Of a stretch of DNA of 64,000 nt, positions 1 to 64,000 are shown piece after piece. Every line of letters begins with the position of its first letter. The stretch's first letter is position 1. The notes beneath the pieces were generated by a model. It did not search any database. It saw only the letters and a list, made by a program, of their open reading frames with translations, and had not been told where the DNA came from. A program made the position numbers and the translations under genes. This DNA is from Glaucostegus cemiculus (taxonomy: Eukaryota). The stretch is from NCBI GenBank assembly GCA_976551045.1, contig CDPCPM010000073.1, positions 26,474,001-26,538,000 on the forward strand, given 5' to 3'.

Positions 1-685
1 GGAAAGCGAACTCCCATCCCTCCGTCATGAAATCCTTCTATAGAGGGACCATTGGGAGCATTCTAACCCAATGTATCACCGTTTGGTTTGGAAGCTGCTC
101 AGCTGCTGGGCGGAAGTCCCTCCAGAGGATAGTTAGGGCTGCGGAGAGGATCATAGGTGTCTCGCTTCCATCCCTCGCAGACACATACAAAGACCGTTGT
201 GTGAGGAAGACCAAAAGCATAATGGCCGACCCTTCTCACCCCTCCCACCACCTCTTTACAATTTTGCCATCAGGGAGGAGGCGTAAATGTATCAGAGCAA
301 GAACAACCAGGCTGAACAATAGCTTCTTTCCGCAAGCCATCAGAACTGCAAACTCTCTCATCCCTCCATCTTCCTTGTTAACACTAAGAGATGCTAGGTG
401 CACAGAAATGCACCAGCACTTTAAATGCCCGCCACCAGCCCGTTCACTTTAATAACTATTTATTTATTTACCGGCCATTTTTAATTTAATCTGCTTATTA
501 ATTTAATTTTAACTTCTTGTAGTTTTTAATGTTTAATGTTTTTTAATGTTTATTCTGTTAAGTGTGTCTGTGTGTCTCTGTTGGTTGTTATTTAATGGGA
601 CGAGCACCTGAGGAGGACGGTATCTCGCTCCTATGCATACTATGTATGTATATGGTTGTGACAATAAAACTGATTCTGATTCTGA
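1..685 (+). mobile_element. 3' end of a Rex1/Babar-type LINE (RT ORF C-terminus, 3' UTR and tandem tail)
   Basis: ORF 27-452 (open from window edge) FYRGTIGSILT.CITVW...DPSHPSHHLF..LPSGRR...RTTRLNNSFFPQAIR, typical Rex1-type post-RT C-terminus; AATAAA 663-668 followed by (CTGATT)n tail. Confidence 0.85.
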
Positions 686-979
686 AATTCATCTCAAAAT
701 GTTCTTGATCACCTCTTCCAAAATATTTGTGTTCCAGCCTGTTTTGCTGTTGGTGCTTTAGATGAACTTTCTAAAAAAAAGACTGTTTCAAATGCACCAT
801 GAAGATGCATGTCTTGTCCACAATGAAACCAATTCAACCAGTTTCACTTTAACGTGCCACATTTTTGTGATCTCCCACTGTTGTAGACACCATTATCAGT
901 ACTGAATGAAAGACTTTTATTCATGCTGTAATTTCATTGTTATATGGCTGTGCCAACATCTGAGTATATATTTAAGTAG

Positions 980-1300
980 TTGCTAATGTAAAGCAGGAAT
1001 TGGGAACCCAATTTTTGTAAAGCAGCTCACACAACCAGCATTATGATAATGACCAAATATTTTGCCTTTGAAATGTTTTGGATAAATATTGGCCTAAAAC
1101 TCCCCAGCCCATCTCCCCCCTCCAAGATTTCCATTCATTCTCTTGCAAATAAATTGATAGGCAAGATGAGTCTTTCATTAGAAAGATGGAGTCTCTGAAT
1201 GTGCTGTGCTCTTTGCTATGGTGGTATGTATTTTGAACTCTGTTGATTTAAGTCTCATACAGGAAACAATCTTTGACATGTTTGAGATTGCCAAGTCACA
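980..1300 (-). mobile_element. Deu-domain SINE (SacSINE1-like) relic
   Basis: atgataatgacc...ggataaatattggcc...actcccc is the reverse complement of the Deu core as recalled; bounds approximate. Confidence 0.55.
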
Positions 1301-2264
1301 GGTGATACAAACTAAACATGGAAGCATCAAAGTAAGAGCACCTTAGTTATTCTTTCATGTAGTAATGTTTGCTGCCTCACTTGGAACATAGCTGCAGTGT
1401 TTCCCCCTAGGGACCATTAAACATATCCTTATCTTCAAGTATCAAAAGATTTGGTATTTAAAAAAAATTAAAATTAATATTGATGTGCATTTGTGAGCTG
1501 TGATTATTTGAGAAGCTTGTATTTTTAATGAAAACATTTTGTTGGTAGCGAAGGTAATTGTATTCAGAGAGAATTGTTACTGTGTTGAAGGAGGTCTTAC
1601 AGCCTGTTGAATCTGCCAGAGTTATCCCTCAGGTTCTTCTTATAGTTCTGCTAATTCTTTCTTTTGGCATACTTAGCCAACCCTATTTTTGAATGTTGTA
1701 ATTTAATATGCTTCCATTCCAACCCCAGCATTGCATTCCAATCCCTAACCCACTTGATACATGTTAAAAGCTTTTCCTCATCACAAAATTTGTTCTTTTG
1801 CCAAACATTTTCTTTCTGTCATTGGGACAGTTTCTCTCTATATAGGCATGTCTGTGCTCTTCATGGCTTTACATTTGTCAGATCCTTCCCCCAATGTCCC
1901 CTCTTCCAAGGATAGCAACCCCAGCTTCTCCAATCTATCTACGTAACTAAAACCAGATATTTTAAAAAAAGGATATGTAAACTAAAAATGAAAAATGCTG
2001 GAATCACTTAGGTCAGGCAACATCTGTAGAAAGAGTAAGAGCTGATGTTTTTGGCTGAAGACAACAGAGGCCTGCAGAATCTTTCCAGTATTTTCTGTAT
2101 CTGCATTAGTAAATGAGTTTGGGGATGAAATCCATTTTAGTAAATCACTTCTGCACTCTATTAAGTTCTTATGTTTTTCCTATAGTGTGGCACAATTGTG
2201 GCCAAAGTATTTTATAAAGGTTCATTGTCACTGCCTTCCTCTTGTACTCCACCTCTATTGATAA

Positions 2265-3097
2265 TGTTACGAAGTAGCTTACTACCGGCAAACGTCCCTT
2301 TAAGAAGGACGTTTTTTGTGTGTGTGTGTGCCTATAAGACCGTATCACGTCAACAGAAGATAAGATGAACGTGATGAGGTCATTAAGAGAAAAAAGAGAG
2401 GGGGGAGAGAGAGAGAGACAAACAGACGGAGAGAGACAGAAGGGAGGCACGGCAGCCTGTTTTGTTTCTGTCGATGGATGAAGGACAGTAACTGTGTTTG
2501 TCACTACAATCCACGGATGGATTTCTGGAGTAGTCCAGTGGAGTCCACTTTGTCGGTAACCTGTAGAAGAACACAGGTGTTTGCGTGGATGACCACATTT
2601 TGGATGCTCTTCAGAGTGGCAGATAAGTGACAGAATTCGCTTTGCTGCTAACCTGTAGAAGAACACAGGTATTTGCATGGACAGTCACGATCCAGGAGTT
2701 TTTGGGGTGAGAACGTTACTACCGAGTAAGCCCTGAAGTGTCGTTTGAATTCTGAGTAGAACATTCAGATTTCGTGATTCCTCTCTAAGTTCTCTCTATA
2801 TTTATGTTTTGTCTTCGGTGGACGGTGCTTGTGAAGAAGCCTTTATTCGTGTTTCATCTTACGGCTTATTGAACTGAACTTTAAGAACTAATTCCTGGAC
2901 TTGGAGTTTAGGAATTTGCCACACACACACGACGAGTAGTTTTTGGGGTTACAGTTTAAGATTCTAATATTTTGTATTGTACTAATATACTAACTTTTTG
3001 TTCTTATTTACGTATGATCGGAAGTAGTTATTAATAAAAGTAGTTTTAACACTGAAGTATGACTTGGTGTGCTTCTTTTGTTGCTGGGTTCGTAACA
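2265..3097 (+). mobile_element. Complete LTR (833 bp), probably Gypsy-type
   Basis: Termini TGTTACGAA...TTCGTAACA; AATAAA 3033-3038 plus GU-rich tract near the 3' end; internal 33-bp direct repeats at 2557-2589 and 2649-2681; CpG-rich relative to flanks. Confidence 0.8.
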
Positions 3098-3107
3098 GAA
3101 TTTGACT

Positions 3108-3460
3108 TTCTCACCCCGAAAACTCCTGGATCGTGACTGTCCATGTAAACACCTGTGTTCTTCTACAGGTTACCGACAAAGTGGACTCCACTGGACTACT
3201 CCAGAAATCCATCCGTGGATTGTAGTGACAAACACAGTTACTGTCCTTCATCCATCAACAGAAACAAAACAGGCTGCTGTGCCTCCCTTCCGTCTCTCTC
3301 CGTCTGTTTGTCTCTCTCTCTCTCTCTTTTTTTCTCTTAATGACCTCATCACGTTCACCTTATCTTCTGTTGACGTGATACGTTCTTATAGGCACACACA
3401 CACACACAAAAAATGTCCGTCTTAAAGGGATGTTTGCCGGTAGTAAGCTACTTCGTAACA
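3108..3460 (-). repeat. Inverted copy of the LTR 5' half (matches 2265-2713, lacking 92 bp)
   Basis: Reverse-complement match by eye with few substitutions; ends CTTCGTAACA followed by ATAA. Confidence 0.95.
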
Positions 3461-4549
3461 ATAAAGCCCAGTATACTGCACTCATTTGTAAAATCTGTGG
3501 TCATCCTGGTCTGTCACTTTTTCCAACAGAGTATGTACTTATGTGCCCAGTTCTGTCAGTGTAGCCCTTTTAGAATTATGTCCTCAACTTTATACTGCTA
3601 CTCACTCTTTCAATCAAAATGTTGCATTTCACATTTCTCAGCACATTTTTTTAAAGCATGTATAGTTTTAGTATATTCTTTGCTCATCCACTGTTCTGTA
3701 ATGCATGAGATCACATGGCAGTTTACTTTAGGCTGGCTTGTAACCATGTGAAAGCAAGACGTGTGTAAATTTGAGATTATTGAAAACAGCTACTGCTTTG
3801 ATTTGATTTTTATATTTGAGGCAAGAAGGAATGAGTTTAGGCTTAAACTCTGGTACATCTGATAAATGCTTAAAGCAGCACTTAGTAAATTGGGCTGGAG
3901 AATATTGATCTTTTGAACCTGTTGTAAGGACTAAGACTGGTGCTTAGTTATTTCATGAGGCTTGGTCCTTAAGCATTGATTTCCAATATCAGGTTTTGAC
4001 AGCTATGTTTTATAAGAGTTTTGGACTAATTTCTTGATCTCAGTATTTCATTCAGTTAGTGCTGTGTTTCCCAAGCTGATGATCATAATCTCAAATGGCT
4101 CATACCATTAGCTGATGGGATTGGATCAAGGGGCCCCATTGGTTCTGACTTTGGCTCACTTCCCTTGTTAAGCTGTCAAACCACCCTTGATGTTGGGCGG
4201 CCTTTGTGGCCTGCATAATTTTGAGGCATGGTAGTGAAGTCTTCTCATCTACTCAGTTCAGCACTGCAAGTAACGATGTCTGCCTCTAGCTCTACTAACT
4301 CTTCCTTGCAGTTTATTGAGAAGCCTCATTGGGGAGAAGGAGAAGGGGAACAAAATCCTGCCCACCTACTCCGCTGGGCAGCAGTAGTCTTTGAGAGTAA
4401 TGAAGGAGTCTTGAACTCTTGCCCATTACTGAGAGTCACGTCCTCTTGACAGGCTGGAGTGCCTGTTACTGGGAATTGTAACATGCAAATTTGCTGTTGT
4501 CTATGTGTACAGTTAATGAAATTGATAAATCCAAATGTTACCAGGTGTG

Positions 4550-4830
4550 TCCTCATTCTCACCCTTCAGCCAGAAAATAGTGAGTTCAATCAGGTCCCAC
4601 TCTGGGAACTTGAGCACTTGTCAAGGGTGTAACGACAATGCAGTATTGAGGCACTGTCTTTAAATCAATACTTGATCTCCACACATGGATGAAACAAAAA
4701 AACAGACTATTTCAAGAATACCCAGGATTTGTTTTTGGTGTCCTGGCTGATATTTGTCGATTAGCTAACATTGGCTTAATTTAGCATATTGTCATATTGC
4801 TATATGAGGGATTTTGTTCTGCATTTGATA
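4550..4830 (+). mobile_element. Deu-domain SINE (SacSINE1-like) relic
   Basis: B-box-like gagttcaat..gtcccactc..acttgagcac, then ggtgtcctggctgatattt core. Confidence 0.6.
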
Positions 4831-7800
4831 CTTGATTATATTTTGATTTTGTTAGTTTCAGGGATCATGTGATATTGCAAGTTTTAAAATGGGTCGTTTT
4901 GGAACACATTGAGGCTCCAACAGGATGTACTACTCTGACTAATAAAATCTATTACATGTCGAGTAGTGCAAAAGTAGTCCTGATTATTTGCTTCAGATGA
5001 TTATTCATTGAAAAGTTAAGCTTCCCTTATCATATTTCAATAAAACAGTTTTCCTTGCCCTCTCTGTTAATAGTGTAAATTCTTTCAGCTATGTACCAAT
5101 TTTTAAGAAAAACTAATTTGGACGAAGTCAATGGGAACAAGAGTTGGGGAGAAGTGACCATTCATTGTATATTTAGTGCTGATTCTCAATCTTCAGTAGC
5201 AAGGATGACAAAATTGTCAGTGTTTGCCATCGTTACACAGAGGCGAAATCAGATTATGGCATATGTACAATTAATTGTAGAAATTCAGTGATTCTTTTTT
5301 TCCCCATGCCCATTGGTGTGATATTTTATAGCTTTCTCTACTTTAATCTTGAGAGATCAGCAATCTCACGAAAACCTGATGTATTTAGGAACTATTCCTG
5401 TTCTAAAATACCCAGAACATGCTATGCTCTGTTGCATTAGGTGGAGATTTTTTTGAATAATGTACTTAATTATAATTATTGCTTTGCACCTTTTCTGATC
5501 CTAAGAAAAATTAGTTTTGTGTGTAGATTTTAATCTCCCTCTTTAAAAAAAAAAATAATAATTTTAAGATTCTTATTATTCCACTTACCTTAATGTGGTA
5601 TGTGTTTTGGTCTTTATTTCACTTGGCAAAAGTTGTACTATTCCTCAGTTTGTTCTAATGCTTCAGTGTTGTTAGCTACTTAGCCAGCTTGATGACATCA
5701 CAGTTGTGGAAGTGTGATCTCTAAGAATGGACTGACTGCATCTGTGACTGTTTTTCCCAAAGTAATCAATGAGTGACTTTTTGTCGTTGATCGCAAAATA
5801 TCACAGTGAAATTAATCTAGAATTTTATTGTCTCCTAGTCTCAATGTTGAGTTAAAGTCTACAATTAATAATGAAGCCCAAATATTTGTGTTGAAATTTG
5901 AATGCATTTTTAAGATCTTACTATTTTCAGAATGGCAAGTTCAGAATTGGGCTCTTATTTAGAATAGTTTTGTCATAGTCTGTTAGATCTCAACGAAAGA
6001 TGTTGCTTGCAAAGCCTGGATAGTGACAAATCGATTTGGTGTAAAGAAACACTAAGCTGTCTCCAGTGAATTCTGAGGTGTTATTAAGCATTCTTAGAAT
6101 GCTCTCACTGGATATCTTCTAGAATGAATCAATTTCCATGGAAACTGTTGGACCTGCACTGTTATTGAAAGTGAAAGGCAGAAAAGCGCAAAGGGAACCG
6201 TTAATGAGGCATTTAGGCCAAATAAAACTTCATCTTTGTTTCAATTTACTTTAGAACTGTAAAAGCATTCAGTAACTTAGCTATGTGTTGCTGTTAACAT
6301 TAATCATCAAGTTGTTAACCAGAACTTTGAATAATTGCCGAAGATAAAATAAATTCAATCTGTGCTACTTGGAGATTGGTTTGAAAATGGCAATGACATA
6401 TTGCTCAGAATTGGTCTTTAATTTACCTTTTTAATGAGTTTTTAAATTTCTAGTTTAAAATCTCGGGTTTTTATTTCTTGCAAAATTTGGAAGCCAGAGA
6501 CTGGCCCTATTTTTTTTAAGAAAAAGAAGACAATGTTCTGAGCAGTGATCAAATAAAATAGGAAACACAAGTCCAATTAGTGCCAACTGGCAATTGTTTG
6601 CACAGTTTATGAACACCTATGGGTTAGCTATCGAGTTGAGACCACCCTCAATATTTTGTTTAAGTACTGTTGAAGAACTTGTGTTTATTGTGGCTCCTTT
6701 TACTAATTTCCCACAATAACTGTATATTTATTACTGTAGGAGATTATGCATAGAGGTGCAGTTGCAATTTTGTTTTAGTAAACAATGCTGCAGTATATGA
6801 CTGAGTTGGTCTTTGATGACATCAGTATTTGGGGTGCCATCAGTTGGCTAATTTTGTGCACTGCTGACTTTGCTTCAGTACTAACCAGGAACTAAGACTT
6901 GTATTTATTGAAGTTTTTTTTGAAATGGCCTTTAAAATCAAATTGTACAGGCTTGGTTTCAATGGAAAAGGATGTTTAAAAAGCAGTGTAGATTGCTTTA
7001 GCATGGCAGCTATTGAATGCATTGTTCATCTTCAATCCTGAGTTTAGGAAAGAAAGTTGGAACTTTTCAGGATATTTTCCTTGAATTTGGGAGGAAGTCA
7101 GTTTTTTTTTTGGTGAGTCGTTTTAAAAGAGGAACCTACTGGAGTCGATTGGTCTAAAGGCTGACTATATAGGTCCGTATTTGCCTTGAATTAATGCCTT
7201 CAAGCCATTTGTGAAGAAATGCCATAATTTTTTTGAACTGGGATGCTGCAGAATTGAGTTCAAATTTTTTAATGGTTTGCGGTGGTAATACGGTTCCAGT
7301 GAGAGTTCTTTAAGGTACAGGTGAGAGCATGGGGTATTTCCGAAGCAAAGGCACGGCTATGTTTGGTAGTGGAAGTAATCTAGATAACATGTTTAATTCC
7401 ATGCAAATTTGAATTCAGTATTAAAAAGCAAAAGTGGAATCAATCTTAATATGAAGCTGTCCGATTGTCAAATGAAAAGAAAACCATGACAGGTTCTTTA
7501 ATTTGTGTGTGTGTTGGGGAGGGGGAGCGGGGGTGTTGGTGGTGGGGGAGGCAGTTGGTTGGAAGCCAGCCATTGTTACTAAATGAGTCGTAACTATTCA
7601 GTCTCTATAAAATTCATAATGGTAAATTGAATGAGATTTTATTCTGTAGCAAGAATCACTATGTACAATTTATCCTTGCTTTCAGGTCGATAAACAATGA
7701 CTTAATAATATTGCACCCTTTCATTATCAAATGACCAGTTAAGAAAGTTTACTCAGTGTTTGTAAAGTTTGGCATGAGATGTTTAAGTGGTAGTAAAATG

Positions 7801-9829
7801 GCTTTTAAATCCCCTTTTACATTTTAAAATGTGCCAATGTTATCAAATCTTTTATGTTGTAGGAAATTTTCAGTGGCCTTCTGTAGAGTAAGTCTAGAAG
7901 TTCCACATTTCACTAAAACCAGGTAGTTCATATATGTACTGAATTTCTAAATATATATCTGTGTAAGCATCTTTAAACTTTATGGGTGCACATGATTATT
8001 TACTCCAGTGCATGCAGGCTTACTTGTGGAATAGGCTTCAACACGATAATATTGAACTCAGTGGAATGAAGAGGGATAAGATGTACAGAGAAGTTATTTT
8101 GTGTAATAATGAGCACACTGCTTGCGACCTGTGTTGTTAACATCATGCACAGCTGGGAGTGAAGATGATACTTTGTAGAAGAGAGAGAGATGGGTGAGCC
8201 ACACACCGTGACAAAATGGTTCCCAGAAGTTGATAGTTAACTGGTTGGGAAAGGGGTGGAACTACATGTGGGTGGGCTTGGCATAACTGGAATGAAAACA
8301 TAATAGGTAGATGGTACACAGTGCAGGTCTGGGTGATTTTAGGTATGCAAATTGTGGTTAATGCAACAGAATAGCTAAAATGTGGGGGTGATGAGTGTGT
8401 TAATTGATGTTTGCATCATTTGGTGGGGAGGTGAAAGAATGTGTGGATGAAGATTCTTTAGCGGGATAGAAAGATTTCTTTGTAACTCTGATTGTATGTA
8501 CAAATTGTTTACCACTGGATGTTTAGTGAAATTTCTACCCACTTGGCCACAGAACTGTTCCCTGTATCTAATTGATCAGCTTCAGGCAGAAAGAGAAGAC
8601 AAAAATCACAAGAAGATAGATGGAGTGTTGCATTACAGGGTACAAGAATTGGACATTGAAATTCAGTAACTTATAAGCAATTCTTTATTTGACTGTTTGA
8701 TAATTTAGTGTATTTACTTTCACAGATACTGGTGGTATAAAATATAGCAAAGAATCAGGGTAATGCACGTAATAGGCAAGTTTTAAAAGCAAGGGATAGT
8801 CTTGAGTTAAATGATGACTACTTTCTATATCATTCATATTTGAAATTGTCCTATTCATTTATATGTGATTTGAACTCTTATCTCAGTGTCAAAGGTTTTC
8901 AAAAGACTTTTCACAAAGCTGCCTGCCTCTTTGATGCTTCCCATATAACCTAGTGACTGGCCAGTCTACTATTTAATATTTGATTATTTGCTTTTCATTG
9001 CGCCATGCCCCAAAAATTAGATGGGAACTGTGTGATATCCTATCAGAAATAGCTGGAGTATGCCATTCGGCTGCTTGAGTCTGCTTCGCCTTTCAGTGAG
9101 ACCCTGGCTGATCTTTTACCTTAGCACTGCAAAATTAAAAGCCTAGGAAAAAGTACACTTTTAACTTGTCTGCTTTTTAAAAAAAATTGATGTAGTAACT
9201 TAATTCCTCCAAAAAGATACATTTTGCCCCTTTTCTATATAGCTGCTAAATTGTGGTACTTTAATAAACAAAAAGGAAATTATGAATATGAATTTTACCC
9301 CGGAACATTACAAAGATGAGCCCCAATAGAAAAATTACAATTACAGATGAAACCCATTTGCCAAGCCCTTTTGGTGCTATTTCTGTAGCAGTGTGAGCAG
9401 ATCTCTAAACTAGTATTTTTTAAATATCTTGGTGCATATTCTAAAGGCCACGTATGAATAGGATTATTTCAAATGTGAATAATATCGAAGGCTGTCATTA
9501 GGCCCACTTATTCTATACCAGCCTACAGCCATCCTGTCAATCCATTCCATCTTGATTCCCTTTCACACCTGCCTATTAGCAATCCCTCACTTCACCCAAT
9601 AGCCATTACCTTTGGAGTGGTTACTAGTCAATTAATCTGCAAATAAGAAACTGGAGATCTGACGGAACCTGGTGCACTGGAGCTGTGTGATAGCTGCACT
9701 ACCTGGTGTGCACAAAATGCTGGAAATACTTAGCCACATTGGGCAGCATGATGGACTTGGCTCAGAAAATCAGATATGCTTGTGGACTGGATAGTAGTAT
9801 TGAAAGTTTGTTTTCATCAGATGACAGGT

Positions 9830-11310
9830 TAATTAAATGAGTATTTTGCATCAATCTTTAGCATAGAGAATACAAGTAACATCCTTAAAATAGCTGCAAA
9901 TTGGAATGTGGGACAGGAATTCTGGGGGAAAATCATAATTACCACAGCAGAGGTATTATGAACATTGTTGGATCCGTGGGCTGACAAGTCTCTGGGATTT
10001 AATGGGTCTTAAGAGAAGTAACTAGTGAGATAGTTGATTGATTGTGTATACTTTTCAAAAAATTCCTGAGATTTGGGGAAGTTTCCATTCGATTGGAAAA
10101 TAACAAACTTAACTCCTTTATTCAAAATAGGAGGTAGATGCAATGCAGGCCATTAATCTTAACATCTATCATTGAGAAAATAGAAGCTATTTTTAAAAAT
10201 GTTAATAGCAATACACTTGACATCAGGTTAATTTGACGTGGTTTGTGAAAGGGAAATTATGTTTGACTAATTGTTCTTTGAAGTAATTTGCTGTGAATAG
10301 AGGAGAATAGGTGGCTGTACTGTACTTAGATTTCCAGAAACTATTTGAAATCGTTTATTGCAGAAAATAAAAACTCATACTGTCAGAGATGATGGAAGAT
10401 TGGCTGGCTAATAGGAAACTGAGTAGGCTTAAATGGGTCTTTTTCTGGTCACATGATGTAACGAGGGAACAGTGCTGAGGCCCTGGCTTTTTATGTGTGT
10501 ATGTACAACTTGGATAAAAAGATTGAAGTTCGGCTTCTAAATCTGCTGATGACACAGAAGTAGCGAAGTTGTATTCAAGAGGAGGCAAAGAGGTTACAAA
10601 AGTATATGGATAGGAAAAGTGAGTGTGCATGGATCTAGAAAATGGAGTAAAAAGCAGTAAAATGTGAAATTGTATATTTGTCAGAAAGATAATGCATAGT
10701 ATCTAAATAGTGAGAGGTTACAGAGCTCCAAGTCTTAGAGGGATCCAGTGTCCTAGTGCTAGTTTTTAGGTATAGCAAGCTGTTGGGAAAGCTAACAATG
10801 TTATTTATTGCAAAGGGAATTGAGTACAGAAGTAGAGAGGTTATACTTCAGTTAACTCGGACATTGGTGAGACCACATCTGGGCCCTGTCTTCAATATTA
10901 GTCGTCTTATTTAAGGGTGGATGTTAATGTGTTGGAAGCAGTTCACAGAAGATTTACTGGACTAATACCTGGAAAAAGAGTGGTTGTCTTCAGAGGAAAG
11001 ATTGGAGAAGTAAGTCTTGTATCTGTTGGGGTTTAATGAGTGAGACAGAATGAAGGCATAGGAAATCCCGAGGGGTGTTGACAGAGTGTGGAAGAATTAG
11101 GAACTAGGGTCACTGTTTAAAATAAGGGATCTTGAATTAAGACATGCAGGATGCTTTTTTTTTCCTGACGATCCTTGGTCTTAGGAACTCTCCTTAAAGT
11201 CTTTGAATGTGGAGTTGAGGTTGCAGTCAGATCATTTGTGATCATATTAAATGGCAGAGCCAATTTGGCAACCATTTGAATGGTTACTCCTGCTCCAATC
11301 TCTCCTCTGA
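9830..11310 (+). mobile_element. Decayed CR1-clade LINE (RT region to 3' UTR)
   Basis: Recognisable motifs: tgtacttagatttccagaa (YLDFQK), gctgatgacacaga (ADDT), gtgagaccacatctgg (VRPHL); many indels. Confidence 0.75.
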
Positions 11311-11498
11311 AGGCAACCACACTGTATGTACTTCATTGGATTTTTATAGCAGTATAACTTTTATTTAAAAAATGACCAAGTTTGAAATTAGTTTTTTAAA
11401 ATTTAACTTCAATTTAAAATTTAATTTCAAGGGCAATATTATAACCAATACTGTACCTGTTCACACATTCTTTTACTGTTGTGTGTTTCACATTTTAG

Positions 11499-11662
11499 GA
11501 TTGACATTGCGACAGCCGATCAAGACAATTTAAAGTATCCTTTGGCCAGGGATCGGGGCAATTCTGCCTCATACGGATTGCATTCTACCAGTTCTGCCAG
11601 TGTGCCTCGACATAGACACGATGACATTCGAATCCTTGCTGGATTTCAAAATGAAGAAGGGG
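11499..11662 (+). CDS. SMG1: SMG1 exon 2 (164 nt)
   Basis: ttttag|G...G|gtaagg; IDIATADQDNLKYPLARDRG...FQNEEG. Confidence 0.9.
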
Positions 11663-11989
11663 GTAAGGCCAGCTTAAAGCTTCAGTAATTTTCCACTCTG
11701 TATTCCTATACTGCATCATTGAATTTGTTTTACAATATTTTCTTGTGTAAATTAAAATTGCTTTATTCTCCAAGTATATCATAATGCTTCTATTAAGTAG
11801 ATTTGTAAATCATCCACCAGTGAATGCACAGATTAATCTCATGGAGTTCTACATTTAAAGAGAAAAATCTGCCACAGAATTTCAAATTGGTGTACTAATG
11901 AATATTGTGAAATGAGAATGGAATGTATTGAAAATCTGAACATGTATAACTGTCAAAAGATCAAGAAAAGAGGGTAATTTGCCTAATTT

Positions 11990-12272
11990 GAAACAGCAAT
12001 CAATCTGCTGGAGGAACTCGGTGAGTCCAACCACATCTGTGTGGGGGGGGTGTTGTTATAAAGGAACTGTTGATGTTTTGGGTCAAAACCCTGCATCAGG
12101 ACTGGCTTAAGCTTAAACCTTCAGCTATTTCCCCTCTCCTCAGTCCTGATGCAAGATTCCGACCTGAAATGTTGACATTTCATTTTCTCCCCTACAGATA
12201 CTGCTCGAACTGCTGAGATCCTCCAGCAGATTTTTTGTGCTCCAGATTGCAGCATTGGCCGTCTCTTGTCTC
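11990..12272. repeat. Palindromic pair of Penelope-type pseudo-LTR fragments
   Basis: aatctgctggaggaactc...accctgcatcaggactg (~12002-12104) is inverted relative to cagtcctgatgca...cctccagcagatt (12141-12232). Confidence 0.75.
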
Positions 12273-14239
12273 CTTTCCTAATTTGACTTTTCTACTTTAA
12301 AGATGGAAATGATTCTTAACATTGTGCAATTTGATGCCAGATTTTAATTGTAAATATGTTTTCTTTTTAACGTCACCTTTGGAAGATGGACAGTGCTGGC
12401 AATCCTGGCAGTTATTGGCCACCTTGGCTTCCCTGAGCAAGTGGCAAATAACTAGATTGCTAGGCCATCTAAGAGAAGCTTAAACCAGTTATCTTAGTGG
12501 AACTGGAGTTGTAAATTGACCATGTAAATAAGTAAGGATTACATCTTGCCTTCTAAAAGTAACAATTATTAGAGTGTCTAATTCTCTAGCTTGATCTTAA
12601 ATTATGGCTTCCTTTTCACTATGGGGGTGACTGACAGCTTGAAAAACATATATGGGGGACAAACCTCAGGATGATTTGGCATAGATGGGATACAATGATT
12701 TGAAGTACGCTGAAGTTGTGAAAAGCACCATGTAGATATAACCCTATACATTGAGGGAGAAGTGGATGTCATTGCTTGTGAAAGCTTCTGGTTGTGTGAG
12801 TAGAGAAGAGAGGGGAAAATACTTCAGGAACTCCAAGTTTTGTACACTGGGGAGTGAAAATTTTGCTACCTTTCTCATCTTGGATTATAGATTATAGCCT
12901 CTTTGTACTCATGTAGGTTTTAAATGAACAAGTTTTGACTTGGGATTTAGTTTTTCATATTTGCATTATAGAATGTCAACTGGCGTCAAAAAAACATACA
13001 TTTTCACAGGAAATGATACTTCAAGCATTTTGCCTAAAGGACATTGATGCACACAAGAGGTTTTGGCATATTGAACTGTAAATGTACCTTATTATCATAA
13101 CTCATGGTCTCCAGAGATGAGAGAGGAATTTCATAAAATTAGTATTAACCAGAATGTACCAATTTTAATTCTTACAAACCTATGCTGCTACTGACCTTAC
13201 CACCTTGAATCTTCCTTCATTCAATCACTCCTTCCTAATTTCTATTAAATATTGATTTGTGAAATATTTTGGACTTTGTTTTATATTAAATCTACCATGT
13301 AAATACAAGTTAACAATGTTTCCTCCAAACTGCTTCTGCTCTGAAACTTAGTGCTACTTTAGTCAAGTGGTTGAAGTGAAGTTGATGTTGGGAATCATCT
13401 GTATTGAAATGGTTGTCTTTGTGCTAGTTTCTAAACTTTTTTCTTACAGAAAAAGGCACTCTCAGGATGTGCAATGATTTGCTTGTGAGCAAAACTATCG
13501 GTACTAATGAAGGCAACATTGCTTTGCATAAATTCTCATTTAGTTCAAAATGAATAACGGGCTTCTAGATTGGAGCAGTAGTCTGAAGGCTAATTGAAAT
13601 GAATCAGACAGATCACGTCACTCAGGGTATGCTGCAGTCTGGAGTTGTCATCCATTGTGTGCATGATGGATGTAGTACATTCCTCCACCACTGGTCATGG
13701 TTCACAGTGTATGTTTATCCAGAAATCATGGATACAACTGGATACCAATCCTTAATGTTTGTAGCTTTTGCAGTGCCACGAACCACTGTGCATTTGAGGG
13801 AATACTGTTAAATGTGACCATCTTGTATTGATTTTCCATAACTCTCCTACACTGAACCCCCCCCACCTTTTACCCCTGCTACTGAGCTATTTTATTGTTC
13901 AAGCAGAGAAATACTGTTGAGAACTTGGAAGTTTGAAGAGTACAGTGAGGTATCACAGCCCTCCACCCCAAGTTACTATACTGGGTAGTGGCTTATGCAC
14001 AAGTAATAGAGTAGTTAGGTGTCAAGATTTTGAGGCTACCTCTCCAGTATGACAACTACTGCAGTTTCAAAATTTAATGCTATTTATTAGAAGTTTGTTT
14101 ATATTTTTCCATGAACAGTGCTCAGTTGTAAGAACTCAATAAAGAAAATACATTCCATATAAATCCAAAGTAATGTTAGTTTGAGTGGAAAGTAGTAAAT
14201 TATTTGGTATAATTAGACTTGTGACATCTTCCTTTGTGG

Positions 14240-15360
14240 TGATAGAATTGTACATCACAGAAATAGGCTTTATGTCCCACCATGTCCATGCCACCCCTTG
14301 ACCACTCTACACCAATCTCATTTAACCACATTAGGTCCATAAACTTGTATGCCTTGGTGATTCAAGTACTTGTCCAGATGCTGCTTAAAGGTTGTGAGTA
14401 TCTGCCTCCACCATCTCTTCAGGCAGCACAGTTCAGCTTCCAAATGCCCTCTGTATGGGGAAAAATTCCCTTCGGATCCCCCTGCAGCCCCATCCCACTC
14501 ACAAACATATACACTCTTGTCTTTGACACCCCCACCAAAGGAAAAATATTTTTTATTGACTACCCCATCTATCATAATGTTGCATACCACTATTGGGTCA
14601 ATCCTTGGCCTTTTCCATTCCAGGGAAAGCAAACTGAGCCTATCCAGTTTCTCCTTCTAACTGTAATGCTGTAATCTAGGCAAGGTCCTGGTGAATCTCT
14701 TCTGTACCCAATCCAGCGCAATCACACTCTTCCTGTAGTGTGGTGCCCAGAACTGCACACAGTATTTCAAAGGTGGCCTGAGTGATGTTTTATAAAGTTG
14801 TAATATGACGTCCCTACTCTTAAATCCTCTGCCACGGCCAATGCAGACAAGCAGCCTCCACCACCTTGTCCACCTGTGCTGCCACTCTTTTAGGGATTTA
14901 TGGACTTCTACCCCAAGGTTCCTCTGTTCATCAACACTTCCTAGGGTGCTACCATTTATTGTGCGTATCCTTTTGTTTGACTTCCTGAAATGCATCACTT
15001 TGCACTTGAGGATTAAATTCCTTCGGTCAGTGTTCTGCCCAACTTCCCACCTGATCTTTATCCTGTTGTAATCTTGGACAGCTTTCGTTGCTATCTACAA
15101 CATCACCAATTTTCATGTCATCTGCAGATTGCTTATCGTACCCCTGTAGTACACCACTCATCGCAGACTTCCAGTCAGAAAATAAACCCTCTACCACCAC
15201 CCTGTGCATCCTAGCACCAAGCCAATTTTGGATCCAATTTGCCAGCCTGCCCTGGATCCCATGGGCTCCAACCTCTGGACATGCCTACCATGTGGGACTG
15301 TATCAAAGGACTTAAAGTTCATGTAGACAACATCTACTACCCACATTATACTTCCTTACC
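14240..15360 (-). mobile_element. CR1-clade LINE, 5'-truncated, decayed
   Basis: Minus ORFs: KSRDVILQLYKTSLRPPLKYCVQFWAPHYRK...QKRFTRTLP; RVVVEGLFSDWK...SGVLQG...ADDMKIG. Confidence 0.88.
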
Positions 15361-17998
15361 ACCTCAAAATTGTTATGGAGTGTTTTCAGGATTGTGTGCT
15401 TATGCTCTTTAATTCTGATATTAAATCATTTGTGTTTTGTGCATCTCTACTCAGAACATTATAAGTGTAAGGACTGATATTTGTATTATTTGGAAGCATG
15501 AGTTTTTCCCACTTGCTCCAGTAATTAAGGGCCACTGATAAAATGACTGCTCTGATTCTATAGTTAACTGGTATTTTGGCAGTGTCTCAGTGAGCAGCAG
15601 AGTTGTACAATGATCCGTCCTGCCAACGTGGAGGAAGGAATGCTTCCTTTCATTCAGAGGCAGATTTTAAATTTGAATGTTACCTTGCTGGAGTGCATAC
15701 ATTCCTGACTCTAGTATGGATTACAGCATGCAGTTTACTGGGTATTGCATTATTAACATAATTATGTTGTTTCATTGTAATACAGGATATGCAGAAGTTG
15801 CTATCCTTTTAAGGGAGAACTATTATCCCATTAGACACCCAGACTATTTCAAATGAAACCTAAAACCATTGGTGGAATGTTGTTTCTGTTGAATGTCTAT
15901 GGTAACCAAGTATTGAGATGAATAACTGGAATGCCAACTTTAGCTTAAACCAAGCTGGCACAAAGAAGTAATGATGCAACATAACTGCATAGGCACACAC
16001 AAATTGCAAGTGCCAGCCTGAGCGTTTGCCAATGTCAGTTTTGAGATGCTGTGCATCATTATAAAAGCTTGCCATTTGAAGAACTTTTTTTTGTGGCTTA
16101 TAAATTCTTCTCATTAACTTTTCTCCCCCTTCCAACTCCACCCTTCCAAAAAAAAATCTGTAGAACAGTTTTTATAAAGATAATTTGGGATTAAGAAATT
16201 CCACTATAGAAGAAAAATAATGCTAGAAAGGGTGCTGTTGTTGCCTCATGTTTGAAATAGGACTACACTACCATTATATAAAATACTGATCTAAGGGTCT
16301 GCATCAGACCTCGGGCAAAGATCTGATAGTGGAAAGAATCTAAACATAGTCATTCAGTAACACTCTGACTTGGATTTTGCTGAATGTTGGTTATTGCCAG
16401 CCTCCACCATGAAGCATGGTAGTTGTGCATGTACTTACCTGAATTATATCAGCATACTGAATAAGCTGATCAGTAAATTGGAGTCGAAAATAGTTAGATC
16501 CTGTGTGCCGATAGGGCCCTGCAAGCAAAACTGATTTACATAGGCAAGCCAGGAAGCAACTCACCCAAACACTGAGAGGACCTTTGACATTCTGTGGAGT
16601 GATGTCCTTAGCTTTAGTATGAGTAAAAAATGAAAATGCTGGAAATATTCAGCAGCTCAGGTAGGCAGCATTGGTGGAAAGAGAAACAAAGTTTGTGCTT
16701 CAAGTTGAAGACCCTCCATCTGACTTCCAGAATTTTTTTTTGATTTTCCCCAGCTTCACTGTTAGTTACACTTATTAAACATTTAAACACTTAATTGAAA
16801 TATTTTAAAAGTTGAATTGCTTAAAAACATGAATTGTGTTTGCTTTCATGTTTAGATTTGGATAGGAGAAACACCATTGGCTGGGAGGATGCAATCTTAG
16901 ATTTTTTTGTTTGTTGTAACTTGAAGTGTTCATGTTTCAATTTTATGGTTACAAGTAACAAAAAATAATTTAAGGTTGTTTAAGATTAATAATTTTGTTT
17001 TAGATCTGTAATTTTCTTAGTTTCCTGGGGAATCCCACACTTTTATTTGATGCACAATGTAATTTCAACATCAAACGACCCAGCACAGTTAAATTCAGAT
17101 TAAATCTGCAACTGTGTGAACTAACCCCTCCAACTCCTGAAGAGCATCACAGTTAAGACTGTTGTTAGGGTTAGGACTGAATGTTTGCGAAGTCGATGCA
17201 GGCATACTAGAAATGTGGTTCAGACTGCCTGAATTCATTTAACAAATAGTGAATTTTTTTATGCTGAGTAATAATAACGTACAGACTCAGTGTAATTTGA
17301 AAAACGCTCCTATTACCAACCCATTTCTATTTCCTTTTCTAATTACATCAACTGTCTTGTCTTCGATCACCAGAACCTGGGTTCAGTCTAGTTTAACTCA
17401 TTTCTAATAGCTTGTTGCTGGCAGAGAAGACTGACTTTTAAATTTGATGCCCTTCTGAAGTACAACAACTTGCTTCTATCTTAGCTTTATTAGTTAACTT
17501 CCACACCTGAAAATAAACCTCATTTGCTGAAATTTTTTTTTTCAGTTTGCCATTTTATAAAAGTGACTGAACTGATGGTACTGACTTCTGTTACGTTTGT
17601 CCTTGTAACAATACCTTCAATCCTAGAGAAAACGGTATTTGTCTTGTCTGAAAGAGGAATTTTAGAAAATTGGGAATTTTCTTCCAAAAAAATTATTTAT
17701 AGCAGATTCTTCTGTGTTAAGAATAGTTTCTTTTAGAAAGCAAACTTACAGATGGTTAACAATTCCTTGTGCGAGCAATAAATATTTTCCTTGTGGAGAA
17801 GAAATGTGCTCCAAGGTGTACAGGTATAATTTTCTGTTCTACAATGGAGTGGGATTGTGCTAAGCTGTAACATGTTTGTTTAAAAACAAATGATCTTAAA
17901 GTGCTGTATTGTCCATCTTATTTTAACAGTAAAGATGAGCAGAAGGAAGGTCACCACAGTTTTTGCTATCTGAGCAAATGTGATGATTTTCTTTACAG

Positions 17999-18151
17999 GC
18001 AGATACGATGTCAATGGAGGACTTGGTGAAAATGCTTATGGTCGGAAGTCGCTGGGGCAAGAGCTGAGGGTTAACAATGTGACCACTGATGTAAGCAGCA
18101 TTCAGCATGGGAGTCGTGCTTTAGCCACAAAGGAGATGAGGAAATCACAGG
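17999..18151 (+). CDS. SMG1: SMG1 exon 3 (153 nt)
   Basis: ttacag|...|gtaagc; RYDVNGGLGENAYGRKSLGQELRVNNV...MRKSQ. Confidence 0.95.
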
Positions 18152-19025
18152 GTAAGCATCTAGTTAAAAATTACTTTTACCCAGAAAGGTATTCTGCAAA
18201 GCATCCTGAGTGCTGCAAATAGCCTATACAAGCATGGGTGAAATTAAAAAGAAAATTGAGGGCTGAATGCATGACAACATTGGGAAGTAAAGTTCATATT
18301 TTAAATGGATGTTGGAGCACAAATTTGCCGCAGTGATTAAAAATCAAAAGAATCAAAGATGCCGCAATTATAAATATTGAGAATGCTGGAAACACTCTGA
18401 TCCTCCTTCTACAGATGTTGCCTGATCTACAAAGTTAATGTTTCACCTCCTTTGTCAGAACTGGGAAATAGAGTAAGCAAGTTGGTTTTCAATAGCTGAG
18501 CTGGTTGGCAGGGATGAGCAAAGGGAATATCTTTGAGACCAAATGAGTGAATGTGGCAGTTAGAATCAGACTATGCCACAATGATATCTGGACCAAGTAT
18601 CAGATTATAAGGACTAGTTTCATAGAGCAGAACATCTATTCCTTTGTATGTAGAAGACTTCAAAGGTGATCTGTTTGAAGATGGAAGAGCTATAAGAGGT
18701 GGGCAATCTGTCCAGATAGTAAAGTCCAAAATGAGGGCATAACTTTGAAGTTGGAACAAGGCTTTTTTTGAGATGATGTGCAATAGTACTTATTTACATA
18801 AAGGATAATAGAAATTAAGTCACCAGCCTCACTAAAAAGTAATCAAAATTGATACATTTTAATTAATTTTGTTAAATTTTGTAGGGGAGGAGGAGGAGCA
18901 CTGGGGTAAAAGCACTGAACAGCCATGATCTAAATGGTAGAATTGGGTAAAGAGACTGATTAGCTGTCTACACTTCCTTTGGTTTTATTCAACTTTTTTT
19001 TTAAACTACTTTTTGCTTGTTATAG

Positions 19026-19162
19026 AGCGATCTTTATCTTATTCTGATGAGTCTCGCCTGTCCAATCTTCTGCGGAGGATTTCCCGTGAAGATGACAGAG
19101 AGCGTCGGCTGGCTACAATAAAGCAATTGAGAGAGTTTATTCAGCAGCCAGAAAACAAAGTG
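19026..19162 (+). CDS. SMG1: SMG1 exon 4 (137 nt)
   Basis: tatag|...|gtgagt; ERSLSYSDESRLSNLLRRISREDDRERRLATIKQLREFIQQPENKV. Confidence 0.95.
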
Positions 19163-19400
19163 GTGAGTTGAAAAGGAGAAAAATATCTCTTAGCATCTTG
19201 AAGGAGAGGTCAAGGTTTTTGCACTGAAAGACCAATACAGAATGCTAACATTTTTTGAATTCCTGCTGGATCTGCTAATCATTTGCAACATTTTCTGTTT
19301 TGCCAAATAGCTTGGGTGTATATTTATGGTAGGTTTGAAAATATAGGCAATTCAAATGTCACTCCAACTTTGAGTAATTGTAATTTATTTTCAATTGCAG

Positions 19401-19459
19401 GTTCTAATTAAGCAATTAGATAATGCCCTGACTGCAATACAGGATGTGCTCAATGAGAG
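19401..19459 (+). CDS. SMG1: SMG1 exon 5 (59 nt)
   Basis: ttgcag|...|gtatgt; VLIKQLDNALTAIQDVLNE. Confidence 0.93.
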
Positions 19460-19559
19460 GTATGTAAAATACAAAACTTTGCTGAAACATTTTACATTTT
19501 GAAGTCTACATCAAAATTTTTTAGCAAAGAAACAACCTTTTTATAGATGATCCTTGTCA

Positions 19560-20130
19560 TTGGATCATGTGGCACATCAACTGGCTCTTTGCCCACCACG
19601 ATCGTGCCAATCATTTTGCCCATCTACACTAATCCCATTTGCCCACATTAGGACCATATGCTTCTATGCCTTGCCTGTCTGAATGCCTCTTCATAGTAGT
19701 ATTGTATCCCACCTTCTCTGGCAGCATTTTTTAGATATAAACCACTGTGGGGGGAGGCAGGGGTAGGGAGAAAAAAAACAAAAACTTGCCCCTCAGATCT
19801 CACTCTAAACCTATGCCTTGGTTTTGATACACCTACCCTATCTATGTCCCTCCTAATCTCACCCCTTGGCCTCTTTTGCTCAAAGGGAAAATAGTCCACC
19901 CTATTGAATCTTTCCCCATAATTAAAGTCCTCCAGTCTAGGTAACAGCCTGGTGAATCTCCTCTGCATTCCCTTGAGTCCAATCACCTAGATCCTATAGA
20001 GTGGTGACCAGAATTGCACATAATACTCCAAGTGCACTCATAACCAGTGTTTTGAAAGATGCAACACATGTTGCAACTTTTATGTTATATGCTCTGACTT
20101 ATGAAGGCAAGCATGCCATATGCCACCTTT
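19560..20130 (-). mobile_element. CR1-clade LINE 3' fragment
   Basis: Minus ORF 19648-19986: MQRRFTRLLPRLEDFNYGERF. Confidence 0.8.
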
Positions 20131-20940
20131 ACCTTGTATTAAATATTATCCTCGAGTTTGTCTTAAAATTTGTTTGATTTTGTTTCTTATCAGCTGGATT
20201 TTTGGGTCCCCATAACTTATTATTTGGTGCAGGTTATGTGTGGTGATGTGGGAAAGACCCCATGAAATGAAAGTCATGCAAATATTAATTTTAATGTAAA
20301 ATAATTCAATACACTGCATCAGCTAACTATCTTTAAATGATCAGTTGAATGAGTCCTGATATCTTTTTTTCTTTGCAGTCCTGTATTGCTTCACAGCATA
20401 GCATCTGAAATTGGGGCTTGTATCATTTATTACTGTAGGTTGGTTATCCAGTGAAACATTCTAACTTTGTCTTATTTGTGGAGTGTAATGGGAGGGTCTT
20501 CACTTGAATGATTTTTCACTCTATTTCTTTAATAGACTAGGGTACTCTACTGCAAAAATGGCTTCCTAAAGTTTTTAATTCTGGGACAAATAAGGTCTGA
20601 TTAGATAATAAGCAATTTGTAATTTTCAGAAACAATTTAAAAAATTTTTTCCAAAAATAAAATGTAGATACAAACTAAATTCTGAATGGTTTCATGTTTA
20701 TTTCCTGCTTGGAAAGTGCAAAGGAATTCAGAGGCAAAATTGCTGTTGTGCAACTTTGTCATAATTAAAACATGGTGAATTCCCCACCTCAAACTGAAGA
20801 ATTATTCTGATTTGTAATTTGCCTTGTTTAAGTGGTTAAAACAATTTTCTGTGGATAGCTGTAATTCACATATCCATGTTTATGATGTATTAATTAATTT
20901 ATATACAGGTTACTAATATTCTTTAACTTGTCACTAACAG

Positions 20941-21154
20941 TAGTAAACTACTCCATGAACTACGACAAGAAGGAGCTTGTTGCCTTGGCTTGCTGTGTGT
21001 ATCTTTAAGTTATGAGGCTGAGAAGATCTTTAAGTGGATTTTTAGCAAGTTTAGCTCTTCCACCAAAGATGAGGTAAAACTTCTATACTTGTGTGCTACC
21101 TACAAAGCACTGGAAACTGCAGGAGAAAAGAAGGCATTTTCATCTGTAATGCAG
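20941..21154 (+). CDS. SMG1: SMG1 exon 6 (214 nt)
   Basis: aacag|...|gttagc; SKLLHELRQEGACCLGLLCVSLSYEAEKIFKWIFSKF...FSSVMQ. Confidence 0.95.
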
Positions 21155-21455
21155 GTTAGCTTTTAATTCTAAAATTTCATATGTATGAAATGGGAAATAT
21201 TTTGGAACATGTTCACTTTATTGTAAAAACTAATTGGTGATCATGTACTATTTGTTTTTGTTTGTTATCATGGAAATCTGGGGAAGCTTGTTCAGAGACA
21301 TGTAGCATTTGTTGCAATGATTGAACTTTATAAGAGATTGAGTGTAATCTTCACTGAGTTTCCAAAATTGAAGAATATCATTAGCTTCCAATGGATTCTT
21401 GCTATGGAATGATATCTATTTTGTTGGAACTAAATAAACTTTTCTTTCCCCCCAG

Positions 21456-21581
21456 CTGGTGATGATCAGTCTACAGACTGTTTTGGAAAATGTGGATACA
21501 CCAGAGCTACTGTGCCAGTGTGTGAAATGTATTTTATTGGTGGCTCGTTGTTATCCCCATATATTTAGTACCAACTTTAGG
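21456..21581 (+). CDS. SMG1: SMG1 exon 7 (126 nt)
   Basis: ccccag|...|gtaagg; LVMISLQTVLENVDTPELLCQCVKCILLVARCYPHIFSTNFR. Confidence 0.95.
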
Positions 21582-21654
21582 GTAAGGATAATGAAGTAAA
21601 TAACCTTTAAACGTTCTGGGAATTTTAGCTACAAATTAATAATGATGCTTTTGA

Positions 21655-21771
<117 letters not shown>

Positions 21772-21961
21772 TAATTTATTACCTGTTTTTTTTATATATA
21801 TAGAAAATAACTTCAGCTGAAAATGCTAGACTTTTTAGATGGTTTTGACAAGATAAAGATGAACATAATTGTATACACTTATAAAATATATAAAAATCAT
21901 TCAGTACAATCTAAACAAGTTAATCAATTGTATTTCATTTCACTGGAATTAATAGCATTAA

Positions 21962-22144
<183 letters not shown>

Positions 22145-22869
22145 TAGAGGGTGTATACAGGGCATTAAGTGCTTTTTTTTTTCTTTTCCTAATTGTTTCC
22201 ACTATGTCTACATAGAAATTTATGTTCAAACATTTTGATGGAAATAATGATTCATATCTTAATATTCATGAAATAATTTTCTATTGACTTTTGAAACTGC
22301 TGATTAGTAGTTATTGCAATCAGTGAAGTAGAAATGACCTCTTTACCCAATTTCAAATATTTGAACACTTTCACTTGCAATATAATTCAGTGTCTTGTAA
22401 TTTGTACAATAGTGTTAGAAAGAAAATGGCAGATGTTAGTATCACCTTGAATTTAATGATATTAGTGTTACATTGTTATTGTTGTACTCTTTGGCTTTCA
22501 GAAAATGCTGCTGACCTCTGGAAGGGACCGCAATGCCAGCTCTGACCTTAATTAGCCAGGCAAAATATGCTGCTTTATGGTCATTTTGTTTTGCTGCTGG
22601 CAGGGGTGCCATTTTAGAATAATGGAGTTGAATTTAATAAATTTACTAAGTCAAAGTTGAGGTTATTGTCATATGCACGAGTACATGATGCACAGGTACA
22701 ATGAAAAACTAGCTTGCAGCAGCATTACTGGCACTTAGCATCAGTTACACAACATTCACAAGAAAAATAAATATAAATTATACATTTTTTTTTACAAGAA
22801 AACAAAATTAAAACAAAAAATCCATTGGGAGAGTAAGTGTGTTAACTATATTGATTCTCTTGGACAATT

Positions 22870-23645
22870 CAAACAAACAATTTTAGATTGAGTGTGCAGA
22901 AAATTGGCAGATGTACAGTACAGGGAAGTGTGAAATTGTCCACTTTGTCAGGAAAAATATAAAAGCCTATCTAAATGCTAAGAGGTTAGAGGGATCTGGG
23001 TATTCTAATGCATAATTCACAAAAGATTAGTAAGCAGGTATAGCAAGTAATTAGGAAAGCTAGCAGTGTTATTTATTGCTAGTGGAATTGAAAATAAAAG
23101 AAGGCAGGTTGTGCTTCACTTGTATCCTATCTTGAGTACTGTATACAATCTTATACCTTTATTTAAATAAGGTATTGAAAGAGTTTAAAGAAGGCTTACT
23201 AGATTGAAGTCTGGAATGGAAAGGTTATCTCTTGAGGAAAGGCTGGACAGGCTAGGCTTGTATCTGCTTGAGTTCAGCAGAGCAGAATATATTGAAATGT
23301 ATAAGATACTGAGAGATGTTGATGGGGTGGATGTGGAGAGCATGTTTTCTTAGGTAGAAGAATCCTAGAAGCAGAGCCCACAGTTTTCTAAAATAAGAGA
23401 TCACCTATATAAACATAATGATTGGAAATCTTTTCTGAGAATTGAAATTCTGGAATTCTTCCTCAAAAGGCAGTAGAAGCAGACTCTTTGAAGTTTTTTA
23501 AGGCAGGGCAGATAGGCTCTTGACAGGCAAGGGTGTGAAAAGTTACCTTGGGTAAATAATGCAGGATTGAAGTTGCAATCAATTGCTTGTGATCAAATTA
23601 AATGCAGGCTCTAAGGGCCGATTGGTTGGCCTACTGCTAACTTGT
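22870..23645 (+). mobile_element. CR1-clade LINE 3' fragment
   Basis: aagtgtgaaattgtccacttt (KCEIVHF), agagggatctggg (RDLG), cttgagtactgt (LEYC); same family as 9830-11310. Confidence 0.75.
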
Positions 23646-23931
23646 ATGTTGGTATTTGTTAGTCACACCATGTAAAAATGCAGTTAATTTGTTGATGGAC
23701 CTTTTCATTCACAAGCATTGAGCAGTAGCATCAAGTGAAATGTATCTATGCCAGCAGTTTCTCTGTTATGTGGAAAAACTCTTGGATCAATGCCAGGGGT
23801 GTATAATGAAATTTACTACCAGTTTATGCTTTGGGTTTCAGAGGTGAGAAATGGTTTTATGGCTGTAGTTTTCAATCAGATGTTGTCATGGTGTCCCAGC
23901 AGTGTGTATTGGGGGATAAAAAGAACTATAG

Positions 23932-24174
<243 letters not shown>

Positions 24175-24458
24175 TAATTTTCTATTGTTCTTCATGGATT
24201 GTCTCTGACCATGGAAAATATCATTTGGAACTAGTTATTCAGTTTTAAAGAAACTATTGTTTAAAATTTAAACACCCTCAGGCTTTATTTTGGGCCATGA
24301 GTGCTATTGTTAGATCAGCAGTAACCTGCTTTTGTTTTTGAGGTCTAAAGTTTAAATAGTTTATCAAGCTTCTAATCAAAAAAAAAATGTTCACGAACCT
24401 TTACTTAAATGCTGAATTATTCTGCTTGCTTACGTTTGTGTATTTCTTTTAAATCTAG

Positions 24459-24734
<276 letters not shown>

Positions 24735-25099
24735 TGAACAATACTCTTCCAAAAATAGCTCTAACATTAATTTGGAGAATATTTATTTCTTTAGCATGTT
24801 TCACAACCTTAAGTTCTGTACAGCCAGTGAAGTATTTGGAAGTGTATCTACTGTTGAAGAGAAACTAGAGGAATCATTTTGTTCATAATAATGTCCTTGG
24901 TGGAGGGTGCAGTGGGAGGGGCGGGGTTTGGGGGGAATGAGATAAAGGACCAGGCGTCAGCCATGGTGTCGGGTGGGCTAAAGATTTTGGCCAGAATACT
25001 GGGAGAAATCCCCTGCTTTTTAAGAGAAAAAAATTGTAGGGATCTGAAAGCTCAACAGGGACTCAATTCAGCATTCACTCTTAGTTTGTGTAGGCTGAA

Positions 25100-25750
25100 A
25101 GTGAGACAATGCATTTTTTGGAGGACTAAAGGCTCGGGTACACACAGTGAATCCTGGGACCCTAGGAAGTACATGTCCAAGGCAGGCCGATAAGTTGCTT
25201 ACGGCATAATGGGACATGGGGCACAGAATATGAATGTAGGAAGGTTATTGCACAGCTGTATAAAACATTAGACCGCAGCTGGAATACCATATGTATTTCT
25301 GGTCACCGCACCACAGAAAGGATGTGATTGCATTGGAGAAGGTGCTGAGGAAATTCACCAGGATGTTGCCTGAAATGGAGTGTTTCAGCTATGGGGAGAT
25401 AGTGAAGAGGCTGGATAAGTAGGTTGGTTTCCCTTAAAGTGGAGGAGGCTGATTGAAGTGTATAAAATTTGGGGCACAGAGTAGATGATAACCAAGGTGA
25501 TTGTAATGTGAAGGCACAGATTTATGATAAATAGTAGGAGATGTAGAGGGGATGAAGATTTTTTTCTGTATGAGGGAGTGGTGGAAGCAGGTACTCTCAC
25601 ACATTGAAGTATTTAGATGAGCACTTGAAGTGCAGTGACAAAGAAGACAAAGGGCCAAGTGCTGGAAAATGGATTATTGTTGATGGGTACTTGATGGTCG
25701 GCATGAATGCTGCAGGCCAAAAGGCCTGTTTCTGTGTAGTAAGTCTCTGT
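25100..25750 (+). mobile_element. CR1-clade LINE 3' fragment
   Basis: ctgtataaaacattagaccgcagctggaatac...ttctggtcaccgcac...ttcaccaggatgttgcct (LYKTL.RPQLEY..FWSP..FTRMLP). Confidence 0.75.
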
Positions 25751-25879
25751 GCTCAAATCAGTTAAGCTGGAATCCACAATCTTAAAGTGGCAAAAGTGCC
25801 ACCAATGAGAAAGGGCTGGAACACTTCAATATTTATCGTTTAAGACAATTACTCTCTTGTGTTTTTACAAATTATATAA

Positions 25880-26023
<144 letters not shown>

Positions 26024-27912
26024 TAAAAAAAAGGAATTGTGTGCTGTTCTGGTAACATGAATACTAATTGTGCTGTTATCTTTTTCAATTTTTTCTTTGC
26101 TGAAGGCTTTAAATTAATTTTACATGCGACTATACCCAAGTCATTGGATAGAGTGAAATATTCTGATGATTTGTTTTTCAGTCTGTAAACATACTTTGAG
26201 TTTCATTCTGGGGTGCATTGTAAAAAATTATATGGCTACAATTAAATTGAATATTGTATATAACATCTGGAGATAAAACAAGAAGAAGAAATACTAGAAG
26301 TAGCAGGTCAAGATAGCACAAGAAGGAACAACTGGTTCTATCTCCATGGATGCTGCCTGACTTGAGCATTTCCTGTGCTTTTTGATTCTTTTGTCAGATT
26401 TTCAGCATTCATGGTATTGTTATGTTATTAACTGTTTGGTAGATCTTCCATTGTGCTGAAATCTCTGGCCATTTATAATTGGGCTGCAGTGAAATCAACT
26501 GCATGATCTGCTGGTGGCCTGGCTCCCATGACTTTGGCTTGGCTCGGTGCAGCATAGAAGCTGCCTTGGCACAGACAGCTGGCTGCATTCACAGAGTTGC
26601 CTTGACAGCTGGGGAGGCCCTGCCCCCAGGCTCACCAGCTGTTAAATTCATCTTTGACATTTACAGTCAGCAAAAACTTAGGACCTGCTTTTTAACAAAG
26701 AAGTTAACATGAAAAATATTTACAAAAATAATTTAAAGCACTTCAAAATGTTCACATATTAAAAGTCAATGAAAAATATTAAAGCTGAAGTTTCTTCTCC
26801 AGCAGCTGATCTCTCCCTAAGGGACTGCTGTGTTTGTACTCACTTTACTACTTCCACATAGGAGGCCATCTGGCTCAACAAGTCCATGTCATCTTGCAGC
26901 AAAGAAATCCTAATACTCCCACCACTGCTGCACCACTAGTGTGTAAGCTGCATTCACCAGTCTTTCCTCTTTACCAGTGCTGTATAGCCTGGAACAGATA
27001 TCTGCTCTGTTGGACTCCATGGTGAATGCATGAGAGCAATATGGACAGCTGCAGCATGACAGAAAATGCCATGAGGACATTTGGTAGCTCAGAAAAATGA
27101 CACCCATGATCTTCTCTAGTGAAACTGGGACCATATTTTCTAATTATGACTAATAATAAATAATTGGAAATGATATGTTTGACTCAATGTTAAGGTTAGT
27201 TTTGAGGTTGATTGATGTATGACAAATGTATGTGACTTGGAAATAATGACACCATTCAAAATGGACTGAATATCAGGTTATTCTGCCCCAATTGTTCTGT
27301 AATTGTTTTTTTTTGATAACACTTAACTGACATTTTATTTTCCTGTGAGATGGAAAAGTGGGAAGTGTTCTAGAGCATTGTGTCAAATAGCCAGTTAACA
27401 TTTTGTGAAGCCACATTCAGCATAGAATGATAGCAACTTGCACAGACAGACCCGAGTTAGTGGAGTAGGAAAAATTACTGGTTTCCTGTCTTGTTTTAAT
27501 GTGTATTTGATAATAGTACATAGTTTGTGATATCTTAAGTTATTAATAATACAAAGGCTAATCTACTACAAAATTACTAAATTTTATGTTGACTTTCAAA
27601 ATTAGAGGAGTGAATTTTATTTGAGATTTCTCCTGTCATGCTGCTGTAAATTTGGTAGACAACCCTTTTCCCTGTGTGCATCTGCCTTCTGTGCAAGTTA
27701 GGGTGCAATGGGAGAATCCCTGAAGTAATTTGCCTAAGTTGACTGATCAACAAACTTAAGTTGTTGTTTATGGAATTATGAAGATAAAATCCTAAATTTG
27801 TTGAAGTCAATGTATAAACTCTCTTTTACTTGGAATTTTTAGTTGTATATTTGGTGAAATGCTTTCCTGCCAAATATTACTTATGAGAAATGTAATGCTG
27901 TCTTTTTTTTAA

Positions 27913-28603
<691 letters not shown>

Positions 28604-29161
28604 TAAGTATTTTCCCTCTGGCTGAATTTAAAATTTAACCAGTGTTGTTGGGAATTCTTGGGTTTAATGTCCTATCCATTTTTCATCATTGTCTGATTAT
28701 TGCAAACTATTATGTTCCGTGAGAATTAGATTCACCACATGTTGTGGGTGATGGGAACCTTCATTGTAACCTGAAATTGGTGTGTTGGTTGGGAAACATT
28801 AGGTCAGCATTATAGAGAGAGAGTATTGATCAGCAAAATAAATGAAGGCATGCAAAAAAAGAGGATGTTGAAAATTTAGGACCAAAGGGTAAATTAAGCT
28901 GTTTGTTCAATGTTCTTGTGTACAGCAGAAAATTGCTAGCTTCATGTGGCATTTGGCATGTATTCACCAAACCTTGCTTCATACAAAGTTATAACCATTT
29001 TTCTACATTAAAGCTATATAGATAAATAGAGTTTAGCTATACTACACTTCTTGAAATTTTACAAAATTTGTTATAAAAGTTGCTCATTAAATATGTGACT
29101 GGCAAGAACTAATCTGCCAATTTTGATGTTTTTAAAAATCCCATTCGGTTTCAGATTTTAA

Positions 29162-29350
<189 letters not shown>

Positions 29351-29441
29351 TAAATCACCTTTTCTGATTTGCTTTCTTATGAGGATCAAATGTATACTTA
29401 ATAATAGAAAAATTTTCATTGTAATTTGTAGATTGCAGTAA

Positions 29442-29630
<189 letters not shown>

Positions 29631-29693
29631 TAACTTATTTTTCACATTGTTAAAAGTTTAAACTCTTATCCTGCTTTTCTTTTATAAAAACAG

Positions 29694-29781
29694 CTGTTCA
29701 CGAAGATGCTTCTATCTGCTTACAAGCATGCAGTAGCCTACAAATTGTTTCTACTTCCTTGCCAAATGACCTCTTGCAAAG
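29694..29781 (+). CDS. SMG1: SMG1 exon 17 (88 nt)
   Basis: aaacag|...|gtataa; VHEDASICLQACSSLQIVSTSLPNDLLQ. Confidence 0.93.
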
Positions 29782-29858
29782 GTATAATTTTGATCTTTTT
29801 TTCCCCCAGCACAATATTTGCACATTCATATGTATGATTATTTAGAAGACAACTGTGA

Positions 29859-30005
<147 letters not shown>

Positions 30006-30612
30006 TAATTTTCAATAATTGAATATTAGAGTTATCGTTTTAAATGTAACAAGACTAATAAATCTAAAAAAATCATAAATTGTATACATAAAATGGACTG
30101 AGGAATCTTACAATCCAAGTTAGATCAGTGACATTTCAGTTTAAATTGTAGTTACTTGCTATTTATTCATTTGACCTGAATTTACACTAAGGATTTTGCA
30201 ACTTAGTTTTACCGTTGCATGTCTTTGTTTTCTATTTGATTGTTAGGAATTTGAATCAACCAACATTATAAAAATTGGCAAAGAAAATCTTCCATTAGAT
30301 CTAAGATGAAAACATGCTAGAAGTACTCAGCTCTATAGCATCTGTGCAAATAAAAATCAGTTTGGGTTTATGACTTTTCATCAGAATAGGGGAAAAGTTA
30401 GAGGTAACATGCTTTAGGAAGTGAAGAAGGGGAGTAAATGCAAAATAAGGTCTAATGAGGTGGAAATCAGGAGTAGATAACAAAATTGATGCTTCAAGGC
30501 AAAAGAGGATGGTAAAGGGATGAGAAACCAGATCAGTCTAGAGATGATGCAAATGGGAGAAGTAAGGTAATGAACTGAAATTCATCATTAAATGAATTTC
30601 ATGAAGGAGTCA

Positions 30613-30723
<111 letters not shown>

Positions 30724-31443
30724 TCAACCTGAAACGTCAATAATTCCTCCCCCTTGCTCGCGCCCCTCCCCCCCCCGAGATGCTGTTCAACCTGCTGAGT
30801 TCCTCCAGCAGATTGTTTATTGCTCCAGATTCCAGTAGCTGCAGTCTCTTGTGTCTCTAAAATTTTGGAAATGCTCAGCACCTGAAATAACTAGATTATC
30901 CAGTGCAAATTGTTAACGTATGCGATGTGCAAGAATTAAAGTAACTAGTAGAATTATCGTAACTCTGCTTTATCAAATTGCCTCTTTACTAGTTCTAGCT
31001 TGGCCAGTTATGAACCCATTTACTCACTCGTGCTCAGTTTCAGCCTGCTTAACTCTGTTCCAATTCATCCTTGTTCCAGCTGGTTGGAAGCAGAGCATTA
31101 TAGGAACAAAGTTTTGGGGAAGTGAGCAAACCTACTTGTTTGGTTAAAATGATTCTTTTAGATTGTCAAGAACCTTTTTATACAGGTGATTAAAGATGTA
31201 TGATTTTTGTTGTATTTCCCATCATAAAGTCAAAATATATTGGGCTTAAAAAGAAACAAAAGAACTGTTCGTGTTTAGAGATGTTAAAATGAAAATTCTT
31301 GGTGTCTTGACTGCAGAGAAGCTTTGAGATGTTAAGAACAAGTACAGTTGATATCTCTGAAAATGTTGCCTCTGCACCATGCAATTTTAATGAAAGTTGT
31401 ATTTAATGCATGATTGAAAAATCAGCTACTGATTATAAAATAG

Positions 31444-31605
<162 letters not shown>

Positions 31606-31714
31606 TAAGGTTTTAATTTTGTATTCTAATTCCATCTCTTTGCTCTTTTTTTGTAAGATTTGCATGTATCGGTCTCTTTGTATAATACTTTGAGAGAATC
31701 AGTAATATTTGTAA

Positions 31715-32032
<318 letters not shown>

Positions 32033-32239
32033 TAATGTTACACATTCTGGTGGTTTGTAAGATATAACAGATTTAGATGAATCAACATAATACAAATTGG
32101 TTTGAATACTTCAATTACCAATTGCCAAATGCATTCAAAAACATGGCAGGCTTCTTCCTATGAAGTATGAATGCAACTGCAGATAGGATTAAAATGGGGG
32201 TGGTGGTGGGGGGTAGGAGGTGAAATGATAGAAAGACAG

Positions 32240-32460
32240 AATTAAAAGGCTTATGAATGCACAAGGAATTGGTAACAAGATATTTGAATTAATGGCACAA
32301 ATAGAAATAAATGCAATAGGTCAATGCAAGTGCATCTGCAGTTGCAAGGTGACCAAGGCTGGGAACTCCATGTTGGGGTACTTGACGTTTTGGAAGGATA
32401 GGTAGAAAGCAAGGTGGAGTAGCACTTTTAATAGAGAATGAGATTAGGACAGCAATGAGT
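32240..32460 (+). mobile_element. CR1 ORF2 N-terminal (AP endonuclease) fragment
   Basis: tgaatgcacaaggaattggtaacaag...gaattaatggcacaaatagaaataaat resembles NARSI.NK..EL.AQIEIN. Confidence 0.55.
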
Positions 32461-32464
32461 AATT

Positions 32465-32620
32465 AGCACAGTGGCACAGCTAGTAGAGTCGCTGCCTCAC
32501 ACCTCTGGAGACCCAAGTTCAATCCTGACCTCTGGTATTGGTGGAGTTTCCACTGCCCTATTGCTGGTATTTCTTCAGATCTTGCCTCACTCTAAATACA
32601 TCAGTAGGTAACTGGAAGAC
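32465..32620 (+). mobile_element. tRNA-derived HE1/V-SINE-like element, 5' part
   Basis: gcacagtggcacagctagtagag (A box)...gacccaagttcaatcctgacc (B box). Confidence 0.7.
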
Positions 32621-32858
32621 TGATTAAACACTGTTTAAATATCACACAACATTAGCTGTTCATACCTGCAGCAGCTCTGCTGCTTGAAAGTTGCTGTCAA
32701 GTTTTTCAGGTAGTTACTGGTTTTGACGTGAAGATGTTACCAAATGGGAATCTGATCTTTTGCGAGTTAACTGCAACTATGAACAAAGTTACACAGCACA
32801 GAAATGGGTCAACCTGCCTATTGGGTTGTCGATGTTGAATGTACTATTTTAAAATTAA

Positions 32859-33428
<570 letters not shown>

Positions 33429-33484
33429 TAAAACATAGTGTCCTACTAAGTAATATTACTGCAAGATTTTTGTTACTCAAAGAT

Positions 33485-33845
33485 GAGGGAGGACCTGATA
33501 GGGGTATATAAGATGATGAGGGGCATTGACCGTGTGGATAGTCGGGCCCTTTCCCAGGGCTGAAATGGTTGCCACAAGAGGATATAGGTTTAAGCTGCTG
33601 GGGAGTAGGTATAGAGGAGACGTCAGGGGTAAGTCTTTTTTTTTTACTCAGAGTGGTGAGTGCATGGAATGGGCTGCTGGCAACAGTGGTGGATTGTCTT
33701 TTAAGAGACTTTTGGATAGGTACATGGAGCTGTGAAAAATAGAGGGATATGGGTAAGCCTAGTAATTTCTAAGGTAGGGACTTGATCGGCACAGCTTTGT
33801 GGGCCAAAGGGCCTGAATTGTATTGTAGGTTTTCTGTGTTTCTAA
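33485..33845 (+). mobile_element. Relatively young CR1 3' end
   Basis: gaggacctgataggggtatataagatgatgaggggcattgac (DLI.VYKMMRGID)...ggccaaagggcctg...ttctgtgtttcta tail. Confidence 0.8.
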
Positions 33846-34259
33846 GATTTAGTTTGAGGGCAATTCAATGACTGCTTAACAATTGATTAGTTTATGAGAG
33901 ACAATTGTCATGGTGCAGTATATTATTCTACATATTAAAAGGAAATTTACAAAGTTCTTCAATTCAACAGATGAGTAGGAATAACTGTCAATGAGCATCG
34001 TCTTATTTTAATAGTCACATTTCTAAAACTTTCAAACTGTCTTTAACTCTTCATCACCCAGGTTCATGTGTGTTTATAAATAACATCAATCGTCCCTGAG
34101 TCCTGTTCCAACCCGAACTGTCGACAGTTTTGTGCACATGCACACAATCTGCTCGACCTGTTGAGCTCTTCCAGCAGATTGCTTGTTGCTGCAGATTCCA
34201 GCATCTGCAGTCTCTTGTGTCTCCATCCCTGACTATACCCTGTGCTCTGAAACATTAGA

Positions 34260-35560
34260 GTGCACAAATGTCAGTGTAGACCAACGACTTAGAAATGTGT
34301 TCAAATCCTGTCATAGCAGTCAGTAAGTTAAATTGGGCGGTGGCGGTTGGGGGGAGGGATCCTAAAATTATAAACATGATATAAGTAGAGGTGGTCAGTT
34401 AACCAGCAGAGAGTTTGTTTTTAAAAAATGCCAAAAGCAAGTTGGATTTTGTTTTATTCCTTTACTGATATGTGACATGGATGCACAACATGTTTAAATT
34501 GTAACTGCCCTTTGAAGTGGGCTTGGAGGGCATTTGGTTGTATTGAATTGCAAAGAAAACTTTGAATTTCTGAATGAACAAATAAGTGCTAACCTAGGAC
34601 ACAAATGCTGCAACCAAATTAACACTGCAAAATCCTCATCAAAACCTAGATAATATGCCAAAATTTAGAGCTGTTCCAAAAGCTAGTTAAACAGCCACCT
34701 CATTGTTGTGGTCTGAATTATATTTTTTAGACAGTGTACTGGAATTTTCTTTTACCTTCATTCAATAGTTATATCTAATGCCGATATCTCCCTGTGATAG
34801 TACTGGCAGGATTATCTATAGTCTTTGTTAGTCCTGTCTTCTGTCAGTACAGCTTTTGTTATTTTTTGCAATGGTACTGGTTTAGGACAGGCTTAAAAGC
34901 TGAAAATTGAGCATGCTTGAAATACTGAGGGGCTACAGCAAAATTATATTGTACGGCACTCTGTAACCTTGTGGCTGGCATATCCTTCCTGTTACCATTA
35001 CTAACAAACAAATTAATCAACCTTGGTTCAATAGCACAGCAAGGGTAGCAGCAAATGTACCTAAAAGCTCCTAGCCTAGTGATACTCCAACACAAAAGCT
35101 ACATGCCAAACAGTGGAAGCAGCGTGACATAAACAATGAAGTGCCTCCAGAGGCAATAGATCATGTTAAAGCCAAGACTTCAGCCACATACAATTAAAAT
35201 ATTTGAAAAACCATTAGGTGGAAGTGGTCTCATGAACATCCCTCATTTTCTATGTTAGTGGAATTAAGTGTATGAGTGCAAGAGGCAAGACCAGTGTGTT
35301 TGCACCATTTTCAACGTGATGTACACTTGCAGGCCTACTGCCTGCAAGTTCCACCGTCACAAACGTTGGTTTTGAAATGGATTCACTTTGATATCAAGAA
35401 GTAGCTTGGAAATGAACATTCTGCATGGCTGAAAGCTTGCTACTGAACTAGTCATGCCCATAGGCAAGTTGATTTCAGTTCAGTTATAGCACTGGGATTA
35501 ATCAACTTTATCTTGTCCAGAAAAAGCCTTTAAAAGAAAAAATGCTAAGGCATATCAAAT
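34260..35560 (+). mobile_element. Highly decayed non-LTR retrotransposon relic
   Basis: Scattered similarity to a recalled chondrichthyan LINE family; no intact ORF; apparently antiparallel to 38620-40450. Confidence 0.4.
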
Positions 35561-35788
35561 ATACCATGTTGAGCATCAGTACTGAGCACTACTTTCTGTA
35601 AAATCACTCTTTAGTGCAGTTTCATTTAACCTAAGTGTTACAAATAAAAATTAAAGTCCAAGACTACCTATCACGAATTTGAGATGCTGACAATTTTTTA
35701 ACTTAATAATAAAATCAAACTGAAATATTTTTGTTCTCAAGTGAAAATGATTAATTTTTTTTAAAAGGTTAAACTTTTAGTAGGATAA

Positions 35789-36052
<264 letters not shown>

Positions 36053-36714
36053 TAAACTAATTTTTTGTCTGGCTTGTTTGGAATTGTTATTCCTCCTAAC
36101 ACTAGCTCTCAGTTTAAACAGCTGGGAGCTGCTTCTCACTAGCTGGGGATCACTTTTTAAATCACGTACAAACTGATAGTTCAAACTTGCACAAATCTGA
36201 TTTTCCCATTGTTATCAGCTATAGAGTCTCTATGGTTCTCTGAGTCTAATCTGCAAAATTGACAAAGTCTGGAAGATTTATCAACCAAGATAAGGAAAGT
36301 GGGATACAGTTTTGGAATTTGGGAAGAATAGGAAGGGAGGTTGGGAGTGTAGGAACTAACTACTGTTTCATTTTTGCTACGCTTCAGACCCAAAACAAAA
36401 TCAGTGAATTTCTTGGCGGTTTTAATACATTTATGGCCTTGGCCAAAGTTGCAACATTTTATTTCAGACGTTTGGTAGCCTTCATTGCAATTTTTCCCTA
36501 CATATTTTTAACAGGGTGCAATACCACTTGTTAGAATCACAGAATATGCTGAGAATTCTTGTGTTATTTGTAATAACACAGATTTGAAGACTATTTGTGA
36601 CAAAGAAGGGATAAGACTAGCTTGGTGATGTCATTGCCTCCTATTGAGGTGCCTCTTTTGATTTGAAAGAAACATGATGGTATCAAAGAATGTCAGGTGG
36701 CTTTACCACCTTGA

Positions 36715-36990
<276 letters not shown>

Positions 36991-38092
36991 TGATTTTAGT
37001 GTATAGTAATTATGTTTTACTTAAAACTTGAATAATTAATGGAAGTGTTCACACAATATTCCTGTGCCGAGCTTAAGTATCATAATTTCGGGCTGGTTAA
37101 CCAGTCAGTTTGTATCATAAATCTGAAAATGACCAATGCGACAGATGATTTGTAATGTATGACCAATAGAAATGTTGATTTGTGAACATTTTCAAAAACA
37201 ATTAATGGGTTATAAAGTTGTTTAAGGGCATCTTATATTTGTGAAAAGCTGCTATAAGAAGTTTGTAGTTTTCTTTCAGCTTGGATATCCTTTATTATTT
37301 GTTCATAGATAATGATACATATCCAAAGCTTTCACAACCATAAAGTTAGTACTGTTCTGATGAGGGGTCTTATACCGGTAGCGTTAACTCTGATTCTCTT
37401 TGTGCAGATGCTGCCTGACCTGCTGAGTGTTTTTCTGTTTATACTTCTGATTTCCAGAACCTGCAGATTTTGATTTGAATTTATTATTGTATATATTGGA
37501 GGTGTTGTTTAATTTACTTTCTTAGTTATTTTGATTGACTTATCCTGCTTGGACACTTGTTCCCTCCACGCTCTCTGCCTCTTCTATCTTGCTGTTAGCT
37601 ACGACTTTAATAGTTAAGGAATCATTATCAGAATTTGAATATTTCTGTTTTGTTCTTCAACTAAGGAAACAATGTTACACAAAGACATACTAGCCTGTTA
37701 TTTTTCCCATCTCAAGCTTGAAGAATCTCAATTGGTTCTTTCTAATTTATTCCTTTAACTTGTATATGCTCCATTGGTCTTTTTGTCTCAAGGAGTAGGG
37801 CAAAATGCAGTGCTTGAGTGTAGCCTGACCCTGATCTAAAGCAGTTTGCCTTCATCTTAAATTGTAGATGTAACCAAAACTGGCGATTCGCTGTTATGAC
37901 CTGGCCAGGAAAATTGAACATTTTTTAATTAAGAGTATTGAGTGTACTAAATTTTTGTTTTTTTTCCCACTTGCCAAGTTAACTTGATCTTTGGGAAGGA
38001 AGCTTATTTATCCCATACATTATTGGTGGTTTTAGGTTGAGAAACATGTAAGTGAACCATTGGACTTGAAAATTGGCTGCAACTTTGCATAG

Positions 38093-38350
<258 letters not shown>

Positions 38351-38619
38351 TAATTTGCATAAACTATATATATATTCTGGCAAGATGCTTATGACTGGAC
38401 AGGCAAGGTTTCTAAAGAACATCACTCTATTTGGAAGAATATTAGTTATATAGAAAAACAAGTTATTTACTATCTGATAGACAGAGACATTTTAAATTCC
38501 TTTATTATTTTGGTTACCTTGAGATCCATTGTTACTGGGTGTGATCAGGCAGCGTGGGCTCTTTGGGCTGGAAGGGCCTGTCATCATGCTTTATAAATTT
38601 GTTTTTAAAGTTTTACTTT

Positions 38620-40450
38620 TAGGAGAAATTGCTGGCATCCCAGAACTTGCATTTCTACCTTTTGGTAGCCTTGTGTACATTCACTTGGCTATTGCTGTTG
38701 TTTGCCTATCCCCAGTTGCTTTTGAGAAGTGGTGGTTGCTACCAATTTGAAGTGTGTGCTTGAAGTTTCTTAATTTTATTATTAAATACTTGGATTGTAA
38801 TCCATTGTTGATGACTAGCACGGTGTGTCCTAGAGAGGTTGATGGTGTTCTTGAGCATTAAGGTGATGAAGGTCAGGGGTTTGTTAGATGCTGAAACATG
38901 ATGAATCACTCCTGTGTATTGTGTATTACTGCATTCTGACATGTTATGGTGGTGGGATGTGAGTGTCAACTAATGAAGGGCTGAAAACGACTACTTTGTT
39001 TTGGATCATGCTTTTTGAATGGTACTGTTTTGCACACTTATGAATTGTAGACCTGGGCTGCTTAACCCGTGATATCCAGTCTGTCCTGTTGGGACTGTGG
39101 AATTCATGTAGTTGAGTTTCCAGTCAGTGGTGACAACCCTACCTTCTCCCTACACTTTCCTATGATTTGGTTGTCTTTGGGCTGGTGGGGGGGTTGGGGG
39201 GGGTGGAAATATTGAATGTCATAGGAAGGTGGTTATCTTCTGTTTGGAAAATATCATTACTGGTACCCATGGTATTTACAACTACATAGCCAACCCCATA
39301 AGCTGACCAGGATTTGCCTGCATTATCTGAGTGCTGCAATCTCACTGAACATCTCTACTTCTGGCTTTGGAATGATGGGAAAGCTTTGATCAAATACTAG
39401 GACTGCATAGCACAGGAGGTGGCCGGTCAGTATTGGCAAATGATCTGGCTTCTTGATAATCCTCCTCTGCTCTTATAACCTTGTAATGTTTTGGGTCTAC
39501 TGGTGTAACTGATAAGATCCTCTTTATTAATTGCTCAGCTCTAATTCCACTTTGTATTACAGTAGTCAGCTTGGTCACAATCTGACAGTGTTTCACAGTC
39601 CTGAAGAAGGTAAGGAATTCCAGGAGAATGACGTAGTGAAAGCAGAGAAACATTGATGTACAGCTAAACATAAAGGAAAATTTTGAAAGTGGTACTTGGC
39701 ACCTACCTAGTTGTTGGAGCTCCTGGGATTAGAGATGCTGCAGCAGTCACACTGGCAAGTTGTTTCACTGCAGTTTGGAATTCCAGGGACAGAATGTTTG
39801 ATATTCAGCCACAGTTATGTTTCTTCGTGCCAATTATGTTGCCATCTGTTGAAAGTATTTCTACCATTTCTGTCCCCACACAACCCAAAAAAAACTCTGA
39901 AGCCAGAGTTTTGGTGGATTTCCTCCTCGCTGTGCTCGAGTTAAATGTTGCTTTGTTGGCTGTCTTTCTTGTCACCACGAGAATTCAGGTTTTTTGTTGC
40001 TTGGATCTGGGTTTCATACCTGGAACTAAGAGTATATGGCAAAATGCAAACTGAGCATTGATTAATAGGTAACTAGTGAGTAGAAGCCACATGATAGCAC
40101 TGTTGGATGATTCATTTCATCTCTTATCTGGAGGATTGGGGAGGTGGGGGTATGCCGATTGCATAACTTTAGGCAAGTTGTATTAATCCTGGTTTTTAAA
40201 GATGGGCCATTTTGCACATTGTTGTTTATGTGCCAATGCTGTAGCTATCACTGGAACATCTTGGGTCACAATGTGGTTGATAGTCAAGCATAGATATTAA
40301 GCACTAAAGCTTTAATGCTGTTGGAATATGTAGGTACTTGCACATTTCTTAAATGCCATGTGGAGTGAATTGCATTAGTTGCAGACTAGAATTGATTTTG
40401 GAACTTCAGCTGGTGCTCATTGAATCATACACCAGTACGAATTACAGCCT
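38620..40450 (-). mobile_element. Highly decayed non-LTR retrotransposon relic
   Basis: tgcctatccccagttgcttttgagaagtggtggt tail-like start and scattered LINE-like antisense motifs. Confidence 0.4.
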
Positions 40451-40963
40451 TCAAGAGGAGCTACCTAGGGATTAATTACTGCTAACCCAAAATCTGCTCT
40501 TAATGTTTGAGGTTTTAAAACAATGGCTTACTTTTTTCTGTCCAGTTGATAAACTGGGAATTATTACACTTATGATTTTTTTTGTGAGAAATTCCAGAAT
40601 AAGTATTTTATTTAACCAGAACACTAAGTCTAAATGTAAACGCCACTATTAACGGTCACACCAATAGCTGCCAAGGCCCTTTTGAAATTCCCACCTTATG
40701 CCTTCTCATTTGGCTACCTAAGAAGAGGTAAGATACTTCTTAGTATCCATCACTTAGGGAGGTGACCAGAAATGGTCCAAATATCTCTGTGGCTTGGTGT
40801 CAAACTTTGAAGTGTTGTGATGTTTTTCTACGTGATAAGGTGTTGTAATTAAAACAGTAAATAGTTTTTATTTTAAGAATTTGTACGTTTTAAATCAAGC
40901 AAGACTGAGGATCAATCTGCAGTCCTGAGGGGAAATCTAACATGCTGATTTTTTTTGTTACAG

Positions 40964-41073
40964 AGCGCTCGGTAGTTTTGAGTGTGGTGATTTTTCTGCA
41001 TGTCAAGAACAGCTGGAATTATTACCTGGAGAAGATATCAATTTTATAAATGGAGCTGCTAAAGAAAAGTTAG
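40964..41073 (+). CDS. SMG1: SMG1 exon 26 (110 nt)
   Basis: ttacag|...|gtatgt; ALGSFECGDFSACQEQLELLPGEDINFINGAAKEKL. Confidence 0.92.
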
Positions 41074-42156
41074 GTATGTCAGAAGAACAACTTTGTCTTT
41101 AGAATTTAGGTAGTATCATTCATAACATACAAACAAACTTAAACATGTTATGTAATTAACTTAGATTGTGGTTTACCCACCTTTTCCATATCCTTTAATA
41201 ATCTTACCTTTCAAATTATTGATTTCATTTCTGGAAATTCCATATGCAGCATCAATATTCTATCGAGCCTCTTTGATTTTAATTGCTGTACTTAGTTTAA
41301 TGTATTGAATGCAAGTGATTACAATCCTATCTTATTCAACATGTCCCGTTAATTTAACCTTTTTGGCCACTATCATTTGCACAATATACAATTCAAGGGC
41401 AATGTTTTTGAGGTCCAGTGCCAAACCCTGCACACCATACTCCTGACTGGGTTTGACCGAGGATTTTTTAACTGAAGCATCACTTCACTTTTTAATTAAT
41501 ATATTCTAATATAAATAATGTTCTAATAGTTTGTGATTAAAGGCATAAGAGTGGCCTCCCTTTATAGAGTATGATTCCTTTTCTTACTTTTCTACCTGGT
41601 GAATTGCCTTTATTAAACCAAAGTCTGTACTTGAATTGTTAAGAATCAATAAGATTAGTAATTTATAAAAGTTATGAAATGATTGCTTTATTTTTTTCTA
41701 TCCAGTTGATAAACTAATGGGTATTACACCTGATTTGTGCACAGAAATTCCAGAATAGTTTACTTATTACTTAATCTGAATAATCATCCTGCATATAAAC
41801 ACAACACAATGACACCTAAATTTCTTTGCTCCGAATTGCTTCCCATTTTTTAATAAAACTTCTTTTTGATCCAGTGTGAATGCCCCAGATTTCACATTTA
41901 ACTTTCTCTGTTGTAGTTCCTTCAAATCTCTCTTGTCTTTCATTATAAACTATTCTCATCTAAAAGAGAGCAACTTTAATATATGTTACCACTCTCTGGC
42001 TCTCTACTTATTACAGTTATTGAGAACATCTAAAAGTTGTTTTTAAAATCTAATTTTACTTTCTTTGTCTCCAGATTTGTAATTGATTTCTAGATGTATT
42101 TATCTTCTCCAGATTGAGCTGTTTTTTCCTTGAGTTAAAAATACAATAATTATTGA

Positions 42157-42318
<162 letters not shown>

Positions 42319-43044
42319 TAAGTGCCTTTGATGATGCTCTGTATATTTTACTTCCATATTGCATTTTGAGAATAAACCTTTTGGGATCTTGCACAGTGGT
42401 ACTTGATCATCTTGGATAGAACATTCCAGTTGAGTTAAGAATGCCACAAATGTGATTTTTTTTTGTTTTTGTTTTAAAGAATATATTTCTCAAAAGTCTG
42501 GCAAGTTGTAATTTTGATTTTTACATGAACTTCACATTTAGGAGTAATTGGAGCCCTTGAATATCTTCTGGAAAGCTTTAGCTCAAAGTTACTGGGCTAC
42601 ATTTAACTGAATTCTTTATGACCCTCTGGGTCTAAACGATTTGGCGACCATCTTGATGCATCGTGATATTAAAACCTTAGTTGCTTATGTTACATGTGCT
42701 TCACCTTCTGTTTAAAATAGCATAGGATAGTGCCAGAACCCCCAATTTTTAATGACTTGAATGTTTTCATAATCTATAATCAAATTTGACTTGATTTTGG
42801 GATTCAGAAAACTAGTTTGGGAAATGTCGTATATGCTGATGCATTTTTTAAAAATCTCTCTCATTTATCATTCTAAATTCCAGACATGTTCTGATCGACA
42901 ACAGTGGTGCTTTTTATTCCTGTTTGGGAGCTACTGTAAACTAGGATTAGGAACTGGGAATTTTTCTTATCTAAGTTAAGAACTGATAGAAATTGTTTTC
43001 CCAAGAGTAAAGCCTATAATTGAATTTTGAATGCATATTTGTAA

Positions 43045-43227
<183 letters not shown>

Positions 43228-43655
43228 TAGGAGGTAGAATTTGATAAAACACTTGTCAAATAGGATCACATGGCACAGATGCAATCATAGGACTGTTTAG
43301 AGTTGCCTGTTTTGTTTGACTCTTAAAATACCAATTTATATTAGTTATTCAATTGGACTTCTCAGGCAGTGTTTCAATTCTTGTCTCAAATGCAGAGTAT
43401 AGTGTAGTGCAAATTGACTTAGGGGTTCATTGCTAATATGGAGAAAACTCAGAACCTTAATTCACTTCTCCAGCGAGTTTCACTCACTGATGTCAAAACA
43501 GATCTTGACTGTGAAGGTCCCTTGACTACAACTGCAGTACTGCATAAAGAAAAGACCACAGCAAGGTTGAGATTGTGATTTGAATGCACCCATAACTGGG
43601 AATGACTGAATTTTGTATATGTAATTTATATTAATTATCAAAATTATTTGTGTAG

Positions 43656-43790
<135 letters not shown>

Positions 43791-44144
43791 TAACAAGTAA
43801 TTTAAAATGAACAAAAAAAGTCTTCTATTTTTGCCAAATGTTCCTGTTACTCCCCCTTATCTCATTTTACCTCCTTCCACTAGGAAATGTCAATTTTTTT
43901 TCTCACTAGCTGAATCAGATGCAAACCCAAGTAAATTATTTGTGATATGAGGTGAAGTCTCACAGAATATCTTTCACTTGGAAGTTCTTCTAAATGACTG
44001 GAAATCTAAGGAACAAAAGTTATACTTTTTAAAATAATTAAACTAAATGTATTTCCTTAAGAACGTTTAAAGTAATCTACTTGAAAAATATGCTGTTTAA
44101 ATGTAAAATATGTATTCATATCTGAAAATGTAAAAACTCATTAA

Positions 44145-44414
<270 letters not shown>

Positions 44415-44938
44415 TGAAGAAAATATTTTGATATATATTAATATTTTCCAATGTATACATTCATTATCTTTTCCTTCATTGTATATTACAACTTTCAGTC
44501 ATTATATTTTGCTTAAGAAAAGTCCAAGAGAACCATTTTCATTCTGTCATTCCTCTTCAGGATATGAAAATTACCTCAGCTTTTCTTGGAAGGCTGTGCA
44601 CACTCTTACAAGACATTGTGCTATCTGACTTTTGCTAGTCCTCCTGACTGGCTGTTAGGAATGGTTTTTATAGCAGCTAGGTTAATAAATACCAACCTTC
44701 TCCTGTCCATGAACTCCCCAATGAGGTGGAATGGTTCTGTAGAGAAGTACTTGGCTTTCTGTACTCTGGGGCTATGGGATGGTGCACCAGGAACCAATAT
44801 TGCTTAAATCTAAGCTTTCCTATCTACGTGAAATAAAATATACGGTATTTTAAATTTAAGCCTGTTCTGAGCTTCAGTGAAAATTATTTTGAAAGTACCT
44901 TATACTCTATTGATAAACTAAATATTTGAAACATTTGA

Positions 44939-45292
<354 letters not shown>

Positions 45293-45307
45293 TAAAACTA
45301 ATATTAA

Positions 45308-45469
<162 letters not shown>

Positions 45470-46406
45470 TAAGTGTGTGAGTGATTGTTTTTAAAGTATT
45501 TGATCTCCCAATTACATCCAAATGGATTGGGAGTGGGGAATAATTTTAAATTCCCATATGTCACATACTTGATTATGTAAGAACTTCTTAATTGATTATT
45601 GCGTAGAAGCAGAATTAGTTGAATATGTGTCTGCGATTCTGCCGGAGGAATTAATGTTCCAAACTTTGGGGTGGAGGGTGGGGGCAGTTGGAGAAAGTAC
45701 AATTATAGCAACTGATTTACGTAGTTTTCATTCCACAAATATGTCTGTTCTGGATTGTTTCCCTCAAATATATAATTTTGAAGGTGCAGAATTGATTCAC
45801 TTGAATGGGAGCAAAAGCTTCAGTTATTTAAAGAAACCAGAGTTGTTATTCTGAGGGCAGAGAAGTTAGAGGCATGTCACAGGTTACTCAGGGTTATGAT
45901 GAAGGGAAAAAAGTGCATTTTAGTGACACAGGAATTGGTAGCCAGGGTACACAAATTAAATTAGAGTAATTAAAGGAACCAGAGGTGTGAAGAGAATATT
46001 TTAGACATTGAATTAGGATTCCAATGCACTGCCTAAGCATGGATGCAAGTGTTAAAACATGTTAATTGAATAAATGTATGAAGAAAATTTTGGCACTGGA
46101 GAGGCAGGTAGATTGGCCTATTTAAATGCATCTTTCAAAAAGCCAGCAGTGGCGTGATGTATCAAATGGTCTTCCTCTGCTGCATCATCCCACGATTCTT
46201 TCACTGGGGATGTGGAAATACAAAATAACTTGAAGTTTGTTTTGTTAACAGGTACTATGTGCAGAGCAAAATTTATCATTTTATTCCATAAATTAATGTT
46301 GGTTCACTTATTTGTACTAAAGAAAAATGTATTTTTAAAAAATGAATAATATGTTCAGTATGGTATCTATGATTCATGATCAGTCTTTGGTTGTACTTTG
46401 ATACAG

Positions 46407-46545
46407 TCAGGGTGAAGGTGTCCCACTTCTGGCCAGAGAAAAGACAGAAGTTCAAAATCTACTTCCAGAAAACACATCTGAAGAAGACAGAGAAACAATT
46501 TATGGAATTTTGGGACAAGCTTTGTGTCGACCAACAGGAATTCAG
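46407..46545 (+). CDS. SMG1: SMG1 exon 33 (139 nt)
   Basis: atacag|...|gtgaaa; QGEGVPLLAREKTEVQNLLP...GILGQALCRPTGIQ. Confidence 0.94.
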
Positions 46546-46739
46546 GTGAAAATTGGAAAAATGTGCACTTTTCTTTGTAATTTCCCATGAAGTTATCGCA
46601 AATATTTTTCTTAAACTTTGAATCCAATCTATATCCAATCTATCAAATAGATGTAATTTGTTTCATAATTAAATTTGTATTCTCTGCATAATGTAAGATC
46701 TTTTGATTTTCTTTCTTTGGGAATGAACTGAATCTGTAA

Positions 46740-47039
<300 letters not shown>

Positions 47040-47575
47040 TAGGACTGGAGAAATGAATTAGGAAAGATCAACCATTAAATATCCATCCAGTTAATGTTCT
47101 TTCTGTTAAATTGCCTTCAATCTGCTTAATAGATTTCTTCAGTCATATTTCCTGCAGTGAAATCTCCCTTTGGCTGATATCTTGGCTGGAGTTACTTGTG
47201 TGATTGCAGTATCTTAAATTTTAAGATAGTGTCTGATTTTAGAGCGTGTTGTAAGAACTTTGCTGTACTGACCATCAGTATCTGTTAGAAAAAACTCCAG
47301 GGAAAAAGGAGCAAAATATTTGTATGATTCTAAAACTTGCAATCTCTGCTGATTGGATGTTCTTCTTTTCATTCTTTTATGTGTCATGGTACCTCTTCTG
47401 TTAGTGGTTCTGTTAGCCTTCCACCTGTTGGTGACTGAAGAAGATAGCCAGGAAAATCAGCGATAGCTGCTTTATAGTGTGCCTTGGAATGTGTCACGAA
47501 GCTAAACTTGAGATGTAATTGTTTGTAACTGATGTAGAAATTCAGTAGAACTAAAGTACTGGAGACAGTTTAATA

Positions 47576-47864
47576 CAGGCAGTCCCCGGGTTATATAAGG
47601 GTTCCGTTCCTGAGTACTGTCCATAAGGTGATTTCTGTAAGTCAGAACGTCAGTTTTCTATAGCTACCCATATTGTATTGCTCTACACCTGCTATAATCC
47701 TTTCATTTCATTGAATAATCACCCTCATTAAACTAATGGAACATGTACTTTATCCATTTAATTGAATACCACAAAATATTGTATTGTAATTACGATCTTA
47801 AAACTCTTTAAAAGTTTATGGCGAATTTGCACAAGTTGGGTCTCCTGTAACCCAGGGAACCCTG
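47576..47864. mobile_element. Tc1/mariner-pogo (Tigger-like) non-autonomous element / MITE, 289 bp
   Basis: TA|CAGGCAGTCCCCGGGTTA ... TAACCCAGGGAACCCTG|TA: imperfect TIRs with TA target duplication. Confidence 0.75.
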
Positions 47865-48165
47865 TATAGGGTTTTGTGGAGTAAGGTCATCTGACCTTAG
47901 TGCATGCGCCATGGTAGCACCTGAGGGCACCGGATGAGATGAATCCTATTGAAATTGAACAATTAAGCTCACTTTTTTAAAACTGCACATTGTTTATATA
48001 GCACTATATCCAACTTTCATAAAATTCTGTTCTGGTATTTCATTTGTGACTTGCACCCCCATAACATTAAATACCTGCAATAAATTGCAAAAAAAATAGA
48101 TTTTTCTAAGTTATAAATCCAAAATAGATTTGCAAAATGATATTTGTAAAATAAGTTGAATTTAA

Positions 48166-48378
<213 letters not shown>

Positions 48379-48499
48379 TAATAAAGAGTGGGCAGCTTGC
48401 ATCACAAATCACCACTAGTACTAAACTTTACACCTGTGCCCCTTTATAAAAAGACTGAAATTAGTTCCGCAATAACCAATGTAAAAACAAAAGTAGTAA

Positions 48500-48930
48500 G
48501 TCAATTCCTCCCTCTTGCCTATTCTGCCATTATACAAGATCATATGGTTGATCTTTATCTCAGTGTTACTTTCTGCATATCCCTTCATTTCCTTTTAATA
48601 TCCTAAATCTTTTGGTCTTGAATATGCTCAGTGACTAAGCCTCTGCAGTTTTTTGGCCAGTAAGACTCTGGGTGAAGAGACTTCTCTTGAATAGTCAGCC
48701 ACTTATTTTGAGACCATCTGACCCCTTGGTTCCAGACATTCTGGCCAGGGTAAACATCATTGCACCTACCTAGTCAAGCCCAATAAGAATTTGTTGTGCT
48801 TCAATTTATCACCCCTGATTCCTCTAAACGCTAAAGTATACATGGTGTTTCAGGTAGCGTCTTGCCTTATAATTGCAGTAAGATGTCTTCACTCCTCTAC
48901 TCCAATCCTCTTAAATTAATATGCCAAAAT
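48500..48930 (-). mobile_element. CR1 3' fragment (antisense)
   Basis: gatcatatggttgatctttatctcag and ttgcagtaagatgtcttcactcctctactccaatcctctt are reverse complements of CR1 3' motifs also seen at 50690-51210. Confidence 0.65.
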
Positions 48931-48939
48931 ATTCAACAG

Positions 48940-51260
48940 TTAGCAAGGACAGGCAAAAGATGGGATGTAGCACATAAGGGAGATCATCTGTGCCATGGTG
49001 AGAAATGATCTGTCAAGCAAGATCATGATGCAGATCCTAGAATCAACTTGTGTTGAGCTGAGAAGTAGCAAGGGCAAAAAACATTGATAGGAGTTACTTA
49101 TAGGCCAAAAGGTAGTTGAAATATTGGGTGTGGCATAAAGTGGGAAGTTAAAGGTGTTTGTGTTATGAAATACAATAATCATGGGAGACGTTAACTTACA
49201 CACAGATTGGACAGAACAGACTTAAGAAGGTGCAAGGTGAATTCATGAAATGTATGTGATGCTTTCTGGATCAATATACTGAGGAACCAACTGGAGGAAA
49301 GACTATATTGGAACTCGTTTTGTGCAATGAGAAAGGGTTAATTAATAATGTTGTTGCTCATGGGCTTTTTGTTGAAGAGTGAATGTAATAGTTTTACATT
49401 GAACTTGAAAGGAGCTCAATGCAAAAGTAGGGTTTAGCAGTAACCAAAGAAAACTAAGAAGGCATGAGGAGAGAATTGGCTGTGGTTGGTTGGAAGAATA
49501 TGCTTCTGTCTCTTGTCATAATTTTCATTTGTTAGCTTTAAAAGAAGTGATGCACAGGTTGTAAAAGAAATAGTTCTGTAAGGCACAAAAAATAGGAAAT
49601 GTAATTCATCCAAGGCTGACAAGAAATTAAAGATGGTGTTAAATGCCAGAAATAGCCTGAACATTGGGAGCATTTTAGAACTTGGCAAAGGAGGTCCAAG
49701 CAATTAATAAAGGCTAGATAACGTGAATTGACAATCAAGAAACATAAAATGGACTTGATAATTTTGGTATATACTAGTGAGGATATATGTGGGCCCCTTG
49801 CAGAAAGAGGGAGGAGAATTTATAATGGGGAATGGTAGAGGAAATAATTACTTTGAGATGGCTTTCCTGGAAGAAGGTGCATAGCACCTGCCAGATCTAT
49901 TAGAGAATCAAGGATTGGGAACTAAAAGAAACACGTGCAAGTTAAAGATTAGAATTGGATATATCTGTGAACTTGAGGGAAAATGCTTGAATCTTTAATG
50001 AAGAATGTAATAACAAAGCATCTGGAAGAAATCATAGAACTGAATAGAGCATTATGGATTTTGCAAGCAAACTTATGTGTGACTAATCTGGAGTTCTTCA
50101 AGCATGTGTCTAATAGAATAGGTATAAGGGAACCAGTGGATATGGTGTATTTGCATTTTTGGAAGGGATTTAATAAGGTCCTGTATGGGAAGTTGGTCAG
50201 CAAGGTTAGAACACATGGCATCAAAGGTAAAATACTGACATGGATTGAGAATTGGTTATTGAACAGAAAGCAAAGGATGGGAATAAATGGATCTCAGGAT
50301 GCAGGCTGTGACTATGCCAGGAATCTGTTCGTGAGGCCAGCAGTTCATGATCTATATCAACGATTTGGCTGATTGGACAAAATATCATATTTCCAAATTT
50401 GCTGAAGATAAAGTACATGGAGTTGAGTATGAAGGAGGACTTAAAGAAGCTTTGAAGGTATGGACAATCTGAGCAAGTGGGCAAGAACATGGCAGATAGC
50501 CATTAAACAAAATGAGAACTTACTCTCTTTGGTACGCATGACCGAAGTGGCATATTTATTAAATGATGGGAGATGAAGTAGTGTTGATGTTCAAAAGGAT
50601 CTGGTACACTTGAACACAAGTCGCTGAGCACCAGCTTATCAGTAAGTGATCAAGAAGGCAAATGGTATGCTAGACTTTATTACAAGAGGATTTGAACAGA
50701 GGAATAAGGAAGACTTATTGCAGTTGCGCAGGGGCTGGGTGACACTGCACATGGATTATTGGGTATAGTTTAGGTTTCCTTGCCTAATACGTGCTATAGA
50801 GGGATGCAGCAAAGATTCACTGGGCTGGTTCCAAAAATGGTAAGTTTGCTGTTTGGGAAGAGATCAGGTAAACTGGGATTGTGTTCTCTTCGGTTAAAAG
50901 CATGATGGGAGATCTCAAGCAGAATACTTGAAAGCGCTTCATAGTCTTGATGCTGAGAAGATGTTTCCCCTGAGTAAGATGTTTAGAACCAAGGGATATG
51001 GTTTAAGAATTATTATGGGTCTGCTGTTTAGGACTGAGATGAGGAATTTCTTCAGGGTTGTGAACCTTTTGAATTATGTACCAGAGGTAGCTGTTGAGAC
51101 TCAGTCATTGTGTTCATTCGAAGCACTTTTTCTGGATGCTAAAAGAAGTATGGGTTATGAAGATGGTGTTAAATAATGGGATTGAGGTAGAAGATCAGCC
51201 ATGATAATGTATCACTGGCTCAAAAGGCCAGATGCCCACCATCTGCTCTTTTTTTTGTCT
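48940..51260 (+). mobile_element. Decayed CR1 LINE with endonuclease and RT remnants
   Basis: IIMGD.NLH.DW (~49175); ORF 49983-50372 ...PVDMVYLHFWKGFNKV...HGIKGKILTWIENWL..RKQR; 3' UTR to ~51250. Confidence 0.85.
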
Positions 51261-51397
51261 TGTATGACACTGAAGCTCTCCCAACGTTTTGTGTGATGAG
51301 GTCACTTGCAGCTTGCGGTTTCCCTAGATGCAGGGTGTAGTAATTGGTCTCTGTGCAATCTTATGCCAGTTAAATATATAGAACTGATGTGGTTTGA

Positions 51398-51640
<243 letters not shown>

Positions 51641-52029
51641 TAACATTTCTGTCTGAGGCTTAGGCTACATTGGGGATGGTACTGATAAAAGTATTGTTGA
51701 TCAGTATATTTAAAGATACAGTAAATAAGTTATCCTAATACTGTAAAACAAAATGTCAAAATCCACTTTATTTTTAAAGTTGGAACACAGAAAAACACTT
51801 CACTTTGAAGACTACTTTTTACTGCTCCCAGCATAAATTTTTCATTTTCATTCTCCATATTAATCCTTGAAATATGAGATGTCCCAATTTAAATCTATAT
51901 CCCTGCTGCCTAACTAGTTGTTCATTTTTAATCACAAGAACTGAGCATGACCCTTGCTAGAATAATTTCAGAAATAAGCATCTGTTTGGATCAAATCAAC
52001 ATTTCACATATTTCTTTTGCAACCTTGTT

Positions 52030-52360
52030 GGGCCATTTGGCTTACAGAGTCTCTGCTGATTCTCAGAGCATTCCCATCAACCTCATTCCCTCGCTGCAAT
52101 TCTTTGTAATCTATTCTCTCACATGCTCATTAACTCCCCTCGTCTTCTCTCTGATTCTCCCGCCATTCACAGTCAGGGTAATTTACTGTAGCCAATTAAC
52201 CTTTCAATCAGCACATTTTTGGGATGGGGGGACGGGTTGGCAAAGCCAGAGTACCCAGGGGAAGCCTATTTTGTCTTGGGCAGAATGTGCAAACTCCTCA
52301 CAGCACAGGTTTGAATCAGGGTCACAGGAACTGAGGCAGCAGTACCTAACTACTGTGCCA
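52030..52360 (-). mobile_element. HE1/V-SINE-like element
   Basis: Reverse complement: ggcacagtag...tgctgcctcag...gattcaaacc...gagtttgcacattct...ttaattggctacagtaaattaccc; CR1-like tail; related relics at ~9490-9710 and ~52850-53060. Confidence 0.7.
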
Positions 52361-52393
52361 TATCTGTTAGAAAAGCTGTCCTTTAATAGATAA

Positions 52394-52699
<306 letters not shown>

Positions 52700-54335
52700 T
52701 AATCTTTTTGTCTTTAATTTGCTGATGGAATTATCATTATTTTTGTTAAAACAGTTGTAATGTTTTATTATAAGAGGTCATACAACGTATTGTGTCTGTA
52801 ACTCTGATGGACCCAATCCTGAGGTTGCTTTCTGGAGAGCAATCCATCAGGCCCGTTCACCCACTTATTATCTGGCATTTTTTTTTGTTTTGATTCTTTT
52901 GCCACTTCACTGCAGGAGGTGTAATTTACTGTAGCTGGTTAACTTATCAATGCACCTTGTGGGATTTAGGAGGAAACAAGCATCTGGGGAGACCCCGATA
53001 TTTATAGGGAAACTATCAACTCCTCACATACAGCACCCAAGGTTTGGATTGAATCTATGTCACTGTAATACCATTTTTTTTAATCCAAAATCTAGAGCAA
53101 CAAGTGGTGTGTTCTATGTCCTATTAGAAAACTGCATCATTTGGCCTTCTAGAAATCTAAAATGTTTGGTGTACAGGCATTAATTAGAAAAATGCATGAT
53201 CCCATGTATCTTGTTTTACTGTTATGTAAAATATATTGGTCCTTTTCAGAATGTTTAATCTCAGTTTCACCTGACAATCTGGTATTGAAACAGCCAGTTT
53301 AGTTTATCGAAAAATCTTAATCTCGCTTACTTTTCTAAGAGTGTTTGATGAAATATGGATTTTAACCCTCTGGTCTGACATTCTGTGGTCTGGAAACTCC
53401 CATTGTGTGTTTTTTATATATCTGGTGCCATTTGTTTGCCAAGTGGCAACCAGGGTGACTGTGTTAACCACCAAGCTTATTTGTATCTATTTTCTGTTTT
53501 TAAACTTTATATACGAATGTTTCTACAGCATTAAGGTACAGTGCAGCTTTCAAATTGTAAGCTTCGTTATATTTCAAAAACAAAACTATTTCTGATAAGT
53601 TTTTTATGTTCTGTTTAAGCTTTATTCTACTTTTTATGACAGCAATAAATATGCAGAGTAAACTGGCAAGCCTAGGATTTAGGCATATGTTTACACAGGG
53701 TGTTCTTAGTGTAATTTCTGTGGTCTGGCACTAGTCCAGTCCCAAGGGTGCTGGACTAGAGAGATTCAACCTGTAGTACAAGAGCTCTTGACAATTTTTA
53801 AGTAATTAATTTTGCAAGCAACATTTAGTATTTTACTTAGGTTTTTTTTTCCACCCCTAACTTAATCTGTCAAACTGGTAATTTGAATTTTCATATTTGA
53901 AAAGATCCACAAAAATGCCCAGTTATGCCTATTAATGCTAAAGATTTTGCATTATTGCCTTAAAATTGTCCAAGAGTTCAAGTATTGGAGGTAAGCAAAA
54001 GATAAGTAAACACCAAATGAAAAACTGGCAGTTGGCATTAGATTGTTTACTATATGGCTACATTAGGAGTATAATAAATTTACTATACTTGGTAAATATT
54101 GAAAAGTGTGGCTAATTTTATTTGTCTTTTTATAATTGTGCTAAACTATCCTCAGTTGAAACTTGAGGGTGCTTTGTAAGCCAAAATGATTTCCATAATG
54201 AGTTATTATTAAAATAGATATGTAACATCAACACTCTGTATAGGCTGGCAGTGTTCAGCTAGCTCAATTTTTGAATCAGTGCTCATTGATTGTAAACAAA
54301 AATCATTATTTTAACTTTTAATATGCTGGTATTAG

Positions 54336-54491
<156 letters not shown>

Positions 54492-55012
54492 TAAGTGTTT
54501 CAAAACTGGTTTGTGATGTAGACGCAAACTTGTTCAACTTAAATACTTGTAATGGGGCTAGCCATAGTGCAAGTCAAATTGAAACAACTGTTGGTGCAGC
54601 CTTTAGGTATCAAAGCAGTCAACAAAAAGACCTTTGACTTGAACTGTGTAGTTGTACAATAATGTATCAAAAGTTTCTTAATTTTTCGGCAAGAGGCTAA
54701 TCAAATTGGATGTGTAATAATTAAGCAACCCGGGAGTCTAAGTCGCTTGAATCTTTGTTCAGGTTTCCTTCCTCCCTTCAAAGTTAGTGAATATGTTTGC
54801 ATTCAGGCAAATAATACTTCACTGCAGTAGGGTTATAACATAGAACATTTTTGTAAAGGCCCATTTGTCTAATGTGTCTTTATAGACAATTCCTAGTTTT
54901 AAATTCTGCAACCATTTGAAAAAAATTAAGTTAGGCTAACTAAGCTATTCAGTTGTTTTGCTGTTACAATTTGTTTGCTGTGAGGTATTTTAGTCCTACC
55001 TTCTGTTTTTAG

Positions 55013-55235
55013 GGATGAGAAGATGGCCATTATGAGGGAGAAGCACACAGCTTTGATGAAGCCAGTGGTATTTGCCTTGGAGCATGTATGCAGCATTACT
55101 TCAGCTCCAGCAGAAACTCCTCATGAGAAATGGTTTCAGGACACCTATGGAGAACCAATTAATAATGCTTTGGAAAAACTGAAGACCCCATCCAATCCTG
55201 CTAATCCCAGCAGCAGTTGGTTGCCATTTAAACAG
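55013..55235 (+). CDS. SMG1: SMG1 exon 39 (223 nt)
   Basis: ttttag|...|gtaaga; DEKMAIMREKHTALMKP...ETPHEKWFQ...WLPFKQ. Confidence 0.95.
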
Positions 55236-55704
55236 GTAAGATTTGTAGTGGAGCAGTTTACTAACAGAAGAACATAATTGACTGCAATAGTTAATCAGTT
55301 GAAGTTACTTCAGTGGTTGTATGCATACAGTAATGGTACTGTATGTGCTTTTTGAATTTGTTATTGAGATTTCAGATGGCATGAGTTTTTCCAGTTTCCC
55401 CAAACCATTCCCTTCTGAAATTAAACATAATGCAGCAACCTGGAGGCCAAGCAGATTGAGTTCAGTGTTGAGATGGTTGTGCTGGGAAGTTTTTCCTTTG
55501 TTAATCAGTTATACTATCCAGAAAATGTATAAACTATATTGTTAGATTGAAGATTACATTGTAAGTGTTCAATGAAAGATAGAAATGAAATTAAAAGGTG
55601 ATATAAGATGAGCACTAAAAAAACATAGATTGGGAAGCTCAATTTGTATGATAATTTGTGCAATGCAAAGATCAATTTCCAATTTTTAGTGGTGAAGTAT
55701 GTAG

Positions 55705-56004
<300 letters not shown>

Positions 56005-56229
56005 TAAACTTTCTCCATTAGCAGTTAATTTAATGAGATCTTTGAACTTGTGGTGCCCTTGTTGTTTACTTTATCTGGCAGTTAGGATCTGAGGGATGGG
56101 AGAAGTAGAAATTTAATTCTGTCATCTGCTTTGACAAATGTGTTGATACAACTTGTCACTGGGCCAATTGTGGAACTATTTTCTTGGGTTCTTTTAACAT
56201 TTACATGGATATACAGCACAAAATAATTC

Positions 56230-57210
56230 ATCCTTTTGTCTACCTTTCCCCAGCTATAGTTTTCCCTCCATTAAACTCCACAATAATTGACAGGGTTTTC
56301 AACCATGTCTTTTGTAATTGCACTTCTCTCTCCTCCTCTCCTTCTGTCCAAAGCAAAATTAGGATTTCTCTTGTCCTCGCCTTGCACCCCACCAGTCTCT
56401 ATATTCAACAGTCATCCTCCATACTATTAGACACTTGCAGAACAATGTGAGCAGAAGATGTGCTTGCCTGTGCCAATACCTTTCAGTATTCTGAAGGACT
56501 GTTAACTCTTTCACTTCCACTACTACTCACTCTCCTTGACACAGCACTTTCCCATGCATACAAAGGAGATGCATCATCTGCCCTTTTACCACTTCCATTC
56601 CTGTTGTCCAGAGACCAGAACACTACCGGGTGATTGATGTTTTTTTTGTTTCCAATTTATGCATTGGTGCACTCAATGTCTCTTCTACATTGGAGAACCA
56701 AATAGATTGGCTGATTTATTTTTGGAGCACCTCCATTCCATTTGGAAGGATCATTCCAAGCTTCTACATCTCAGCCCCTCTGTCTTTGCCCCTCTGATCC
56801 AACAAAGCTCAATGTAAATATGAAAATAGTACCTCTTTTTCCAACTTGGCATATTAGAATTGTCAGGACTCTACAATGAATTCAGCCATTTCAAATAATG
56901 GGCCATTCCTGTTTTGTCTTGGGTATTTGCACATTCAGTTTTTCTCACATCTCTTGCAATGAGTGAAATATATCTTACCCAAACATGCCTTTATCAACCT
57001 TTTATCGACTGACATCATTATCACTTGTGTCAATTTCTCCACTGCATCACAAACGTTTTTTCTGCCCTGCCTCTCCTTCCTCTGCAGCTTAAAAATCTAT
57101 TTCATTGCTAACTTTTTGTAGTGTTGGTCAGAGATCATCACTCAATGTCATTTGTTTCTCTTTGCACAATTGCTGCCTGACCTGAGTATTTCCAGCACTT
57201 TGCATTTATT
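56230..57210 (+). mobile_element. Penelope-like element relic (linker plus GIY-YIG endonuclease, then pseudo-LTR)
   Basis: RISLVLALHPTSLYIQ; TFPCIQRRCIICPF (CxxxxCxxC linker); ttctacattggagaa (FYIGE); gagcacctc (EHL); pLTR motif tgctgcctgacctgagtatttccagca at ~57171. Confidence 0.8.
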
Positions 57211-57616
57211 TTAATATTTAAGTTCAATGATCTTTCAGAATTTTCTTTGCTTTTATTTACTTGGCTTTTTTGACACCCTTTGGGCTCTGTTAAATGCATT
57301 AGTACAATGTATATTCACATTTTGGATAAAGTTGGCCCATTTTGGCTCAAGAACACTTCTGGATTTAGAGAGAAAGAAATACAGATATGTCAGAAAAGGA
57401 CATTTGTAATCAGGCCAAAATATTTTCAAATTCAGTTCCTAATCACATTTACTTCAAGATCATTCTAATTTCTTTGGTTTTTAAAAGTTCTTAGTAAATA
57501 AAATGTAAATTCAAATTCTGTGTGGTTGCATCTCAAAGTAAAATTGGCCAATGTGGTCCATCTCAAAATCATTTGATCTTTTGCATTTAAACAAATGCAG
57601 GCTGTTATAGATGTAA

Positions 57617-57949
<333 letters not shown>

Positions 57950-58396
57950 TAACTCTTGTTAGCTCCTGGCTCCCATCCCTCCAGACTGACTACCTACTCG
58001 GTGGGAACAGCATTATGAGTTAGTGCTCTGGTCCCATTGCAGTAATGAGGAGGAGGGAACATGCTTCTGGCCCTCCCCACAGGGAATTTTGAATGGAGTA
58101 GATTTTTAATGCTTAATCTGACTAGTCTACTTCACCCACTCTACATTTGCAGTTTGGATAGCTGACGGGTTTAAAACTTCCCCTAATGTTTAGTCCTACA
58201 TTGCACTTCTGATTATGGATTGAGAACTGCTCTGGTAGCCCATTGTTGACTTGCCAGCTCTTGATAATGTAATTTGACTTTGAACATTAATCCTGCTCCA
58301 GCTGGGCTTTTGTTTGAGCCTCTATTTGCTTGATTTGTGAAGTAAAAATTTAAAAGACTGGAAAAATATCAGATTGGAGCTGAAGTCCATAATTTA

Positions 58397-58463
58397 AAAT
58401 ATTAAATCCTCCAATACACCCATCTCAGTTGGCTGTATGTGTGCATTGGAGGATTTAATATTT
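58397..58463. repeat. Inverted repeat / 67-nt hairpin
   Basis: aaatattaaatcctccaatacac (58397-58419) versus gtgcattggaggatttaatattt (58441-58463): 22 of 23 positions complementary. Confidence 0.9.
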
Positions 58464-58556
58464 CCCACTATAGCTGTCTATTTGCTTTCCATTGAGACTA
58501 TGTAAATGTAAGATTGAGAAAGTGAATAACCACAGTGTATTTGTTTTTTTTTCTAG

Positions 58557-58808
<252 letters not shown>

Positions 58809-60505
58809 TGAATGATGTAAAATGATTAAATGAGAAGACATAAGTATTATTCTGTATTTAAACAATTGCTATAAATACTTGACTAAACTAGTACATTTAA
58901 CATATGCAGTATATCATGAAGGAATCAATCATAATTGTGATATATATTTAAATATTGTAGCTCTATTTTGCTGAAGAATTCTACCAATATTTTAGTTGAT
59001 CATATTTCTTTTTTGTTTAGAGCAGTCAACATAGTTAACACACTTAGTTATTGTCAGTCAGTTAATGTATTTGCTGAAGTGAATATTTTTGTAGACTTTC
59101 ACTTGGCCATTTTGGTAATACTAAGGAAGCATAAGATTGCATATGCTGTAATCTGCAGCAGAGTAATACCAAAGCTAAGTTTAGGTCTGGGATACTTGAA
59201 TTAATCCAGTACTCTATTCTACTGTTATTTCAATGTGCTTATCTTTCTGCCTGGTAAATTTGCAGTTTTGCTGATGTGTTTCTAGAGAATGAGATTTCAA
59301 TGCCTCATGATACTAACCTGGTGAAGGAAAGGCTAAAGTGTTGCACTGGAATAATGTTATCCAAAACTATACATTAAAAATCTTCATTTGTAAAATTATG
59401 ATTTGGTTCTGAGTTGGGGTTAAGAACTGAACCAGATTTTTACATCTTGTACCTCAGCTTTTTGAGTTACAGTACTCATGACCTTGAGTAGAACACTTTG
59501 AAAACCAGTTTGTGATTAGCTGAACTGTTGGGCAATAGAGGGCACCAATTTGAAATACCCAAGTCTTCAACATTTTTTTTCTTCTATGTGATATAAAGAA
59601 GGGGTGGGTGGGGCGAGGGGGATATTAAAGCCCTTTATCTCTCTGAAATGTCAGATTCTTTAGATGGATGATACTGATCTGTGTATTTGGTGACACAGTT
59701 ATGAAGTGCTTTCAGTTATATGGGAGCTGTTGGACCCAGGGCATCCCAGCTCACTTTACAACCAATGATTTACTTTGTAATAGTTATTTTTTTCTAATAT
59801 GGACACTGTGTAGGGTTCAAAGAACTGGGTGATTTAATTATTTATTGATAACAATATGAATGGCTGATGAATAAATATACCTTCCACTGTCTTTACATAA
59901 TCTCAAATGGCAACCTTTTGATTAACTCAGTTAGTGGTTTAAGCATTTTAAAACTCGGAAACCAATCCATTCTTCCATATTTCCTTGGAATCATCATGGG
60001 GTGGAGGAGGAAAAATCGTATCAAGACAAGATGCTTAGTAGAGCCTTCCATTCCAAGGCTATTCTTCTCCACAGTAAAATAACTAATCCCTCTGTTCCTT
60101 TTGCTGGCATTCATATTTGCTGCTCTTTTAGATCAGTTTTCAGTTTATGCCACTGCTACATGGTGAAAAGTGCAGGAATTTTCACCTCTTGATGTTCAGA
60201 ATTTTCATTCTTGTTTTCAGATCTTTTCATGGTTGTGTTCATCCCTATCTCTGCAACCTCCAATTCTAGCTTGTGTTCCTGTTTTGCTCTTCCATTGGTG
60301 TCTGACGTTTTTTCTCAACCTGAGTTTTGGAATTCCTTAAACCTTTAACGCACTCCTTTTAAAACCTATTGGCCACATTTTCTGATGTGCTGTTGTGCAA
60401 GGTATTTTTGATAACACTATTGAGGCAACTTAAAAATATTATACAAATGTTATTTCAAGGCGAGTTGCTTGAATTCTTTTGCATTTTATTGATGTCACTT
60501 AATGA

Positions 60506-60721
<216 letters not shown>

Positions 60722-60724
60722 TAA

Positions 60725-60883
<159 letters not shown>

Positions 60884-60973
60884 TAAATATATATGCAATT
60901 ACATCACCATAAATTACATTGCTGGTAGATACTTCGCAGTTTTCTTAATCCATCTGTCGTTTTTGCTTGTTAG

Positions 60974-61216
<243 letters not shown>

Positions 61217-62782
61217 TAATTTTTAAAAATGTCAAATCTTGACGTGGAATTAAAAGGCAGAAACTAACTTTGAATGGATGTTTGAATTAGTAATTTGTTA
61301 AACAAAATACATCAAACTATCATGTGGGAAGAAAAAAATCCAATATGTACAGATCAAACCACCTGGTCTTTGCTGTAAAAATGTGCATTTCCAAGATACT
61401 ATAAAGGACAGATCTATTTTGAGTTGCTGTGACTCTTGTGATGCAACAGGATTTGTGGAGTGTTTTTTTGTGTGGAGGAAGTCCCTGGGAGTGGGTATCA
61501 TGGCTGATCTGGACCAATCATAAGGATATGGGAGCACTTCCAGTCTGTGTAGCTTCACACCAATTATACTTGATTGGTAGTTTTGTGAAGGATCATCCAG
61601 AAAGGGTGGCTGAATATTCTGATCTTGATTAGGATCACAAGATGACACTTATTTCCAGTTGAGAACCTCCTCTGCATACTAAGAATGGTGGTCATAAATT
61701 TGTTTTTCAGGCATAGAATTAACTAACACCACTCAGCCTGAACAGAACATTTTTCTCTGCATTTGTCCAGTTGTTTGGAAGCATGAGGCCAGGGAAATCA
61801 GCCCCATTTTTTTCCCCCAAACAACTAGAATAAACAGACAAATTGTGGTAATTAATGCTGCAAAGAAGGACAGACACTGAACTTCTACCTTGATGCTGTT
61901 GATTCCAGTGTATTTTCTTGTCTGAAAGCCTAACAGTGCATTAACATCACCTATGGGGGATGATGGTACATGAGCATGGGTTCGAGACTATTGATCCACA
62001 TGTAGATTGATTCTATACAATGTGATAGAAAGTGGTTTTAGCTACTTCAACTGGTACAGACAAAAATGAGCTGAATATAGCAGCCTCCTGTATCAAATTT
62101 TTTGTATGATTCTGCTTTCTTTTAGTTATGAGTTTAAATTTTACTATTGTAGCCAAGGAATTTAAATTGAAGTAATTTAATCTGGATTCCATCTAACAGT
62201 GCCTGTGCAACAGTTACTATTGGATTTCTGTAAAAACCCATTCAGTCAATAGTATTATTCATGGAAAGAAATCTGTCTTGGTTTGGCCTGTAAATTATTC
62301 TAGACCAAACAATGTGTTTGCCCCAGAGTTGAGGGAGCAGTTATGATTCAATCAGATGTACAGTAAGTGCTACCATTGCTAGTGAACAAATACATTTTTA
62401 AAAATAACAATCAATATAGATTTGCTTTTTCTCTCCTCCATTTTAGTGTGATACCAAATTAATTTAGCGAAACAAAATTTGAAATTGGGAATTTGAAATG
62501 TTTTTAATTCAAATATGGAAATACAAAATATTGGAAATCTCCAATTGCTCAGGCACTGTGTAAGAAAAAGATATAAGGTCATTTGACCACCTTTAGCCTT
62601 ACATTCAGGGTATTTGATGAAAGGTCATCGGCCTGAACTTGTTTTCCCTCCCCATTGATGTTGATGACCCTAATTTTTGTTTTAATGCCAGAATATTTGC
62701 TGGAATTTGAAAAGACTTCAATCCACAATTGTAAACAGAACTAAAAAGAAGCTAACTGGTTTGAATTTGAAAATATCTTTAG

Positions 62783-63073
<291 letters not shown>

Positions 63074-64000
63074 TGACTACTGAGATTAAACTCATTTTGA
63101 TTATAGTGCCCTTGGTCTTGCAGTATTAATTTTAGTTTTGCATACGTTTGAAGTAAGTTTTTATATATTTCAGTAAGTAGAATGAATATGTTTGATACCC
63201 TGCCAATTGGAGCTATGTGTAAGTTTTTAAGTTGCATTATGGGCTAAAGGGTTTGTTCCTGTGTTGTTCTGTTAGACCATGTGCAGGTGGATGGGTTTAG
63301 TGTAAATTGGCATAATGGTTAGCACAGACATCATGGTCCAAAGGACCTGTTCTTGTGCTGTACTTTTCTGTTTTCTTCAATGAAGAATAATTTTTAAAAG
63401 TTTGGGCAAGTACGTCAATCATTTGAACTGCCACTGTTTTTGTCATGTGATTTTATTGATTTGGTGCCTGAATAATCATGCCTATTAGCTTGATGTTTGA
63501 AGATTACAATATGCATAAAACCAAAATGTATTTTACTGTCTAAAAATCCCATTTGATAATGAAGCACAGCTCAAGGGGCCCCTCACAATCTGGCAGTGGG
63601 ATGCAGATGCCTCCAGTACTAAATGCTTTATTTTTGAAGAGTTTTTCTTCTCCTGCTCTCCTTGTCTTCCGTGACACTGCCTCATGCTTGGGTACCAGTC
63701 CATGGGCACCAGCTACATACTGTACCTGGTTGTTGTATGTAATTCTAACATGAAGGCATTATAGTTCAGCTCTACTTGGCCATGTCCTTGTTAAAGTTGA
63801 GCATTTTGTATCCAAGGTCAATGGAGTCATCATACGCTTATTACCATCCTTTCTCTCAACTGAAATATTCTATATTGTACCTTGTGTTTTTTGCATTGTT
63901 TCATTTTGCAATCTAATAGAGCAAAGGAATGCAGTTTTATGAAAATGTTTTATGAATATTTAATATTTTAATGTCAAAAGATGCTGTCCTTAAGAAAAAG

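Follow-up and report, generated by a model that had tools for sequence, protein, structure and literature searches.

A complete LTR and, attached to it, an inverted partial copy of the same LTR lie under one insertion scar and occupy 1196 bp of the window, by which we mean the whole 64-kb stretch of DNA that was analysed. This odd composite structure is real, and we regard it as probably an unusual, single aberrant LTR product. Its parts follow one another in the order ATAA, LTR, spacer, inverted partial LTR and ATAA, around a unique middle of approximately 390 bp; position 2265 opens with TGTTACGAAG, TTCGTAACA closes the LTR at 3097, GAATTTGACT fills 3098–3107 and CTTCGTAACA closes the inverted copy at 3460. 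The features of the element and its target are as follows.

2133–2260, minus strand: left flank, from the downstream portion of the target, a decayed CR1-type LINE ORF2 fragment in antisense orientation (tblastn blocks colinear with the proteins P0002/P0003; limits approximate)
2261–2264, plus strand: left target-site duplication ATAA (one copy restores the CR1 frame)
2265–3097, plus strand: complete LTR of 833 bp (arm A plus a unique 3' half), without coding, PBS or PPT sequence (rGmr1 and Sushi end motifs, an AATAAA close to the 3' end, a 3' half rich in T, CpG observed/expected ratio)
2265–2273, plus strand: 5' short inverted repeat TGTTACGAA, putative integrase att site (perfect 9-bp complement of 3089–3097)
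2541–2681, plus strand: internal direct repeat in U3, with 49-nt cores at 2541–2589 and 2633–2681 that are 84% identical at a spacing of 92 bp (one unit absent from arm B)
2797–2804, plus strand: candidate TATA-like element from a motif scan, with a second candidate at 2333
3033–3038, plus strand: AATAAA polyadenylation signal, the only AATAAA in the element, followed by a stretch that is G/T-rich in composition
3089–3097, plus strand: 3' short inverted repeat, the natural U5 end, now internal (9-bp complement of the 5' repeat)
3098–3107, no strand: junction spacer, 5–10 nt long depending on how much of the imperfect pairing between 3103–3107 and 2714–2718 is counted as arm
3108–3460, minus strand: arm B, an inverted copy of 2265–2713 from which one 92-bp repeat unit is missing (identity in 341 of 351 aligned columns)
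3461–3464, plus strand: right target-site duplication ATAA (4-bp match to the left copy)
3465–3553, minus strand: right flank, from the upstream portion of this CR1-type fragment (colinear tblastn blocks, P0002 residues 37–62; limit approximate)

The coordinates, the size of 1196 bp and the ATAA at both sides that the original prediction had given were all reproduced from the sequence. Its reading of ATAA as a true 4-bp duplication for the whole composite also holds, as 4 bp is the only match among lengths from 3 to 8 and the interrupted CR1 reads through best with a single copy. By chance, the middle region would be expected to hold the internal 9-mer end about 0.004 times, and the flanks to match over 4 bp with an expectation of about 0.005–0.009. 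An ordinary solo LTR would have its target-site duplication abutting both LTR ends; here positions 3098–3101 read GAAT and not ATAA. The segment 3108–3460 had been described as the reverse complement of 2265–2713, and it is indeed an inverted copy of this part of the LTR, but not a full one (353 against 449 bp): it lacks approximately 92 bp, equivalent to one unit of the internal repeat at about 2580–2671, and carries two microsatellite indels. BLASTN matches to the element in the 64-kb window consist of its own arms and internal repeat, with no other copies.

The claim that removing the insert restores a continuous antisense CR1 was examined by rebuilding the empty site with no, one or two copies of ATAA and comparing each version with CR1-type database proteins. 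With one ATAA the junction reads CSILGFINRG against CDVLAFINRG of the CR1-type protein P0002 (7/10 identical, ungapped), and the best local scores against this protein were 43 with one copy, 23 with none and 27 with two, in agreement with the claim. The next colinear block (VEYKRK..., P0002 residues 69–84) is reached through a minor frameshift some 9 nt away from the junction. Among the four database proteins compared only P0002 discriminated clearly; P0003 scored 22/21/23 over the three versions, and P0004 and P0005 were uninformative. The CR1 copies within the window are too diverged for the equivalent DNA test, in which the best tile scored 77/76/76 and the other tiles had no consistent preference for one copy. 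The support for one target site consequently consists of one good comparator, P0002, together with colinearity on both sides. This suffices to conclude that both flanks are one CR1 and that nothing beyond ATAA was gained or lost at the junction; the one-copy read-through indicates that the composite fills one target site.

The larger component has the hallmarks of an LTR-type element, as had been proposed. Its two ends (2265–2273 and 3089–3097) form a perfect 9-bp inverted repeat, and they fit the motifs of rGmr1 (TGTNANR/CGTNACA) and Sushi in Table 3 of PMC3601003, which lists integrase end motifs for rGmr1, Sushi and gammaretrovirus-like LTRs. The AATAAA stands 59 nt before the LTR end, the bases that follow it (3039–3097) are 41% T and 25% G, and the 3' half of the LTR is likewise 41% T. 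The fish Metaviridae solo LTRs rGmr1 and Sushi, as described in PMC3601003, share with it the TGTNANR...CGTNACA termini, an AATAAA near the 3' end, a T-rich body and a comparable length (833 bp here, a mean of 695 for the rGmr1 training set in that source); they differ in that here an inverted partial LTR stands between the U5 end and the target-site duplication. The duplication of 4 bp lies within the 3–6 bp range given for LTR elements in PMC10045372; the papers listed for fish rGmr1 elements offered no data on primer sites or target-site duplications. The element is thus putatively of Gypsy type (Metaviridae, rGmr1/Sushi-like), an assignment made from motifs and not from proteins, the locus having no internal region. 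Of the 83 reading frames scanned, the seven that overlap or adjoin the element had no Pfam match, and Rfam gave none in the window at the gathering score. A gammaretrovirus-like ERV LTR was considered and rejected, the 5' att motif TGWAGNMRR listed for this group (PMC3601003, Table 3) being unmatched by TGTTACGAA.

The LTR is young relative to its surroundings, judging by its CpG observed/expected ratio of 0.82 against 0.18 in the rest of the window, and the two arms of the composite appear to have aged in place. They differ at 10 of 351 aligned columns, and seven of these differences fall at CpGs; differing columns make up 7/32 of the CpG columns and 3/319 of the non-CpG columns (Fisher p=3e-6). 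CpGs have been lost on both arms, four on B and three on A. Such CpG-biased differences point to methylation-driven decay in the genome and not to a fold-back read, and the non-CpG divergence of 0.9% (3/319) implies that the arms were near-identical at the start. An artefact of assembly or of a chimeric read, whether a fold-back read or merged haplotypes with the LTR in opposite orientations, is conceivable insofar as inverted repeats are hard to assemble; we consider it scarcely credible here, with a CpG bias and a repeat-unit deletion that are unlike read errors, one colinear CR1 with an exact target-site duplication on both flanks, and no N in the window.

The original prediction held that this DNA had integrated through two identical U3-type ends. 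U3-type sequence does stand at both outer ends; use of these ends as U3 is not demonstrated by it, the terminal 9 bp being common to both ends of the LTR. Because of this identity the scar cannot tell which ends were integrated: the last nine bases of the composite could just as well be a normal U5 end, and the first nine that of a copy on the minus strand, so that a normal U3/U5 insertion that was rearranged later would leave an identical scar. In vitro, Ty1 integrase uses a pair of separate identical oligonucleotides, both U3 or both U5, for concerted integration and prefers U3 (PMC8487063), which makes U3/U3 integration enzymatically unsurprising and calls for no new enzyme. That reaction resembles the present case in that two identical LTR ends are joined to opposite target strands; it differs in that PMC8487063 describes short oligonucleotides and a Copia-type enzyme, whereas here the joining is deduced from a fixed genomic product.

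We tentatively favour a one-off event in which an LTR copy of plus-strand DNA folded back upon itself and was integrated by two U3 ends, as one quite possible origin; taking it jointly with a variant built from two molecules, we lean slightly towards the pair. All the likelihoods given here are judgements and not computed values. Reverse transcription would release an LTR-sized plus-strand copy (strong-stop DNA comprising U3-R-U5 and a few bases), the 3' end of which would pair weakly with the same strand near 2713–2718 and prime synthesis as far as the strand's own 5' end, with one unit of the 92-bp direct repeat lost during this extension or later. Reverse transcriptase can delete direct repeats and strong-stop DNA can carry extra bases. 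The hairpin would then be made double-stranded, or be paired with a second LTR end at integration and subsequently unfolded and filled, and integrase, seeing the same terminal 9 bp at either type of end, would insert it into the old CR1 and duplicate ATAA. The unique middle of about 390 bp may keep the inverted repeat stable, and neutral CpG decay of both arms would follow the insertion. A single event of this kind is economical because it explains together why the junction falls exactly at the U5 end, why internal retrotransposon sequence is missing, and why there are near-identical arms, intact outer ends and a single target-site duplication. The suggestion of a one-off fold-back cDNA accordingly stands as the single most economical mechanism, with the reservation that conventional routes leave the same scar. 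No precedent for the second-strand step was found in searches of the open-licence literature. Rearrangement after a normal insertion, be it by template switching, same-site insertion or nesting, is in total a serious rival, rated as high as the fold-back itself.

The joint between LTR and spacer sits exactly at the U5 end of the LTR, and every model must account for it. Several properties of this joint speak against fold-back: a canonical tRNA primer site is lacking from the spacer (no TGG occurs in 3098–3110), no stretch of the LTR pairs with it as a self-primer better than shuffled sequences do (95–99% of shuffles are as good for 10–11-mers and 21% for the 18-mer), and pairing at the turn is poor, with a mismatch at 2714/3107 and, in the next four positions, three Watson–Crick pairs and one G–T pair. 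In some fish Gypsy elements a few bases separate the LTR from the primer site, and the spacer could also be the native start of the internal region. Self-priming fold-back along the Tf1/Tj1 route finds no support, the duplex energies of the spacer being no better than those of shuffles; in the Tf1/Tj1 elements, as described in PMC4600332, the primer site is complementary to the LTR and provides a built-in fold-back point, whereas no such complementarity was found here. A derivation of the spacer from 2714–2753 by deletion was dismissed, by eye, for its several mismatches and a gap within about 11 nt.

The spacer together with the last six bases of the LTR matches 2627–2639 in the same orientation at 11 of 13 positions (p ~0.02, uncorrected, one of five words tried), which hints at templated or end-joining filler. 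Filler of this sort would be expected if the composite were a two-molecule or tail-to-tail dimer product, to which two cDNAs had each given a U3 end in one integration reaction while end joining linked the U5 ends left free; the left copy would keep its U5 end and later become a solo LTR, while the right copy would be cut short by resection or by an asymmetric central deletion. Such a course accounts for the exact U5 junction, the filler-like spacer and, if the source copies were two, the 92-bp difference between the arms. Concerted integration of separate donors has been achieved in vitro (PMC8487063), and perfect palindromes in mouse and in cells are quickly stabilised by asymmetric central deletions, as reviewed in PMC8701086. 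The palindromes stabilised in this manner resemble the composite in their inverted arms and one-sided unique spacer; those described in PMC8701086 are transgene concatemers, whereas here integrase-type ends and a target-site duplication bound the structure. We nevertheless judge the two-molecule route rather unlikely on its own: it needs the extra steps of solo-LTR formation and a large one-sided loss, the three non-CpG differences between the arms demand near-identical donors, and no in vivo case was found among the open-licence papers listed.

The crossover of the 92-bp difference maps to the right-hand 5–10 nt of the repeat homology, and this right-hand end is the one that fold-back synthesis would enter first, which weakly disfavours a deletion at that stage. 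The same position suits copying from the LTR start inward, as would take place in a host template switch on an ordinary ATAA-flanked solo LTR, in which, during replication or repair, the nascent strand would jump from one of the 9-bp end repeats to the other, make an inverted copy of about 350 nt from the 5' part and return at the LTR end with filler. The starting state would be ordinary, the 9-bp repeat would provide microhomology at one of the switches, near-identical arms would be expected, and the window contains another local inverted copy, at 30599–30682 (84 nt, with 95% identity to 28011–28094 in SMG1 exon DNA), so that such insertions do occur there. We hold this course to be unlikely, as the return has to land exactly on the LTR boundary and the inverted copy is about four times longer than the 84-nt example, whose own origin is not established.

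Normal U3/U5 integrations would suffice if the right-hand ATAA of a first copy had received a second one, tail to tail, to give a near-perfect palindrome, which then lost its centre along with the 3' part of the later arrival. The centre of the palindrome would then be exactly 3097, the junction, and centre-break revision is documented in PMC8701086. This is improbable, since it needs a hit at the same site and in the same register of a large genome without a demonstrated target specificity for the LTR family, and the tandem LTR structures of rice described in PMC11899658 are direct arrays sharing an LTR. To be equally doubted is a nested origin, whereby a minus-strand LTR (B) would have been inserted first with the ATAA duplication, a second LTR (A) would have entered its middle in the opposite orientation, and a deletion between direct TGTTACGAA repeats would have removed the 3' half of B. 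The junction at the exact end of A would then be an integrase joint, the 92-bp difference would be subfamily variation, and the 9-bp repeat would allow an exact deletion; arm B has lost slightly more CpGs (4 vs 3 sites, not significant). Three events are needed, however, and B would have to diverge from A after 2713 even though the arms are 97% identical elsewhere; A itself offers no such match (7/10 at best on the minus strand).

It had further been suggested that the element may belong to a non-autonomous, LTR-derived family with terminal inverted repeats (TIRs), moved as DNA by a Ginger-like transposase or by Gypsy integrase. The comparison with the Ginger1 and Ginger2/TDD elements of PMC2836005 stands for the TGT-type termini, the 4-bp target-site duplication and the long terminal inverted arms, and fails for the target sequence and the TIR length. 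Both ends read TGTTA and agree with the TGTNR termini of Ginger1 and Ginger2, a motif which is shared with Gypsy LTRs and is not diagnostic. The target ATAA, in the context GATAAA/TTTATC, fits neither the CCGG or CCGT/ACGG target reported for Ginger1 nor the RTATAY target reported for Ginger2/TDD; the 4–5 bp duplication of the latter agrees in length and not in sequence, although a single site set against a preference is weak evidence. The arms, at 449 and 353 bp, exceed the TIRs of approximately 40–297 bp listed in PMC2836005, and in contrast to the elements described there the composite has no transposase and has visibly LTR-derived arms with a U5 end and a poly(A) signal. A Ginger element is therefore rejected on target, arm length and lack of a transposase.

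TRIMs such as Helenus and tandem LTR arrays (PMC10886601, PMC11899658) are likewise short, non-coding LTR structures under one target-site duplication, which for animal Helenus is of 4 bp, as here (PMC10886601). The LTRs of the TRIMs and arrays described in these two sources are direct and accompanied by PBS and PPT, with tRNA-like LTR sequence in Helenus, whereas here they are inverted, with neither PBS nor PPT and no RNA-family match; this type of element was rejected for its inverted repeats, the lack of a TGG primer site and the zero Rfam matches. With inverted instead of direct end repeats, no PBS or PPT and a poly(A) signal in the middle, the composite cannot retrotranspose as a unit, and any family would need to be mobilised at the DNA level in trans.

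The TGTNR ends, the 4-bp duplication, the long inverted arms and the lack of coding capacity are compatible with such a family, as is the origin proposed in 2010 for the TIRs of Ginger1 from two oppositely oriented LTRs (PMC2836005). The misfit of target and arm length argues against it, as does the retention of a whole LTR complete with internal U5 end and poly(A) signal, and no second copy exists in the window, which at 64 kb is far too small to exclude a family; we rate the idea as very improbable. A scan of the window for TGT..ACA elements with target-site duplications returned 13 candidates including the composite. The next best, at 45212–46517, has its ends in SMG1 exon-like sequence and was taken as chance, and the 11 others have repeats of 6–7 bp. 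A 22-nt pattern spanning the LTR end and spacer had no exact match in bacterial and archaeal genomes, and the element had none among plasmids, results that exclude contamination and have no bearing on a eukaryotic family.

No description of a comparable composite (inverted LTRs with a target-site duplication, two U3 ends, or an LTR-derived TIR family) was found among the open-licence papers listed, as judged by title or the opening of the abstract. As a one-off, the element preserves an unusual LTR product in clean fossil form: its integrase ends are intact, its scar is exact and its target can still be read. It shows that identical LTR ends facing outward, which have been proposed as the raw material of Ginger TIRs, can arise and persist as a pair in a vertebrate genome, and annotation tools that rely on TIRs plus target-site duplications would misfile the composite as a DNA transposon. 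Were the family to prove true, the element would be an extant intermediate in the transition from LTR retrotransposons to Ginger, which is only hypothesised in PMC2836005, and strong-stop fold-back would be a recurrent route from LTR elements to MITE-like derivatives; recurrence of the junction at other loci would make the LTR-element origin of cut-and-paste transposons directly testable.

The plus strand of the window encodes SMG1 (Pfam matches to SMG1_N, SMG1 and PI3/4-kinase), and we take the window's repeats to resemble those of cartilaginous fishes. The composite lies upstream of the first detected SMG1 exon, which opens after a splice acceptor near 11500, and no CpG island was seen within the window upstream of this exon; both observations suggest an intronic position, and the element probably resides in an early SMG1 intron in the sense orientation. 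Transcribed as part of such an intron the composite would form a long RNA hairpin, for which none of the results suggests a function; the predicted fold of the top strand contains 346 arm-to-arm pairs.

Within the U3 (5′) region of the complete Gypsy-type LTR, positions 2541-2790 hold two diverged repeat units at a spacing of 92 bp; alignment of the sequence suggests that a third, very degenerate unit is possibly present in the same interval (alignment score only 8), and the number of units may vary among members of the LTR family. The poly(A) signal of the LTR (3033-3038) is oriented sense relative to SMG1. In transcripts it would fall within the loop of a highly stable predicted RNA hairpin formed by the composite of the LTR and the inverted partial copy of its 5′ part, for which the predicted MFE is -784 kcal/mol, a value without a shuffle control at such length. 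This region is a possible candidate site of premature polyadenylation or RNA editing.

The scan of the window for other TGT..ACA elements also returned 45212-46517, with an apparent 11-bp inverted repeat and a 4-bp flank repeat; we take it as a chance match, since each end falls within sequence resembling SMG1 exons and the flank word on its own reads as a palindrome.

Most of the window is taken up by the SMG1 gene (+ strand, 11425-63076), with additional exon-like frames extending to about 63000.

Pfam matches in SMG1 (frame, strand, match)
11425-11685, +, SMG1_N
17974-18219, +, SMG1_N
32859-33428, +, SMG1
57617-57949, +, PI3/4-kinase

An 84-nt inverted copy (30599-30682) of SMG1 coding-exon DNA (28011-28094), 95% identical, lies in an intron 2.5 kb downstream of its source exon and adjoins a SINE-like tail. 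It has the appearance of a locally templated insertion, or else of a short retrocopy in antisense, and its flanks gave no clear TSD.

The window starts with the 3′ end of a LINE-like element (1-680), CpG-rich (o/e 0.53) and apparently young. A Pfam search of it gave no match; we presume it to be L2/Rex-like. Further decayed CR1-type fragments occur elsewhere, each spanning the same ORF2 C-terminal region.

LINE-like features
3-449, open frame of the LINE-like element
near 672-685, its short tandem-repeat tail
10768-10853, decayed CR1-type fragment
14660-15094, -, decayed CR1-type fragment
23036-23121, decayed CR1-type fragment
49977-50372, decayed CR1-type fragment
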